Assembly: GCA_963975775.1 (NCBI GenBank)
Contig: CAXBIF010000001.1
Coordinates: 267,413 to 331,412, forward strand
Direction of reading: 5' to 3'
DNA length: 64,000 bases
From: an uncultured Herminiimonas sp.
GTDB taxonomy: Bacteria > Pseudomonadota > Gammaproteobacteria > Burkholderiales > Burkholderiaceae_D
Part shown: positions 1 through 64,000 of the stretch, one piece after another
How positions within the stretch are numbered: the stretch's first letter is position 1
Layout of the letters: the number at the start of each line of letters is the position of its first letter
Position numbers and translations under genes: made by a program
Notes under the pieces: generated by a model
What the model was told of the DNA's origin: nothing
The model's input: only the letters and a program-made list of their open reading frames with translations
The model's database searches: none

Positions 1-371
1 GCTTTTGATGTGCGCGCAACATCGTCAAAACTCCAGCCGTTATCGTTATTGCTGCTTTCTTCGTTGGATGGCGAGGCGTCAAAACTGGCGTCCGCTTCGG
101 TATTGGCGGCGGCGTTTTCTTCTGCGGTATTGGTTTCGGCGGGAGCGCTGTCCGTGCCGCTGCTGGACGGACTCATTGCGCCATCGGCGAGCAGACGCGT
201 GGCATTATCGAGCGGATCGTCGGTACGCTCCAGCATCGGATTGTCGGCTAAGATTTGTTCGAGTTCTTGATGTAATTCGAGTGTCGACAATTGCAGTAGC
301 CGAATCGACTGCTGCAATTGCGGCGTCAATGCCAGGTGTTGCGAAGTACGTAATTGCAGAGATTGCTTCAT
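1..371 (-). CDS. rpoN: RNA polymerase sigma-54 factor, N-terminal part (runs off window start)
   Basis: Manual minus-strand translation from ATG at 371: [48 protein letters not shown] (RpoN region I); lies downstream of lptB as usual. Not in the ORF track. Confidence 0.95.
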
Positions 372-457
372 TAGCTTCAGTTCGACTCTTGTGCTTGATG
401 CTTGCGTTTAATCTTCACATTATTTTTGCACGTGCATACCGAACTCTTGCTGGGTAC

Positions 458-1198
458 TTACATGCGGAAGTGTTCACCCAAATAAACGCGGCGTACTGAT
501 TCATTGTTGATGATGTCGTCGGGACGGCCATTTGCAAGCACCGCACCTTGGTTAATGATGTAAGCGCGATCGCAGATGCCGAGTGTCTCACGCACATTGT
601 GATCGGTGATCAACACACCGATACCACGCTCTTTCAAAAAGCGCACGATACGCTGAATTTCAATCACGGCAATTGGATCAACACCAGCAAAGGGTTCATC
701 CAGCAAAACGAAACGCGGATTGGTCGCTAAGGCACGTGCGATTTCGACGCGTCGGCGCTCACCGCCGGACAGCGACATTGCCTGATTGCTGCGCAGCTTT
801 TCAATTTGCAGATCGGCCAGCAAGGTATCAAGTCGTTGTTCTAATTGCTCGGCATTTAATGCTTTGCCGTTGACGCGTTGCAACTCGAGTACTGCGCGGA
901 TATTGTCTTCGACACTCAGTTTGCGAAACACCGATGCTTCTTGAGGTAGATAAGACAGACCAAGCACTGCGCGACGGTGGATCGGCAGGCGTGAAATATC
1001 GACGCCATCCAACGCTATCTGACCAGCATCAGAAGGCACCAAGCCGACGATCATGTAAAACGAGGTTGTCTTACCGGCGCCGTTAGGGCCCAGTAGGCCG
1101 ACTACTTCGCCGCTTTCAACCTGCAAGGCGACATCGCGGACGACTTGCCGTGCGCCATAAGATTTTTGTAAACCGCTGACAATTAACTTGCTGGACAT
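458..1198 (-). CDS. lptB: LPS export ABC transporter ATP-binding protein
   Basis: Walker [45 protein letters not shown]; lptCAB-rpoN synteny. Confidence 0.97.
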
Positions 1199-1759
1199 CT
1201 AGTTGGCCTTTGTTCCATTTTCTTTGTGCGGCTGAATGACTGCCTTGATACGTCCCGCACCAGCTTTACTTTCGCCGCTTGCCGTATTGTGTACAGTGAA
1301 ATATTCCGCGCGCGTATCGTAGGAAATGTACTCGCCTTCGACTTCGTCGGTGGCCTTATCGCCATCCAAGCGACGCATTCTTGCTTTGGAAAACAGCTTA
1401 AGAATTTCACGCTTGTCGTCGTACTCTATGCGTTCTGCTTGGCCGTCTATCCATTCATTAGGGCCGCCGTCGCGTTTTTGTCGAAAGCTCGCCAATGGGC
1501 CGTTTGGTGTAGCGTACAGCGTGACGAATTGGTAGCCTTCAGGATCTTGCTTAACCACCATCTTGTTTGCTTTCATCAAAATGGTACCGCGCGTCAGCAC
1601 CACATTTCCGGTAAAGGTATTGATCTGCTTGAGGTCGTCGTATTCCATATGATTGGCTTCGACGTTAGTGGGCTTGCTCGAGTCCGCCTTTTCGGCATAC
1701 GCGCCGTGATTAGCGAAAAAACCGGTAACAAGCATCAATATGGTGAGTGATCGTTTCAT
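1199..1759 (-). CDS. lptA: LPS transport periplasmic protein LptA
   Basis: Signal peptide, OstA-like FTGNVVLTRG repeats; between lptC and lptB. Confidence 0.92.
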   Translation of the reverse strand: MKRSLTILMLVTGFFANHGAYAEKADSSKPTNVEANHMEYDDLKQINTFTGNVVLTRGTILMKANKMVVKQDPEGYQFVTLYATPNGPLASFRQKRDGGPNEWIDGQAERIEYDDKREILKLFSKARMRRLDGDKATDEVEGEYISYDTRAEYFTVHNTASGESKAGAGRIKAVIQPHKENGTKAN

Positions 1760-1791
1760 GAACTATCTTTACGGATAATCTTGCGGTGAGG

Positions 1792-2394
1792 TCAACGAGT
1801 AAGGGCAGATGCTGCTTGATACCGCCCTTTAACGTCGCTTGAGAATTTAAATTCCCCAGTTGCATCGTTGGCAACCATGCCGACACCAGTCAGCGTCGAT
1901 TTACCCAATGTTAATTCAGCGGGTTTGGGGGTTTTGATTATGTGTTCATCCGGCAGTAGCAACAGGTAACTTGATTGCAGTTCAAATGCTTGTTTGTCGG
2001 CGTAAGCTGGGCGCTGGATTTTTGCATTGTCGTGCATATGTACTTCGCTGTTTTTATTGCGCACATAGGCATAGTCTGATCGACTCACCATTGGCGGTCG
2101 GTTCTGACCAAAGCTATGCATCACCGGCTGCAGCACGTAATACGAATTGTCTTGTGGATTGTGCGTCATGCGTGCGCCACTCAAGTTGAAACGTGCTTCA
2201 CCAGTTTTGCCTAAACGTACAAAATCAAATTTTTCTACATAGTAGTCGACTACACTGGGCGGCTTCTGTTTTAGGTTACTGTCGGCTTGTCGGCGCAGCA
2301 CTTCCAATAGCCAAAAACTACCAAACGCCAGTGCCGCACTGATAGTGACCAGCACGATCATACGTACCGTGTTGCTGGTGTGGGATGGTCTCAT
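1792..2394 (-). CDS. lptC: LPS export protein LptC
   Basis: Single N-terminal TM helix, beta-jellyroll-like body ending LTGVGMVAN; synteny. Confidence 0.88.
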   Translation of the reverse strand: MRPSHTSNTVRMIVLVTISAALAFGSFWLLEVLRRQADSNLKQKPPSVVDYYVEKFDFVRLGKTGEARFNLSGARMTHNPQDNSYYVLQPVMHSFGQNRPPMVSRSDYAYVRNKNSEVHMHDNAKIQRPAYADKQAFELQSSYLLLLPDEHIIKTPKPAELTLGKSTLTGVGMVANDATGEFKFSSDVKGRYQAASALTR

Positions 2395-2930
2395 GTTAGA
2401 TACGGTGCTAGGGCGCGGTCGTAATTATCTTGCGCACGCAGGATAAAATCGCAGAGTTCGCGGACCGCACCGCGACCGCCACTGGCCTCCGTCACATAGT
2501 GGACGCGCGTGCGTACTTCGGCGTGGCCGTTGGGTACGCTGGCAGCAAAGCCGACGCGAGATAGTATCGGCAGATCAATCACATCATCGCCAATAAAGCC
2601 GCATTGCTGCGGGGTCATCTTGGTTTGTGCGAGCAATTGTTGAAAAGCCTCGCCTTTATCATGAATGCCTTGCAGCACATGCTGTATGCCAAGGTCGGTG
2701 GCGCGGCGCAACACGATTGGAGACTGCCGTGCACTGATGATCGCAGTGAGGACGCCAGACTGTTGCAGGAGCTTGATGCCGTGTCCATCCAACACATTAA
2801 AAGTTTTAATTTGTTCACCGTCGGCACCAAAATGCAGACTGCCATCGGTCAAGATGCCGTCGACGTCGAAAATCATCAGTCTTACGGCTGCCGCGCGGCT
2901 GACGATATCGTGATTGTTTTGCGCCGTCAT
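2391..2930 (-). CDS. kdsC: KDO 8-phosphate phosphatase (HAD)
   Basis: FDVDGILTDG, FIGDDVIDLP, GGRGAVRELCD motifs; follows kdsD. Confidence 0.95.
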   Translation of the reverse strand: MTAQNNHDIVSRAAAVRLMIFDVDGILTDGSLHFGADGEQIKTFNVLDGHGIKLLQQSGVLTAIISARQSPIVLRRATDLGIQHVLQGIHDKGEAFQQLLAQTKMTPQQCGFIGDDVIDLPILSRVGFAASVPNGHAEVRTRVHYVTEASGGRGAVRELCDFILRAQDNYDRALAPYLT

Positions 2931-3958
2931 CAGATCACCTTCGCGCGCGTCAAGTCGTGGATATGCACGGCACCGATTAATTTGTTGTCGTCATCAACCA
3001 CAAGCAACTGATTGATGCGATACGTTTCCATCATCTCGACCGCCTCAACTGCCAATTGTTCAGGTTTTAACGCACGTGGATTGGCGTGCATGACGTCAGC
3101 GATCAACAGTGTGGAAAGATCCTGCTTGCGTTCGATCAGTCGGCGCAAATCACCGTCCGTGAAGACGCCAATTGCATGACCGTCGTCATCCACCACGCTC
3201 GTCATGGCCATACCTTTTCTGCTGATCTCAAGCAAGGCCTCAGTAAGCGTGGCGCGTTGGGAGACAGCGGGGAGTGCGGCGCCGGTGCGCATGACATCGC
3301 GTACATGGGTCAACAGGCGTCGACCGAGCGCACCGCCCGGATGTGAGCGGGCAAAATCTTCTGCACCAAAGCCGCGTGCATCAAGTAGCGCCATTGCCAC
3401 CGCATCTCCGAGTGCTAAGGTCGCGGTGGTGCTGGCTGTCGGTGCGAGGTTGAGTGGGCAGGCTTCCTTGTCGACTTTGACATTCAAATGGACGTCGGCC
3501 AGTTGCGCTAAATTGGAGGCGTCATTGCCGGTGATGGCAATCAAGGTTGCACCCATGCGCTTAATGATGGGAACCACCGCGAGTAATTCTCCGGCCTCAC
3601 CCGAATACGAAATCGCAATCAGCACATCATCAGTAGTGATCATGCCCAAATCGCCATGCGAGGCTTCGGCGGCATGGACAAACAAGGCGGGCGTGCCCGT
3701 TGATGCTAGCGTCGAGGCAATCTTGCGCGCGATGTGCCCTGATTTACCTATTCCTGACACCACTACGCGCCCACGGCACGCTAACAACAATGCGACCGCT
3801 TTGCTTAAAAGTCCGGCGCTGTCACCAGCGAGGCGCGCTTTGAGCGCGAGCAAAGCGTCGGCTTCGATCTGGATGGTCTCGCAAGCAAACTGCAATGCAC
3901 GTTCGCTGCTGGCGGCATTAAAATCTGCCGGGAAAGAGGGGGCTTGGGTTACACTCAT
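2930..3958 (-). CDS. kdsD: Arabinose 5-phosphate isomerase (SIS + 2 CBS)
   Basis: GIGKSGHIARK, EASHGDLG, LAPTASTT, HPGGALG; start placed at ATG 3958 (ORF track opens at 3988). Confidence 0.95.
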   Translation of the reverse strand: MSVTQAPSFPADFNAASSERALQFACETIQIEADALLALKARLAGDSAGLLSKAVALLLACRGRVVVSGIGKSGHIARKIASTLASTGTPALFVHAAEASHGDLGMITTDDVLIAISYSGEAGELLAVVPIIKRMGATLIAITGNDASNLAQLADVHLNVKVDKEACPLNLAPTASTTATLALGDAVAMALLDARGFGAEDFARSHPGGALGRRLLTHVRDVMRTGAALPAVSQRATLTEALLEISRKGMAMTSVVDDDGHAIGVFTDGDLRRLIERKQDLSTLLIADVMHANPRALKPEQLAVEAVEMMETYRINQLLVVDDDNKLIGAVHIHDLTRAKVI

Positions 3959-4152
3959 GCGGAAAGTATAAACGAAATTCCAAAGCAAAAAACTTGCCAG
4001 TCAATTTTAAGTTTGTATTTGCGTTATCTTTAGGCGCATCTGGACGCGCCGTGTTAGCACCATTTTTGTAATGCTCATGAAAGGTCATCGCTTCATGGCC
4101 GCATCTTCATATTGACGCAGTTTTGCTGACACCTATTTTCTGACTTCATCCC

Positions 4153-6138
4153 ATGTTTTCGCCTCTCGAACTCACCTTATTATTACTGGTCGCCGCTGTG
4201 CTGGGAGTGGTCGCCTTTCGCATTATGCAATTGCCGCCAATGCTCGGTTATCTGGCTGCTGGCATTCTGATTGGTCCTTACAGTTTGGGATTGGCGGAAG
4301 ATAACGCGACCACGCATACGTTGGCGGAGTTTGGTGTTGTCTTTTTGATGTTCTCGCTTGGCCTGGAGTTTTCACTTGCCAAGCTGATAGCGATGCGACG
4401 CATCGTATTTGGCTTGGGCATTGGACAAGTTGTGTTGAGTCTATTGGCAACCATGGCATTTACCTGGCTGATTGCCTATTACGTCCCACGTTTTACCGCG
4501 ATTAGCTGGCAAGCGGCGTTCGCGCTGGGCGCGGCATTGGCTTTGTCATCGACTGCGATTGTTTCGAAAATGCTGACCGAACGGCTAGAGCTCGAAACCG
4601 AGTATGGGCGTCGGATTATTGGGATTTTATTATTCCAAGATTTAGCCTTGGTGCCGTTGTTGATCATGGTGCCAGCAATCGCCAATCCACAAGACGATTT
4701 GGTTGTTACGCTAGCGTGGGCTAGCTTGAAGGCGGCGATTGTTTTGCTGTTACTGCTTTTCATCGGACAAAAACTGATCCGCGGGTGGTTACGAATTGTG
4801 GTGAGGCGGCATTCGCAAGAACTGTTCATGCTCAATATCCTGTTGATTACTTTAGGTGCAGCGTGGATTACTGAAATGGCAGGCCTGTCGTTGGCACTGG
4901 GGGCGTTTGTCGCTGGCATGGTGATTTCTGAGACCGAGTTTCGTTCACAGGTGGAAGAAGACATCAAGTCATTCCGCGATGTGTTGTTGGGACTATTTTT
5001 TATCACCATCGGCATGCTGTTAAACGTGCGCTTGGTGGTAGAGAACTGGTGGCTAGTTCTGCTGTTGGTCACAATTCCAATGTTGCTCAAATTTGGCGTC
5101 ATCACCGCACTCGCACGTTTCTTTGGCGCCTCTACCGGCGTGTCCTTGCGTACTGGCTTGGCCTTGGCACAAGCGGGTGAATTTAGCTTTGTTTTACTTA
5201 ATCAGGTAAGCGGCATGAACCTGATGGACCCACTGATCGTTCAATTGATACTGGCGTCAATGGTGCTGTCCATGCTGATTGCGCCATTTATTATCGACAA
5301 CGCCGATAAGATTGTGCTCAAGTTTTCTGCCAGCGAATGGATGACGCAATCGCTGGCCTTGACGCAAATTGCAACGCGCACCATGTCGTCGCAAAAGCAT
5401 GTACTGATTGCCGGTTTTGGCCGTAGCGGACAGAATCTCGCCAAACAGTTAGAAGAAGAGGGTATCCCCTATCACGCGTTGGACATGGACCCAGATAGAG
5501 TGCGGGCCGCGCAGGCGGCTGGCGCGCATGTGTCATATGGCGATGCCGGCCGTCGAGAAAGTCTGGTGGCAGCCGGTATTCACCGCGCCGCGACGCTAGT
5601 GATTACTTACGCCAATACACCTTCGGCGTTGCGCGTCTTGCGTCATACGCATGAGTTACGACCGAACTTGCCGGTGATTGTGCGTAGTTATGACGATACC
5701 GATTTTGAAAAACTGCGCGAAGCCGGTGCGGCGGAAGTGGTGCCAGAAGTGATGGAAGGTAGTTTGATGCTGGCTTCACAAGCTTTGCTGACGATGGGCG
5801 TGCCGTTGCGTAAAGTGGTACAGCGCGTGCAAATGACACGTAGCAAACGTTATGCATCGTTGCGTGGTTATTTTCATGGTCTCAGTGACAGCGATGTCGA
5901 TGAGCATTTGCAAGTGCGACTGCAGTCCGTCGCCTTGCATGATGGTGCTGCAGCTATTGGTAAACCTTTGGCAGATATCAAGTTGGGTGATGTGGATGTG
6001 GATGTCACCGCATTAAGACGCGGCATCAAGCGTATAGATTGGAGCATGGACACCGTGTTGGAGCAGGGCGATATTCTGGTTTTACGCGGCGCGATGGAAG
6101 GCTTGGCGCTGGCAGAAAACAAGCTGCTGAAGTCTTGA
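4153..6138 (+). CDS. CPA2-family cation/proton antiporter with TrkA-N and TrkA-C domains (KefB/YbaL-like)
   Basis: About 13 TM segments, GILLFQDL, AQAGEFSF, IAGFGRSGQ KTN motif. Confidence 0.9.
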   Translation: MFSPLELTLLLLVAAVLGVVAFRIMQLPPMLGYLAAGILIGPYSLGLAEDNATTHTLAEFGVVFLMFSLGLEFSLAKLIAMRRIVFGLGIGQVVLSLLATMAFTWLIAYYVPRFTAISWQAAFALGAALALSSTAIVSKMLTERLELETEYGRRIIGILLFQDLALVPLLIMVPAIANPQDDLVVTLAWASLKAAIVLLLLLFIGQKLIRGWLRIVVRRHSQELFMLNILLITLGAAWITEMAGLSLALGAFVAGMVISETEFRSQVEEDIKSFRDVLLGLFFITIGMLLNVRLVVENWWLVLLLVTIPMLLKFGVITALARFFGASTGVSLRTGLALAQAGEFSFVLLNQVSGMNLMDPLIVQLILASMVLSMLIAPFIIDNADKIVLKFSASEWMTQSLALTQIATRTMSSQKHVLIAGFGRSGQNLAKQLEEEGIPYHALDMDPDRVRAAQAAGAHVSYGDAGRRESLVAAGIHRAATLVITYANTPSALRVLRHTHELRPNLPVIVRSYDDTDFEKLREAGAAEVVPEVMEGSLMLASQALLTMGVPLRKVVQRVQMTRSKRYASLRGYFHGLSDSDVDEHLQVRLQSVALHDGAAAIGKPLADIKLGDVDVDVTALRRGIKRIDWSMDTVLEQGDILVLRGAMEGLALAENKLLKS

Positions 6139-6316
6139 GGCGACTATCTACTGTGTGTTTCTTGAACGAATCCTGAGAGCGGTTGCCAAACTAGAGTGAA
6201 CAAATTTGTGGCGACTTTGGCGTCACGGTTTACAGATGATTCACTTTGCATTTGCTTTAATCATATCGGTCATGATTGTCTCCGCATTCTGCTTTACTCT
6301 CTGTTGAAAGTCGTTG

Positions 6317-7207
6317 ATGCCCGTTCTCCTTAAAAGTACTTTTTCAGTTTTAAGTTTATTGATGGTGGTTGGTTTAGTGGGTTGCGCACCACTAGCGACG
6401 ATCAATGCGTTGAGGCCGACTAGTGCGTATGACAAGCATGCAGAGCTTGCTTACGGCAGTGACCCACGTCAAAAATTAGATGTCTACACGCCCCGTGATT
6501 TAAAAGCGTCCGCACCCGTCGTTGTGTTTTTCTATGGCGGCACTTGGAACGCTGGCGCACGCGCTGATTACAAGTTTGTCGGTCAAGCGCTGGCATCACG
6601 CGGCATCGTTGCGGTGGTAGCTGACTATCGCTTATATCCGCAAGTGCGCTACCCCGGCATTTTGCAAGACAGTGCGCACGCAGTCGCCTGGACGCTAAAA
6701 AATATCGGACGTTTTGGCGGCGACCCCGCGCATGTCTTTGTCATGGGACATAGTGCCGGTGCGTATAACGCCGCGATGGTCGCACTTGATGGTCGCTGGT
6801 TAGAGCAAGCTGATACCAAGACTACTGCATTGCGCGGCTGGATAGGCTTGGCCGGTCCGTACGACTTTCTGCCGATAGAAAACCCGGAAGCAAAACCGGT
6901 GTTCTTTTTCCCTAACAGCCCGCCAGAATCGCAGCCTATCAATCATGTCACCGCCGCTGCGCCGCCAGCTTTGCTGATCGCCGCGCTAAATGACAAGCTA
7001 GTTAATCCGCAGCGCAACACGCGTGGTATGACCGACAAGTTACGCGCGGTCGGCGTCAAGGTAGAGACAATTTACTATGACCGTTATCTATCGCATCCGA
7101 CCTTGGTGGCGACACTGGCATGGCCTTTACGTTGGTGGGCACCCGTGTTGGATAATGTCGAACAATTTGTTAAATCGGATGGTGGTCGTAAGTCTAGTGC
7201 GCAATAG
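6317..7207 (+). CDS. Alpha/beta hydrolase lipoprotein (carboxylesterase-like)
   Basis: Lipobox LVGC, FYGGTW oxyanion loop, GHSAG nucleophile elbow. Confidence 0.85.
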   Translation: MPVLLKSTFSVLSLLMVVGLVGCAPLATINALRPTSAYDKHAELAYGSDPRQKLDVYTPRDLKASAPVVVFFYGGTWNAGARADYKFVGQALASRGIVAVVADYRLYPQVRYPGILQDSAHAVAWTLKNIGRFGGDPAHVFVMGHSAGAYNAAMVALDGRWLEQADTKTTALRGWIGLAGPYDFLPIENPEAKPVFFFPNSPPESQPINHVTAAAPPALLIAALNDKLVNPQRNTRGMTDKLRAVGVKVETIYYDRYLSHPTLVATLAWPLRWWAPVLDNVEQFVKSDGGRKSSAQ

Positions 7208-7357
7208 CTTGCACAAAAAGTGGGGCAGCAAATCGCACCATTAAGTTGAGCAATCAGATGTGCATATAAATGGCGCACTGAATTGAGCAGCTAATTTTCG
7301 CAGCGAAAGTACACAGCGAATTTGTGCAATTAAATCACCAGCATATAAAATGATGTC

Positions 7358-7390
7358 GCCGGCACTGCTTGATCCAGTGTCGGCATTTTT
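7358..7390 (+). terminator. Intrinsic terminator-like hairpin upstream of AEC transporter
   Basis: GCCGGCACTG-loop-CAGTGTCGGC followed by ATTTTTG. Confidence 0.5.
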
Positions 7391-7411
7391 GTTTCCCTAT
7401 GACGAGTTTGG

Positions 7412-8332
7412 ATGGAAATTTTAGAGCGCATACTTGGCATCATTCTGCCAGTCTTTATCATCATTGCCATCGGCTTTGCCTACGCGCGCGCACGTGGCGA
7501 AACGGTGCATGCTGATATGGCCTCGGTCAGTCGCGTCAGTATGAGTGTGCTGTCACCGTTACTGATTTTTACTGCGTTAGCTGGCAAGGATTTTGATCTG
7601 GCGCAAAACGGCATTTTGATCTTGATCGGTGTTGTCATTTCGCTAGGATCAGGCTTGATAGCATGGCCGCTCGCACGTTTGCTCGGGTACGACGTACGGA
7701 CTTTTGTGCCGCCGATGATGTACAACAATTGCGGCAATATGGGTTTGCCTTTGTCGGTATTAGCGTTTGGCGCCTCTAGTCTTGGATCAGCGGTTGCCTT
7801 GTTCATGGCCTGCAACCTGATGTATTTTTCAGTCGGTATAAAAATACTAGAAAGTGGCCGCGTCGGCACCGATCATCCGCGCAAAGCGCACTGGCAGTTC
7901 TTGCGCAACCCGATGATGATCGCGATGCTGCTCGGGATTATTTTTGCAGCGCTCAAGCCAGGCATTCCTGCGCCACTATTTACCGCCATGCAAATGCTGG
8001 GTAGCGCCTGCATCCCGATCATGCTGTTTTCGCTCGGCGTACGCATGCGCGATATTAGCTTTAAAAGTTGGCCCATCGGCATTGTCGGCGCTTGCGTCTG
8101 CCCGCTGGCTGGATTGATAGTGGCTTGGTTGCTTGATCAATCACTCGACCTGACGCAAGCGCAACGCGGCCAGATGTATTTGTTTGCCGCACTACCACCC
8201 GCAATTTTCTGCTTCATGATGGCCGAGCGCTACAAGCAAGAGCCGGACAAGGTGGCGTCCATTGTGCTGCTTGGTACGCTTTCAGCGTTGCTGTTTGTGC
8301 CGCTGGGGTTATGGATGGGTTTGCCTAAGTGA
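7412..8332 (+). CDS. AEC (auxin efflux carrier) family transporter
   Basis: About 10 TM segments, YNNCGNMGLP and ALPPAIF motifs. Confidence 0.88.
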   Translation: MEILERILGIILPVFIIIAIGFAYARARGETVHADMASVSRVSMSVLSPLLIFTALAGKDFDLAQNGILILIGVVISLGSGLIAWPLARLLGYDVRTFVPPMMYNNCGNMGLPLSVLAFGASSLGSAVALFMACNLMYFSVGIKILESGRVGTDHPRKAHWQFLRNPMMIAMLLGIIFAALKPGIPAPLFTAMQMLGSACIPIMLFSLGVRMRDISFKSWPIGIVGACVCPLAGLIVAWLLDQSLDLTQAQRGQMYLFAALPPAIFCFMMAERYKQEPDKVASIVLLGTLSALLFVPLGLWMGLPK

Positions 8333-8612
8333 GGTAGCGGTGAAGTGGCGAACCTGGCGCTAAAAGAGACGAGCTTCGATACTGGTTAAACGCGGGCAGT
8401 CTAGCCTTCTCGTTGACTAGTAATTCTGAGCCTGCTTCTTGAATGGTTAAGTAAGGGATGAATATGGCAGAAATTCCATATCCACGGGATGCCCGAATAG
8501 CCAGCAGTCTTCTATGCTGTTGAAGCATTAATCAATACACGGGATATTCATAGTTTTGCTTGATCAGTTTCAGGCATTTGTCACCGTAAAAAGCCTGCCG
8601 CTTTTTCGGATT

Positions 8613-8743
8613 TGTTTACAGCTGATGATTTGCACAGTACATTCTGTTTCAGCCAATCTCCACGGGGGCATGGAAGTAGCTTGCCGAGTTAGACAGCACG
8701 CTCTAGGTTATCCATCACTTTTTCTGTATAAAATAAGTTAGGC
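8613..8743 (+). other. Putative integron-type recombination site (attI-like or atypical long attC), copy 1
   Basis: Ends in GTTAGGC (8737-8743); internal GTTA at 8688 and 8707; homologous to 63177-63311 on the minus strand (47/61 ungapped over 8683-8743). Confidence 0.6.
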
Positions 8744-8749
8744 GTTGCA

Positions 8750-9421
8750 ATGAGCACACCCTGGAATCTCGGCGAACTGCGGACGCATGCCAAGAAAAAC
8801 TCTGACAGAACTACGCTCGAGCTTGTTGATTCAGTGAGTCGAAGCGACTCAATTTTTCAGTACCACGTATTCACTGCACGCGACGCGCTGAAAGGAATCC
8901 TCAACTACGAGGAGCCGCAGGGGGTAGAGAACTGGATGTTCATCCTCGGCGGCTCGGATCGTCAAGAAGAATTCTTCTATGCCAAGGTTGTCAGCGAAGC
9001 CAACCTGATTTCGTGCATACACACCGCTCGTAGCTTGCTTGAAACGTTCGCACAGCTAGTCAATCGCATCGTCCTTGAGAGCGCCATCGAAGTATCGAAA
9101 TGCACTCCAAAGGCAGTCGTTGCCAAGCTACCAAATGGTGAAATCAAGACCAAGCTCCAGGAGTTGCTTGCCTCACATTGGTTTTCATACACATCTGCAT
9201 TCACCAACACCGTCAAACACAGGCAACTCATTCAGCATCATGTCTCCATCTCGTTTGTAGACAACATCGTCGGCATCAAGGTTGGCGCATTCGAGTACGA
9301 AGGCGTGTCATATCCAGCCTACTGGGCCAATGAGTTTCTGCAGGGTGTTATCGATGTCAAGAATGAAATTATTGATCTTGGGCGAGCCCTCAATTGCACC
9401 CTGGCGCACGGCAACGCCTAA
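8750..9421 (+). CDS. Gene-cassette ORF, hypothetical HEPN-like protein (Cthe_2314-like)
   Basis: Helical 223-aa protein with FTNTVKHR motif; ATG 6 nt after GTTAGGC; stop codon lies inside GCCTAAC. Confidence 0.6.
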   Translation: MSTPWNLGELRTHAKKNSDRTTLELVDSVSRSDSIFQYHVFTARDALKGILNYEEPQGVENWMFILGGSDRQEEFFYAKVVSEANLISCIHTARSLLETFAQLVNRIVLESAIEVSKCTPKAVVAKLPNGEIKTKLQELLASHWFSYTSAFTNTVKHRQLIQHHVSISFVDNIVGIKVGAFEYEGVSYPAYWANEFLQGVIDVKNEIIDLGRALNCTLAHGNA

Positions 9422-9472
9422 CCCTTCAATCAAGAGCAAGCCGGGTTATGCCTCTCATCTCAAACGTTAGCG
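9416..9472 (+). mobile_element. attC site (59-base element)
   Basis: GCCTAAC CCTTC AATCAAGAG ... CCTCTCATCT CAAAC GTTAGCG, 57 bp; inverse core GCCTAAC is the exact complement of the cassette 5' core GTTAGGC. Confidence 0.8.
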
Positions 9473-9493
9473 GGCTTGTAAGTAGAAGGAGAA

Positions 9494-9527
9494 AATAAAA
9501 AAGCGAACGGAAGTTCGCTTTTTTATT
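9494..9527. terminator. Bidirectional intrinsic terminator (uvrA / cassette)
   Basis: AATAAAAAAGCGAAC-GGAA-GTTCGCTTTTTTATT. Confidence 0.85.
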
Positions 9528-9553
9528 GGCCAGTCGTTAAGAGTATCAATAAT

Positions 9554-12418
9554 TTATGCAGCCGCTTTTTTCTGCTTCAGCAAAGGCCCCAAATATTTTC
9601 CAGTAAAGCTGGCAGGATTTTTTGCCAAATCTTCCGGCGTACCGCTACCTATAATTTGTCCGCCGCCCGCGCCACCTTCTGGGCCCATATCAATCAGCCA
9701 GTCAGCGGTTTTGATGACGTCCAAATTGTGCTCGATGATGACGACGGTGTTGCCTTGATCGCGCAGACGATGAATTACTTTTAGCAATAAATCGATATCG
9801 TGGAAGTGCAAGCCGGTGGTTGGCTCATCCAGGATATACAAGGTGCGGCCGGTGTCGCGCTTCGACAATTCCAGCGACAGTTTGACGCGCTGCGCTTCGC
9901 CACCTGACAGTGTGGTGGCGCTTTGGCCGAGGCGGATGTAGCCGAGTCCAACGTCGAGTAGCGTTTGCAGTTTGCGCGCAATTACTGGTACCGGTTTAAA
10001 GAAAACGTGCGCTTCTTCTACCGTCATCTGCAGCACTTCGGTGATGTTTTTTCCCTTGTACTGGATCTCCATGGTTTCGCGGTTGTAGCGATTGCCGTGG
10101 CAGACGTCGCACGGTACATAGACGTCCGGCAAAAAGTGCATCTCAACCTTGATCACGCCATCGCCCTGACAAGCTTCGCAACGACCGCCTTTGACGTTGA
10201 ACGAGAAACGTCCTGCGGAATAGCCGCGTTCTTTGGATGCGGGTACGGTGGCAAACAGATCGCGTATCGGTGTGAATAAGCCGGTGTAGGTTGCAGGATT
10301 GGAGCGTGGGGTACGACCGATTGGTGCTTGATCGACCGAGATCACTTTGTCGAAATGTTCGAAGCCGCTGATCGTGTCATGCGCCGCCGGTTCTGCTTGC
10401 GAGCCGTAAAGATGGCGCGCTGCTGCGTGATACAAAGTGTCGTTAACCAAGGTTGATTTGCCGGAGCCTGAGACGCCAGTGACGCAGGTCAGCAAGCCGA
10501 CTGGTAGTTCCAAGGTAACGTTCTTTAAATTGTTGCCGCTCGCGCCCGTAATGACGAATTGTTTTTTCGGGTTTGGTGGCGTGCGTTTTGGCGGTACTGC
10601 GATGCCGAGCGTACCGTTTAGATATTTTGCCGTCAGCGATTTTTTGCTTTTTAAAATATCGGCCAGCGTACCTTCTGCGATTACTTCGCCACCATGCACG
10701 CCCGCACCGATACCCATGTCGACCACGTAATCAGCGCAACGGATCGCGTCTTCATCATGCTCAACCACTAGCACGCTGTTGCCGATGTCGCGCAGATGTT
10801 TGAGCGTCTCGATCAATCTGTCGTTATCGCGCTGATGCAAGCCGATTGATGGTTCGTCGAGTACGTACATGACGCCAGTTAAGCCCGAGCCGATTTGCGA
10901 GGCTAGGCGTATGCGTTGCGACTCGCCGCCGGATAAACTATCGGCGCTGCGATCCAGCGACAGATAATCAAGCCCAACGTTATTGAGGAAGGTCAGGCGC
11001 GAAATAATTTCTTTGACGATGCGATCGGCGATTTCTTTTTTTGCGCCGGTCAATTTCAAGGTCTCAAAAAACTCTAATGTCTGACGTAATGGTGTGGCCG
11101 CGACTTCATAAATTGCACGTTGCTGTTTACCGCTACCGACTTTGACGTAACGCGCTTCGACGCGTAGACGCGCACCATCGCAGCTAGGGCACCCTTTTTC
11201 ATTGATGAACTTGGCGAGTTCTTCGCGCACTGCCGTCGAGTCGGTTTCGCGATAGCGACGTTGCAGATTGTTGACCACGCCTTCAAACTCGTGCTCGCGA
11301 ATCACGGTACGGCCTTTTTCATTCACATACTGGAATGGAATCTTTTGTTTGCCTGAGCCAAAAAGCACGGCTTGTTGCGCATTCTCTGGCAGTTTTTCAA
11401 ATGGCGTGTCGATGTCGAACGCATAAAATTCAGCAAGACTGGTCAGCATCTGAAAATAAAACTGGTTGCGTCTATCCCAGCCTTTGACCGCGCCGCTGGC
11501 GAGCGATAGATTTGGGAAGGCGACGATACGCTTGGGGTCAAAAAACTCGATATGACCAAGACCGTCGCACTCCGGACACGCGCCCATCGGATTGTTGAAT
11601 GAGAACAAGCGCGGCTCTAATTCTTGCAATGAATAGCCGCACACTGGGCAAGCAAATTTGTTGGAGAACAGATGCGTCACTTCGCTATCCATTTCTACTG
11701 CGAGCGCACGTCCGTCGGCGAGTCTTAATGCCGTTTCAAAACTTTCAGCTAATCGTTGCTTGATGTCGGCCTTGACCTTGATGCGGTCGACCACGACATC
11801 GATCGTGTGTTTTTCAGTTTTCTTTAATTTTGGCAGCGCGTCGACATCATAGATGTGCGCATTGCCGGTACCGCTCTGCACGCGAAAGCGCACAAAACCT
11901 TGTGCCTGCATTTGTTCAAACAAATCCAGATGCTCGCCTTTGCGATTGGCAACCACCGGCGCCAAGATCATTAACTTGGTATCTTCTGGCATCGCTAATA
12001 CGGTATCGACCATTTGCGATACCGATTGCGCAGCCAGCGGCTTCTCTGGATGATCGGGACAATACGGTGTACCAACGCGCGCATACAGCAGACGTAGATA
12101 ATCGTGAATCTCGGTGACGGTACCGACGGTGGAGCGTGGATTGTGTGAGGTTGCCTTTTGCTCAATCGAGATCGCTGGCGACAAGCCTTCAATCAAATCG
12201 ACGTCCGGTTTTTCCATCAGCTGCAAAAACTGTCGCGCATAGGCGGACAAGGATTCGACGTAGCGACGCTGGCCTTCCGCATACAGCGTGTCGAAGGCGA
12301 GCGAGGATTTGCCAGAGCCGGATAAGCCGGTTATCACAATCAATTGATTGCGCGGTAAATCGAGATTGATATTTTTGAGGTTGTGCGTACGCGCACCTCG
12401 AATGCGAATTTGTTCCAT
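9554..12418 (-). CDS. uvrA: Excinuclease ABC subunit A
   Basis: [14 protein letters not shown], two ABC modules, zinc fingers CPVC/CPEC and CEAC/CDVC. Confidence 0.99.
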
Positions 12419-12631
12419 TTACTCTTTCAGCGTTTGGATGCGTCCGCTGCCAACATCCTTTCGTGGAGACCGTCGGCAGGTAGGATGGGTCAACCTGCTA
12501 CTATAACGGTTTTTTAAGGCGCGGTTTTTGCTGCTTTAGTTTTGCGATGCCGAAATGGGGCTATCTGCTGAAGCTGCCTTATAAATAAAATCGACAAAGC
12601 CACGTCTTTGTCTCAATCTTGCCGCGTTTTC

Positions 12632-13873
12632 ATGTCATCTAACCAATTGAACGAAATCGATCACAGCCTGGACGATGGCATGAGCCGCAGCGAAATTCGC
12701 GCCAGCGCATCGCTAGCGTCGATTTTTGCTTTGCGGATGCTGGGCCTGTTTCTGATCCTGCCGGTGTTCGCGGTCTACGCCAGCTCTTTGTCGGGCGGAC
12801 AGAATCTGACGCTGGTTGGGCTGGCGATGGGTATCTATGGTTTGACGCAGGCTTGCGGGCAAATTCCTTACGGCATCGCATCGGATCGTTTTGGGCGTAA
12901 ACCAGTGATTGTGATCGGCCTGATCGTATTTGCGTTTGGTTCGTTTATCGCCGCCGGTGCCGATAATATTGGATGGGTGATTGTTGGTCGCGCGGTGCAG
13001 GGCGCTGGCGCTATATCGGCAGCGGTGACGGCATTTATTGCCGACTCCACGCGCGAACAACACCGGACCAAGGCGATGGCGATGGTTGGCGCATCGATCG
13101 GCTTGACGTTTGCTGCGTCGATGGTGTTGTCGCCATTGTTATATCAACTGATAGGTATGGGCGGCATTTTTGCGCTGACTGGCGGTCTCTCACTACTCGC
13201 GATATTAGTCATCTTGTATGTGGTGCCGGCCGCGCCGGCGCTACCACCAGCGCGCGCCTCAATGCGCGAAGTGTTAAAAAACAGCGAGTTGGCGCGCTTG
13301 AATTACGGTGTGTTTGCACTACATGTAACGCAGATGGCGATGTTTGTGGTGATGCCGGCGGCGTTGATTAAGTTTGCGCATCTGCCATTGGCGCAGCACT
13401 GGCAGATCTATCTGCCAGTGGTCTTGCTGTCTTTTATATTGATGTTGCCGCCGATTTTTATCAGCGAGAAGCATGGCAAATCCAAACAAGTGTTTGTCGG
13501 TGCGATCGCTTTGCTGCTGTTGGTGCAGCTCGGCATGTGGTTTACGATGTCGCGAGACCAAGTGCATTGGATTTGGTTAGTCGGGCTGTTGCTGGCGTTT
13601 TTCGTCGCCTTCAATGTTTTGGAAGCGAGTCAGCCGTCGTTAGTGTCGCGGATCGCGCCACCAGCGGCCAAGGGCGCCGCGCTCGGCGTCTACAATACGT
13701 TGCAGGCCTTGGGCTTGTTTTGCGGTGGCGCGTTGGGCGGCTGGCTGGTTCAGCACGAAGGTTCAGCCTCCGTATTTATTCTTGGCGCGAGTTTGTCGTT
13801 TGTGTGGCTTATAATTGCAGCCACTATGCAAAACCTGCCGCGCCGTAACCATGTTCAAACGGCCGTCGCCTAG
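12632..13873 (+). CDS. MFS transporter (YajR-like)
   Basis: 12 TM segments, SDRFGRKPV motif A; between uvrA and ssb; start placed at ATG 12632. Confidence 0.88.
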
Positions 13874-13899
13874 CACATCAACCTCCGGAGAAAATATTT

Positions 13900-14385
13900 A
13901 TGGCATCAGTCAACAAAGTCATCATTGTCGGCAATCTTGGACGCGATCCGGAAACGCGCTATATGCCGAACGGTGATGCCGTCACCAATATTGCGGTCGC
14001 TACCACCGAAAGCTGGAAAGATAAAAATTCTGGCGAAAAGAAAGAAGTTACTGAATGGCATCGCGTTACTTTTTATCGCAAACTCGCTGAAATTGCCGGC
14101 CAGTATCTGAAAAAAGGTTCGTCGGTTTATATCGAAGGGCGTTTGCAAACGCGCAAATGGACCGATAAAGACGGCGTAGAACGTTACACCACTGAAATTA
14201 TCTCTGACTCTATGCAAATGTTGGGTGGCCGCCCAGGTGCTGGTGGCGGCAGCGCAGCGATGGACGACGATTACGGCAGCAGCGCGCCGGCTTCACGGCC
14301 AGCATCAGGTGGTGCTGCTAGACCAGCTGCGGCACCACGGCCAGCGGCCAACTTTAATGATATGGACGACGATATTCCGTTCTAG
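13900..14385 (+). CDS. ssb: Single-stranded DNA-binding protein
   Basis: [20 protein letters not shown] fold; acidic DDDIPF tail. Confidence 0.99.
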
Positions 14386-14418
14386 ATCGGATTTGATTTT
14401 TAAAAGCATCAAAAATGT

Positions 14419-14458
14419 AAAAAAACCCGCACAGCTCATGAAGCTGTGCGGGTTTTTT
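14419..14458 (+). terminator. Intrinsic terminator of ssb
   Basis: AAAAAAACCCGCACAGCT-CATGA-AGCTGTGCGGGTTTTTT. Confidence 0.9.
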
Positions 14459-14636
14459 ACATTTACTTAGCGCTACTGATGTTTGAGCGGCTTAATTCGA
14501 TGACCGGCTTTTAAAAACTCAGACGCAAATTGTCTGACGCAGAGTCAAGTTGTTTTCCTATGTTTGTGGTGATGCTTTTCTTGTAGTCTGAATTAACTGA
14601 TTTGATCCAGATTAATTTTGACTCTAGGAGATTGTT

Positions 14637-15212
14637 ATGCAAAAGAAATTCAACGTTTTGTTAAGTAGTATTGTTATTGCGTTTTCCGCTTCGGTCACTG
14701 CGCAAGCAGCCGATCAAACCATGATGCATGCCGATAAGGCAGACAGTGTCCACGCCACTAAAGCCGCTACTAAAAGTTCTGCGAACGCGGCAGATAAAGA
14801 AATGATGAATAAATTGGCGCAGGCTAATATGGGCGAAGTGGCGCTAGCGGAGCTGGCGAAAACCAAATCGACCGACAAAGAGGTGCTTAAATTTGCCGAC
14901 ACAATGATTGAGGATCATGGCAAGGCGCAAAATGCGTTGGCCGATGTTGCAAATAAATCGGATGTGGAACTGCCAAAGAAAACAGACCAAAAGCATGCGG
15001 ATCTGTTGAAAAAAATGCAGACTATGGATGGTGCTGCATTCGATAAAGCGTACAAGAGCCAAGCCGTTAAAGATCATGGCGATGCGCAAAAATTGTTGAA
15101 GAAGATTGCTTCAAATGCGAAGAGCGCTGATTTCAAAGCGTTAGCTAAAGAGCTGATGCCAACGATCGATCAGCATATGGAGATGGCCAAGGCGATGCAA
15201 TCGGCCAAATAA
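14637..15212 (+). CDS. Exported DUF4142 domain protein
   Basis: Signal peptide; ANMGEVALAELA...FADTMIEDH and DQHMEMAK patterns. Confidence 0.82.
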   Translation: MQKKFNVLLSSIVIAFSASVTAQAADQTMMHADKADSVHATKAATKSSANAADKEMMNKLAQANMGEVALAELAKTKSTDKEVLKFADTMIEDHGKAQNALADVANKSDVELPKKTDQKHADLLKKMQTMDGAAFDKAYKSQAVKDHGDAQKLLKKIASNAKSADFKALAKELMPTIDQHMEMAKAMQSAK

Positions 15213-15231
15213 AACAGACAAAAATAAAATA

Positions 15232-15261
15232 AAAAAAGCGCGATCTTTATCGCGCTTTTTT
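15232..15261. terminator. Bidirectional intrinsic terminator
   Basis: AAAAAAGCGCGAT-CTTT-ATCGCGCTTTTTT between convergent genes. Confidence 0.88.
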
Positions 15262-15331
15262 AATTGCTGTGTTCATTCTCTGTAAGGATTTAACGGCGCT
15301 TGAGTCCTCTGGAACTCAAATGCATGTGTTT

Positions 15332-16054
15332 TCACAGTAAATTTCGGACTCCGCATCCAACCGGACGTGATGTCCAAAACCTTGTGCACCACGCAGCAAT
15401 AAAAGCAGATGCCAGCACGTCGCTCGGGAAGTGCTCAAGCGTCAAAACGCGACAGAGACTTGTGAGAGCCGCCAACAACAGTAACGTCGAGCGCCACCTT
15501 GGTATGAGATGGGCAAGTACGCATGCCACTGCAAACGCCGTGAATGCGTGACTAGATGGGAACGAATTGAACGGAAATCCGAGGAACGGCGTGGCGAGGC
15601 CATATTGGTCGAATTCAAGAAGCATGCTTGGACGGGCGCGCGCCACGACTTGTTTGAGAATCAGAGTGATGAGTCCGCCCGTTAGTAAGGTGAGCAGCAT
15701 CAGAAGACTTCCATCTTTCGCTTGCTTGAATAAATGCCGCCACCGCGGCGGTACTGGTAATACTGACGCGACGCGACTTGCTGCATAAACGCTTAACGCA
15801 GAGATGGCAAAGAAATTTGCGTTGGCGATGCCGCTTACATCGCCGAAGAACGCAATGAGCGTTGGCTTCAATTGAGCATGAATAATCTTGATGATCGGTG
15901 CATCTAACCACATCACCAAAACTGCAAACGTTGTTGAGGCAGCAATGAGGTTGATGAGCGCTGCGCGATTGCGTAGGCCTGATGTGATTCTGTTCAATGT
16001 CTTAGGCTGCGCGACACTGCCAACACATTGGCTCAGCGAGTTCTTGTTGATCAT
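15332..16054 (-). CDS. PAP2-family membrane phosphatase (LpxE/LpxF-like)
   Basis: KQVVARARP, SFPSSHA, RVLTLEHFPSDV catalytic motifs. Confidence 0.88.
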   Translation of the reverse strand: MINKNSLSQCVGSVAQPKTLNRITSGLRNRAALINLIAASTTFAVLVMWLDAPIIKIIHAQLKPTLIAFFGDVSGIANANFFAISALSVYAASRVASVLPVPPRWRHLFKQAKDGSLLMLLTLLTGGLITLILKQVVARARPSMLLEFDQYGLATPFLGFPFNSFPSSHAFTAFAVACVLAHLIPRWRSTLLLLAALTSLCRVLTLEHFPSDVLASAFIAAWCTRFWTSRPVGCGVRNLL

Positions 16055-16242
16055 CGCTTAGGTCCCGACGGCTTTACGGATTTCCCTGCTAATGAACCTA
16101 TCAGATACAAAGAAAAGAGCGGAAGTCGTCGCTTGACGGCGGTATCGTTTTTGTCTGATTGAGGCTTGTCGATGCATGGCAGTGATCCGGTTTTAGCATG
16201 GTCTGCGTGCGATATAGCAGCACGGGGATTTCGTTTGTTCAT
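16051..16242 (-). CDS. Small hypothetical ORF (63 aa), possibly a gene remnant
   Basis: GGAGAA 6 nt before the ATG; stop overlaps PAP2 start (ATGA). Confidence 0.35.
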   Translation of the reverse strand: MNKRNPRAAISHADHAKTGSLPCIDKPQSDKNDTAVKRRLPLFSLYLIGSLAGKSVKPSGPKR

Positions 16243-16479
16243 CGTGAGTTCTCCAATTGAAATAACTTGAAATGAAATAAAGGCAGGCCTTCTGTTTTGC
16301 GCTATATGAACCTGTAGCGGATTCAGTTCGGCGAGAGAGATAGTGAGATATAGATGTTGCTGAGATGTCGCGATGCGCGTTAATACGCGCGACATCTTCG
16401 CGACAAAGACAGGGCAAAGTGCGGCAGGTCTGGCACTTCGCCAGCGACTTGCGCACTCTCATCACGAGGAAATTTACTT

Positions 16480-17274
16480 ATGAAGTCCAGATTTATTGTT
16501 ACCGCCGGTATGCTGTTGCTGTCGACGGCCATGAGCGCTTTTGCGCAACAAAATGCTGAGCATGGAGGAACACCAACTTGGAGGTTAGGTGTAGGCGCGA
16601 TCTCTAAAACGAGCGTCTATGCAGGAGAAGATTCAGACATCAAAGCAGTCCCATTACTGAACTACGAAAGTGATACCTTCTTTTTCCGCGCGATAAGTGG
16701 CGGTTATCATTTGTTGGACCAAGATGGTTTAAAGCTTGATGCAACTTTGGGTTTGAGACTCAATGGAGTTAACAAGGAAGATTTCGGCGTTGCAGAACTT
16801 GCCGCCAAGGGCATCAATCGTAATTTGTTGGAAGATCGTGACAACGGCCTGGATCTGGGAATTGCAGCGTCGTTTAGCGGGCACATGGGTGAGGTGGAAC
16901 TAGCATTGAAGATGGATGTGTCGGGAGCGAGCAAGGGCTTTGAGGCTTCAGCAAAGTATGGTTATCCAATACAGTTTGGAGCAACTTCGATTACGCCGAA
17001 TGTCTCCATCAGCCATTATTCGAAGAAGTTCGCGAACTACTATTACGGTACGCTCGACGCAGAAGTCGATCGAGGCGTAGTGAATTACAAACCAGGCAGT
17101 ACAGTTATTCCCAGTATTGGTGTTGCGGTGAGACGGCCATTCGCTGACAACTGGATGTTGATGGGTAACCTGTCTTATAGTGCGCTACCGAGCCGGATAA
17201 CCGACAGCCCAATTGTAGATAAGGACACCAGTGGCGTCACATCCGTATTTTTTGGCATCTCTCGGGGATTCTGA
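16480..17274 (+). CDS. MipA/OmpV family outer-membrane protein
   Basis: Signal peptide, YAGEDS...PLLNYES, YANYYYG-like segment, C-terminal aromatic residue (F). Confidence 0.88.
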   Translation: MKSRFIVTAGMLLLSTAMSAFAQQNAEHGGTPTWRLGVGAISKTSVYAGEDSDIKAVPLLNYESDTFFFRAISGGYHLLDQDGLKLDATLGLRLNGVNKEDFGVAELAAKGINRNLLEDRDNGLDLGIAASFSGHMGEVELALKMDVSGASKGFEASAKYGYPIQFGATSITPNVSISHYSKKFANYYYGTLDAEVDRGVVNYKPGSTVIPSIGVAVRRPFADNWMLMGNLSYSALPSRITDSPIVDKDTSGVTSVFFGISRGF

Positions 17275-17394
17275 ACAAGCTTGTTCACGTTTGACAAAGG
17301 TTGAGGGCCTTCGACCTTGTGCCGCTAGAACAGCAGACTGTACTTGTGGAATGAATCATGTTTTGCAAGCCCGCAGCAACTCCACGCAAAAAGG

Positions 17395-18108
17395 ATGGAA
17401 ATGGACATTATTAAAGGCCCGTTAAGTATCCTGATCGTCGAGGACAACGCGCCGATGGCGGCCAATATTTATGACTACCTCGAAGCATGTGGTCATAGAC
17501 CCAGTGCAGCTCCCGATGGAAGATCTGGTCTCGGCTTGCTACAAGTCAATCATTTCGATGCCATTGTCATGGACTGGATGATGCCACGCATGGACGGCTT
17601 GACGATGCTCACGCAGTTGCGGGATGAACTCAAGTCCAGGGTGCCGGTGATCATGCTCACCGCTAAAGATCAACTCGACAACAAGATGCAAGGTTTTGAG
17701 GCTGGCGCCGACGACTACCTCGTTAAACCTATTGCGCTGCCAGAACTCGAAATGCGCTTGCGGGTTCTGGTAACGCGAAGTCGCGCGGCACAAGCTCCTG
17801 GACAGGTTCTGGAAGTCGATAATTTACGCTTTAATTTAGAATCACTTGTCGTCACCCGGGGCGATCGCGAGTTGACGCTCTCTCCTATTAGAAGACAGAT
17901 ACTCGAGATATTGATGCGCCGCTCACCGCATATCGTTAGTCGTGAACATCTGGAATCGCAGATTTGGGGCGAGCGCGAGTTAGACAACGACATTTTGAGA
18001 TCGCATGTGCATCTGTTGCGCAAAGAGGTCGATGGCGATGGTGCGTCAAAACTTCTGCACACCGTGTTTGGTACGGGTTACAGCATTCGGTTACAAGATG
18101 TTGAATAA
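17395..18108 (+). CDS. OmpR-family response regulator
   Basis: LIVEDN, DWMMPRMDG, GADDYLVKP, winged-helix HTVFGTGY. Confidence 0.93.
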   Translation: MEMDIIKGPLSILIVEDNAPMAANIYDYLEACGHRPSAAPDGRSGLGLLQVNHFDAIVMDWMMPRMDGLTMLTQLRDELKSRVPVIMLTAKDQLDNKMQGFEAGADDYLVKPIALPELEMRLRVLVTRSRAAQAPGQVLEVDNLRFNLESLVVTRGDRELTLSPIRRQILEILMRRSPHIVSREHLESQIWGERELDNDILRSHVHLLRKEVDGDGASKLLHTVFGTGYSIRLQDVE

Positions 18109-19447
18109 AGGGCGCGTTTTTGATCTGCATTGGCGTATCAGCGCCCTCTTTGTCATCTTCGCCGTACTGTTGACGATAGGGGTCGTAGGGCAAGCCATAT
18201 TCAGCCAATTATTGATTAATCATGCTTTGTGGGGACAGATACTTGAATCGACCACAAATCATCATATTGCGAATAGTACAGGTGCGAATTCGGCTCTCTT
18301 ACCAACGCAGGGGCCGTACAGAGGTTGGCACCTTAAGAATGACGCTCCTTTGCCTGCGGACATGCCTGCATTTCTTTCCAAACTTCCTAACGGATCGTAT
18401 AGCGAAGACGATCTGGATGACTATGAAGGTTATGACGGATCCTCACACTATGCCGCGTTCGTCACACAAACTTCGGATGGACGCGTAATTTCGGTAATTG
18501 ACATGACTGGAATCGAAAACTTGCAAGATAGCGTGGCGATCGCAAGTATCCTTTTTGTATTGGTTAATCTTTTATTGGTAGGCGCTACGATCTTCTGGCT
18601 GTACCGCAGTCTACGTAAACCAGCGCGGCATCTTGCACAAAAAATGGAAGCTCTTGATCCGGAGCAGCCGTCGCAGAGGCTGTCGGTTGAATACCCACAG
18701 GGAGAGCTTCATGATATTGCTGTGCAGGCTAATCTCCATCTGGAGCGGGTTGAGCGCTTTATAGAGCGCGAGCGAAGTCTGCTCGATCAAGCTAGTCATG
18801 AATTTCGTACACCGATTGCCGTTATCAGTGGCGCTGTAGATGTGTTGACAAAGCAAGCTCTTCCCGAGCAAGCGCACAGCCCGCTGGAAAGGATACGCGG
18901 TACGGTTGAAAGTCTCACCGAAACCATGAGCGCCCTTCTTTATTTGTCGCGTGAGCCAGACAGCAATCCAAAGGTGGAGCACAGCCCGGTCGACGTCATA
19001 TTGCAACAGCTTATTCAAGATCACGAGCATCTTCTTGCCTTCAAATCGGCACAATTCGTACTAGCTGAGTGCGTCAGCTTATCTGTCAACGCGCCAGAAG
19101 CGATGGTCAGAATCGTGATTGCCAATCTTCTCAGGAATGCCGCCGAAAATTCCCAGAAGGGTGACGTTACTATCAGCCTTACTCCAAAAGGACTTCGTGT
19201 GATTGATGCGGGTGTTGGCTTTGACTCAGAGGAAGTCTTGCGCAGCTATCGTGAGGCCCTAAAAAGTTCAATGAAGCCAGGTGGCGGGCGTGGCTTAGGC
19301 TGGTTCCTGACAAAACGAATCTGTGAACGTTACAAATGGTCCTTAAGCATTTCATCGTCGGCGGACAAGGGTGCGGTTGTTGAGATTGCCTTTAACGGGG
19401 GCGAGGAATTCTCTATGAGGCCAATTAGCAACGTGCATATGCTTTAA
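18098..19447 (+). CDS. Sensor histidine kinase
   Basis: Two TM helices, H-box ASHEFRTP, N-box NLLRNA, G-boxes DAGVG and GRGLG; start overlaps the regulator stop. Confidence 0.92.
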   Translation: MLNKGRVFDLHWRISALFVIFAVLLTIGVVGQAIFSQLLINHALWGQILESTTNHHIANSTGANSALLPTQGPYRGWHLKNDAPLPADMPAFLSKLPNGSYSEDDLDDYEGYDGSSHYAAFVTQTSDGRVISVIDMTGIENLQDSVAIASILFVLVNLLLVGATIFWLYRSLRKPARHLAQKMEALDPEQPSQRLSVEYPQGELHDIAVQANLHLERVERFIERERSLLDQASHEFRTPIAVISGAVDVLTKQALPEQAHSPLERIRGTVESLTETMSALLYLSREPDSNPKVEHSPVDVILQQLIQDHEHLLAFKSAQFVLAECVSLSVNAPEAMVRIVIANLLRNAAENSQKGDVTISLTPKGLRVIDAGVGFDSEEVLRSYREALKSSMKPGGGRGLGWFLTKRICERYKWSLSISSSADKGAVVEIAFNGGEEFSMRPISNVHML

Positions 19448-19630
19448 CTGATGTTGTATGTGCCGTGACATGAGCAACTTGGGCAAAACATATTTGTTGG
19501 TTTCGAATTTGTCGAAGACTAACGCTTCGCCATGCCGGAGTATTTATAGTGGTACTAAATAGCATATGAACTGAAGGGAACGACAGCGGCGACCATCTGG
19601 TCTCTATTTAATTAATATTAAAAAAGGGGG

Positions 19631-20251
19631 ATGTATATGGGAACCATCTTGGGTAAGGATGCGAGCAGCCTAGCGGTCCAGTTAATCGAAGAACAGTTGC
19701 AAATGCTCCCAGTGGCGATTGCGACCATCTTGCGCCCCACAGAAATTAGCGATGTGGATCCTGAGTTGGTGCGGCGCATGCTGAAGCGCAAGGAGATTTT
19801 GCCGAAAACCGGTTCGGCTGGCAATATCGTTGCGCGTTATGCGGATGCCGATAACATTCTCGATTTTGCGGCGTCCAATAAAGCACTGCACGGCGATGAA
19901 CAACGGCAACAACGTTTTCTCCGTATGATCATCAGCAATGCGATTTTGGCGGTCGGGATGTTTTTCCGCGAGCATGAAATGTCGCAAGTGCGTATTCCTG
20001 AGGTACAGTTTTTAGGGCGGGTAGTTGATGCGATCCTTAATTTGAATACTTTCCAGATTGACACCGATTACATCCCGAAAGCGGCATTTGATGGTTTGGT
20101 GATTGATGACAGTTTGAACGGCTCGCCGGTATTTGGCGATGGAAATGGCGCCGGTTTGATGGAGTTTGGCGATGGTGTCGCGCTGTTGCAATATCTGTCA
20201 CGTTATTTGCGCGGCGAGAAAAACTTTGTAAGCGGCGGTGACGCCGGCTAA
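19631..20251 (+). CDS. Hypothetical protein (206 aa)
   Basis: Long ORF behind an A/G-rich RBS; no confident family. Confidence 0.7.
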   Translation: MYMGTILGKDASSLAVQLIEEQLQMLPVAIATILRPTEISDVDPELVRRMLKRKEILPKTGSAGNIVARYADADNILDFAASNKALHGDEQRQQRFLRMIISNAILAVGMFFREHEMSQVRIPEVQFLGRVVDAILNLNTFQIDTDYIPKAAFDGLVIDDSLNGSPVFGDGNGAGLMEFGDGVALLQYLSRYLRGEKNFVSGGDAG

Positions 20252-20742
20252 TTGGGAGTGGCGAATGCTACCCCAGCCTGCTGCGTCCTAGTGGCGGGCT
20301 GCTTCACTTCACATAAATACGAACGTGCTTAGTACAATTCCGTATTTGAAATATCTCTTTAAAGTTCTACACTTCCATCGCTGACGTATTGAGCTTGCTT
20401 AAGCTGTGCTTGCGACAAAGACAACACGATAAATAGCTTTCACGAACCCCCTTGTTAATGAGCAGGCATTAAATGATTTAATGCTCATCATCGGATGCAG
20501 GTGCGGATGCGACCCAGCACGATGAAAATGTGTTGTTTAAGCTTCGTTTTAAGCTTCGGTTAATAAAATTATTTCACAAATCCGCCACTTTTGTTGTTGT
20601 CCTGCATTAATATTCTAGAATGCAGTTCACAAAATTTTACATTTCCACGATGTGGAATTTACGATTTGAATTTTCGGTTTGTTGACAGTATGTTGGTGGG
20701 CATTTGTATTATTGCGGTGCGTATAACTAATCCATAAAAAGC

Positions 20743-22431
20743 ATGTTTCGAGAACGCAATGATTTGGCCGGCACGCAACTCAATAATCTCATGGAGGTTG
20801 CGGGGGAGGTCGTGTTACGGCTCGATGCAGAGGGCGTGCTCTTGTCCGCGAGTCGTCGTTCAGCGGAGATTATGGGCGACTACGCAATACGTGTGGGCGC
20901 GAGTCTGTTTGATTTGGTGGCGTCACACGACCGGCATGCGATGGAAGCTTGTCTGCATAAGTCGATAGAAACACGCCTGCCCACCCGCGTAAACGTACTG
21001 TTTTTGACGCAAGAAGGCCCATTGCAACTTGATTTGCAGATGATCGCCTATGAAGTGGCTAACAAAATCGAACTGGCGCTGACTGGCCGCGATATTTCCG
21101 CGCAACAGGCAACCGAAGCGCGGCTCTTACATATGTCGACGCACGACGAACTGACGGGATTGCCAAATCGTTCGCTGCTGAGTGACCGCATACGTATGTC
21201 GATTGCGCAGGCGCAACGCGCCGAACATGGTTTTGCGATTATTTCACTTGATCTAGACGGCTTTAAAAAGGTCAACGATGCGCTAGGCCATGGTGTTGGC
21301 GACGCGTTGTTGCGGGTGGCGGGAGACCGCTTGCGTCGTTTATTGCGCGATATTGATACCTTGGCGCGTGTCGGAGGCGATGAATTTGTTGCCGTATTGC
21401 CGCGTGCAAAAAGCGATGCAGAGATCCAGCATGTCGCGCGCCGTATGATCGCCGCGATGCAACTGCCATTTGAGATCGATGGCCACAGCTTGTACGTCAG
21501 TACGTCGATAGGCGCGGCGATTTATCCGACCCACGGTGATACCGAGGTGAAGTTGCTGGCGCATGCTGATACGGCAATGTGTCGCGCCAAGGAAACCGGG
21601 AAGGCGCGTTGTGTCGTATATAGCGAGTTGGCGGATAAAGTCGAGCATGATGTATCGGTCGAAGCGGCGATGTTTGAGGCGGTGAGAAACGGCGAGTTTC
21701 TATTGCACTATCAGCCTATCGTTGATGCAAAAACACGGCAGATCATGGGCTTTGAAGCCTTGATGCGTTGGATGCGCCCAGAGATAGGCTTGGTTTCGCC
21801 CGTGCAGTTTATTCCGATGGCGGAAGACAATGGCCTGATTAATTTGTTGGGCGCATGGGTGCTTAAGGCCGCATGCGCCCAACTGAAAAAATTTGAAGAA
21901 GTTATTGGTCGCGAATTGTATGTTTCAGTCAACGTCAGTCCGCGTCAGTTTCGCAATGATCAGTTTTTGCGGGTGATGGATGACGCCGTCAAGCTGTCTG
22001 GCATACAAGGACATCAATTGATGCTGGAAATTACTGAGGGGATCTTGATGTCTGACCCTGAGTATGCGGAAACGCTGTTGATTAGCATAGCGTCACGCGG
22101 CGTGCGGATTGCGATTGATGATTTTGGTACCGGCTATTCGTCACTCGCTTATTTGAAGCGCTTTCCTATTTCTACGCTTAAGATCGACCGTACCTTTATT
22201 AAAGACTTGCCTGAGTCCGTTAAGGACGCAGCAATTTGTAATGTTGTGTTGAGCTTGGCGAGTCATTTGAACTTGATGACAGTGGCAGAGGGCGTGGAAA
22301 ATGATCAACAGTTGAATTTCCTTACTGCGCAAGGATGTTCGCTGATTCAGGGATTCCATACCGGTTGGCCGTTGTTACCAGATGCAATATTAGAAGTACT
22401 GGCAGCGGAAACGGCTGAAGTATCTCATTAA
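20743..22431 (+). CDS. PAS-GGDEF-EAL protein (c-di-GMP cyclase/phosphodiesterase)
   Basis: Intact GGDEF, EAL and DDFGTGYSS motifs. Confidence 0.95.
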   Translation: MFRERNDLAGTQLNNLMEVAGEVVLRLDAEGVLLSASRRSAEIMGDYAIRVGASLFDLVASHDRHAMEACLHKSIETRLPTRVNVLFLTQEGPLQLDLQMIAYEVANKIELALTGRDISAQQATEARLLHMSTHDELTGLPNRSLLSDRIRMSIAQAQRAEHGFAIISLDLDGFKKVNDALGHGVGDALLRVAGDRLRRLLRDIDTLARVGGDEFVAVLPRAKSDAEIQHVARRMIAAMQLPFEIDGHSLYVSTSIGAAIYPTHGDTEVKLLAHADTAMCRAKETGKARCVVYSELADKVEHDVSVEAAMFEAVRNGEFLLHYQPIVDAKTRQIMGFEALMRWMRPEIGLVSPVQFIPMAEDNGLINLLGAWVLKAACAQLKKFEEVIGRELYVSVNVSPRQFRNDQFLRVMDDAVKLSGIQGHQLMLEITEGILMSDPEYAETLLISIASRGVRIAIDDFGTGYSSLAYLKRFPISTLKIDRTFIKDLPESVKDAAICNVVLSLASHLNLMTVAEGVENDQQLNFLTAQGCSLIQGFHTGWPLLPDAILEVLAAETAEVSH

Positions 22432-22458
22432 CCCGTCGATGATAAAAAAGCAGAAGAA

Positions 22459-23973
22459 ATGACAAATCGAGATGGCTTAATGGTAGCGCCTGAAGACACC
22501 CTAGAGTTGCTGTGGGAACGTGTGCGCCAGCGCGGCGATTTGCCCGGCTTCTCCAAAGTGGTGAGTGCCATTGTGGGCGCGATGCAGGGCGATGACGATC
22601 GCGAATTTAGTATGACGCGCACGGTATTGTCTGACCCTACTCTTACGCAACGCGTTTTGCGGCTCGCCAATAGCGCGATGTATTCGGCTTTCGGACAGGG
22701 GATCAATACTGTTTCCAAAGCGGTGATTGTCCTCGGCACAGAAACCATAGGCCATCTCGCATTGGGATTGAAGCTGATAGATGGTTTGTCGGCGGCCTCC
22801 GAAAGTGCTTCTAACACGCGCAACGAAATGGAAAAAGCGGTATTGGCGGGACAAATTGCGCGCCAAGTCGCATCGTCATCCCCGCGCCGCGATACGGAAG
22901 AAGTGGTCGTTTGTTCCATGTTGCATTCGCTTGGTCGTTTAATGGTGTCTTTTTACTTGCCCGAACAATGGGCGGTGGTGCAGGCGCGTGTTGCTAAAAA
23001 CAATCAGAGCGAAGAAGAGGCGGCCAGAGCAATACTGGGCATGGGACTGGATGAGATTGGCCGCTCGATTGGCAGGCGTTGGGGGTTCCCCACACAGTTG
23101 ATCGACAGCTTGAAACATGTGCCGCCAAGAGTTGATGATAATGTTGATGCACCGCTTGATCACGCAGAGTGGCTGGCCGCGATTTCCACTATGTCGACGA
23201 GTTGCGCTGATGTGTTGTGTGAGGCGGGCGGTACCTCGGATGATATCGACGCAGCATTAGAGAAAATTGCTGGCAATTATGCAGACATGTTGGGTTTAGA
23301 CACCTCAACTGTATTCTCGGCGGTGGAATTGGCGCAGCAATTGGCGAAAGAAGAAACCTTGCAAAAGGCATCGCACGATGAGGCAGCGTCCAGAATTGTG
23401 ACGACAACAGCGCCTGGCAAGCCAATCGAAGCGTTGAATATTTTGGCACGTGGCATCGCCGATATGCGTAATCAGGGTAGTAGCGCTAGCACTGGGCATT
23501 TGATGACAATGGCCTTGGAGACCGTGTATCAAGGTTTAGGTCTGAGTCGCGCGATTGCATTTTTGCGCAATCATGACGAAGGTAAATATACGGCGCGTAT
23601 GTGTTTTGGTGATCGCACCGAGGAGTTGTTGCCACGTCTGGTATTCACTGATGCGTATGAGCCCGATGTATTTCATGCGGCTTTGGCAAACGATAAAATG
23701 ATTTTTGTCGAAGATGCGCAGATGCCGGACTTTCTCAACAAGTTGCCACGTTGGTGGCGCAATGCATTGCCGAGTTCGCGCAGCTTTGTTGTGTTGCCTT
23801 TGATGGTAAATTTTCATCCTATTGGCTTTATCTATGGCGATTGGGATGCCAAGTTATCCGAGACCATCATGTCGGATGAGGTGGTGTTGTTGGACCAGTT
23901 GCGGGCTTTGATTGTCGATGCGATTGAATATCGGAGTCGCCTGGCACCGAACTGGGCGCGCACCATGCGTTGA
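22459..23973 (+). CDS. HDOD domain protein with C-terminal GAF-like region
   Basis: DLPGFSKVV, DPTLTQRVLRLANS, MLHSLGRL, RRWGFP. Confidence 0.88.
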   Translation: MTNRDGLMVAPEDTLELLWERVRQRGDLPGFSKVVSAIVGAMQGDDDREFSMTRTVLSDPTLTQRVLRLANSAMYSAFGQGINTVSKAVIVLGTETIGHLALGLKLIDGLSAASESASNTRNEMEKAVLAGQIARQVASSSPRRDTEEVVVCSMLHSLGRLMVSFYLPEQWAVVQARVAKNNQSEEEAARAILGMGLDEIGRSIGRRWGFPTQLIDSLKHVPPRVDDNVDAPLDHAEWLAAISTMSTSCADVLCEAGGTSDDIDAALEKIAGNYADMLGLDTSTVFSAVELAQQLAKEETLQKASHDEAASRIVTTTAPGKPIEALNILARGIADMRNQGSSASTGHLMTMALETVYQGLGLSRAIAFLRNHDEGKYTARMCFGDRTEELLPRLVFTDAYEPDVFHAALANDKMIFVEDAQMPDFLNKLPRWWRNALPSSRSFVVLPLMVNFHPIGFIYGDWDAKLSETIMSDEVVLLDQLRALIVDAIEYRSRLAPNWARTMR

Positions 23974-24076
23974 TAGATTGAGGCGCGTCGCAGCAATCTC
24001 CTGGTAAAAGATGTAAAAAAAGATATAAACATCCCCAAACAATCTCATCCACACGGCATGACATTTTATTTCCGGC

Positions 24077-24093
24077 ATAATTAGGGTCGGAGT
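24077..24093 (+). repeat. Left motif flanking Y1 transposase-like gene
   Basis: ATAATTAGGGTCGGAGT; inverted matches at 24835-24844 and 24877-24888. Confidence 0.55.
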
Positions 24094-24111
24094 AATTTGC
24101 GATGGATTTTT

Positions 24112-24822
24112 ATGGCTCGTCTTGCCCGCCTCGTTGTTCCCCATCATGCGCATCATATTATCCAGCAGGGTAATGATCAGCAATTGATCTTCCGGGAAAC
24201 CGCCGACTACATGGTTTTTCTTGATTGGCTGCGTGATGCGGCACGGCAATTCAAGGTCGCGATCCATGCCTATGTACTAATGCCCAGCCAATTACAATTA
24301 TTGGCGACACCTTCAGATGTGGAAGGTTTGTCGCGCTTGATGCAATGGGTGGGCCGGCACTATGTACCGTATTTCAATCGCAAATATCAGCGTAGCGGCA
24401 CCTTGTGGCAAGGACGCTTTAAAGCCACCGTGATCGATGCAGATCATTATTTGATGATGTGTTGTCGCTATATTGAGTTGAGTCCTGTGCACGAAGGTTT
24501 GGTGTCGCAAGCCGATGATTATCCCTGGTCCAGTTATCCGCATCATATCGGCACACGCTCGGACCTTTTGATTAGCGATCACGTTTTATATTGGGCTTTG
24601 GGTAACACGCCCTTCCAGCGCGAGGCTGCGTATAAAGCGCAGATCGCACAAGGAATTGCGGATAATGATCGCCGAGCTTTGGTGAATGCAACTGCAAAAG
24701 GATGGGTATTAGGCTCAGAAGCGTTCAAGACGGCACTAGAAAAGCTCACCCGTCGCAGAGTACGACAGGTCAAGCGGGGTCGGCCACCGCGCCAATTGCC
24801 GGTAAAAGACGGAGGGCTATAA
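24112..24822 (+). CDS. Y1 (IS200/RAYT-like) transposase homologue with degenerate HUH motif
   Basis: MARLAR, HHIIQQGN, HAYVLMPSQLQLL, RSGTLWQGRF, YIELSP, YPWSSY. Confidence 0.85.
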   Translation: MARLARLVVPHHAHHIIQQGNDQQLIFRETADYMVFLDWLRDAARQFKVAIHAYVLMPSQLQLLATPSDVEGLSRLMQWVGRHYVPYFNRKYQRSGTLWQGRFKATVIDADHYLMMCCRYIELSPVHEGLVSQADDYPWSSYPHHIGTRSDLLISDHVLYWALGNTPFQREAAYKAQIAQGIADNDRRALVNATAKGWVLGSEAFKTALEKLTRRRVRQVKRGRPPRQLPVKDGGL

Positions 24823-24834
24823 TATTTACTATGT

Positions 24835-24888
24835 CCCTAATTATTTTAAGCATGGCCGCGATTGTGTTTTAAATAGACTCTGACCCTA
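24835..24888 (-). repeat. Two right-hand inverted copies of the flanking motif
   Basis: CCCTAATTAT (10/10 to ATAATTAGGG) and ACTCTGACCCTA (11/12 to TAGGGTCGGAGT). Confidence 0.55.
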
Positions 24889-24949
24889 TTTATTGAGGTT
24901 GAAATTCACTTTGTGCTGCACTATCCTTCATGCCTTGATTTGAAAAGTA

Positions 24950-27900
24950 GTGGAGAAGGTTATGCACGCGCAAGGTTTATACGATCCAGCTAACGAACAT
25001 GACGCCTGCGGCGTCGGTTTTATCGCTCATATCAAAGGCAAAAAAAGCCATTCCATCGTTGAGCAAGGTTTGCTCATTCTGAAAAATCTCGACCATCGTG
25101 GCGCTGTCGGTGCCGACAAGCTGATGGGCGACGGTGCTGGCATCTTGATTCAGGTGCCTGATCAGTATTTCCGTGAAGAGATGGCGAAACAAGGCGTGAA
25201 CCTGCCGCCCCCAGGCGAATATGGCGTAGGCATGGTGTTTCTGCCGAAAGAAAACGCATCGCGCATCGCTTGCGAGCAGGAAATTGAGCGCGCGGTACTG
25301 GCAGAAGGTCAAGTGGTATTGGGCTGGCGTGATGTCGCCGTCGATAAAGAAATGCCGATGTCGCCTACCGTGCGCGACAAAGAGCCAGTGATTCGTCAGA
25401 TTTTCATCGGCCGCGGTCAAGACATCATGGTGACTGATGCGCTCGAGCGCAAACTGTTCGTGATTCGTAAATCTTCGGGTCACGCGATTCGCGCATTGAA
25501 TCTGATCCACGGTCAGGAGTTCTTTGTTGCCTCGATGTCGGCGCGTACCATCGTATACAAAGGCTTGTTGTTGGCGGATCAAGTCGGTGAATACTATCGT
25601 GATCTGCAAGACCCGCGCTGCGTGTCTGCACTGGCGCTGGTGCATCAACGTTTCTCGACCAACACCTTCCCGGAATGGCCGCTGGCACACCCGTATCGCC
25701 TGATCGCACACAACGGCGAGATCAATACCGTCAAAGGTAACTTCAACTGGATGCGCGCGCGTGAAGGCATCATGCAGTCGGCCGTGCTGGGCGACGATTT
25801 GAAAAAATTATTCCCATTGATTTATGAAGGTCAGTCCGATACAGCTTGCTTTGACAATGCGCTCGAACTGTTGGTGATGGCTGGATACCCAGTGGCGCAA
25901 GCAATGATGATGATGATTCCAGAAGCATGGGAAAACCACACGCTGATGGATGAAAACCGCCGCGCTTTCTACGAATATCACGCCGCGATGATGGAGCCAT
26001 GGGATGGCCCTGCTGCGATGGCATTTACCGATGGTCGTCACATTGGCGGCACGCTGGATCGGAATGGTTTGCGTCCTGCGCGCTACATCGTGACCGACGA
26101 CGATTTGGTGGTGATGGCCTCGGAGTCGGGTGTATTGCCAATTCCTGAGTCGAAGATTATTCAAAAATGGCGTCTGCAACCGGGCAAAATGTTCCTGATC
26201 GATTTGGATGCGGGTCGCATCATCGATGACAAGGAATTGAAAGATACCTATGCTAACGCCAAGCCGTATAAGCAATGGATCCAATCGGTACGCATCAAGC
26301 TCAATGAAGTAAAAGAAGAGCCAGCTGAAGCTAAGCGTTTGACACCGCTGCTGGATCTTCAGCAGGTCTTCGGTTACACCCAGGAAGATCTGAAATTCCT
26401 GATGGCACCGATGGCAGCGAATGGTGAAGAAGCCACTGGCTCTATGGGTAATGACTCGCCGCTGGCCGTCATGTCCAACAAAGACAAGCCGCTGTACAGC
26501 TACTTCAAACAGTTGTTCGCGCAGGTGACTAATCCACCTATCGATCCGATTCGCGAAGCAATGGTGATGTCGCTGGTATCGTTTATCGGACCTAAGCCAA
26601 ATCTGCTGGACACCAACAACATCAACCCGCCTATGCGTCTGGAAGTATCGCAGCCGATACTTGATTACGCGGACATGGCGAAGTTGCGCAAGATTGACGC
26701 GCACACCGGCAGAAAATTCAAGTCGCATGAGTTGAATATCTGCTACCCGATCGCATGGGGCAAAGAAGGTATCGAAGCACGTTTGGCATCGCTGTGCGCA
26801 CAAGCGGTCGATGCTGTTAAATCCGGCCACAACATTTTGATCGTATCTGATCGTCAAGTGGATGAGGCGCAAGTCGCGATTCCAGCATTGCTGGCAACCT
26901 CTGCTATCCATTTGCATTTGGTCAGCAAGGGCATGCGCACTTCTACCGGTCTGGTAGTAGAAACCGGTTCGGCACGCGAGACGCATCACTTTGCATTATT
27001 GGCAGGGTATGGCGCAGAAGCGATCCATCCGTACCTCGCGATGGATACGTTGGCCGCGCTGGCGAAGGATCTGCCGGGCGAGTTGTCGCCGGAAAAAGCG
27101 ATCGGCAATTACCAAAAAGCAGTTGGTAAGGGCTTGATGAAAGTCATGTCGAAAATGGGCATCTCGACCTACATGTCGTATTGCGGCGCGCAGATTTTCG
27201 AAGCAATTGGTTTGAATAAATCGTTGATCGAAAAATACTTCAAAGGTACTGCGTCGAATGTCGAGGGCATAGGCGTGTTTGAAGTCGCGGAAGAAGCATT
27301 GCGCTTACACGAAAAAGCATTCAGTGCTGATCCGGTGTTGGCACATCAACTCGATGCGGGTGGCGAATATGCATTCCGTATTCGCGGCGAAGAGCACATG
27401 TGGACGCCGGATGCGATTGCCAAGCTACAGCATTCGACCCGCGCCAATAACTTCAGCACGTACAAAGAATACGCACAAATCATTAATGATCAATCGCAGC
27501 GTCACATGACCTTGCGTGGGTTGTTCGAGTTCAAGTTTGATCCTGCTACGGCGATTCCGTTGGATGAAGTCGAGCCGGCAAAAGAAATCGTCAAGCGTTT
27601 TGCAACTGGTGCGATGTCGCTCGGCTCGATCTCGACCGAAGCGCACGCGACACTGGCGGTTGCGATGAATCGCATCGGCGGCAAATCGAATACCGGTGAA
27701 GGCGGCGAGGATACCAAGCGCTATCGCCAAGAGTTGCGTGGTATTCCAATCAAGGAAGCGACCACCTTGGCAGCAGTGATCGGTAATGATGTGGTGGTGC
27801 GCGATATGCCGCTTGAGCCGGGTGATTCGTTGCGCTCGAAAATCAAGCAAGTTGCATCCGGTCGCTTTGGGGTGACCGCAGAATATCTGGCGTCTGCAGA

Positions 27901-29650
27901 ACAGATTCAGATCAAGATGGCGCAAGGCGCAAAGCCGGGTGAAGGCGGTCAGCTGCCGGGTCACAAAGTGTCCGATTACATTGCACGTCTGCGTTTCTCG
28001 GTACCAGGCGTGGGTTTGATTTCTCCACCACCGCATCACGATATTTATTCTATCGAGGATTTGGCGCAACTGATTCATGACTTGAAAAACGCGAATCCAA
28101 GCGCGTCGATTTCGACCAAGTTGGTGGCTGAAGTTGGTGTTGGCACGGTCGCAACTGGTGTCGCCAAAGCAAAATCTGATCACATCGTGATTGCCGGGCA
28201 TGACGGTGGTACCGGCGCGTCGCCGCAATCGTCGATCAAGCATGCTGGTTCGCCATGGGAATTAGGTTTGGCAGAGACGCAGCAAACTTTGTTGCTGAAT
28301 GGCTTGCGTGGTCGTATCCGTTTGCAAGCAGATGGTCAAATGAAAACCGGTCGCGATGTCGTGATCGCTGGTTTGTTGGGCGCGGATGAAATGGGCTTCT
28401 CGACTGCACCACTGGTGACCGAGGGTTGCATCATGATGCGCAAGTGCCATCTGAATACTTGCCCCGTCGGTGTTGCGACACAGGACCCTGCATTGCGCGC
28501 CAAGTTCGATGGAAAACCAGAATACGTGGTTAACTATTTCTTCTTCGTTGCAGAAGAAGCGCGTCAAATCATGGCGCAGTTAGGTGTACGTACTTTCGAT
28601 GAGCTGATCGGCCGGGCCGATCTGCTCGACAAGTCGAGTGCGATCACGCATTGGAAAGCCAAGGGCTTGGATTTCAGCCGTATCTTCCATCAGCCGGAAG
28701 TGTCTGCAGATGAGCCGCGCTATCACGTTGATGTGCAGGATCACAATTTGGCCAAGGCTCTGGATCACAAGTTGATCGCACAAGCTAAGGCGGCGCTTGA
28801 AAATGGGGAAAAAGTTTCATTCATTTCCACCATCAAAAACGTTAATCGCACGGTCGGTACGATGTTGTCCGGTGAGGTAGCGAAGAAATACGGCCATGAA
28901 GGTTTACCTGACGACACCATCCATATTCAGTTGCAAGGTACGGCTGGTCAATCGGCAGGCGCTTTCCTCGCACACGGTATTACGCTGGATCTGGTAGGTG
29001 AGGGCAACGATTATGTTGGTAAAGGTTTGTCTGGTGGTCGCATCATCGTGCGTCCAAATACTGAGTTCCGCGGTCGTGCGATAGAAAACATCATCAGCGG
29101 TAACACGCTGCTGTATGGCGCGGTTGCTGGCGAGGCATTCTTCAATGGCGTTGCTGGTGAACGTTTTGCCGTGCGTAACTCAGGCGCCGTGACAGTGGTT
29201 GAAGGTACGGGCGACCATGGTTGCGAATACATGACAGGCGGTACCGTAGTCGTGTTGGGCGATACCGGTCGCAACTTTGCTGCTGGTATGTCGGGCGGTA
29301 TTGCTTATGTCTACGATCCTAAAGGCGAGTTCGCCGAAAAGTGCAATATGGCGATGGTGGCACTCGAGCCAGTTCATTCGGCTGCCGATCAGGAAGGCAA
29401 AGCTGATCGCGGGATCTGGCATAGCGCGACACGTGGTGCAGAAGCGCAAACCGATGAGGCGATACTCAAGAGTTTGATCGAGCGTCACTTCAAATACACT
29501 GGCAGCACGCGCGCTCGCGCCCTGCTGGACGAGTGGAGCACGGCGCGCAGCAAGTTCGTTAAAGTGTTCCCATCGGAGTACAAGCGCGCATTGACCGAGA
29601 TGCATGCGGCCAAGGCTGAGCAAACTGCTTCGACCAAGGTTGTAGCTTAA
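24950..29650 (+). CDS. gltB: Glutamate synthase large subunit
   Basis: [42 protein letters not shown]; start could be ATG 24962. Confidence 0.99.
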
Positions 29651-29745
29651 TTGGGATAGCACCCAGCGGGTTGCATAGGTTGTAGTTACAGGTCTGGTCG
29701 CGATAGCGACCAGACTGAAACGTAAGTTTAGAAGGCGAGAGAAAT

Positions 29746-31209
29746 ATGGGAAAGATTACTGGCTTTATGGAATTCGAGCGCATGAAAGAAGCGAGCGAGG
29801 AACCAGAGAAGCGTATCAAACATTACAAAGAATTCAGCGTGCACCTGAGCGATGCGGATTCAAAAGTGCAAGCAGCGCGCTGCATGGATTGCGGTATTCC
29901 GTTTTGCAATAACGGCTGTCCGGTCAACAACATCATTCCCGATTGGAACGATCTGGTATATAGCGGCGCATATCAGCAAGCGCTGGATACCCTGCATTCG
30001 ACCAACAACTTTCCGGAATTTACTGGTCGTATCTGTCCTGCGCCATGCGAAACAGCATGTACGCTCGGCATCAATGAAGATCCGGTTGGGATCAAATCGA
30101 TCGAGCATTTCATCATCGACAAAGGTTGGGAAAACGGTTGGGTTGTGCCGCAAGTGCCGACTATCAAAACCGGCAAAAAAATTGCTGTGGTTGGTTCGGG
30201 ACCAGCAGGTATGGCAGCCGCACAGCAGTTGGCGCGTGTCGGCCATGATGTCACTTTGTTTGAGAAAAACGATAGAGTCGGCGGTTTGCTGCGTTACGGC
30301 ATCCCAGACTTCAAGATGGAAAAATCGCACATTGATCTGCGCGTCAAGCAGATGGAAGCAGAGGGTGTGACTTTCCGCACCGGTGTGTTGGTGGGTAAGG
30401 ATTTTCCATCCAATGTTATCAACTGGGCCAAAGAAACGATTTCTCCAGAGCAGTTGAACAAAGATTTTGATGCCGTCATCTTGACTGGCGGTGCTGAAAC
30501 GCCCCGTGATTTACCAGTGCCTGGACGCGAATTAAAAGGCGTGCATTTTGCGATGGATTTTCTGTCGCCGCAAAATAAAGTCAACGCGGGTGACAAGGTC
30601 AAGGATCAAATTCTGGCAACTGGCAAGCATGTGATCGTGATCGGTGGTGGCGATACTGGTTCCGATTGCGTTGGTACTTCAAATCGTCACGGCGCAGCAT
30701 CGATTGCGCAATTTGAATTGTTGCCGCAGCCGCCGGAAGAAGAAAACAAGCCGCTGGTGTGGCCTTACTGGCCAACCAAGCTGCGCACGTCGTCTTCGCA
30801 TGAAGAGGGTTGTGATCGTGATTGGGCGGTGGCGACTAAGCGCTTGGAAGGCAAAGACGGCAAGGTCGAAAAATTGATCGCAGCTCGCGTTGAGTGGAAA
30901 GACGGCAAGATGGTCGAAGTGCCGGATTCGGAATTCGAAATGAAAGCTGATTTGGTGTTACTGGCGATGGGCTTCGTGTCGCCGGTGGCACAAGTGCTGG
31001 ATGCGTTCGGGGTCGACAAGGATGCGCGCGGCAATGTCAAGGCGACTACGGACGGCGAAGGTTGTTATCGGACCTCGGTCGACAAGGTGTTTGCCGCGGG
31101 TGATATTCGCCGTGGTCAGTCGCTGGTGGTGTGGGCGATCCGTGAAGGACGCCAGTGCGCGCGTGAAGTTGATGCTTTCTTGATGGGTAATTCAGTCCTG
31201 CCACGCTAA
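29746..31209 (+). CDS. gltD: Glutamate synthase small subunit
   Basis: [33 protein letters not shown]. Confidence 0.99.
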
Positions 31210-31257
31210 CCGGCTATCACTGGTACTTTTGTAAGATGATCGCAAGCTGTGTGATCT

Positions 31258-31295
31258 AAAAAACCCGCTGCCTTGAAAAGGGCAGCGGGTTTTTT
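31258..31295 (+). terminator. Intrinsic terminator of gltBD
   Basis: AAAAAACCCGCTGCC-loop-GGCAGCGGGTTTTTT. Confidence 0.9.
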
Positions 31296-31395
31296 ACAAC
31301 GATATGTCAGTGTGTTGTGTATAAAACCCGGCTTCTTCAGAAGAGTTTACGCATTCTGCTCTACAATTGCGGGATTGAAATAATCCTACGTTGCT

Positions 31396-32199
31396 GTGTC
31401 CAATCTCGTTGAAATCCGTAATTTGCAATTCCACTATGGCGAGCGTCCGATTTTATCGGCGCTGGATATGGATTTCCCGCGGGGCAAAGTTATTGCTGTG
31501 ATGGGCGGTTCTGGTTCCGGCAAGACCACCATATTGCGCTTGATCGGCGGTCAGCTACAGGCGCAAACGGGTACGATTAAGGTTGCTGGCGAGTTGGTCG
31601 ATCCGCAGCATACCGAGGCCTTGTACAAGTTGCGGCGCAATATGGGCATGTTGTTTCAACATGGCGCGTTGTTTACTGATATGTCGGTATTCGACAATGT
31701 GGCCTTCCCATTGCGTGAACACACCGATTTGTCAGAGCAAATGATTCACGATTTAGTGTTGATGAAATTGCATGCAGTCGGTTTGCGCAATGCCTCAGCG
31801 TTGAAGCCGGCCGAAATTTCTGGCGGGATGGCGCGGCGTGTTGCGCTGGCGCGTGCGATCGCGCTTGATCCAGTGTTGATCATGTACGACGAGCCGTTTG
31901 CTGGTCTTGATCCAATCTCAATGGGGATGACCGCAAATTTGATCCGCAAATTGAATGATGCGTTAGGCTCGACTTCGATTCTGGTATCACACGATGTGCA
32001 TGAATCGTTCTTGATTGCCGACTATGTCTATTTTCTTTCTGGCGGTTCCATCGTTGCCGAAGGCACGCCGGCAGAAATGATGGCGTCTGATGATCCGTAT
32101 GTGAGGCAATTCGTTAATGCTGCACCTGAAGGTCCGGTGCCGTTCCATTATCCAGGCACATCGCTGGCGGCCGATCTGGGATTGGAGCCGCGTTCATGA
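31396..32199 (+). CDS. mlaF: Mla ABC transporter ATP-binding protein
   Basis: GGSGSGKT, ISGGMARRVALAR, YDEPFAGLDP; GTG start. Confidence 0.95.
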   Translation: MSNLVEIRNLQFHYGERPILSALDMDFPRGKVIAVMGGSGSGKTTILRLIGGQLQAQTGTIKVAGELVDPQHTEALYKLRRNMGMLFQHGALFTDMSVFDNVAFPLREHTDLSEQMIHDLVLMKLHAVGLRNASALKPAEISGGMARRVALARAIALDPVLIMYDEPFAGLDPISMGMTANLIRKLNDALGSTSILVSHDVHESFLIADYVYFLSGGSIVAEGTPAEMMASDDPYVRQFVNAAPEGPVPFHYPGTSLAADLGLEPRS

Positions 32200-32975
32200 T
32201 CGCTAATTTTTTACGTGCGATCGGTCAGCCGGTAAGAGTATGGCTAGACAATATTGGTTTTGCGACGCGTATTTTCTTTGCGATTTTGCGCGCCTCCGGC
32301 GGCTTGCTGCCTCGCTTTCGTTTAGTTAGCACGCAGATCCATTTCATTGGCAATTATTCACTGTTGCTGATTGCGGTGTCTGGGTTGTTTGTAGGCTTTG
32401 TGCTCGGCCTGCAAGGCTATTACACGTTGAATAAATACGGTTCTGAGCAGGCGTTAGGCTTGTTGGTGGCCTTGTCTTTAACCCGTGAGTTGGGGCCAGT
32501 TGTGACTGCGCTGCTGTTTGCAGGGCGCGCAGGGACCTCGCTAACTGCGGAAATTGGCTTGATGAAAGCCGGCGAGCAGTTGGCGGCGATGGAGATGATG
32601 GCCGTCAATCCACTGCAGCGGATTTTGGCGCCACGTTTCTGGGCTGGCGTCATTGCGATGCCATTGCTGGCTGCGATTTTTAGCGCCGTTGGCATTTTGG
32701 GCGGCTATATCGTCGGCGTGCAAATGATCGGTGTCGACGAGGGTGCATTTTGGTCGCAGATGCAGGGTGGCGTGGATGTGTGGAATGACATTCTGAACGG
32801 TGTGCTGAAAAGCGTCGTGTTTGGATTTGCAGTGACGTTTATCGCGTTGTATCAAGGGTATCAAGCGCAGCCTACGCCGGAGGGTGTGGCACGCGCAACG
32901 ACGCGCACTGTGGTGATGGCTTCGCTGACGGTGCTGGGGCTAGACTTTTTGTTGACGGCGCTGATGTTCAGTTAA
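32196..32975 (+). CDS. mlaE: Mla permease
   Basis: RELGPVVTALLFAGRAG, EQLAAMEMM. Confidence 0.97.
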   Translation: MIANFLRAIGQPVRVWLDNIGFATRIFFAILRASGGLLPRFRLVSTQIHFIGNYSLLLIAVSGLFVGFVLGLQGYYTLNKYGSEQALGLLVALSLTRELGPVVTALLFAGRAGTSLTAEIGLMKAGEQLAAMEMMAVNPLQRILAPRFWAGVIAMPLLAAIFSAVGILGGYIVGVQMIGVDEGAFWSQMQGGVDVWNDILNGVLKSVVFGFAVTFIALYQGYQAQPTPEGVARATTRTVVMASLTVLGLDFLLTALMFS

Positions 32976-33087
32976 AGCGGAATTGCTGCTTTTCAATTAA
33001 AATACGCGCGCCTACATGGTTGCACGGAGACGCAGGAGAGGTTGACGGAAAATTCATCCGCGCCTCTCATATTTGAGGGATCGGTTT

Positions 33088-33561
33088 ATGCAACGAAAAT
33101 CATTAGACTTGTGGGTTGGCTTGTTCGTGCTGTTAGGCGCGATCGCGCTGTTCTTTTTGGCGATGAAGGCCGGCAACATGAGCTCGCTGAGTTTCGGCAA
33201 GACCTATACAGTGATCACGCAATTCGACAATATCGGCGGGCTGAAGCCACGGGCGCCAGTTAAGAGCGCGGGCGTGGTAGTGGGACGGGTAGCAAATATT
33301 CAGTTTGACGACAAAAGCTTTCGCGCGGCAGTGGCGCTCGATATTGAAGCGCAGTACAAGTTCCCAAAAGATTCTTCCGCAAAAATTCTGACTTCAGGTC
33401 TACTTGGTGAGCAATACATAGGGTTAGAGCCAGGTGGTGATATGGATAATCTGGCAGCAGGCGACAAAATTACAATGACACAATCGGCGATGGTGTTGGA
33501 GAACCTGATTAGTCAGTTTCTTTTCAGCAAAGCAGCCGAAGGGAAAGAAGAGCAAAAATGA
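33088..33561 (+). CDS. mlaD: MCE domain protein
   Basis: FDNIGGLKPRAPVKSAGVVVGRV, TSGLLGEQY. Confidence 0.96.
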   Translation: MQRKSLDLWVGLFVLLGAIALFFLAMKAGNMSSLSFGKTYTVITQFDNIGGLKPRAPVKSAGVVVGRVANIQFDDKSFRAAVALDIEAQYKFPKDSSAKILTSGLLGEQYIGLEPGGDMDNLAAGDKITMTQSAMVLENLISQFLFSKAAEGKEEQK

Positions 33562-34283
33562 AAAACATGATGAAATCGATATTGCTGGCAAATATTTTGT
33601 TGCTGAGCGGCTGCGCCACTACCAATGGCGGTGAGGATAACAACGATCCGTTTGAGGGCTACAACCGCAGCATGTTCCAATTTAACGACGCAGTTGACAG
33701 CGCGGTATTAAAGCCGGTAGCAACTGCGTATAAGGACACGCTGCCATCCTTTGTGCAGACTGGCATCAGCAACTTTTTTGGCAATATCGGCGATGTCTGG
33801 ACCATGGTTAACAATCTGTTACAAGGTAAAGTGGAACACGGTTTGAACGACATGATGCGGGTTGCGGTCAACAGTACGATGGGATTCGCTGGGGTACTTG
33901 ATATTGCGTCAGAAGCCGGTTTGCAAAAGCACAAGGAAGATTTCGGTCAGACCTTGGGCAAATGGGGTGTGGATTCAGGCCCATATTTTGTGTTGCCGAT
34001 TTTTGGCCCATCAACGATACGTGATACGGCAGCCTTCCCAGTGGATGTATATGGCGATCTGTGGACCTATACGACACCTGTCAGCGTGCGCAACACCGGA
34101 ACGGTAGTCAGAATAATAGACAAGCGTTCGCAACTGTTGGGGGCGAGTAATTTGTTGGAAGACGTCGCATTAGATCGTTATGTTTTTGTGCGTAGTGCTT
34201 ATCTGCAAAGTCGTGCAAACGATGTGCGTGATGGTGCCGGCTCGGAGCAAGACACTAAGAAGCCTATCAACCTTGCCCCGTAA
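33558..34283 (+). CDS. mlaA: VacJ/MlaA lipoprotein
   Basis: Lipobox LSGC, DPFEGYNR, EDFGQTLG, LPIFGPST. Confidence 0.96.
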   Translation: MKNMMKSILLANILLLSGCATTNGGEDNNDPFEGYNRSMFQFNDAVDSAVLKPVATAYKDTLPSFVQTGISNFFGNIGDVWTMVNNLLQGKVEHGLNDMMRVAVNSTMGFAGVLDIASEAGLQKHKEDFGQTLGKWGVDSGPYFVLPIFGPSTIRDTAAFPVDVYGDLWTYTTPVSVRNTGTVVRIIDKRSQLLGASNLLEDVALDRYVFVRSAYLQSRANDVRDGAGSEQDTKKPINLAP

Positions 34284-34383
34284 GGGTCTGCACTATTCTT
34301 TGATTGTTGTGCAGCACAGTGTCCTTGCTGGGTAGCATCAAAAGAAATAGTTACCGCAAGGTAGAAAAACGAATTGGAGAAAC

Positions 34384-35037
34384 ATGAATATCTTAAAGAA
34401 AATTATATGGACGACGGTCGCGGGTTGTACGCTGATGATGGCGACGGCTGCGACGGCGCAAACGCAAGAAGCGCCTGATGTATTGATCAAGCGCATTAGT
34501 GAAGATGTGATGGCAACCGCGAAAGCGGACAAAGCAATTAATAGCGGTGATGCACATCGCGTGCAGCAAATCGTGGAAGAAAAAATTCTGCCTTACGTTG
34601 ATTTCCAACGCACGACAATGTTGGCAACCGGTCGGTATTGGCGTGATGCGAGCGCTGAACAGAAAAAGCGTTTGACCGAAGAGTTCCGTTCTTTGCTGGT
34701 CTACACCTACGCTGGCGCAATTGCGCAAATCAAGGATCAACAACTTGAATATAAGCCTTTACGTGCGGACCCCGCAGATACTGAGGTGATCGTGCATACA
34801 CAAGTGATACAGCCGCGCGGCACACCGATCCAGCTTAGCTATCGTTTAGAAAAAAAAGAATCAGGCTGGAAGATTTACGACGTGAATGTACTCGGCGCAT
34901 GGTTGGTACAAGCGTATAAAGACAGCTTCGCGAGTGAGATTGGCAAGTCGGGGATTGATGGTTTGATCAAAACCTTGACAGAAAAAAACAAAAAGCTGGC
35001 AGTTAGTTTTGCTCAAAAAGTTAAAGAAGCGTCGTAA
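34384..35037 (+). CDS. mlaC: Periplasmic phospholipid shuttle
   Basis: Signal peptide, WKIYDVNVLGAWLV, GIDGLI. Confidence 0.95.
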   Translation: MNILKKIIWTTVAGCTLMMATAATAQTQEAPDVLIKRISEDVMATAKADKAINSGDAHRVQQIVEEKILPYVDFQRTTMLATGRYWRDASAEQKKRLTEEFRSLLVYTYAGAIAQIKDQQLEYKPLRADPADTEVIVHTQVIQPRGTPIQLSYRLEKKESGWKIYDVNVLGAWLVQAYKDSFASEIGKSGIDGLIKTLTEKNKKLAVSFAQKVKEAS

Positions 35038-35041
35038 CAGG

Positions 35042-35332
35042 ATGTTTGAAGTCGGTAGATCACTCACCTTTGATAATGCAAACTCGCATGTAGATGCGGG
35101 TTTGCGCGCAATTCAACAAGGTGAGACGGCGTTCGACTTTGCTGCGGTGACTACCGTGGACTCTTCTGCGGTAGCGACTATGTTAGCTTGGCAACGCGCT
35201 GCGCGCGGTACCGGAAAAGCGCTAGCGTTTTCCAGTGTGCCAGCTAATCTTGGCAGTTTGATTTCACTGTACGACACCGCGGATTTGCTGGTGACCTCCT
35301 CTGCTACTGATTCAGCGCCCTCCGTTACTTAG
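35042..35332 (+). CDS. mlaB: STAS domain protein
   Basis: VDSSAVATML STAS motif; last gene of the mla cluster. Confidence 0.88.
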   Translation: MFEVGRSLTFDNANSHVDAGLRAIQQGETAFDFAAVTTVDSSAVATMLAWQRAARGTGKALAFSSVPANLGSLISLYDTADLLVTSSATDSAPSVT

Positions 35333-35569
35333 CTTTTATCCAGCTCGCATCACCTCCTCAAATCGTCTGCATCAGCAAGATACAAATCTATCGCATCATC
35401 AAAGGTCGGCATTTGGGGATGATGTCGGTGACGATCTGACTGGCCGGGTATTTGGTCGGTCAAGGCGTTCCACTAAGAAAATCTGAAAATCCAATATAAT
35501 CAAAGGTTCCGCCGTCGATACAGGGTTGCTGATCGACGGCAGCTTATTTTGTAAAGTGTCTTAGCCACC

Positions 35570-36481
35570 ATGGCTGCAATTCAAATTACGCAAGTTGAAA
35601 AGAGTTATCGCTCGTTACAAGCGCTGAAAGGCGTGTCGCTGGCGATAGAAGAGGGCGAATTTTTCGGCCTGCTGGGGCCCAACGGCGCCGGTAAAACCAC
35701 GTTGATTTCTATCATTGCGGGTTTGAATCGCGCGGATATTGGCGAGGTTTCGATACTCGGGCACGATGTCGTCACTGACTATAGGCAGGCGCGCAAGCTA
35801 CTCGGCGTGGTGCCGCAAGAGTTGGTGTTCGACCCTTTCTTTTCCGTGCGCGAAACGTTGCGGCTGCAGTCTGGTTACTTCGGCTTAAAAAATAACGATG
35901 CATGGATAGATGAAGTGATGCATCACCTAGATTTGACCGATAAAGCGGACGCCAATATGCGCACCTTATCGGGTGGTATGAAGCGTCGAGTATTGGTAGC
36001 GCAGGCCTTAGTACATAAACCGCCGGTGATTGTTCTAGATGAGCCAACTGCGGGTGTCGATGTTGAGTTGCGTCAGACCTTATGGAAGTTTGTCGCCAAA
36101 CTAAATCGCGAGGGGCATACCGTTGTTTTGACCACTCACTATTTGGAAGAGGCCCAAGCGCTGTGTAACCGAGTGGCGATGTTGAAGGCAGGCGAAATCG
36201 TCGCCTTGGATACAACCTCAAGTTTAGTTAAACGTATTTCTGGCTCGCAGCTAGTAGTACGTTTGACGTCTGGAGTTTTGCCGGATGAATTGAGGCCGCT
36301 CGTTTCGCATCCAGATGAACTTTTAAGTGGCAAGCAATACACCTTGCGGGTGACCGACTATGCTGAGGTAGAACCGATCTTGGCAAAACTCCGTACCTCG
36401 GGCGCGATCATCGATGAGATGCATTTGCAACAGGCGGATCTGGAAGACGTGTTTATTCAGATTATGGGGGCGGGGAAATGA
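35570..36481 (+). CDS. ABC-2 transporter ATP-binding protein (YadG-like)
   Basis: [25 protein letters not shown]. Confidence 0.92.
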   Translation: MAAIQITQVEKSYRSLQALKGVSLAIEEGEFFGLLGPNGAGKTTLISIIAGLNRADIGEVSILGHDVVTDYRQARKLLGVVPQELVFDPFFSVRETLRLQSGYFGLKNNDAWIDEVMHHLDLTDKADANMRTLSGGMKRRVLVAQALVHKPPVIVLDEPTAGVDVELRQTLWKFVAKLNREGHTVVLTTHYLEEAQALCNRVAMLKAGEIVALDTTSSLVKRISGSQLVVRLTSGVLPDELRPLVSHPDELLSGKQYTLRVTDYAEVEPILAKLRTSGAIIDEMHLQQADLEDVFIQIMGAGK

Positions 36482-37233
36482 TCGGCTTTCAGACGCTGTT
36501 TTATAAAGAAGTTTTACGCTTTTGGAAGGTCGCGACCCAAACCATCGCCGCACCAATCTTGACCGCGATCCTGTATTTGCTGATCTTCGGCCATGTGCTG
36601 GAAGATCGAGTGCAAGTTTATCCAGGCGTGAAATACACGGCATTTTTAGTGCCGGGTTTGGTTATGATGAGTGTGCTGCAAAATTCATTCGCCAACTCGT
36701 CGTCATCGTTGATACAGTCTAAGATCACAGGCAATTTGGTGTTTGTGTTGTTGCCACCGTTATCGCATTGGGAATTGTTCGGTGCGTATGTTGGTGCTGC
36801 ACTGGTACGCGGGGTCGCAGTAGGCAGCGGCGTATTCTTGGCTACTGCGTGGTTCACGCATATGAGTTTTGTGGCGCCGTGGTGGATCATTATTTTTGCG
36901 TTGTTAGGTTCGTTGATACTCGGCACGATGGGTTTAATCGCCGGTATATGGGCGGATAAATTTGATCAGTTGGCCGCGTTTCAAAACTTTTTGATCATGC
37001 CCGCGACATTTTTATCTGGTGTGTTTTACTCTGTACATTCGTTGCCACCGATTTGGCAAACGGTTTCGCATTTCAATCCATTCTTCTACATGATCGATGG
37101 ATTTCGTTATGGTTTTTTCGGGCAGTCAGATATCAATCCGTTGACAAGTTGCGCGGTGGTTTTAGCTTTTCTCGCGATATTGGTTGGCTTGGCGATCAGG
37201 CTATTAAAGAGCGGGTATAAATTACGACACTAA
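36478..37233 (+). CDS. ABC-2 permease (YadH-like)
   Basis: FLVPGL, FLSGVFYS, NPFFYMIDGFRYGF. Confidence 0.92.
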   Translation: MIGFQTLFYKEVLRFWKVATQTIAAPILTAILYLLIFGHVLEDRVQVYPGVKYTAFLVPGLVMMSVLQNSFANSSSSLIQSKITGNLVFVLLPPLSHWELFGAYVGAALVRGVAVGSGVFLATAWFTHMSFVAPWWIIIFALLGSLILGTMGLIAGIWADKFDQLAAFQNFLIMPATFLSGVFYSVHSLPPIWQTVSHFNPFFYMIDGFRYGFFGQSDINPLTSCAVVLAFLAILVGLAIRLLKSGYKLRH

Positions 37234-37350
37234 GTTATGACGCAAAGTTACAGCACGAATTTTCGCCGATAAGCGGCGGTACTAAACCATCTTCGCTATC
37301 AGTTAGAAGCTGACGCATTAAAAGCTAATAAATTATTACAAGGTCTTATC

Positions 37351-37587
37351 ATGTTACCTACTCCAGAATTAGTTAAAGAATATATTGCTGCGGGCATGAA
37401 GTGTTCGCACCTTGAAGTGGAAGGCGACGGTTCGCATTTCAATGCGGTAATCGTCTCCAATGAGTTTGAAGGCAAGCGTTTGATTCAGCGCCATCAGTTG
37501 GTTTATGCTGCTTTAGGTGATCGTATGCGCGAGGAGATTCACGCATTATCGATGAAGACGCTGACGCCAGAAGAGTTCGCAAAATAA
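37351..37587 (+). CDS. BolA/IbaG family protein
   Basis: GDGSHF, QRHQLVY, EIHALS. Confidence 0.93.
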   Translation: MLPTPELVKEYIAAGMKCSHLEVEGDGSHFNAVIVSNEFEGKRLIQRHQLVYAALGDRMREEIHALSMKTLTPEEFAK

Positions 37588-37683
37588 GTCGGCGTGTTAT
37601 TGCAGCAAAGGCGCGAGAGGCTGTATGCGAAATGCGTAATTTTTACTTGCGTAAAATGGCTAATGGTTAGCACCTTAGTAAAT

Positions 37684-37730
37684 ATTGAGCGGTTTATTAA
37701 ATAACCCCCTTATTTAATAAACGGCTCAAT
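37684..37730. repeat. 47-bp near-perfect inverted repeat upstream of murA
   Basis: ATTGAGCGGTTTATTAAATAA-CCCCC-TTATTTAATAAACGGCTCAAT (20/21 paired). Confidence 0.85.
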
Positions 37731-37736
37731 GAATAA

Positions 37737-39011
<1,275 letters not shown>

Positions 39012-39020
39012 CAAATAATC

Positions 39021-39725
39021 ATGACAAATAATCTGAATGGCCAAAACAGTAATCAGGGCAGCATTGCAAACAATGCGCAGCAACTGACGTTGGCCTTGTC
39101 GAAAGGTAGAATTTTCGAAGAGACCTTGCCGCTGCTGGAAGCTGCCGGTATCAAGGTGATGGAAAATCCCGAGACCTCGCGCAAATTGATTTTGCCGACC
39201 AACGATCCCGATGTGCGCGTCATTGTTGTGCGCGCTTCCGATGTGCCAACCTATGTTCAATATGGTGCTGCTGATTTTGGCGTAGCGGGGAAAGATGTGT
39301 TGCTTGAGCATGGTGGCGAAAGTCTATATCAGCCTATCGATTTGAACATCGCAAAATGCAGGATGTCGGTCGCAGTGCGCGACGGTTTTGATTACGCCAG
39401 CGCCGTGCGTCAAGGTGCTCGTTTGCGCGTGGTGACCAAATATGTGCAAACCGCGCGCGAACATTTTGCCGCCAAGGGCGTGCATGTGGATTTGATCAAA
39501 CTGTATGGCTCGATGGAGTTGGGCCCATTGGTTGGCTTGGCTGATGCGATTGTTGATCTGGTCAGCACCGGCAGCACCTTGCGCGCCAATCATCTGGTGG
39601 AAGTCGAACAGATTATGGAAATTTCATCGCGTCTGGTTGTCAATCAGGCTGCCTTGAAATTGAAACGTGAGCGCTTACTGCCGATACTCGCTGCGTTTGA
39701 AAAAGCGTCGCAAGCATTGGCCTGA
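39021..39725 (+). CDS. hisG: ATP phosphoribosyltransferase, short form
   Basis: [22 protein letters not shown]; no C-terminal regulatory domain. Confidence 0.97.
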
Positions 39726-39815
39726 TCAAAACGATACCTGCGATTTAGCTGACTGCATTTGCCTTATAAATCGGGCATTTCAGAGAAATACTCTTTAAGT
39801 GATTTGAGAAAAACG

Positions 39816-41129
39816 ATGTCCATACACATTCGAAAATTTGACTCCACGCATCCGGACTTCAAACAGCAGCTTGCTGATGTGCTGGCATTTGAGGCGAGTG
39901 AAGATCAGGCCATCGATCAAGCGGTGTTGCGGATACTCGATGATGTCAGAACACGTGGCGACGTCGCTGTGCTGGAATATACAAAGCAATTCGATCAAGT
40001 GGACGCGGCTGACATGACGGCGTTGGAAATTGGTCGTGATGCATTGCAGGCGGCGCTGGAGCAATTGTCGCCGGTACGTCGGGCCGCATTGCAAACTGCC
40101 GCTGATCGCGTGCGCTTGTATCACGAGCGGCAGAAGCAAGAAATTGGCTCCGAAGGTTTTAGCTATACCGAAGCCGACGGCACTGTGTTGGGGCAAAAAG
40201 TGACGCCGCTGGATAGAGTCGGCATTTATGTTCCCGGTGGCAAGGCCGCTTATCCCTCATCGGTATTGATGAATGCGATTCCAGCCAAGGTCGCAGGCGT
40301 GCAAGAAGTCATCATGGTGGTGCCAACGCCGAATGGCGTACAAAATGAGTTGGTGCTGGCAGCAGCGGCGATGTCTGGCGTTGATCGCGTATTTACTATC
40401 GGTGGCGCGCAGGCGGTGGCGGCACTTGCTTATGGCACCGCAACGATTCCGCAAGTCGACAAGATTGTCGGCCCTGGCAATGCTTATGTGGCGGCCGCCA
40501 AGCGTCGCGTGTTTGGTACTGTCGGCATCGACATGATCGCCGGCCCATCCGAAATTTTGGTGGTCTGTGACGGCACCACCAATCCCGATTGGATCGCGAT
40601 GGATTTGTTTTCGCAAGCCGAGCACGACGAGTTGGCACAATCGATCTTGATCTGCCCAGATGCAGCGTACCTGGATGCGGTCGCTGCGAGCGTGATCCGT
40701 CAACTGGGTGAGATGCCACGTAAAGAAGTCATCACCGCTTCGCTGACTAATCGTGGCGCGATGATCAAGGTGCGTGATATGGATGAGGCCTGCGAGATTG
40801 CTAATTTGATCGCCGCCGAACATCTGGAAATTTCGACCGAAAATCCACAGCAATGGGCCGACAAGATTCGGCATGCTGGTGCGATGTTCCTCGGCCGTTT
40901 TTCTTCGGAGTCCTTGGGCGATTACTGCGCTGGGCCTAACCATGTGTTGCCGACTTCGCGCACTGCACGTTTTTCATCGCCGCTCGGCGTTTATGATTTC
41001 CAGAAACGTTCTAGCATGTTGCAAGTGAGCGAAGCAGGTGCGCACACGCTTGGCAAAGTTGCGGCGGAGCTTGCCTATGGTGAGGGTTTGCAGGCGCATG
41101 CACGCTCGGCAGAGTATAGATTTAAATGA
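39816..41129 (+). CDS. hisD: Histidinol dehydrogenase
   Basis: [33 protein letters not shown]; start placed at ATG 39816. Confidence 0.98.
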
Positions 41130-41241
41130 GTCGACTCAAATGTAGTGGTTGCAATGTCGCCTGAAGTAATGGCGTTATTGACGTTGCCTGCAACGACAAT
41201 CGCAACTGTAAAACCAGCGGCAAGATCATAATGGGATCGCG

Positions 41242-42009
41242 ATGAGCGACTGGAAAGATCGTGTGTTTTGTGAAGATGCGCTAGCTGGTCTGGCACGTAT
41301 TCCCGATGGTACGGTTGATCTCATCATCGCCGATCCGCCATATGGTTTGGGCAAAGATTACGGTAATAATTCCGACAAGCTGGATGCCGACGCCTATCTG
41401 CAATGGATGGAGCAATGGATAGACGCCGCGCTATCCAAGTTGAAATCGAATGGCAGTCTGTATATTTTTCTGACCTGGCGTTATTCGCCGGAAGTATTTG
41501 TCATGCTGAAAAAACGCATGATCATGTTGAACGAAATTATCTGGGACCGACGTGTGCCGTCTATGGGTGGTAGTACACGTCGATATTCTTCGGTACACGA
41601 TACGGTCGGTTTTTTTGCGCGAGATAAAAATCATTATTTCGATCTGGATGCGGTGCGTGTTCCTTATGATGCCGTTACCAAAAAAGCGCGCTCACGCTCT
41701 ATCTTTGTCGGTGCCAAGTGGCTGGAGCTAGGCTACAACCCGAAAGATGTATGGAGTGTTTCGCGCTTGCATAAGGAGCATCGCGAGCGCGCTGATCATC
41801 CTACGCAAAAACCGCTGGAAATCATCGCCCGCATGATCAAGGCATCCTGCCCGCTGGGCGGCGTGGTTCTTGATCCGTTTATGGGTAGTGGTACGACCGC
41901 GGTGGCGGCTAAGCAATGCGGGCGACATTTCGTTGGGTTTGAGTTGAATGCCGAATATTGTGCATTAATTGCAAAGCGTCTGGCTCTGTTGGAGCAAACG
42001 GTGCCATGA
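41242..42009 (+). CDS. Orphan beta-class amino-DNA methyltransferase (N6/N4)
   Basis: DPPY motif IV precedes HPTQKP and DPFMGSGTT motif I. Confidence 0.93.
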   Translation: MSDWKDRVFCEDALAGLARIPDGTVDLIIADPPYGLGKDYGNNSDKLDADAYLQWMEQWIDAALSKLKSNGSLYIFLTWRYSPEVFVMLKKRMIMLNEIIWDRRVPSMGGSTRRYSSVHDTVGFFARDKNHYFDLDAVRVPYDAVTKKARSRSIFVGAKWLELGYNPKDVWSVSRLHKEHRERADHPTQKPLEIIARMIKASCPLGGVVLDPFMGSGTTAVAAKQCGRHFVGFELNAEYCALIAKRLALLEQTVP

Positions 42010-42230
42010 CGATTTCGCAGAAACCTGCCAAAAATGCGATGATGTCTTGAATTCGTCCGCATAAGCCAGAGAACAGGCTGAAAATGTGGGTAAAATGAGG
42101 TATTGGTGGAAAAGCACGGATTCACCCTCATTTAGTTTAGTGTGTTATTCCCATAGCAGCGGGCGGTGCTCCGCGCCGTGCTTGTTTTGTATTTATTTAG
42201 TTCTCATTTCGCATTCAATTTTAAATCGCC

Positions 42231-42827
42231 ATGTCTACGCCTCGTACTGCAGAAATCACGCGCAACACTAATGAAACGCAAATCCGCGTTGCCATCAATA
42301 TCGATGGGAGCGGTAAGCAAACGCTGAACACTGGCGTACCGTTTCTCGACCACATGCTGGATCAGATTGCGCGTCATGGACTGATTGATCTGGAAATTGA
42401 AGCCAAAGGCGATTTGCATATCGATGCGCACCACACGGTGGAAGATGTCGGTATTACGCTGGGTCAGGCTTTTGCCAAGGCGATGGGCGACAAAAAGGGC
42501 ATCCGTCGTTACGGTCATGCTTATGTGCCGTTGGACGAGGCGTTGTCGCGTGTCGTGATCGATTTTTCCGGGCGTCCAGGTTTGGAATTTCATGTGCCGT
42601 TCAAGCGCTCGATGATCGGTGGTTTTGATGTCGATCTGACGCACGAGTTTTTTCAGGGCTTCGTCAATCACGCGCTGGTCTCGCTGCATATCGACAATCT
42701 GCGCGGCGAAAACGCGCATCACCAATGTGAAACCGTGTTCAAGGCGTTTGGTCGTGCCTTGCGCATGGCAGCTGAGCTCGATGCACGCGCGGCTGGCACG
42801 ATTCCTTCTACCAAAGGTAGTCTGTAA
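42231..42827 (+). CDS. hisB: Imidazoleglycerol-phosphate dehydratase
   Basis: HHTVED and NAHHQCE motifs. Confidence 0.98.
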
Positions 42828-42905
42828 TTTGCATATCGGACGTGTGTGCGTACCACCGCAAGGTTGCGTGCACGCTCTCAACTCACTGAATTCTGAAGTA
42901 CCGGC

Positions 42906-43544
42906 ATGAACAAAATAGTAGTAGTGGATTACGGCATGGGCAATCTGCGGTCAGTCGCGCAGGCATTGCGACAGGTCGCGCCGGAAGCAGATGTGCGTAT
43001 TTCTGGTGAGTTGGCTGATATCCACGCTGCCGATAGACTAGTATTGCCGGGACAAGGCGCCATGCCAGATTGCATGCGCTCACTACGCGACTCTGGTTTG
43101 CAAGATGCGGTACTTACTGCGGCGCGCAATAAACCTTTATTTGGCGTCTGTGTCGGCGAGCAATTAATGCTGGACTGGAGCGAAGAGGGCGATACGCCAG
43201 GGCTGGGTCTGTTTCCCGGCAAGGTTGTTAAATTTCGCTTCGATCAGCAATTACAGGAAGATGGTTCACGCTTCAAGGTCCCGCAAATGGGTTGGAACTG
43301 CGTGCATCAATCCGTGTCTCATCCGCTGTGGGACGGCATTCTCGACAATAGCTATTTCTACTTTGTGCATAGTTACTATGCGGTTCCGCAGAATCAGGCG
43401 CACGTCGTAGGGGAAACACCTTATGGCGCACCATTTTGTAGTGCGATTGCGCGTGATAATATTTTCGCGACGCAGTTTCATCCGGAAAAAAGCGCCCATG
43501 CCGGTTTGCAACTGTACAAAAATTTTGTTCATTGGAATCCTTGA
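42906..43544 (+). CDS. hisH: Imidazole glycerol phosphate synthase amidotransferase
   Basis: DYGMGNL, GVCVG, QFHPEKS. Confidence 0.98.
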
Positions 43545-43663
43545 GTGTTTGTTCAGTATTGACTCAGATTTATTCAAAAGTTATTCAGCGTTTATTTAGT
43601 ATCGATTGCGTGTTTACCTAACCAGCGTCATTTTCCTTACCTCTCAACATTTCAACTGTACCC

Positions 43664-44506
43664 ATGCTGCTCATACCTGCCATCGACCTCAAAGACGGTC
43701 ACTGCGTGCGCCTGAAACAAGGCGATATGGACCAAGCCACTGTTTTCTCTGATGACCCCGCTGCGATGGCGCGTCATTGGCTGATGCAAGGTGCGCGACG
43801 CCTGCATCTGGTTGACTTGAACGGCGCATTCGCTGGCAAGCCAAAAAACGAGCAAGCGGTTAAATCGATATTGCAAGCAGTACGTGATTTTGCCGATGAA
43901 AACGAGATTGAAGAAATTCCAGTGCAATTGGGTGGCGGTATTCGCGATCTCGATACCATCGAGCGCTATCTTGATAGCGGTTTGAGCTACGTCATCATCG
44001 GGACCGCGGCGGTCAAAAGTCCAGGATTTTTGCATGATGCTTGTAGCGCGTTTCCGGGACAAATCATTGTCGGTCTGGATGCGAAAGACGGCAAAGTTGC
44101 AACCGATGGCTGGAGTAAATTAAGCGGCCACGAAGTGATTGATCTGGCGAAAAAATTCGAGGATTATGGTTGCGAGTCCATCATCTATACCGACATCGGC
44201 CGCGACGGCATGATGGGAGGTGTCAATATCGAGGCCACCGTCAAACTGGCGCAGAGTATGACAATTCCAGTGATTGCCTCGGGTGGTGTGCATAGCATCA
44301 AGGATGTTGAAGCTTTGTGCGCAGTGCAGGATGAAGGTGTCGAAGGTGTGATCTGTGGTCGTTCGATTTACGAAGGCACACTGGATTTGTTGTCGGCACA
44401 AGAGCGTGCTGATGAGTTGAGTGGTGAGTTTGATGACGCCGCGATCGATACAGATGATGGCGCCAAACATAAGCTCGGCGATGGCTTGCCGAAAGAGAAA
44501 GAATGA
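43664..44506 (+). CDS. hisA: ProFAR isomerase
   Basis: [24 protein letters not shown]. Confidence 0.97.
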
Positions 44507-45267
44507 CGCTGGCAAAACGCATTATTCCTTGTCTCGATGTGACCGCAGGTCGTGTCGTCAAGGGTGTCAATTTTCTTGCTTTGCGGGATGCCGGTGATCC
44601 GGTGGAAATCGCGCGGCGTTACGATCTGCAAGGCGCAGACGAAATTACTTTTCTCGACATTACCGCGACCTCTGACGATCGCGATCTGATTCTGCCGATT
44701 ATCGAAGAAGTGGCCTCGCAGGTGTTTATTCCACTCACGGTGGGTGGTGGCGTGCGTGCGGTGGCCGACGTGCGGCGTTTGCTAAATGCTGGTGCCGATA
44801 AAGTTGGCATCAATAGTTCGGCGATTAGTAATCCGCAATTGGTGTTCGATGCGGCGCAAAAATATGGTTCGCAATGCATCGTGGTGGCGATAGATGCCAA
44901 AAAAGCCGGCGATGGACGCTGGGAAGTATTTACGCATGGCGGCCGCAAGGCGACGGGGCTGGATGCAGTCGAATGGGCGAAGAAAATGGAAAGCTTGGGT
45001 GCTGGCGAAATCTTGTTGACCAGCATGGATAAGGATGGCACCAAATCAGGTTTTGATTTGGCGCTGACGCGTGCGGTTTCCGATGCCGTCGGGATTCCAG
45101 TAATTGCCTCCGGCGGAGTGGGCGGTTTGCAGGATTTGGCGGATGGCATTAAGCAAGGACGTGCTGATGCCGTGTTGGCGGCGAGCATTTTCCATTTCGG
45201 TCAGCACACGGTGCAAGAAGCAAAACAATTTATGGCCCAACAAGGCATACCGATGAGGCTGGCATGA
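44503..45267 (+). CDS. hisF: Imidazole glycerol phosphate synthase cyclase
   Basis: [25 protein letters not shown]. Confidence 0.98.
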
Positions 45268-45695
45268 CGGTGAATAAAACGAACACAACGCATGTGGCGC
45301 ATGCAAAATGGCTGAACAAGGTCAAGTGGGATGAGCAGGGACTGGTGCCGGTAATCGCACAGGAAGTCGGCTCCAACGATGTGCTGATGTTTGCGTGGAT
45401 GAATCGCGAGGCTTTGGAAAAAACCATCATCAATGGCGAAGCAATCTATTGGAGTCGCTCGCGCAAAAAACTGTGGCACAAAGGTGAAGAGTCCGGCCAT
45501 ACGCAAAAAGTGCATGAGGTCAGACTCGATTGCGATGAAGATGTGGTGTTATTAAAAGTCGAGCAGGTCGGTGAAATTGCTTGTCATACCGGTCGTCATT
45601 CTTGTTTCTTCCAGAAATTTGAAGGCGATACAGAAACCGGTGATTGGCTCGCAGTCGATCCGGTTCTGAAAGATCCGGACACGATCTATAAATAA
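45264..45695 (+). CDS. hisI: Phosphoribosyl-AMP cyclohydrolase
   Basis: [24 protein letters not shown]. Confidence 0.97.
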
Positions 45696-45741
45696 GCATA
45701 ACCCTATGAAGCGAGCATAATCCCGTGAAGGCAAACTCCTA

Positions 45742-46080
45742 ATGAGCGTAACGTTAAAACGTCTGGCCGAGGTGATTGAATCCCGCAAGCCTGCACAAGG
45801 AGGCGACCCCGACAAGTCGTATGTCGCGCGTCTGTTTACCAAGGGCGATGACGCGATCTTGAAAAAAATCGGTGAAGAAGCGACAGAAACCGTGATGGCG
45901 GCCAAAGATGCTCGCACCAGTGGCGACACCTCGAAGGTGCTGTATGAGTGCGCCGATTTGTGGTTTCACTCGTTGGTATTGCTGGCGCAGTTCGATCTCA
46001 AACCGCAAGATGTATTGGATGAACTAATGCGCCGCGAAGGACTGTCAGGATTGGAAGAAAAAGCGAGTCGCAACGAGTAG
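45742..46080 (+). CDS. hisE: Phosphoribosyl-ATP pyrophosphatase
   Basis: [18 protein letters not shown]. Confidence 0.97.
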
Positions 46081-46192
46081 TTTTCAAATGAAATACGGCG
46101 TAAATGCACTGTAAATAAGCGGTAAGTTCGCCACCAACGTACCGCAAAAATCTCATCGCCGATCAAAAATTGCCTGACCACAGGAGTGTATT

Positions 46193-46564
46193 TTGGATAA
46201 TTGTATTTTTTGTAAAATTGTCGCCAAACAAATTCCAGCCAAGATTGTGTATGAAGATGACGACGTCATCGCTTTTAACGATATCAATCCAGCTGCTGCA
46301 GTACATTTGTTGATCGTACCGAAAAAACATATCGCAACGCTGGCGGATTGCACGCCAGTAGATCAAGCTTTGCTGGGCAAGATGTCACTGCTAGCGCCAC
46401 AACTGGCCGCCGAGCAGGGATGTGCTTATAGCATGGATGCAGAAGGCACTGCACAAGGTGGTTTTAAGACCCTGTTTAATACTGGGCCCAATGGTGGACA
46501 AGAGGTGTATCATTTGCACATGCATGTCGTCGGCGGAACGCGACCATGGAAGCGCTCGATTTGA
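46193..46564 (+). CDS. Histidine triad (HIT) nucleotide-binding protein
   Basis: CIFCKI and HLHMHVVGG; TTG start behind a CAGGAG RBS. Confidence 0.93.
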   Translation: MDNCIFCKIVAKQIPAKIVYEDDDVIAFNDINPAAAVHLLIVPKKHIATLADCTPVDQALLGKMSLLAPQLAAEQGCAYSMDAEGTAQGGFKTLFNTGPNGGQEVYHLHMHVVGGTRPWKRSI

Positions 46565-46620
46565 GTGTGTTGATTTAATTTACAGTAAACGTCGACGAAT
46601 ACCTTCTCGAGGAGAAAATC

Positions 46621-46854
46621 ATGGGTTCTTTCAGTATTTGGCATTGGTTAATTGTGTTGGTCGTCGTGATGCTCGTTTTTGGCACAAAGAAAATAGGCAA
46701 TATGGGCTCAGATCTTGGTAAGGCAGTGCGCGGCTTCAAAGATGGCATAAAAGATGCGGAAGAGAAGCCGGCTGCCACGAAAGAGGCGCCACCTTCTCAA
46801 GTCGCTGATAAGTCCACAGTGGATGTTGAGGTCAAGGAAAAATCAAATAGTTAA
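46621..46854 (+). CDS. tatA: Tat translocase subunit
   Basis: [13 protein letters not shown]...FGTKK...GFK. Confidence 0.97.
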
Positions 46855-46925
46855 CCAATCATGGTGGCATTTTGTTGCGATTTGCCGCGCATGAAAACTG
46901 GATGGCTGACCAATAGTCAACACGC

Positions 46926-47423
46926 ATGATTGATATTCCATTTTCCAAGCTGGCCATTATCGGCGCAGCGGCTCTGATATTTATTGGGCCAGAGAAATTG
47001 CCAACGGTTGCCCGGATGGCGGGGAATCTCTTGGGGCGTGCCCAGCGCTATTTAAAAGATATCAAAGCGGAAGTTAATCGCGAGATGGAGTTGGACGAGT
47101 TGCGTAAGATGCATCGCGATATTCGTGATGCTGCCGAGAATGCTCAGCAAACATTTTCGCGCAGTACCGCTGAAACAGAGCGTGATATCCGTTCGGCGTG
47201 GCGCGGAGACGAGTTGGCAACCGACGACATGATGCAAGCGTCGATGTCCGATCAAACGCTGATTAAATCCAAGAACTTCCGTAAGAAAAAACTGGCGCGT
47301 ACATCCGCCTTGCCGACTTGGTATAAAAATCAACATGGCTATCGAGCTCACGTTGTTTCTGGCGCCGCGCGCATGGCGCGCCATCGTCCCAGCACTCGTA
47401 AAACACCCTCCTTCTTCGGCTGA
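46926..47423 (+). CDS. tatB: Tat translocase subunit
   Basis: IFIGPEKLP; between tatA and tatC. Confidence 0.93.
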   Translation: MIDIPFSKLAIIGAAALIFIGPEKLPTVARMAGNLLGRAQRYLKDIKAEVNREMELDELRKMHRDIRDAAENAQQTFSRSTAETERDIRSAWRGDELATDDMMQASMSDQTLIKSKNFRKKKLARTSALPTWYKNQHGYRAHVVSGAARMARHRPSTRKTPSFFG

Positions 47424-47498
47424 GTATGCTCACGCGATGTATACGTCTTTCCAGGTGTTTGCCGATCAGTCTGCCGCTGTCTTTAATCGCTGCACATC

Positions 47499-48263
47499 AT
47501 GACTGAAGAAAATAAAATGCTCGGAAATGAAGACTCTTTCATCTCGCATCTGATTGAGTTGCGCAGTCGATTGATGAAAGCTGCGCTCGTCGTGATCGTG
47601 CTTTTTCTTTGCCTGATGCCGTGGGCTGGACAGATCTATGATTATCTCGCGCTTCCAATGATGGTGGCGCTGCCCCAAGGTAGCAAAATGATTGCTACTG
47701 GCGTGATTACACCGTTCTTGGTGCCGGTTAAAGTAACCATGTTGGTTGCCTTTATGATTGCGTTACCTTGGGTTTTGTACCAGATGTGGGCGTTTATCGC
47801 GCCCGGCTTGTACACGCATGAGAAAAAACTGGTTGCGCCACTGGTGATTTCTTCGTCCGTGTTATTTTTGCTGGGTGTGGCGTTTTGTTACTTCTTGGTG
47901 TTTGGCGTTATTTTTCATTTCATCAATAATTTTGCACCTAAATCAATTTCGGTTGCGCCGGATATTGACAGTTATTTTGGCTTTGTGATGACGATGTTTA
48001 TTGCCTTTGGATTGACATTCGAAGTACCGATTGTCGTGATTGTGCTGGTCAGGATGGGTCTAGTTTCGGTCGAGAAATTACGCAAGATTCGCCCTTACGT
48101 CATTGTCGGTGCATTTGTGGTGGCGGCTGTGGTGACGCCGCCGGACGCCTTGAGTCAACTGATGTTGGCGATACCGCTTTGTTTGTTGTATGAGGTTGGT
48201 TTGCTGGTGGCGCCGATTTTTGCCAAAGTGACGCGGGCCCCAGTTGAATCAGAATCAGCCTAA
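47499..48263 (+). CDS. tatC: Tat translocase subunit
   Basis: HLIELRSRL, APGLYTHE, FEVP, TPPD. Confidence 0.98.
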   Translation: MTEENKMLGNEDSFISHLIELRSRLMKAALVVIVLFLCLMPWAGQIYDYLALPMMVALPQGSKMIATGVITPFLVPVKVTMLVAFMIALPWVLYQMWAFIAPGLYTHEKKLVAPLVISSSVLFLLGVAFCYFLVFGVIFHFINNFAPKSISVAPDIDSYFGFVMTMFIAFGLTFEVPIVVIVLVRMGLVSVEKLRKIRPYVIVGAFVVAAVVTPPDALSQLMLAIPLCLLYEVGLLVAPIFAKVTRAPVESESA

Positions 48264-48292
48264 ATGGCAGGGCGAATTATTTTAGTTGGCTT

Positions 48293-48961
48293 TTATTCTG
48301 CATTACGCAACCAAGTGACAAGAGGATAGGCATCCTTGAAGCCAGTCACGAGGGTTTGTTCCAACTTGCTGGCAACCTGCATTACATCGACTTCGTGCCA
48401 GACGATAAAGCTCTTTAGCTTAATGTATTCAATCAGCGGTGCATCGCCATCGAACCCCTTTGGCGGTCGCGTCAATTTCCCTTCTTGTTGCAAATCGCCA
48501 TAGGTCTGTTTTAGTCGTTTGCTTTTCAGCGTGCGGGTAAATCCAGTGGGATCGTTGAGCAGATGCTGTCGAATTGCACGCAGTCTATCTGGCGGGGGTA
48601 TGTATTCACCGACGGCAAACAGCAAGGTGCCGGTTTCATCGATATGAAAGTAATAGGTCGGCCCACCACCTTGGCTGGGTTTCTTCAAATTATTGGCATT
48701 GATGGCGGCCGAAAAATGCGTCTTGTATGGAATTTTCTCGCGCGAAAATCGCATGTCTCGGTTAATGCGAAACAGCGATTTTTTCGCATTGCAGTCGGCA
48801 ACGGCGGGATCAAATTTACTGATTTCCCTGATTAGCTTGATCACCAGCTCCAGCAATTCAGAGCGCAAAATATCGTAGCGCGGCTTGTTCATGACAAACC
48901 ACGCACGATTATTGTTGTCTGCCAGTTCGGCCAAAAATTGGGTTAGATCACGTACATGCAT
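48293..48961 (-). CDS. DUF2461 family protein
   Basis: NNNRAWF, FRINRDMRFS, PYKTHF, PKGFD. Confidence 0.88.
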   Translation of the reverse strand: MHVRDLTQFLAELADNNNRAWFVMNKPRYDILRSELLELVIKLIREISKFDPAVADCNAKKSLFRINRDMRFSREKIPYKTHFSAAINANNLKKPSQGGGPTYYFHIDETGTLLFAVGEYIPPPDRLRAIRQHLLNDPTGFTRTLKSKRLKQTYGDLQQEGKLTRPPKGFDGDAPLIEYIKLKSFIVWHEVDVMQVASKLEQTLVTGFKDAYPLVTWLRNAE

Positions 48962-48970
48962 GATGGCAGC

Positions 48971-50149
48971 CTATTCTAGGCTAGGGCGTGGCGCCGCTTT
49001 AGGACGTTTGTCTATAGTGATGAACAGAGCGATTTCCCGGTTCTGGCGTAACACGACGATGCGGACCTTTTTGCCGGGCGCGAGCTGCGAAATCTGATTC
49101 AACATGCTCGACATATCCGACACTTTTTTGTCGTCAACCGAAATCATGATATCGCCAGGGCGCATACCTGCCTTATCCGCAGGACCACCCTTCAACACGC
49201 CGGCAATAATGGCGCCAGTACTCTTTTTAAGACCAAAACTTTCTGCTAATTCGGGCGTGATATCTTGTGGCTCGACACCAATATAGCCACGTACCACTTG
49301 GCCATTTTTGATAATCGCTTCCATCACAGATTTTACGGTGGTCACGGGAATGGCAAAGCCGATTCCCAGCGAGCCACCGTTACGCGAATAGATAGCGGTA
49401 TTGATGCCGAGCAGGTTGCCATCGGCATCGATCAATGCCCCTCCCGAATTGCCTGGATTAATCGCGGCGTCGGTCTGGATGAAGTTTTCAAAGGCATCGA
49501 GGATGCCTAAGTGATTACGCCCCAGCGCCGAAATGATCCCCATCGTGACAGTTTGACCAACCCCGAATGGATTGCCGATGGCGAGCACCACATCGCCGAC
49601 ACGCGCTTGTTCAACATGTCCGAGAGTGATTGCAGGTAGATTGTCGAGATCGATTTTGATTACGGCGAGGTCGGTCTCGGAATCGGAGCCAACGACTTTG
49701 GCAATTGCTGTGCGGCCATCGGCGAGTGCCACTTCGATCTCATCGGCCGATTCAACCACATGGTTATTTGTCAGAATGTAGCCTTGCGAGCTAACAATTA
49801 CGCCGGACCCCAAGCTGACTTGTTTGTCTTGCTGATCATCAAAGCGATCACCAAAGAATTTCCGGAAGAACGGATCATCCATAAACGGATTTTGCTGACG
49901 TGTCGCCGCCTTGCTGGTGAAAATATTGACCACCGACGGCATCGCTCGCGCCGCCGCATGGCGATAAGATCCTTGTGATGGGACGTTATTCGACGGCGCC
50001 TCCAACATTGGGATGGCGGTGTTATTCAGAACCTTGTGCTTGTCGCCAAGGCTGCCATTTGCCCACTCGGGCTTCAAGGTCGTTACAATAAAAAGAATTG
50101 CCAAGCCAACTGTTACGGCTTGCGCGAACAACAACCAAAGACGTCGCAT
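48971..50149 (-). CDS. HtrA/DegQ-family serine protease with one PDZ domain
   Basis: TNNHVV, DLAV, QTDAAINPGNSGG; start placed at ATG 50149. Confidence 0.95.
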   Translation of the reverse strand: MRRLWLLFAQAVTVGLAILFIVTTLKPEWANGSLGDKHKVLNNTAIPMLEAPSNNVPSQGSYRHAAARAMPSVVNIFTSKAATRQQNPFMDDPFFRKFFGDRFDDQQDKQVSLGSGVIVSSQGYILTNNHVVESADEIEVALADGRTAIAKVVGSDSETDLAVIKIDLDNLPAITLGHVEQARVGDVVLAIGNPFGVGQTVTMGIISALGRNHLGILDAFENFIQTDAAINPGNSGGALIDADGNLLGINTAIYSRNGGSLGIGFAIPVTTVKSVMEAIIKNGQVVRGYIGVEPQDITPELAESFGLKKSTGAIIAGVLKGGPADKAGMRPGDIMISVDDKKVSDMSSMLNQISQLAPGKKVRIVVLRQNREIALFITIDKRPKAAPRPSLE

Positions 50150-50172
50150 AAGAATAGAGAATGAGATAGAAG

Positions 50173-50949
50173 ATGAGTCAAAAAACGGGTCAAAACAAAA
50201 TAACGAGGGTTGCGCTTGCCGCATACCTAGCGGAGAAGCTCGATATTACTCGCTTTAGAGATTTTTGCCCAAATGGTCTGCAGGTAGAGGGGCGAGCGCA
50301 AATTGGTACGATCGTCAGTGGCGTGACCGCAAACCTTGCTTTGCTGCAGGCAGCGATAGCTTGCGAGGCGGATGCAATTTTGGTTCATCACGGTTACTTT
50401 TGGCGTGGCGAGGATCAGCGCGTGGTTGGGCAAAAATATGCGCGACTCAAGTTGTTGCTTGGTCATGATGTCAATTTGTTTGCCTATCATTTGCCGCTTG
50501 ATATGCATGCTGAGTTTGGCAATAACGCCCAACTTGCACAACGACTTGGCTTGCAGGCTGAGTCGCGATTTGGCGAAGATGATTTAGGATGGTTGGGATC
50601 GGCTGATTCAAGTATCCGCACCCTGGCAGATCTCGCGCACCAAGTCGAAAAGCGTTTAGGTCGTCAGCCTTTGGTGATCGGTGATCCGTCACAGAAACTA
50701 GGCCGCATAGGATGGTGTACCGGTGCTGCGCAAAGCCTGTTGGCAGACGCAATTGCAGCTGGTGCTAGCGCTTATATTAGTGGTGAAATTTCCGAGCCTA
50801 CCGTGCATTTGGCGCGTGAGAGCGGCGTTGCTTATTTGTCCTGCGGCCACCACGCCACCGAACGTTATGGCGTGCAAGCATTGGGCGAACATCTGGCGGC
50901 GCACTTCGGCATCACGCATCGTTTTATCGACATCGACAACCCGGTTTAG
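50173..50949 (+). CDS. Nif3-like dinuclear metal centre protein
   Basis: [30 protein letters not shown]. Confidence 0.94.
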
Positions 50950-51173
50950 CCGCTCAGGCGCTACCAAGGATGCCAAATAACTCACACTGCCACCGGGACA
51001 GATGTCAACAACCAAAATCCGACAACGACGACAGATCGGTCTAGTTATTTTGTACTTTGCTATGGTATAAATGCAGACAATCAGGCCATAGGGCACTGAT
51101 CGGGCGCGCAAACCAAATAAAAATACGTAAAAAAAAAGATGTAAAAAATACGTAATAAAAATACGGAGCACTC

Positions 51174-51905
51174 ATGACGCAACAGTTGTCGAATACCCCG
51201 ATTAAGGTGTTGATCGTTGAAGACAATGCGGTAACACAACGCGCGCTGTGCCTATCCATCGAGAAAGAGCCTGCGCTAGTTGTGCTGGACGCATTGGCTA
51301 GCGTACAAGCTGCAATGACTTGGCTGGCTGATCACGCGGTTGATATTCTGCTGGTGGATTTGGGTTTGCCGGACGGCTCAGGTATCGACGTCATCAAATA
51401 TTGCACGCAGCACCATCCCAATTGCAACATCATGGTACTGACGACCTCTAGTGATCAAGATAGTATTTTGGATAGTATCGAGGCAGGTGCTGCCGGCTAT
51501 ATTTTGAAAGATATGGGAGCGCCAGATATAACGCGAGCGCTACTAGATCTCCATGCTGGTGGCTCACCCATCAGTCCGACCATTGCGCGTAAAGTGATTA
51601 CCCGTATGCGTTCTAGCAAGCCGAATATGGGTGCGATTGGCAACCCAGACGAAGCGCACAATCAAGCGCGTATATTTTTAACCAAACGCGAAACTTCGAT
51701 TTTAGATTTGATCGCCTGTGGCGATAGCTATAGTTCAGTAGCGCGTCAGCTTTCAGTGTCGGTCGGCACGGTGCAGACGCACATTAAAAATATTTATGAA
51801 AAATTGTCCGTGCATTCGCGTGGCGAAGCAGTGTTTGTTGCTAGTCAGCGTGGTTTGCTGCAAATGGACCAATTGGCATCAAGAAACAGTGCAGAACAAA
51901 TATAA
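51174..51905 (+). CDS. Orphan NarL/FixJ-family response regulator
   Basis: LIVEDN, VDLGLPDGSG, LuxR-type HTH LTKRE...TVQTHIKNIYEKL. Confidence 0.92.
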   Translation: MTQQLSNTPIKVLIVEDNAVTQRALCLSIEKEPALVVLDALASVQAAMTWLADHAVDILLVDLGLPDGSGIDVIKYCTQHHPNCNIMVLTTSSDQDSILDSIEAGAAGYILKDMGAPDITRALLDLHAGGSPISPTIARKVITRMRSSKPNMGAIGNPDEAHNQARIFLTKRETSILDLIACGDSYSSVARQLSVSVGTVQTHIKNIYEKLSVHSRGEAVFVASQRGLLQMDQLASRNSAEQI

Positions 51906-51944
51906 AAATGGCGTGCATTGCCAAGGGCGGTGCGCGCCATTTTT
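51904..51944. terminator. Bidirectional terminator (regulator / mscL)
   Basis: AAAAATGGCGTGCA...TGCGCGCCATTTTT. Confidence 0.75.
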
Positions 51945-51954
51945 ATGATGCAAC

Positions 51955-52368
51955 TTACTTTTTAAGTGCGTCGCGAATTTCACGTAGCAACACGATGTCT
52001 TCCGGTGTGGCGGCGGGTGCTGGTGGCGGTTCTTGTTTTTTAAGTTTGTTTAAGATGCGCACCATTTGAAAAATAATAAAGGCGAGGATCAGGAAGTTCA
52101 GTGCAATTGTGAGGAAGTGTCCGTAGGCGAGAACAGCGCCAGCTTTTTGTGCTTCGGCTAGTGTGAGATTGGCGGCCTGGTTGTTGAGTGGGATGTAATA
52201 GTTGTCGAAATCGAGCCCGCCGAAAATGAGGCTGACCACCGGCATGATGACATCGCCTACGAGTGATGTGACGATTTTGCCGAATGCGCCGCCAATGATG
52301 ACTGCAACAGCCAGATCGATCACATTGCCTTTGACTGCGAAAGCTTTAAATTCTTGCATCATGCTCAT
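51955..52368 (-). CDS. mscL: Large-conductance mechanosensitive channel
   Basis: [35 protein letters not shown]. Confidence 0.98.
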
Positions 52369-52675
52369 GATGGGCTCCTGTTTTCTTGGTGAGTAGTTCT
52401 GGTTTGTATAAATGCAACACAGCGCGTCATCTTAGTTTTGTCGATGTTAAACGTCAATTCAAAATGCCAAAGCGGCGCAGTTGGTGCGTGCGGGGTGGTG
52501 ACGAGGGGCTAAAAAGGTAGCAAGGGAAGTGCACAGATTTTGTAAAAATAGCATTGAGCGCAATTATTTGTTTAAAAAACAGAGAGTTGCTCCGCTATAA
52601 TCTAAGGTTGCTAGAAGTTTTTTTACCGTTTTGAAGTTTTTTTTACCGTTTTCGCAATAACTGATTGGGGTTGGT

Positions 52676-53284
52676 ATGAGTAATGGAAAGCAGGTTGACT
52701 CCGGTCGACGCGGCTTGCTCGTCGCCACATGTGCGGCGGGTGGCGTGGCTGGTTTAGCTACTACAGGTGTTCTGGTTTCAACATTTCAGCCATCGGATCG
52801 GGCTAAAGCCGCCGGTGCGCCTGTTGAGGTTGATATTTCGACGTTGGCGCCGGGTGAAATGCGAACGGTAGAATGGCGCGGTAAGCCGGTATGGATACTC
52901 AAGCGTACGCCTGAGATGCTCGATTCGCTAAAAGAGGTCGATCCGGAATTGGCCGATCCCGAGTCCCAACGCACCCAATTTTCCACTACACCGGAATATG
53001 CATCTAACGAGTGGCGTTCCATTAAAAAGGACGTGCTGGTGCTGGTCGGCATTTGTCCGCACTTAGGTTGCTCTCCGATTTCCAAGTTTGCTACTGGCGC
53101 TCAACCTTCGTTGCCGAATGATTGGCAAGGCGGTTTTCTTTGCCCTTGTCATGGCTCCACCTTCGATTTGGCTGGTCGTGTCTACAAGAACAAACCATCG
53201 CCCGATAATCTAGAGGTTCCCCGTTACATGTTTGAAGGCGACACCAAGCTGGTGATCGGCAAAGATGAGAAAGGCGAGGCGTAA
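52676..53284 (+). CDS. petA: Cytochrome bc1 Rieske Fe-S subunit
   Basis: Tat RRGLL, CPHLGC, CPCHGS. Confidence 0.98.
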   Translation: MSNGKQVDSGRRGLLVATCAAGGVAGLATTGVLVSTFQPSDRAKAAGAPVEVDISTLAPGEMRTVEWRGKPVWILKRTPEMLDSLKEVDPELADPESQRTQFSTTPEYASNEWRSIKKDVLVLVGICPHLGCSPISKFATGAQPSLPNDWQGGFLCPCHGSTFDLAGRVYKNKPSPDNLEVPRYMFEGDTKLVIGKDEKGEA

Positions 53285-53286
53285 TC

Positions 53287-54690
53287 ATGGCTTTTCACGA
53301 AAACAAACTGCCTGCTGATGCACCTGTTGCCGACAAGGCGCTGAATTGGGTGGATGCACGTTTCCCGTTGTCGTCTACGTGGAAAGCGCATCTGTCCGAG
53401 TATTACGCACCTAAGAATTTCAATTTTTTATATGTGTTTGGTTCGCTTGCACTCCTAGTGTTAGTCATCCAGATCGTGACCGGCATTTTTCTGGTCATGC
53501 ACTACAAACCGGATGCTGCCCTCGCATTTGCTTCGGTGGAATACATCATGCGCGATGTGCCGTGGGGTTGGTTGGTTCGTTATATGCACTCGACCGGCGC
53601 GTCGGCTTTCTTCATCGTTGTCTATATTCATATGTTGCGTGGCCTGTTGTACGGTTCGTATCGCAAGCCGCGTGAATTGGTCTGGCTGTTTGGCGTTGGT
53701 ATCTTCTTGTGTCTGATGGCAGAAGCATTCTTTGGTTATTTGCTGCCATGGGGACAGATGTCGTATTGGGGCGCACAGGTGATTGTCAATCTGTTCGGCG
53801 CAATCCCTTTCATCGGCCCCGATCTGTCATTGTGGATACGTGGTGATTACGTGGTGTCGGATGCGACGCTGAACCGCTTCTTTGCGTTTCACGTGATTGC
53901 GATTCCGTTGATCTTGATCGGCTTGGTGGTAGCGCACATCGTGGCTCTGCACGAAGTGGGTTCAAGCAATCCAGATGGCGTGGAAATCAAGGAAAAGCTG
54001 GATGAACGTGGTATTCCGCTGGACGGCATTCCATTCCATCCGTACTACTCGGTGCACGATCTGTTTGTGGTGACGATTTTCTTGCTGCTGTTTACTGCAG
54101 TGGTGTTCTTCGCACCGGAGATGGGTGGTTACTTCCTTGAGTACAACAACTTTGTCCCAGCTGACCCGCTAAAAACACCGGCGCATATCGCCCCAGTATG
54201 GTATTTCACGCCGTTCTATTCAATTCTGCGTGCGGTCACCTCTGAGTTTGTTTATTGGTTGATTGCAGGTGTGGCGGCCTACGTTGCGCTGATCATTCTG
54301 AAAACGCGGTTGGCGAGCAAGTTCAAGATCGCTGCGGCTGTCATCGGACTGGCGGTGATTGTCGGTATGTTGGCGTTTGATGCAAAATTCTGGGGCGTGG
54401 TGTTGATGGGTGTGTCCGTCATGATCATGTTCGGTTTGCCGTGGCTGGATACATCGCCGGTTAAATCGATACGTTATCGTCCTGACTGGCACAAGTATGT
54501 GTACATCTTGTTCGGGGTTACGTTTATTGTCTTAGGCTATCTTGGCGTACAACCGCCAACTGCTGTGAAAACGACGATAGCGCAAGTATGTACCTTCGTT
54601 TATTTCGGATTTTTCCTGCTGATGCCATGGTGGTGTGCGCTTGGTACATTCAAGCCCGTACCTGACCGCGTAACATTTCATCCGCATTAA
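53287..54690 (+). CDS. petB: Cytochrome b
   Basis: RYMHSTGAS, PWGQMSYWGA, PVWYF. Confidence 0.98.
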   Translation: MAFHENKLPADAPVADKALNWVDARFPLSSTWKAHLSEYYAPKNFNFLYVFGSLALLVLVIQIVTGIFLVMHYKPDAALAFASVEYIMRDVPWGWLVRYMHSTGASAFFIVVYIHMLRGLLYGSYRKPRELVWLFGVGIFLCLMAEAFFGYLLPWGQMSYWGAQVIVNLFGAIPFIGPDLSLWIRGDYVVSDATLNRFFAFHVIAIPLILIGLVVAHIVALHEVGSSNPDGVEIKEKLDERGIPLDGIPFHPYYSVHDLFVVTIFLLLFTAVVFFAPEMGGYFLEYNNFVPADPLKTPAHIAPVWYFTPFYSILRAVTSEFVYWLIAGVAAYVALIILKTRLASKFKIAAAVIGLAVIVGMLAFDAKFWGVVLMGVSVMIMFGLPWLDTSPVKSIRYRPDWHKYVYILFGVTFIVLGYLGVQPPTAVKTTIAQVCTFVYFGFFLLMPWWCALGTFKPVPDRVTFHPH

Positions 54691-54710
54691 GCCGCAAAGG
54701 GATCAAGAAC

Positions 54711-55475
54711 ATGATATTTCTGAAAAAAATGATTGCGCTTGCAGTGTTGTTGCCTAGTTTTGCGCTGGCGGCCGGCGGAGGGTACCCTCTCGACAAGGCA
54801 CCAAATCACGCACAAGATTTGGCTGCTTTGCAAAATGGCGCAAAACTGTTCGTCAATTACTGTCTAAATTGCCACTCAGCCTCGTTAATGCGCTATAGCA
54901 AACTGGAAGAACTCGGTTTGACCAAAGAGCAGATCCAGAAAAATTTGATGTTTACTGCCGATAAAGTGGGCGGCATGATGGACATTGCGATGACGCCAAA
55001 AGACGCGAAGGATTGGTTCGGCGCGGCGCCACCTGATTTATCGGTGATTGTGCGCGCCAAATCTTCTGCGGACGGCACAGGGGCAGACTGGATTTATACC
55101 TATCTGCGCACCTTCTATAAGGATGACAACCGGCCAAACGGCTGGAATAATATGGTCTTCCCGAATGTCGGCATGCCCCATGCACTGTGGGAGTTACAGG
55201 GGATCCGCCAAGCGAAATACGTAGAAGAGAAAGATGCGCACCACCCTGACGCGACGGTGCATAAGTTCGTCGGTTTCGAGCAAGTAACACCAGGCAAGAT
55301 GACTGCGTTAGAATATGACAAAAATGTCGCTGATCTGGTGTCTTTCATGTCCTGGATGGCGGAACCCGCACAAGATACCCGTAAACGCCTCGGCGTCTGG
55401 GTGTTGTTGTTCCTAGGTGCATTCATTGTAATCACCTGGCGCTTGAATGCCTCTTACTGGAAAGAGATCAAGTAA
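54711..55475 (+). CDS. petC: Cytochrome c1
   Basis: CLNCH haem motif, PPDLS, C-terminal anchor. Confidence 0.97.
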   Translation: MIFLKKMIALAVLLPSFALAAGGGYPLDKAPNHAQDLAALQNGAKLFVNYCLNCHSASLMRYSKLEELGLTKEQIQKNLMFTADKVGGMMDIAMTPKDAKDWFGAAPPDLSVIVRAKSSADGTGADWIYTYLRTFYKDDNRPNGWNNMVFPNVGMPHALWELQGIRQAKYVEEKDAHHPDATVHKFVGFEQVTPGKMTALEYDKNVADLVSFMSWMAEPAQDTRKRLGVWVLLFLGAFIVITWRLNASYWKEIK

Positions 55476-55509
55476 ATTTCTTGCCCTGCGTGTTGTGGGG
55501 TTTTGTTCT

Positions 55510-55543
55510 AGGGTGAGCCGTTATGCGACTCACCCTCTTTGTT
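55510..55543 (+). terminator. Hairpin with T-rich tail between petC and sspA
   Basis: AGGGTGAG...CTCACCCT followed by CTTTGTTT. Confidence 0.5.
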
Positions 55544-55560
55544 TCTAAGGAACAATAAAA

Positions 55561-56172
55561 ATGATGGTTTTATACTCGGGCACAACTTGCCCATTTTCGC
55601 AGCGCTGCCGTCTCGTTTTGTTTGAGAAAGGCATGGATTTTGAGATTCGCGACGTCGACTTGTTCAACAAGCCGGAAGACATCTCGACCATGAATCCTTA
55701 CGGTCAAGTACCTATCTTGGTCGAGCGTGATCTGGTTCTGTACGAATCCAATATCATCAATGAATACATTGATGAGCGTTTTCCACATCCACAATTGATG
55801 CCAGCTGATCCATTGATGCGTGCACGTGCACGTTTGATGTTGTTCAATTTTGAAAAAGAATTGTTCGTTCATGTGCACACGTTGGAAAACGACAAAGGTC
55901 GCAGCGGCGAAAAGATACAAGAAAAAGCGCGCAATGAAATTCGCGATCGCCTCACCACGCTGGCGCCATTGTTCTTGAAAAACAAGTACATGTTGGATGA
56001 CGAATTCTCGATGCTGGATGTCGCGATCGCGCCTTTGTTGTGGCGTCTCGATCATTACGGCATTGAACTGTCGAAAACGGCAGCACCATTGATGAAATAT
56101 GCGGAGCGGATTTTTTCTCGCCCTGCCTACATCGAAGCATTGACGCCGTCCGAGAAAGTTATGCGTCGTTAA
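55561..56172 (+). CDS. sspA: Stringent starvation protein A
   Basis: GST fold, NPYGQVP, YESNIINEYIDERFPHP, APLLWRL. Confidence 0.96.
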   Translation: MMVLYSGTTCPFSQRCRLVLFEKGMDFEIRDVDLFNKPEDISTMNPYGQVPILVERDLVLYESNIINEYIDERFPHPQLMPADPLMRARARLMLFNFEKELFVHVHTLENDKGRSGEKIQEKARNEIRDRLTTLAPLFLKNKYMLDDEFSMLDVAIAPLLWRLDHYGIELSKTAAPLMKYAERIFSRPAYIEALTPSEKVMRR

Positions 56173-56272
56173 TTTGATGTTCTAAGTCGAGCGGATCGTG
56201 ATTGGCTATAATGGCAAATCACGATCCGTTTTTTTTCGTCCCGTTTTTAATTGCAAGGTGCTGTATTTGAAT

Positions 56273-56827
56273 ATGTCTGAAACGTCGACCAAGCCTTATT
56301 TGCTGCGTGCCATCTACGAGTGGTGTACCGACAACGGCTATACACCCCACATCGCCGCGGTGGTGGATGGCGCAACCAAGGTACCAATGCAGTTCGTCAA
56401 GAATGGTGAAATCGTCTTGAATATCAGCTTCAGCGCGACTAGCGGGCTCAAAATGGATAACGATGTGGTTCGCTTTAGCGCACGTTTTGGCGGCGTCTCA
56501 CGCGACTTGTCGATTCCGGTCGACAATGTAATCGCGATCTACGCGCGTGAAAATGGTCAAGGGATGGCATTTGAAGCAACGAATAATTTGGATGCGCATA
56601 AAAATGCGGATCAAGAACAGAATCAAGGCGCCAACCAAGCAACCGTGCTGACTGCGGTAGAGCGCGCCGATGCACCTGATGCGGAGACTGTCACAGCGAC
56701 TGCTCCGACCTTAGCATCAGTGCCTTCGATGCAGAATAAGCAAGACGACAAAGGCGATAATGAGGGTGATGTTCCACCAGAACCACCAAAAAAAGGTGGA
56801 AGGCCTACTCTCACGCGCATTAAATAG
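56273..56827 (+). CDS. sspB: ClpXP adaptor, stringent starvation protein B
   Basis: PYLLRAIYEWCTDN, ARFGG, IYARENGQG, PTLTRIK tail. Confidence 0.96.
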   Translation: MSETSTKPYLLRAIYEWCTDNGYTPHIAAVVDGATKVPMQFVKNGEIVLNISFSATSGLKMDNDVVRFSARFGGVSRDLSIPVDNVIAIYARENGQGMAFEATNNLDAHKNADQEQNQGANQATVLTAVERADAPDAETVTATAPTLASVPSMQNKQDDKGDNEGDVPPEPPKKGGRPTLTRIK

Positions 56828-56851
56828 GTATAATTCTGCACTGAAAGTTTC

Positions 56852-56927
<76 letters not shown>

Positions 56928-56930
56928 AAC

Positions 56931-56967
56931 AAAAGCCCTTTACGTTGTCGTGACGTAAAGGGCTTTT
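56931..56967. terminator. Bidirectional terminator (tRNA / msrA)
   Basis: AAAAGCCCTTTACGT...ACGTAAAGGGCTTTT. Confidence 0.88.
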
Positions 56968-57057
56968 CCAATTGCATAGTCAGGCGTGTACGCTAGCGTT
57001 TGATTTAACTTTTCCCCGCTATGCGGTCGATGAATATAGATCGCATTACGCCGATCG

Positions 57058-57777
57058 TCATAACGATTTGGCTCTTTCCAAAGTTGCGGCCTCTTCTACA
57101 TAAAAGTTTGGCAGCAATTTTTTAAGGTTGGCAATTTTCGGCAGGTCGTGGATGACGATATACGGCGCGCGCGGATTGCGGATCAGATAATCCTGGTGAT
57201 AATCCTCAGCCGGATAAAATGCTTTTAATGGGCTCACTTCAGTCACGATCGCGCGACGAAACACATTTGCTTTATCCAATTGCGCGATATAGCTGGTAGC
57301 GATGTTCTTTTGCGCGTCGTTGCTATAAAAAATCGCGGAGCGATATTGAGTACCGCTATCTGGTCCCTGTCGATTCAATTGAGTTGGATCGTGCGCGACA
57401 GAGAAAAATACCTGTAGTAACTCGCCATAAGAAACCTGGGCAGGATCGTAGGTTATTTGGATAGACTCCGCATGGCCGGTACGTCCCGATCCGATTGCTT
57501 CATAACGAGCGGTCGACGCATCGCCCCCAGAGTAACCTGACAATACCTTGCGTACGCCACGCACATGTTCAAACACACCTTGCGTACCCCAGAAGCAGCC
57601 GCCCGCAAAGACCACGGTTTGCAACGGTCCTTTGACCTTGTTTGCGTCAATCGTGGGTGCGGAAATTGTGGTTGCGGACTCAGCTGCGCGTGGCATATTC
57701 CAGGCGATGCCACCAGCCAAACCAAGCGGGATTAAAAGTAAGCCCACCCATGTTTTATTTATAACGGGAAATTTCAT
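57058..57777 (-). CDS. msrA: Exported peptide-methionine (S)-S-oxide reductase
   Basis: GGCFWG, GHAE, AEDYHQDY; N-terminal hydrophobic signal/anchor; start placed at ATG 57777. Confidence 0.95.
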   Translation of the reverse strand: MKFPVINKTWVGLLLIPLGLAGGIAWNMPRAAESATTISAPTIDANKVKGPLQTVVFAGGCFWGTQGVFEHVRGVRKVLSGYSGGDASTARYEAIGSGRTGHAESIQITYDPAQVSYGELLQVFFSVAHDPTQLNRQGPDSGTQYRSAIFYSNDAQKNIATSYIAQLDKANVFRRAIVTEVSPLKAFYPAEDYHQDYLIRNPRAPYIVIHDLPKIANLKKLLPNFYVEEAATLERAKSL

Positions 57778-57852
57778 TTCAAACTCCTGCAAAAAGAAGT
57801 GACGCAATTGAACGGTTCGCCAACGTAAAGCACCCAATCAAGCAAAGCATCA

Positions 57853-58449
57853 TCAAGCGCGTGCAGCAAAACGTAGGGCTACCGAATTCATGCAATAGCG
57901 CAATCGCGTCGGTAATGGACCATCGTTGAATACATGTCCTAAGTGAGCGTCGCAGCGATTGCACGAAATTGCGTCGCGACGCATGCCGTAGCTATTATCG
58001 GAACTCTTGATGACATTATTGGCAGAAATTTTTTGCCAAAAGCTTGGCCAGCCGGTACGTGAATCATATTTAGTCTTGGAGTCAAACAGCGCAGTGTCGC
58101 AGCAGATACAACGATACAGGCCATCACCTTTATTATTCAAAAGTTCGCCAGTGTAGGAACGCTCAGTGCCGGAGCGACGCGTGACTAAAAACGCCTGCCG
58201 CGATAGCTGCTTCAACCATTGCTCATCTGTTTTGACAATCTTGGGAACCCGCGTCGTTTTCTCTAGCGTGCCGGCTGCCGAGAAAATATCGATTTCGACA
58301 TTGTCTGCGGCGGTTGCAGTTGTGCTCGCTGATAGTGCGGTGCGCGGCAACGCAGTGAGTGCGAATGCGGCAAGGCCGAGCCGCAGGGCGGCGCGACGTG
58401 GCATGGGCAGCGTGCCTGACGCAGTTGGATTGTCCTGTTTCTTTTGCAT
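57853..58449 (-). CDS. msrB: Exported peptide-methionine (R)-S-oxide reductase
   Basis: Tat-like RRAALR leader, CxxC pairs, GWPSF, HLGHVF, RYCMNS. Confidence 0.95.
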   Translation of the reverse strand: MQKKQDNPTASGTLPMPRRAALRLGLAAFALTALPRTALSASTTATAADNVEIDIFSAAGTLEKTTRVPKIVKTDEQWLKQLSRQAFLVTRRSGTERSYTGELLNNKGDGLYRCICCDTALFDSKTKYDSRTGWPSFWQKISANNVIKSSDNSYGMRRDAISCNRCDAHLGHVFNDGPLPTRLRYCMNSVALRFAARA

Positions 58450-58767
58450 ATGATCTCCTTGCTTATCGCTTTAATACACTACGAGCAACAAACAGCTTAT
58501 TTATCAACTATTTGAACGTAACTGGTCTGTGCACTTACTCGAGCAAAAATAAAATCGGCGATAACAAATGCCGTCTCCTCTATTACTTCGCTCAATAGAC
58601 AGAATCGTTACAGTGCAACAGGAAAAAAAAGCAGGGGAGGCAATCAGTTTATAACTGCGGGCAGCAGCGGCGGAGGGATAAAGAGACGCTTCGCTGTGGG
58701 GAGTAGCAGATATACAAAAAAGCACGGGCAAAAAAGCTACGCAAGAACTTAAAAAATATTGTGCAAA

Positions 58768-59379
58768 TTAGACGGAGGCTTTTAAGCCGACCCAACGTGG
58801 TGTGAGTGTGTGCGGAACGTCAAATAAATCCAGCACGCGCCCTATCGTATGGTCGACCATTTCATTGATCGATGCTGGATGGTGATAAAAACCCGGCAGC
58901 GGTGGGAAAATGATGCCGCCCATTTCGGTGACAGCAGTCATATTGCGCAGGTGTGCGAGATTGAATGGCGTTTCACGCACCATCAATACGAGACGACGGC
59001 GCTCTTTCAACACGACATCGGCGGCGCGCGCAATCAGATTATCGGACAATGCATGTGCTACCGCAGCCAGCGTCTTCATTGAGCAGGGAGCTACGATCAT
59101 GCCATCTGATTGGAAAGATCCACTGGCGATCGAGGCACCAACGTCGCGCACATTGTGTACGCAATCCGATAGCGCTTCGACATCTTTACGATTCATGTCC
59201 AGCTCTTGATGCAGGTTTAAAACGCCTGCTTCAGAAATCATTAAATGGGTTTCGATGTGCGGCATAGCATGCAGCACTTGCAGCAGACGCACGCCATAAA
59301 TGACGCCAGTCGCACCAGTGATCGCAATCACCAAACGCTGGCGTCGCGGCGATGCACTGTCGCCTGCTGCGGCGCTCAT
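58768..59379 (-). CDS. ubiX: Flavin prenyltransferase
   Basis: AITGATG, IASGSF, PCSMKT, LKERRRLVLMVRETP. Confidence 0.96.
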   Translation of the reverse strand: MSAAAGDSASPRRQRLVIAITGATGVIYGVRLLQVLHAMPHIETHLMISEAGVLNLHQELDMNRKDVEALSDCVHNVRDVGASIASGSFQSDGMIVAPCSMKTLAAVAHALSDNLIARAADVVLKERRRLVLMVRETPFNLAHLRNMTAVTEMGGIIFPPLPGFYHHPASINEMVDHTIGRVLDLFDVPHTLTPRWVGLKASV

Positions 59380-59694
59380 TTATGCTTTCAGCACGGTCTG
59401 CAGTTCGCCTGACTCAAACATTTCCGTCATGATGTCAGTGCCGCCGACGAATTCGCCTTTGACATACAACTGTGGCACGGTCGGCCATTGCGAGAAATCT
59501 TTGATGCCTTGACGTACTTCGTTATCGTCCAGCACATTAATCGTAATCAAGTCTTGCACGCCGCTGGCTTTCAACAATTGAATTGCTTTGCCAGAAAAAC
59601 CGCATTGCGGAAATTGTGCCGTGCCCTTCATGAATAAAACCACAGGGTTTTGGGTTACGGTTTCTTTGATCCAGGTTTGTACGTCGTCGCTCAT
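59380..59694 (-). CDS. grxD: Monothiol glutaredoxin (Grx4 family)
   Basis: FMKG...[12 protein letters not shown]; start placed at ATG 59694. Confidence 0.96.
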
Positions 59695-59827
59695 TGCTGC
59701 CTCGTTGGTGGTTGGTGTTGCGGTTTCAATGTTGCCATTATAGGAAAAAGCGAGTCTTTCTGCTGACCAATGTTGCAAGTGCTGGCGGGCGCGCTCAGAC
59801 GCGCATTCGCTCTTGTTCGGGCAGGTG

Positions 59828-62179
59828 TCACGATTTCAATTTCGCAAACGCCGCTGCCATTGCGCCGCCCGCTTCTGGCTGGCGCACCGCTTGCTGCTGG
59901 CGGTGTTGCCCTAAGCGCTTACTATCGTCGCGATCACCTCGTTGAGCAGGCTTACTGCCAGCTTCCGGCGGGCTATCCGTTAGGCGCATGGTGAGCGCAA
60001 TACGTTTGCGCTTTTCATCCACTTCAAGCACCTTCACCTTGACCACCTGACCGGCTTTGACCACCATGTGCGGATCTTTGACAAAGGTGTTGGATAGCGC
60101 CGAGATATGTACCAAGCCATCCTGATGCACGCCAATGTCGACAAAGGCGCCAAACGCCGCCACATTGGTTACCACGCCTTCTAAAATCATATCGGGACGC
60201 AGATCACGCATTTCTTCGACGCCATCCTTAAAGGTCGCTGTGGTGAACTCAGGACGGGGATCGCGGCCCGGTTTTTCCAACTCGCTCAAGATGTCGCTAA
60301 TCGTTGGTACACCAAACTGTTCATCTGCATATTTGGCCGGATTCAGCGATTTCAACAGCTTGCCGTCCCCGATAATACTTTTGACATCTTTTTGGATGTC
60401 AGCAAGGATTTTTTCGACCAAGGGATACGATTCTGGATGCACCGCTGACGCATCCAGTGGATTGTCGCTATTCATCACGCGTAAAAAGCCCGCCGCCTGC
60501 TCAAAGGTCTTGTCGCCCAAGCGCGGTACTGCGCGCAAGTCAGCGCGTGAGGTGAACATCCCTTTCAGATCGCGATAGCTGACAATGTTGCTGGCGACGC
60601 TGCTATTAAGGCCGGAGACGCGGGCTAGTAGCGGCGCCGAAGCCGTGTTGACATCAACCCCCACCGCGTTCACACAATCCTCCACCACGGCGTCCAGCGA
60701 GCGTGCCAATTGAGATTGGCCGACATCGTGCTGATACTGGCCGACGCCAATTGATTTTGGATCGATCTTTACCAACTCCGCCAGTGGGTCTTGCAAGCGG
60801 CGCGCGATCGAGACCGCACCGCGTATCGACACATCCATATCCGGCAATTCGCGTGACGCAAATTCCGAGGCGGAATACACGGAGGCACCGGCTTCTGACA
60901 CTACAATTTTGGTCAGCTTTAATTCTGGTCGCAGCTTGATTAAATCTTGCGCCAGTTTATCGGTCTCGCGTGAAGCGGTACCGTTGCCGATTGAGATCAA
61001 CGCCACTTGATGTTTCGCGGCCAATTGCGCCAACGTGTGCAGTGAGCCATCCCAATCATTGCGCGGTTGATGCGGATAAATGGTGGCGGTATCGACGACT
61101 TTACCGGTCGCATCGACCACCGCCACTTTGACGCCGGTACGTAAACCCGGATCCAGTCCCATCGTCGCGCGCGGGCCAGCAGGTGCGGCGAGCAACAGCG
61201 ATTTCAAATTCAGCGCAAAAACATGGATGGCCTCGACCTCTGCTTTTTCGCGCAACTGGCTCATCAACTCGGTTTCCAGATGCATAAACACTTTAACGCG
61301 CCAGGTCCAACGCACGGTATCCGCTAACCACTTATCTGCTGGACGTCCCTGATTGCTGATGCTAAAGCGAGAGGCAATACGGCCTTCACATGGATTGTGC
61401 GGCGCATCCCATTTTGGTTTTTCTTCTTCGGTGTCCAGACGCAAATTAACGTTAAGCATTTCTTCACGTCGTCCACGGAACAATGCCAGCGCACGATGCG
61501 ATGGAATGCTGTTGATGCCCTCAGAATAATCAAAGTAATCAGCAAACTTGGCGCCAGCGTCTTGTTTGCCTTCCACCACTTTTGATTCGACGATGCCGTG
61601 CTCGGTCAGATATTCGCGCAGCGCTTGCAACAACTCTGCATCTTCGGCAAAACGCTCCATCAAAATCTGGCGCGCACCATCGAGCGCTGCCTTGGTATCA
61701 GCAACACCAGGATTGTCGATGCCATCGGTGGTGAAGGCTGGCTTTAAATATTTCTCGGCCTCGGTTTCTGGGTTGAGCGTCGGATCATGCAGCAAAGCAT
61801 CGGCCAGTTCCGTCAGTCCCGCTTCGGCAGCAATTTGTGCCTTGGTGCGACGCTTTTGTTTGTACGGCAGATACAGATCTTCCAGCCGCGTCTTGTCTTC
61901 TGCATGCATGATGGCGTCGAGCAATACCGGCGTCATTTTGTTTTGTTCTTCAATCGAGGCGACGATTGCAGTGCGACGCGCTTCTAGTTCTCGCAGATAA
62001 CGTAGACGTTCTTCTAATAGACGCAGTTGGATATCGTCCAAACCGCCAGTCGCTTCTTTGCGATAGCGCGAGATAAAAGGGACGGTTGCACCTTCATCGA
62101 GTAAGGCGACGGCAGCAGCGACTTGGTTGGGTTTGGCAGCGAGTTCGAAGGCGAGACGTTGTTCGATTGACGGCAGCAT
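59828..62179 (-). CDS. tex: Tex family RNA-binding protein
   Basis: [39 protein letters not shown]-terminal S1 domain. Confidence 0.97.
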
Positions 62180-62302
62180 GAATTTTTTATTGGATGAGTA
62201 GAACGAGCGCTAGATGATACGCAAATTGGGGGAATGTGCCAGTCTTGACAGGCGGAGACTTTGTTGGTGACTGATGCGGTTGTTTCTTCGAACTAGCTTA
62301 GT

Positions 62303-62502
62303 GCCGGGGTAGCCCGGCGGCTACTCACTTTCTTTGCTTCGCCAAAGAAAGTAAGCAAAGAAAGGCGACCGCGAGCCGCTGCCCTTCGGGTTCCCATCGC
62401 TGCGCCGCAAAAAATGGGAAGTGAACGAAACTCGCCTGCGGCTCAAACAACGTTCACTTCTCGATCCATTTTCTGCAGCGCATCACTGGCAGCGTCACAG
62501 CG
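62303..62502. repeat. Multi-hairpin intergenic element (REP/MITE-like or structured RNA)
   Basis: ACTTTCTTTG/CAAAGAAAGT, GAAGTGAACG/CGTTCACTTC and further nested stems; cTTCGg loop. Confidence 0.7.
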
Positions 62503-62650
62503 ACAACATCGCCAGGTCTCGCCTGCGGCAACAGATGTGGAGCAATGTGTGCTTTATTTCAAGGAAATTTTGACCTATCACGCTAGAGGCTGCACATCGG
62601 CAAATTGTATGTCGCGTGTGTGCGTTGAATAACAAGATAGGTCGCGGCGA

Positions 62651-63160
62651 TTAAGAGTTAACTCTTGCATGTGCCTGTTGACGAATGGACTCCCTATTTC
62701 GATCATCTTCAACGATGGAGCCCAAGTATCTCTCCATTATGCAATTTACAATCGTTTTCAGGCTCTGTATTTCTCCGATTGCCTGTTCAAGCTCGCGTAG
62801 CGGTGCCTTGGAGTAGTCGACGTTAAGTTGATCTACCGATTCATTGATAGCGCTAAGGGATTCTTCATCTACCGTGTGTTGACGCACCCATCTCTCATAT
62901 GCGCCGGACTGGCGCATTCCCATAGCTGCTGCGACCGCATTTCGGGATCGTTTGGCACGAGCGAGTAGGTCAACCAAGTCTTCGGCTTTTTGAAACGCAT
63001 CTACTCCGGTCTTCATGATTTCAAGGCGCAACTCGAGCGCTTTGATTTCGTTCGTTTTGCGATAGCTTAAGTAACCCATGACGGCGCCAGCGATACCCGT
63101 TATGGTCCCTATCAAACCTGTGATTGCGCCGATATACGACAACAAATCAGTATTTTTCAT
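62651..63160 (-). CDS. Cassette-like ORF, hypothetical protein with N-terminal TM helix and helical/coiled-coil body
   Basis: ATG 16 nt after GTTAGGC with a GGAG RBS; IGAITGLIGTITGIAGAVMGYL TM segment. Confidence 0.7.
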   Translation of the reverse strand: MKNTDLLSYIGAITGLIGTITGIAGAVMGYLSYRKTNEIKALELRLEIMKTGVDAFQKAEDLVDLLARAKRSRNAVAAAMGMRQSGAYERWVRQHTVDEESLSAINESVDQLNVDYSKAPLRELEQAIGEIQSLKTIVNCIMERYLGSIVEDDRNRESIRQQAHARVNS

Positions 63161-63176
63161 ATGACTCCGATGGATG

Positions 63177-63311
63177 GCCTAACGTGTTTTATATAGCAAA
63201 AGTTATGGTTAACCTGGAAGGCGTTATATAACTCCGCCTACCTTTTCCATGGAAACCAGCATGGTTACTGCCTCAAACAAAGCGTTCTGTTCAAACGAGC
63301 AATAGTGAACA
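63177..63311 (-). other. Putative integron-type recombination site, copy 2
   Basis: Minus strand ends ...GCTATATAAAACACGTTAGGC; homologous to 8613-8743. Confidence 0.6.
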
Positions 63312-63356
63312 CTCAAACCTGTGCCGTTAAGTCTGTATCAGCACTAGGTTTTCTGA

Positions 63357-64000
63357 TTATTTCAAAGAAAAATCCACTCGAATCGTTGGTGCGGCCTTGT
63401 CATTCTTGGTATTGCTGGCACCGAGTTTGGATGCGAGGACAAAGATGCGTTCTGTTGGGACTTTACCTTCTGTCACCAACCAATTTTTAACACTCTGCGC
63501 GCGGCGATTTGCTAACGACATCAAGTTGTCGTCGGTGATGCTGGTGTTGTCCATTAGTAGCTTTTCCATCTCGGCGACGGGTAAATCTTTTTGTATGCCG
63601 ATGAAGTTGCGTTGCTTTTTAAAGTCGGCGTCTTTGTAGACGCGATCCAATAACTTTGGATATTCGGCGTCACTTACCTTGACTTGATCGGGGTCGGCGG
63701 ATTTACCGCTTTGTACGAGATCTTTCAACTTCAATGCTTTGACCTTGCGATCGATCGCGGCACGTTTGAGTCCGGCGGTGTCGACTTTTGGATCGGCGTG
63801 CGCGGTGATCTCCAGCTTCAAGGTAGGACGATCGACCAATGCTTTAGCAATCGTCTTGAGTTTATTCTCGCTCTTGCTATCGATTTTGGATTGACCGGCA
63901 TCAAACGGCAGGAAAGACAATTCTTCGCCACCGCCCAGCATCGAGCTGAGTAAGGCGAACGGTGCGGTGACAGCTTTGCTGAGCAGATTGACGATCACTT
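63357..64000 (-). CDS. C-terminal part of DUF748 / OmpA-like domain protein (runs off window end)
   Basis: KAVTAPFALLSSMLGGGEELS, RPTLKLEI, LANRRAQSVKNWL, RVDFSLK. Confidence 0.8.
   Translation of the reverse strand, partial: VIVNLLSKAVTAPFALLSSMLGGGEELSFLPFDAGQSKIDSKSENKLKTIAKALVDRPTLKLEITAHADPKVDTAGLKRAAIDRKVKALKLKDLVQSGKSADPDQVKVSDAEYPKLLDRVYKDADFKKQRNFIGIQKDLPVAEMEKLLMDNTSITDDNLMSLANRRAQSVKNWLVTEGKVPTERIFVLASKLGASNTKNDKAAPTIRVDFSLK

Follow-up and report, generated by a model that had tools for sequence, protein, structure and literature searches.

Introduction

In a complete integron, the integrase IntI binds the R and L boxes of the attI site as well as two GTTA direct repeats, and pairs attI with the folded bottom-strand attC of a circular cassette. 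One strand is exchanged between G and TT of the core GTTRRRY, and the incoming cassette lands right after the G, downstream of the platform promoter. It is a signature of integron cassettes that their first six bases and their R″ box derive from one attC. In complex class 1 integrons, e.g., In104 of SGI1, a second attI1 lies by a truncated intI1 and is served in trans by intact IntI1. To our knowledge, attI is known for only a handful of integron classes and, consequently, integrase-less arrays have been listed without regard to the sequence at their head. The categories CALIN and SALIN are defined without attI, since attI is unknown for most integrons. They comprise attC sites lacking an integron integrase; loss of the integrase or insertion into attG has been given as their origin (PMC4889954; bioRxiv 10.1101/2022.09.11.507474). 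In Xanthomonas, satellite CALINs occupy a small number of loci that are conserved between species and separate from the ilvD-linked intI (bioRxiv 10.1101/2025.06.18.660453). When the literature was searched in full text for orphan, second or multiple attI sites, complex class 1 structures alone were returned.

Here, we describe attI-like sites in a 64,000-nt stretch of DNA (the window) and in the genome it belongs to. With high probability these are orphan attI sites, i.e., docking sites of a class-1-related chromosomal integron which retain the LexA-box/promoter region and a few decayed intI codons, the integrase itself being gone. With complex class 1 integrons they share the presence of two or more attIs on a replicon; there, one attI lies next to a deleted intI. 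However, the complex structures are recent rearrangements within one mobile resistance island, whereas the orphans described here are dispersed among housekeeping genes, are old enough to be shared by species and often reside in genomes without any integrase. Like CALINs and SALINs, the loci carry attC cassettes without intI nearby or in the genome, and IntegronFinder would probably call them SALINs or two-site CALINs; unlike these, they are headed by a recognisable cognate attI with the truncated 5′ end of intI, and the platforms are multi-copy. The Xanthomonas CALINs are similar in being satellite arrays that coexist with or outlive a single intI locus. They differ in that no attI-like sequence is described in the part of that report accessible to us, and in belonging to Gammaproteobacteria rather than to the Burkholderiaceae-level family considered here.

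Two attI-like sites in the window

A sequence-only reading of the window had reported two homologous sites of approx. 130 bp, and re-alignment confirmed the pair with its match, its GTTA spacing and its common end. Positions 8683-8743 (plus strand) and 63237-63177 (minus strand) are identical at 47 of 61 nt without gaps. GTTA starts at 8688, 8707 and 8737 in the first copy (s1, 8544-8743) and at 63232, 63213 and 63183 in the second (copy 2 or s2, at the Tex locus), so that the spacings are 19 and 30 nt in either copy. The homology breaks off precisely at GTTAGGC, beyond which unrelated ORFs begin, with an ATG after 6 nt in s1 (8750) and after 16 nt in copy 2 (63160). In the other direction, weaker similarity of the two continues to about −134 (blastn E 1e-11). 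Since no intI accompanies the window copies, we call them orphans. Their parts are as follows.

8508-8621, plus strand: distal part of the platform, decayed first codons of intI (minus strand) and intI 5′ region, also present in copies s3 (to −235) and s4 (to −200)
8622-8637, plus strand: decayed LexA box CTGATGATTTGCACAG, CTGT-N8-ACAG with one mismatch, aligning with CTGTACATTTGTACAG (genome G171), CTGTACATAAATACAG (G207a) and CTGTTTTTTTGTACAG (class 1)
8615-8643, plus strand: candidate Pc, TTTACA-17-TACATT, pointing toward the cassette, from a promoter consensus scan only
8686-8694, plus strand: DR2-like repeat GAGTTAGAC, 19 nt from the next GTTA as in attI1
8705-8713, plus strand: DR1-like repeat AGGTTATCC, the best-conserved block between species
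8724-8743, plus strand: simple site composed of L box CTGTATAAAAT, a 2-nt spacer and R box GTTAGGC, putative crossover G8737/T8738
63177-63310, minus strand: probable orphan attI copy 2, with the three GTTA given above, R box at 63183-63177 and a decayed LexA box at 63302-63287

Both window copies, therefore, meet the structural criterion for attI, a simple site of inverted L and R half-sites with two GTTA direct repeats upstream. The element likewise fulfils the criterion that it end in GTTRRRY, the core of the R box, and that the first cassette be attached at G|TT. The L box GTATAAAAC corresponds to GTTATAC in inverted orientation plus two additional A's and resembles CCTAAAAC in attI1. Binding of IntI to these boxes is an inference from sequence. 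The promoter hexamers of s1 recur identically in s4 and are weaker in s3 and s2 by sequence comparison; promoter function is likewise an inference.

Further copies and their condition

The suspicion in the sequence-only reading that the genome holds more copies was borne out. A whole-genome search with a profile of the copies found four sites instead of two in 2.87 Mb (E 1e-50 to 1e-59), the next match having E 3.2. The two additional sites are located outside the window.

C1:160135-160328: copy s3, profile match
C2:143053-143256: copy s4, profile match

Homology between the four copies spans 134–235 bp and reaches −200 to −235 among s1, s3 and s4; the similarity of about 130 bp reported before thus holds and extends further, up to −235. 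The similarity exceeds chance by far, and the element is not a chance match. The copies are not in good condition: the LexA boxes of all of them contain a mismatch, and s3 has lost 8 nt of its L box and reads ATTAGGC in place of GTTAGGC. The GTT core is gone from some copies in genomes G025 and G014, too. We conclude that the copies in the source genome are decayed and now probably inactive.

Among the 26 genomes of the genus, 9 were matched by a sequence-only model of the last 100 nt of the element; in the family as a whole, the model matched 12 of 401 genomes, which belong to four genera. Approximately 24 copies from the four genera all end in ...CTGnATAAAaCAA|GTTRRRY and diverge immediately beyond. 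The motif GTTA(T/G)AC of the DR2-like repeat is conserved in nearly all copies and in the intI-linked homologues. A wider pattern scan of contigs mostly gave chance matches in AT-rich phyla; of relevance were three hits, in two Burkholderiaceae MAGs and in the chromosome of G171. No exact matches were found in other contigs, which had been searched for within-species polymorphism.

Other identities of the element were considered and rejected. For an IS end, a MITE or a tRNA-type element, terminal inverted repeats are missing and the left extents differ among copies. A decayed protein gene is true only of the distal 50–90 nt, which correspond to the 5′ end of intI; tblastn with IntI at word size 2 gave nothing more. 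Rfam, searched in E-value mode over 8300-9600, returned weak chance matches only, none of them on the element.

Homology to integrase-linked attI and to attI1

Homologues of the element were found next to integrase genes in two other genera of the family. In G171, the element is situated 80 nt from, and divergent to, an intact intI (TIGR02249 444 bits, cut-off 265) and is followed by a two-cassette array with canonical attCs. In G207, one copy (G207a) adjoins an intI which is truncated after residue 186, residues 1–186 being kept. Hence, the positional criterion for attI, between a divergent intI and the first cassette, is met for both homologues. The LexA boxes CTGTACATTTGTACAG and CTGTACATAAATACAG listed above lie at the intI start of G171 and G207, respectively, and 8508-8621 on the plus strand aligns with the intI start region of G171, G207 and class 1 integrons.

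The IntI of G171 is 63% identical to IntI1. The intI1-attI1 intergenic region was compared with the element; the two align over the LexA box, DR2, DR1, the TAAAAC L box and the R box, with TAAAACAA(A)GTTAGGC at the end. A 62-nt attI1 sequence is present in at least 4,897 plasmid records at ≥99% identity. Its GTTA spacings of 19 and 32 and its end TAAAACAAAGTTAGGC agree with what the sequence-only reading had given for attI1, and CCCTAAAACAAAGTTAGGC is its counterpart of L box, spacer and R box. Class 1 attI1/5′-CS and the element follow one plan: the LexA box is close to where intI starts, the direct repeats DR2 and DR1 both carry GTTA, the L box (TAAAAC) has two additional A's, and a short spacer separates it from the R box GTTAGGC with its G|TT crossover. 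They differ in the spacing (19/30 here vs. 19/32), in the L–R spacer, which is 1 nt shorter here, and in showing only modest identity outside the boxes. In further contrast to class 1, the source genome has no adjacent intI, the element is repeated several times on one chromosome and the cargo does not consist of antibiotic resistance genes. Based on the alignment and on the identity of the integrases, we interpret the resemblance to attI1 as homology within a class-1-related lineage, not as coincidence.

The sequence-only reading had also offered a different identity, namely that of long atypical attC sites forming a family with a decayed left end. With this explanation, in which the element might also be an ORF-less cassette, each locus would be a two-cassette CALIN. 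The element does end in GTTRRRY like an attC, and TTATACAG...CTGTATAA within it form a short inverted repeat that is matched in copy 2 by a compensating change (TTATATA...TATATAA). However, attI1 aligns with the element and has the same kind of inverted half-site L box, in G171 and G207 the element is flanked by intI on one side and by the first cassette on the other, and neither an R″ box nor a match of an attC covariance model (see below) was detected on it. Moreover, on neither strand does it fold better than shuffled sequences (single-strand DNA energies, z +0.49 to −0.96). The missing fold is also consistent with a site that recombines as double-stranded DNA, a feature of attI. As there is no single-strand fold, the element is not an attC, and we reject this explanation, for which hardly any probability remains. 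In contrast, the position beside intI, the alignment with attI1 and the cassette signature described in the next section together identify the element as attI, an assignment we regard as very probable.

Cassettes and attC sites behind the copies

An earlier attC finder based on regular expressions and pairing did not discriminate, and a covariance model was used instead. It was built from seven sites and briefly calibrated. Three of the four copies (s1, s3, s4) are followed by a cassette ending in an attC. The boundaries of the cassette behind s1 are directly observed; they are given here together with the cargo of copy 2.

8738-9466, plus strand: gene cassette 1, from the first bases TTAGGC to the G of the attC R′ box as last base, with an ORF at 8750-9421 (223 aa)
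9416-9472, plus strand: attC of cassette 1, 57 nt, R″ GCCTAAC ... R′ GTTAGCG, ending ...CAAACGTTAGCG, 49.5 bits with the attC covariance model
62651-63182, minus strand: cargo of copy 2, 169-aa ORF (63160-62651) with an N-terminal TM helix and no Pfam family

The 49.5 bits have to be read with caution, as this attC was among the training sites of the model. Its L″/L′ boxes resemble those of attCs in the true integrons of G010 and G171, and the palindrome criterion for attC (R″-L″...L′-R′ with extrahelical bases) is met at 9416-9472 and at C2:143754-143813. Across the whole genome, the model gave four matches, i.e., the training sites of s1 and s4 and two independent new ones on contig C5; in other genomes, it detected attCs behind most orphan copies. 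With four attC matches and no intI, the SALIN/CALIN criterion (at least one attC, no integron integrase nearby) is fulfilled.

The ends of the cassettes correspond to each other. The s1 ORF ends within GCCTAAC (9416-9422), which is complementary at every base to the GTTAGGC that opens the cassette, and the pairs are ATTAGGC/GCCTAAC at s3 and a core GTTATGC with a downstream site beginning GCATAAC at s4. Expressed as start hexamer and R″, the pairs of the source genome are TTAGGC/GCCTAA (s1, s3), TTATGC/GCATAA (s4) and TTAGGG/CCCTAA (C5); those of relatives are TTAGAA/TTCTAA (G011a, G171-2), TTAGGT/ACCTAA (G171-1) and TTAGGG/CCCTAA (G244a). The first six bases are thus complementary to the cassette's own R″ and co-vary with it in eight cassettes, which is the signature of integron cassettes. 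In the source genome, the cassettes bear exactly the mark expected of attI × attC integration; the recombination itself is inferred.

The earlier statement that each site carries one cassette holds only approximately. Behind copy 2, no attC is recognisable (best hit 4.4 bits, E 2.5, attC model with filters off), and s4 probably carries a second, weaker cassette. Concerning cargo, the 223-aa protein of s1 matched no Pfam family, s3 encodes an ABM domain and s4 a SUKH-4/SMI1 immunity-type domain. The ATG of the SUKH-4 gene is located inside the crossover core GTTATGC (position 3204 of locus L041, equal to C2:143256); translation, consequently, begins on the first bases of the cassette.

Absence of an integrase gene

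No integron integrase was found in the source genome, which is assembled in six contigs and estimated as 100% complete; the best TIGR02249 scores were 82 and 65 bits against the cut-off of 265. The two genes concerned are tyrosine recombinases which we take to be XerC and XerD, an assignment that is not confirmed. A remnant of intI was not detected near any copy by tblastn with the IntI of G171; traceable are only the first 10–20 codons or so, on the minus strand to the left of the LexA box. Hence, the criterion of a complete integron, an integrase gene next to attI and attC, is not met in the source genome, and without an encoded IntI nothing can use the sites now. The proposal of scattered attI-like sites bearing cassettes without an adjacent integrase is, therefore, supported by the lack of intI in the genome and by the homology to attI1 and intI-linked attI.

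The only intI in the genus is that of G010, which has no copy of the element. Its attI was examined as a possible relative and is not homologous (nhmmer); it belongs to a different lineage.

A second family of attI-like elements

The two new attCs on C5 are headed by another conserved element of 59 nt, which ends in GCGGTATACATTAC|GTTAGGN and is distinct in sequence from the first family.

C5:15957-16023 and C5:25444-25502, minus strand: copies of the second family, each followed by a cassette with canonical attC, outside the window

Together with the four first-family copies, the source genome has six orphan platforms. The second element was found in 19 of 301 genomes of the family (13 genera), often two or three times per genome. 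Divergently oriented integrase genes adjoin it in G249, where IntI is full-length, and in G099, where it is truncated; intI is absent at 10 of 12 sampled loci. In the 18 other genomes with the element, intI is present somewhere in eight and missing from ten. Orphans, therefore, outnumber integrase-linked copies across the family, in many genera. As orphans of both families exist, some with an intact intI elsewhere in the same genome, orphan attIs are general in the family.

Chromosomal loci in related genomes

All copies are intergenic, between housekeeping genes and near terminators. The s1 locus lies between an AEC-transporter gene and uvrA, which in about 16 of 26 genomes of the genus are separated by nothing but a bidirectional terminator of 60–110 nt. 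Because the site is mostly empty in the genus, the whole 1.16 kb from 8333 to approx. 9490 is a lineage-specific insertion, and platform and cassette were inserted together.

8333-8507, plus strand: left part of the 1.16-kb insertion, 175 nt between the AEC-transporter gene and the platform
9494-9527, no strand assigned: bidirectional terminator of the AEC gene and uvrA, native to the locus and bounding the insertion on the right, conserved in relatives whose site is empty

Joint insertion is difficult to reconcile with ordinary SALINs, in which attC × attG events at GWT sites would have placed the cassettes downstream of a promoter or regulatory repeat that is conserved by coincidence. Solitary cassettes are indeed common and their genomic insertion is wide (bioRxiv 10.1101/2022.09.11.507474), and the intergenic sites near terminators would suit such an origin. 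However, attG targets have only GWT in common, while here 130–235 nt of flank are homologous between the sites and to intI-linked attI. We consider an attG origin very improbable.

Other loci are occupied in several species. At the Tex locus (DUF748/AsmA-like gene, attI, cargo, Tex), a platform is also present in G014, G011 and G025. The same three genomes have one at a metR-type locus, and the lpdA locus of s4 is occupied in G013 as well. The cargo at orthologous loci is directly observed to differ between species (four at Tex, three at metR, two at lpdA), and the loci of G011 and G013 hold at least two cassettes. A comparison of orthologous loci, suggested in the sequence-only reading, thus revealed empty aec-uvrA sites and different cassettes at shared loci.

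In a tree of the copies, those of the Tex locus cluster (0.93), as do s1, s3 and s4 (0.87); G207 copies group with one another, and so do those of G244. The attIs of the Tex locus are 69–76% identical, compared with 43–58% at four-fold sites of the flanking gene. This above-neutral conservation could also be due to gene conversion or recent exchange rather than selection, given that copies of one genome cluster. On the other hand, the attIs G014b and G025a are only 56% identical despite 94% identity of the flanking protein. Constraint, conversion and replacement all seem to be at work among the copies. Shared cargo at unrelated sites is observed directly, too: G014 and G017 have the same cassette (84% nucleotide identity from the first base past the core) at different loci behind attIs of 48% identity, and a 67%-identical cassette is common to G013 and G244. 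Since the same cassette is present behind unrelated attIs, cassettes have moved independently of platforms.

A few features of the flanks are mentioned separately. The AEC-transporter/uvrA region (8333-9553) is an insertion hot spot, with unrelated inserts of 0.3–1.3 kb or more in several relatives. The other loci with insertions are L016, L023, L022, L028, L033 and L034; neither attI nor attC was found in the inserts of L016, L023, L022 and L028. For 8333-8507, no homologues were found in the genome or in the compared loci. The s1 insertion is flanked by similar short strings, GGTAGCGGTGAAGT on the left and GTTAGCGGGCTTGTAAGT on the right (8336-8350 and 9467-9486), which may be a partial target duplication or chance; a GGCGAAC on the left resembles the terminator arm as well. 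At the Tex locus, conserved sequence shared with G025 resumes near 62540, beyond the cargo of copy 2. A GC-rich structured stretch upstream of Tex (approx. 62200-62540, minus strand), conserved at about 76–81% in G014 and G025, is native DNA outside the cassette and may be the leader of the Tex gene.

Discussion

If the sites are orphan attIs, a route to their present state can be proposed. Platforms would have been copied to several chromosomal sites as already-truncated units, and cassettes would have been delivered by an IntI encoded elsewhere. Its gene would have been carried by a transient element or situated at a different locus, for which G171, G207 and G249 provide examples. The sites would now be static mini-integrons, loaded while IntI was available, whose attI part may survive mainly as a cargo promoter, for which there is only a consensus match. 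Both the mode of platform spread and loading in trans are inferences.

A competing explanation needs no copying of platforms and no service in trans. According to it, the loci are relics of independent complete integrons, each of which had its own intI, was loaded in cis and later lost intI by deletion. Such loss is the standard explanation for CALINs (PMC4889954), and the truncated intI beside attI in G207a and in G099 can be regarded as intermediate stages. Some copies are ancient at their locus, e.g., at the Tex locus in four species, and the decay of boxes and attC fits long inactivity. Several observations speak against it, however. None of the six platforms in the source genome has a detectable intI coding remnant, s1, s3 and s4 share their end points (−200, −235) and cluster, the s1 site is empty in most relatives, and genomes with intact intI also contain orphan attIs elsewhere. 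Of particular interest are the orphans that appear to have been copied as orphans. G207 has four copies, the one beside the truncated intI and three orphans (b, c, d). These three and both orphans of G244 (a, b) end at about the same point, near codon 31 of intI, and G207 b, c and d have approx. 25 nt of non-intI flank in common; likewise, s1 and s3 share 35 nt beyond the boundary of s4. Shared stop points and flanks are not expected of independent deletions. G171, with its intact intI, also has an orphan copy of the first family. On balance, we think independent relics unlikely, without being able to dismiss them.

For the orphan attIs, loading in trans is plausible but unproven. In its favor are orphans in relatives that also have an intact intI, cargo turnover, cassettes shared by unrelated attIs and conserved IntI-binding boxes. 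Against trans use in this genome are the missing IntI, the mutated LexA boxes, the L-box deletion and ATT core of s3 and the lost attC of copy 2; this pattern of damage fits relics as well as working sites. A distributed integron, in which one possibly transient IntI serves dispersed attIs and attIs spread as truncated intI-attI(-cassette) modules, is a tentative possibility which we would not put forward as the expected outcome. Inserted cassettes have been reported to undergo outside excision (bioRxiv 10.1101/2022.09.11.507474). As pure speculation, platforms might have spread by IntI-mediated outside excision at a nearby GWT and re-insertion through the terminal attC. There is a GTTAAAC at 8384-8390, a possible left junction; under outside excision it would be that of the s1 insertion, which is speculation as well. 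A consistent IntI-type G|TT junction was not seen at the left ends of the orphans.

A recognisable, class-1-related attI is thus multi-copy, amounting with the second family to six orphan platforms in a 2.9-Mb genome without integrase. This suggests that orphan platforms are one origin of the many integrase-less cassettes in bacterial genomes; duplicated attI platforms would be a testable third origin of SALINs and CALINs. The loci bear on the question whether a single integrase can serve numerous docking sites in a working integron. Were the distributed integron true, many CALINs and SALINs would be neither debris nor the outcome of random attG events but satellites of a multi-platform system. 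Independently of this, conserved chromosomal hot spots with species-specific cassette content have been identified, and natural attI variants are available for dissecting what IntI1-like enzymes need of attI.

Three loci in other genomes contain additional structures. In G171, an orphan attI (L089, 5268-6170) precedes an ORF of approx. 290 aa, with no recognisable attC after it; by eye and without a family search, the ORF looks like a TIR-like or nucleotide-binding defence gene. In G207 (L077, contig C3, 2280-3803), a transposase-like gene of 507 aa, probably an IS element, follows directly after the first attC behind orphan b, and orphans c and d are part of a segmental duplication of about 2.3 kb. 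Finally, G114 (L078, contig C102, 484-1138) has a tandem pair of attIs 565 nt apart, with a cassette and its attC (640-698) between them.

Follow-up and report, generated by a model that had tools for sequence, protein, structure and literature searches.

How does a lone integron gene cassette come to stand between housekeeping genes, and what does the gene that it carries encode? In the window (the whole stretch of DNA analysed here, 64,000 nucleotides from an uncultured Herminiimonas sp.), the initial annotation had described a complete, solitary cassette between an AEC-transporter gene and the terminator of uvrA, with a single gene encoding a HEPN-like protein that was proposed to act in defence or as a toxin. 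Reading the window directly, we found every sequence element of that description in place, namely GTTAGGC, a 6-nt gap, an open reading frame (ORF) of 223 aa, a TAA inside GCCTAAC and a 57-bp attC.

A true integron gene cassette

The features of the region, in window coordinates, are as follows.

8336..8514, no strand assigned: DNA specific to the insertion, filling the interval from the AEC-transporter stop codon to the attI-like element
8515..8743, plus strand: attI-like platform of ~225 bp, similar to paralogous copies and ending at the core GTTAGGC (8737-8743)
8738..9466, plus strand: gene cassette of 729 bp; its first base is the T that follows the crossover G8737, and its last is G9466 of R'
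8750..9421, plus strand: ORF of 223 aa, with its ATG at 8750 and its TAA at 9419-9421
9416..9472, plus strand: attC of 57 bp, with R'' GCCTAAC, L'' ATCAAGAG, L' CTCTCAT and R' GTTAGCG; a 12-nt deletion has removed one arm of the central stem
9494..9527, minus strand: uvrA terminator hairpin, host DNA, located by a terminator scan and forming the right edge of the insertion

The core GTTAGGC is followed by the six nucleotides GTTGCA (8744-8749) and then by the ATG, the TAA of the ORF lies within R'' (9416-9422), and R' (9466-9472) closes the site. The 5' TTAGGC of the cassette is the complement of GCCTAA in its own R''. The gene had been described as having no ribosome-binding site, which is nearly right, but the AGG of the 5' core stands 7 nt before the ATG and may allow weak initiation of translation.

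For comparison, we assembled 76 close homologues of the encoded protein and recovered the surrounding DNA for eleven distinct ones. The 5' junction, G|TTAGGC, is the same at loci L006, L007, L010, L048 and L054 and is degenerate at L052 and L049. In an alignment of eight upstream regions, similarity starts at (G)TTAGGC, and the DNA to the left is unrelated among the contexts. At L006, which encodes a protein 88% identical to that of the window, the gene starts as GTTAGGCGTCGCA-ATG directly after another attC and ends in a 72-bp canonical attC whose R''-L'' and L'-R' sequences are common to the window site. The L048 gene has a canonical attC upstream and the L054/L055 gene has canonical attC sites on both sides, each inside an array of small ORFs; an attC lies immediately upstream of the homologue at L010, and the homologue at L012 is within an array in which three attC sites were found by covariance model. 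Homologues therefore occur in attC arrays at L006, L010/L013, L048, L054/L055 and L012, as expected of a mobile gene. At L007 (Uliginosibacterium flavum), the homologue is solitary: only the GTTAGGCGTTGCA leader is kept, and housekeeping genes lie on either side.

The attC covariance model was built from eight attC sites of other loci, with the window site excluded and only the R and L box pairs specified. Applied to the 64-kb window, it gave a single significant match, at 9416-9471, with a score of 30.5 bits (rough E value 7.5e-6), part of which reflects sequence homology and not structure alone, since the seeds include homologues of the window site; the next-best match in the window scored 12.9 bits. 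As a positive control, the model found five attC sites (35-50 bits), all absent from its training set, beside the only genuine intI in the genus. The window site thus passed the covariance-model scoring that had been set as a check on the attC. (A regex-plus-folding attC scanner of our own was too crude and was replaced by the covariance model.)

That an ORF and inverted 7-mers merely fell into this arrangement by chance, with no mobile cassette involved, is an extremely improbable reading that is already refuted, for although the site folds no better than shuffled sequence and 7-nt inverted repeats are frequent by chance within 1 kb, the covariance-model match is unique in 64 kb, the window attC is homologous to the attC sites of L048, L006 and L013, and the junction is kept across eight contexts. 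We conclude that the segment from 8738 to 9466 is a true integron gene cassette, as had been claimed: its boundaries, the family to which its attC belongs and the presence of the same ORF in several attC arrays are in accord.

The insertion and its attI-like platform

Congeners have an empty site at this position, in which ~10 bp separate the stop codon of the AEC transporter from the terminator of uvrA; the terminator thus adjoins the transporter gene in these relatives, and it is retained in the window. Relative to the empty site, the window carries ~1.15 kb of extra DNA, roughly 8336-9490. The gene was sought in 24 other genomes of the genus and was absent from all of them, and hence is not fixed and syntenic across relatives, the outcome that the initial annotation had named as counting against a cassette. 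The cassette was recently acquired. The ~400 bp to its left are part of the insertion and separate it from the AEC-transporter gene; the cassette is solitary between housekeeping genes, as first described, in the sense that there is one attC in the region, but its left neighbour is an attI-like element and not the AEC-transporter gene.

The outermost part of the insertion, 8336..8514, has no IntI similarity by tblastn and no other copy in the genome except for its last ~50 bp. A possible target-site duplication (GGTAGCGG at 8336 versus GTTAGCGG at 9466) was discarded because the likeness was too weak. An Rfam scan of 8000-10000 returned sub-threshold matches only, mostly on or beside the uvrA terminator.

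The platform is laid out as GTTAGAC (8688-8694), 19 bp, GTTATCC (8707-8713) and, 30 bp on, the core GTTAGGC. Within it are a promoter-like sequence, TTTACA-17-TACATT (8615-8643), a TG-extended -10-like sequence, TGTATAAAAT (8725-8734), and a LexA-box-like sequence, CTGATGATTTGCACAG (8622-8637), whose palindrome CTGA-N8-ACAG is kept in three platform copies; CTGW-N8-ACAG sites number only 49 in the whole source genome. Transcription of the cassette gene probably starts from these promoter-like sequences.

The source genome contains four copies of the element. Positions 8560-8744 of the window are 82% identical to G000:C2:143069-143257, with similarity ending at GTTA(G/T)GCG. The latter copy stands after the terminator of a large ORF and heads an array of at least four cassettes, with cargo that includes SUKH-4, DUF1330 and a membrane protein; two attC sites of this array score 59-62 bits, although both are training seeds of the model and these scores are not independent. 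The third copy (C1:160150-160315, 78% identical) is associated with one ABM-monooxygenase cassette with a long attC, and the R'' of this cassette, GCCTAAC, complements its own 5' TTAGGC. The fourth copy is in the window itself (63295-63177, minus strand) and precedes a 169-aa ORF. Among eight platform copies from 6 genomes, similarity stops at GTTAGG, and the downstream cassettes differ and carry attC sites, such that a conserved platform and variable cassettes meet at GTT, the arrangement expected of an attI. Five further congeneric genomes have shorter copies. Across 300 genomes of the order, the element was found in none outside the genus, and a comparison with the attI region of the genus's only true integron revealed no homology.

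We read this ~225-bp element as attI-like, though it is not adjacent to an intI. In attI1 of class 1 integrons, two direct-repeat integrase-binding sites are spaced 19 bp apart, with ~32 bp to the GTTRRRY core. The platform resembles attI1 in the order and spacing of its elements (GTTAGAC-19 bp-GTTATCC-30 bp-GTTAGGC), in that cassettes join it at G|TT, and in that a promoter-like sequence reads from it into the cassette. It differs from attI1 in being without an adjacent or genomic intI and in occurring as four dispersed copies. An attI-like platform at four loci in an integrase-free genome bears on the origin of attI sites and of CALIN and SALIN.

The attC defect and the missing integrase

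The attC of the window, when folded, is no more stable than shuffled sequences (z scores of -0.12 and +0.48). It is nearly identical to the attC upstream of the L048 gene except that it is without 12 nt (GACGTGCCCCGG in L048), and these deleted nucleotides constitute one arm of the central stem. The bottom-strand MFE of the window attC is -5.3 kcal/mol (z -0.3), versus -21.2 (z -5.9) for the intact L048 homologue; the window site thus does not form the stable bottom-strand hairpin that characterizes attC sites, owing to the loss of 12 nt from one stem arm. Because recognition of an attC by integron integrases depends on its folded bottom strand, the window attC is very probably inactive and would be a degenerate pseudo-attC.

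The source genome, which was scored 100% complete, was also searched for an integrase. With the TIGR02249 (IntI) model, the best score in this genome was 81.9 bits against a cut-off of 265, and nothing exceeded the cut-off; tblastn with a congeneric IntI detected Xer-type recombinases only, none of them near the locus; and no intI remnant was found by tblastn in 8200-8800 or genome-wide. IntI is present in only one of 26 genomes of the genus. The locus is thus not a complete integron, in which an intI scoring above the TIGR02249 cut-off lies next to attI. Since the attC is internally deleted and the genome lacks IntI, an excised circle is not expected, and the cassette, judged from these features, appears to be a fossil that is now immobile.

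Alternatively, an integrase could have put a lone cassette directly into a secondary genomic site (attG) between housekeeping genes, and its excision as a circle would still be possible. Cassettes of the SALIN type, single and without an integrase, are common, with 3,400 counted in RefSeq (bioRxiv 10.1101/2022.09.11.507474; PMC9024848), IntI can insert cassettes outside att sites, at GWT genomic sites (Loot et al., bioRxiv 10.1101/2022.09.11.507474), and just one attC was found in the region. What lies to the left of the junction, however, is not host intergenic DNA but an attI-like element, present in several copies, that precedes other cassettes in this genome and elsewhere in the genus; relatives lack the entire ~1.15 kb, the attC is damaged, and IntI is absent from the genome. 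This alternative is already contradicted on the point of insertion directly between housekeeping genes, and we consider it very unlikely as a whole.

The immobilised cassette at an attI-like site that we favour instead is similar to the SALIN (one attC) and CALIN (a cluster of attC sites) defined with IntegronFinder 2.0 (PMC9024848), both of which lack an integron integrase, in that it consists of one ORF and one attC, with no intI nearby or in the genome, and in that its gene family also occurs in attC arrays elsewhere. It differs from them in two respects: it is located at a conserved, repeated attI-like element with GTTA direct repeats and a promoter-like region, and not at a random GWT attG, and its attC has an internal 12-nt deletion. 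Isolated cassettes without an integrase are now recognised as one route for the spread of integron cargo and its fixation in chromosomes, and the locus presents the fixing stage of this route, with an intact gene under selection, an attC broken by a defined 12-nt deletion, and no integrase.

The encoded protein and its family

Compared with other members of its family, the ORF is not truncated, and all family-invariant residues are retained. Its dN/dS ratio against five homologues is 0.06-0.12, which indicates that the gene is under purifying selection and that the ORF therefore encodes a functional protein. A profile search yielded 915 representative clusters (at 50% identity), almost all of them single-domain proteins of 220-235 aa. 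Searches of Pfam, PADLOC and NCBIfam with the window protein gave no match (in Pfam, none at E<=10), and no defence-protein model of PADLOC-DB 2.0 matched the window protein, the family consensus or the family member P0170; the PADLOC check that had been suggested for the defence assignment was thus negative. PHROG 37823, a family of unknown function, matches the window protein with E=1.6e-17 over essentially its full length (residues 5-219 versus 8-239 of the 247 profile positions).

Members of the family occur in several kinds of mobile DNA. In Pseudomonas phage vB_PstS-pAN, tblastn located a homologue directly after the integrase gene, overlapping its end by 4 nt. A position after the integrase gene is common for accessory genes of prophages. 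Homologues were also found by tblastn on 33 Xanthomonas plasmids, most of them conjugative, and in the one plasmid examined the homologue follows an upstream ORF with a 4-nt overlap and adjoins an AbiEii/AbiGii toxin gene. The L054 array adjoins an MmeI-type restriction-modification system. In one congener (G017), two genes follow a copy of the attI-like element: first a HepT/DUF4145-like gene, which has an RNLVAH motif and matches HepT and DUF4145 weakly, and then a distant member of the family (23% identity). The window cassette itself consists of a single ORF, with no antitoxin-like partner. From this context, a defence or toxin role for the protein is plausible.

Phage-defence genes have been documented as cargo of integron cassettes (bioRxiv 10.1101/2024.07.02.601719; for sedentary chromosomal integrons, 10.1101/2024.07.02.601686). 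One such cassette (BRiC) encodes an AbiV-family protein (bioRxiv 10.1101/2024.07.02.601719), and AbiV is classed as HEPN (PMC3710099); a homologue of a defence cassette with a pseudo-attC outside integrons has been documented as well (bioRxiv 10.1101/2024.07.02.601719; 10.1101/2024.07.02.601686). Like the BRiCs, the window cassette is compact and has a single gene, and relatives of this gene are found in phages, on plasmids where Abi or toxin genes adjoin them, and alongside restriction-modification genes; unlike them, its role in defence is putative, and its protein is without a PADLOC match. Lone cassettes and cassettes with defence genes both being already known, the less ordinary aspects of the locus are its uncharacterised family and its orphan attI-like platform.

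The AF2 model of the window protein has a pLDDT of 94.6 and a pTM of 0.89. It contains helices at 20-45 and 72-107, short helices at 120-141, further helices at 143-156 and 193-221, and a four-stranded beta module at 163-188. Helix 143-156 ends in the motif N153-T-V-K156-H157-R158, the full form of which is N153-x-x-K156-H157-R158-x4-H163; the R158-QLIQ-H163 segment is present and is conserved among close homologues. HEPN domains are built of four core helices, often with extra sequence inserted between the second and third, and their Rx4-6H motif is at the end of helix 3 (Anantharaman et al. 2013, PMC3710099); the topology of the model (H1, H2, a helical insert, H3 with the motif at its end, and H4) is compatible with this description. 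In the wider family, invariance is confined to W5, K156, H157 and F181: position 158 often has V, I, T, K or another residue in place of R, frequently a hydrophobic one, and H163 lacks conservation. The family is therefore not characterised by the canonical Rx4-6H site.

Similarity to known HEPN proteins was weak. Foldseek searches of PDB and BFVD gave no match with E<1e-3. Among the 50 weak matches listed, the HEPN chain 4nqf_A had the highest probability (0.69, with a target-normalised TM-score of 0.52), which is not significant, and the HepT chains 7bxo and 6m6w were also among the insignificant matches; the structural check called for in the initial annotation therefore placed a HEPN chain first by probability but returned no significant match. 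P0170 matches PF18730 (HEPN_Cthe2314) over 105 collinear residues with E=0.016 and 15.7 bits, below the cut-off. PF18730 is likewise the top Pfam match of the consensus of a diverse alignment (A6), an artificial sequence, with E=9e-5 and 23.0 bits; neither this consensus nor P0170 nor the window protein reaches the gathering cut-off of 27.1 bits. Hence the assignment to HEPN proteins of Cthe_2314 type that had been suggested for the gene finds weak support, in that the consensus and P0170 match PF18730 below the cut-off, but the window protein itself has no match. Members of PF18730 were sought in 400 genomes of the phylum and none was found, and sequence-profile searches of PDB with alignments A1 and A6 gave no match of use.

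What PF18730 and the family have in common is a collinear match over ~85-105 residues that includes the region of the N-x-x-K-H motif, and the window subfamily has R-x4-H; what separates them is that the family scores under the gathering cut-off and varies at the R and H of the motif. A HEPN protein from an integron cassette has a solved structure, PDB 3jrt (Table 1, PMC3710099), and HEPN proteins are thus already known as integron-cassette cargo. The family studied here differs from it in being without a sequence match to any PDB chain, and 3jrt is not among the top 50 Foldseek matches. The family accordingly combines a confident predicted structure with no significant solved neighbour.

These comparisons leave a very divergent HEPN relative as the single best hypothesis for the protein, at a probability that we put close to, and if anything just short of, even. 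The cassette could also be real and its product not a HEPN RNase: the protein may have some other helical-plus-beta fold with a K-H dyad and act as a sensor or regulator, as an immunity or anti-defence protein, or as another enzyme of mobile elements. Several observations point this way, among them the lack of a significant structural neighbour, the variation of the canonical R and H across the family, the insertion of a beta-hairpin module (163-188) where HEPN has a loop, and the lack of a matching PADLOC model; in addition, hhalign of the family against the other HEPN-like family, the DUF4145/HepT-like one from G017, was negative (probability 0.1%), and the gene occurs in a phage genome and so could serve the phage. 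Against it, the consensus match to PF18730 is collinear with the match of an independent member. We regard this reading as doubtful, though it carries appreciable weight. If the link to Cthe_2314-type proteins is true, it would extend HEPN to a variant in which only the K-H pair is invariant.

The explanation of the locus that we favour as a whole, and consider somewhat probable, is an immobilised cassette at an attI-like site with a gene for a stand-alone conflict effector that has a divergent HEPN core. An integron integrase once inserted the cassette at the G|TT crossover of the attI-like site at 8515-8743, which itself belongs to the ~1.15 kb of DNA inserted between the AEC-transporter gene and the terminator of uvrA. 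Decay of the attC in an integrase-free genome then fixed the cassette, and the gene has been maintained by selection. The protein would most likely act on its own, as an abortive-infection or toxin-type effector, in conflict between phage and host or involving plasmids. In its core, the helices would make up a HEPN domain that is very divergent but related to the Cthe_2314 family, and the invariant K156-H157, together with R158 and H163 in the window subfamily, may form a metal-independent RNase site where core helix 3 ends.

A more far-reaching version of this explanation would have the element be a genus-specific 'orphan attI' landing pad, served by an integrase in trans and capturing cassettes repeatedly at several loci, with its own promoter perhaps under SOS (LexA) control, and with a cargo that includes the 223-aa gene as founder of a new single-gene abortive-infection family with a K-H dyad on a divergent HEPN-like scaffold. 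We think it unlikely that all of these parts hold together.

As a large, unannotated family that moves among integron arrays, a temperate phage and conjugative plasmids, the family is a reasonable candidate for phage-defence screens. In a Vibrio record, a homologue is seemingly split into two ORFs and lies in an array of small ORFs on the same strand.

Copies of the attI-like element in the Herminiimonas genome

The ~225-bp attI-like platform that precedes the window's 223-aa cassette ORF has three further copies in the same genome (G000), with the following associated features:

G000:C2:143069-146100 (L027/L047), integrase-less array of at least four cassettes behind a paralogous attI-like element
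G000:C1:160101-160800 (L056), third attI-like copy, core mutated to ATTAGGC
Window 63177-63295, minus strand, fourth attI-like copy, about 70% identical, core GTTAGGC
Window 62651-63160, minus strand, 169-aa ORF after the fourth copy, with an N-terminal hydrophobic segment

The C2 array lies directly downstream of the terminator of a large ORF, and its cargo includes a SUKH-4 immunity-like protein, a DUF1330 protein, a 344-aa membrane protein and a 205-aa lipoprotein-like ORF. The C1 copy bears one cassette, encoding an ABM-monooxygenase, that terminates in a ~100-bp attC (GCCTAAC...GTTATCT), a site that the covariance model, built from eight attC sites of other loci, overlooked. The fourth copy comes after a conserved gene that ends upstream of it, and no attC was detected downstream; the element is also present at the same locus in two congeners (G041 and G011).

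The element beside the window cassette also contains a LexA-box-like palindrome, CTGA-N8-ACAG (8622-8637), which differs from CTGT-N8-ACAG by one base and falls in the spacer of a promoter-like TTTACA-17-TACATT. It is kept at the same position in three of the copies (this one, C2 and C1), and the whole genome contains only 49 CTGW-N8-ACAG sites. The palindrome may be left over from SOS regulation of the kind seen at integron intI promoters.

Genes in congeners, a metagenomic array and a plasmid

Two congeners (G017 and G014) have genes with an R-N-x-x-A-H motif downstream of their attI-like element; relatives of the window protein were also found in two other settings:

L043 (G017:C3), 1027-2486, R-N-x-x-A-H gene region, motif TRNLVAH
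L030 (G014), 2178-2751, R-N-x-x-A-H gene, motif YRNYLAH
L054 (JGI 3300048836 contig), 3300-6500, metagenomic array of four cassettes including one family member
L058 (Xanthomonas campestris plasmid NZ_CP101175.1), 3516-4702, family member and preceding ORF

The G017 gene gave weak Pfam matches to HepT-like and DUF4145, and a distant member of the window protein's family (23% identity) comes after it. The metagenomic array begins downstream of a pyruvate-ferredoxin-oxidoreductase-like gene, where no intI was seen, and restriction-modification genes of MmeI/Eco57I type lie beyond its other end. The single conjugative plasmid of Xanthomonas that was inspected carries the family member beside an AbiEii/AbiGii toxin gene. 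A 154-aa ORF precedes the family member with a 4-nt overlap, and the pair may represent a two-gene version with a partner or antitoxin.

A repeated terminator-like sequence

The uvrA terminator hairpin (window 9494-9527; AAAATAAAAAAGCGAAC...GTTCGCTTTTTTATT) is one instance of a terminator-like sequence that is repeated in this genome and in congeners, with many ~34-bp matches at 85-96%.
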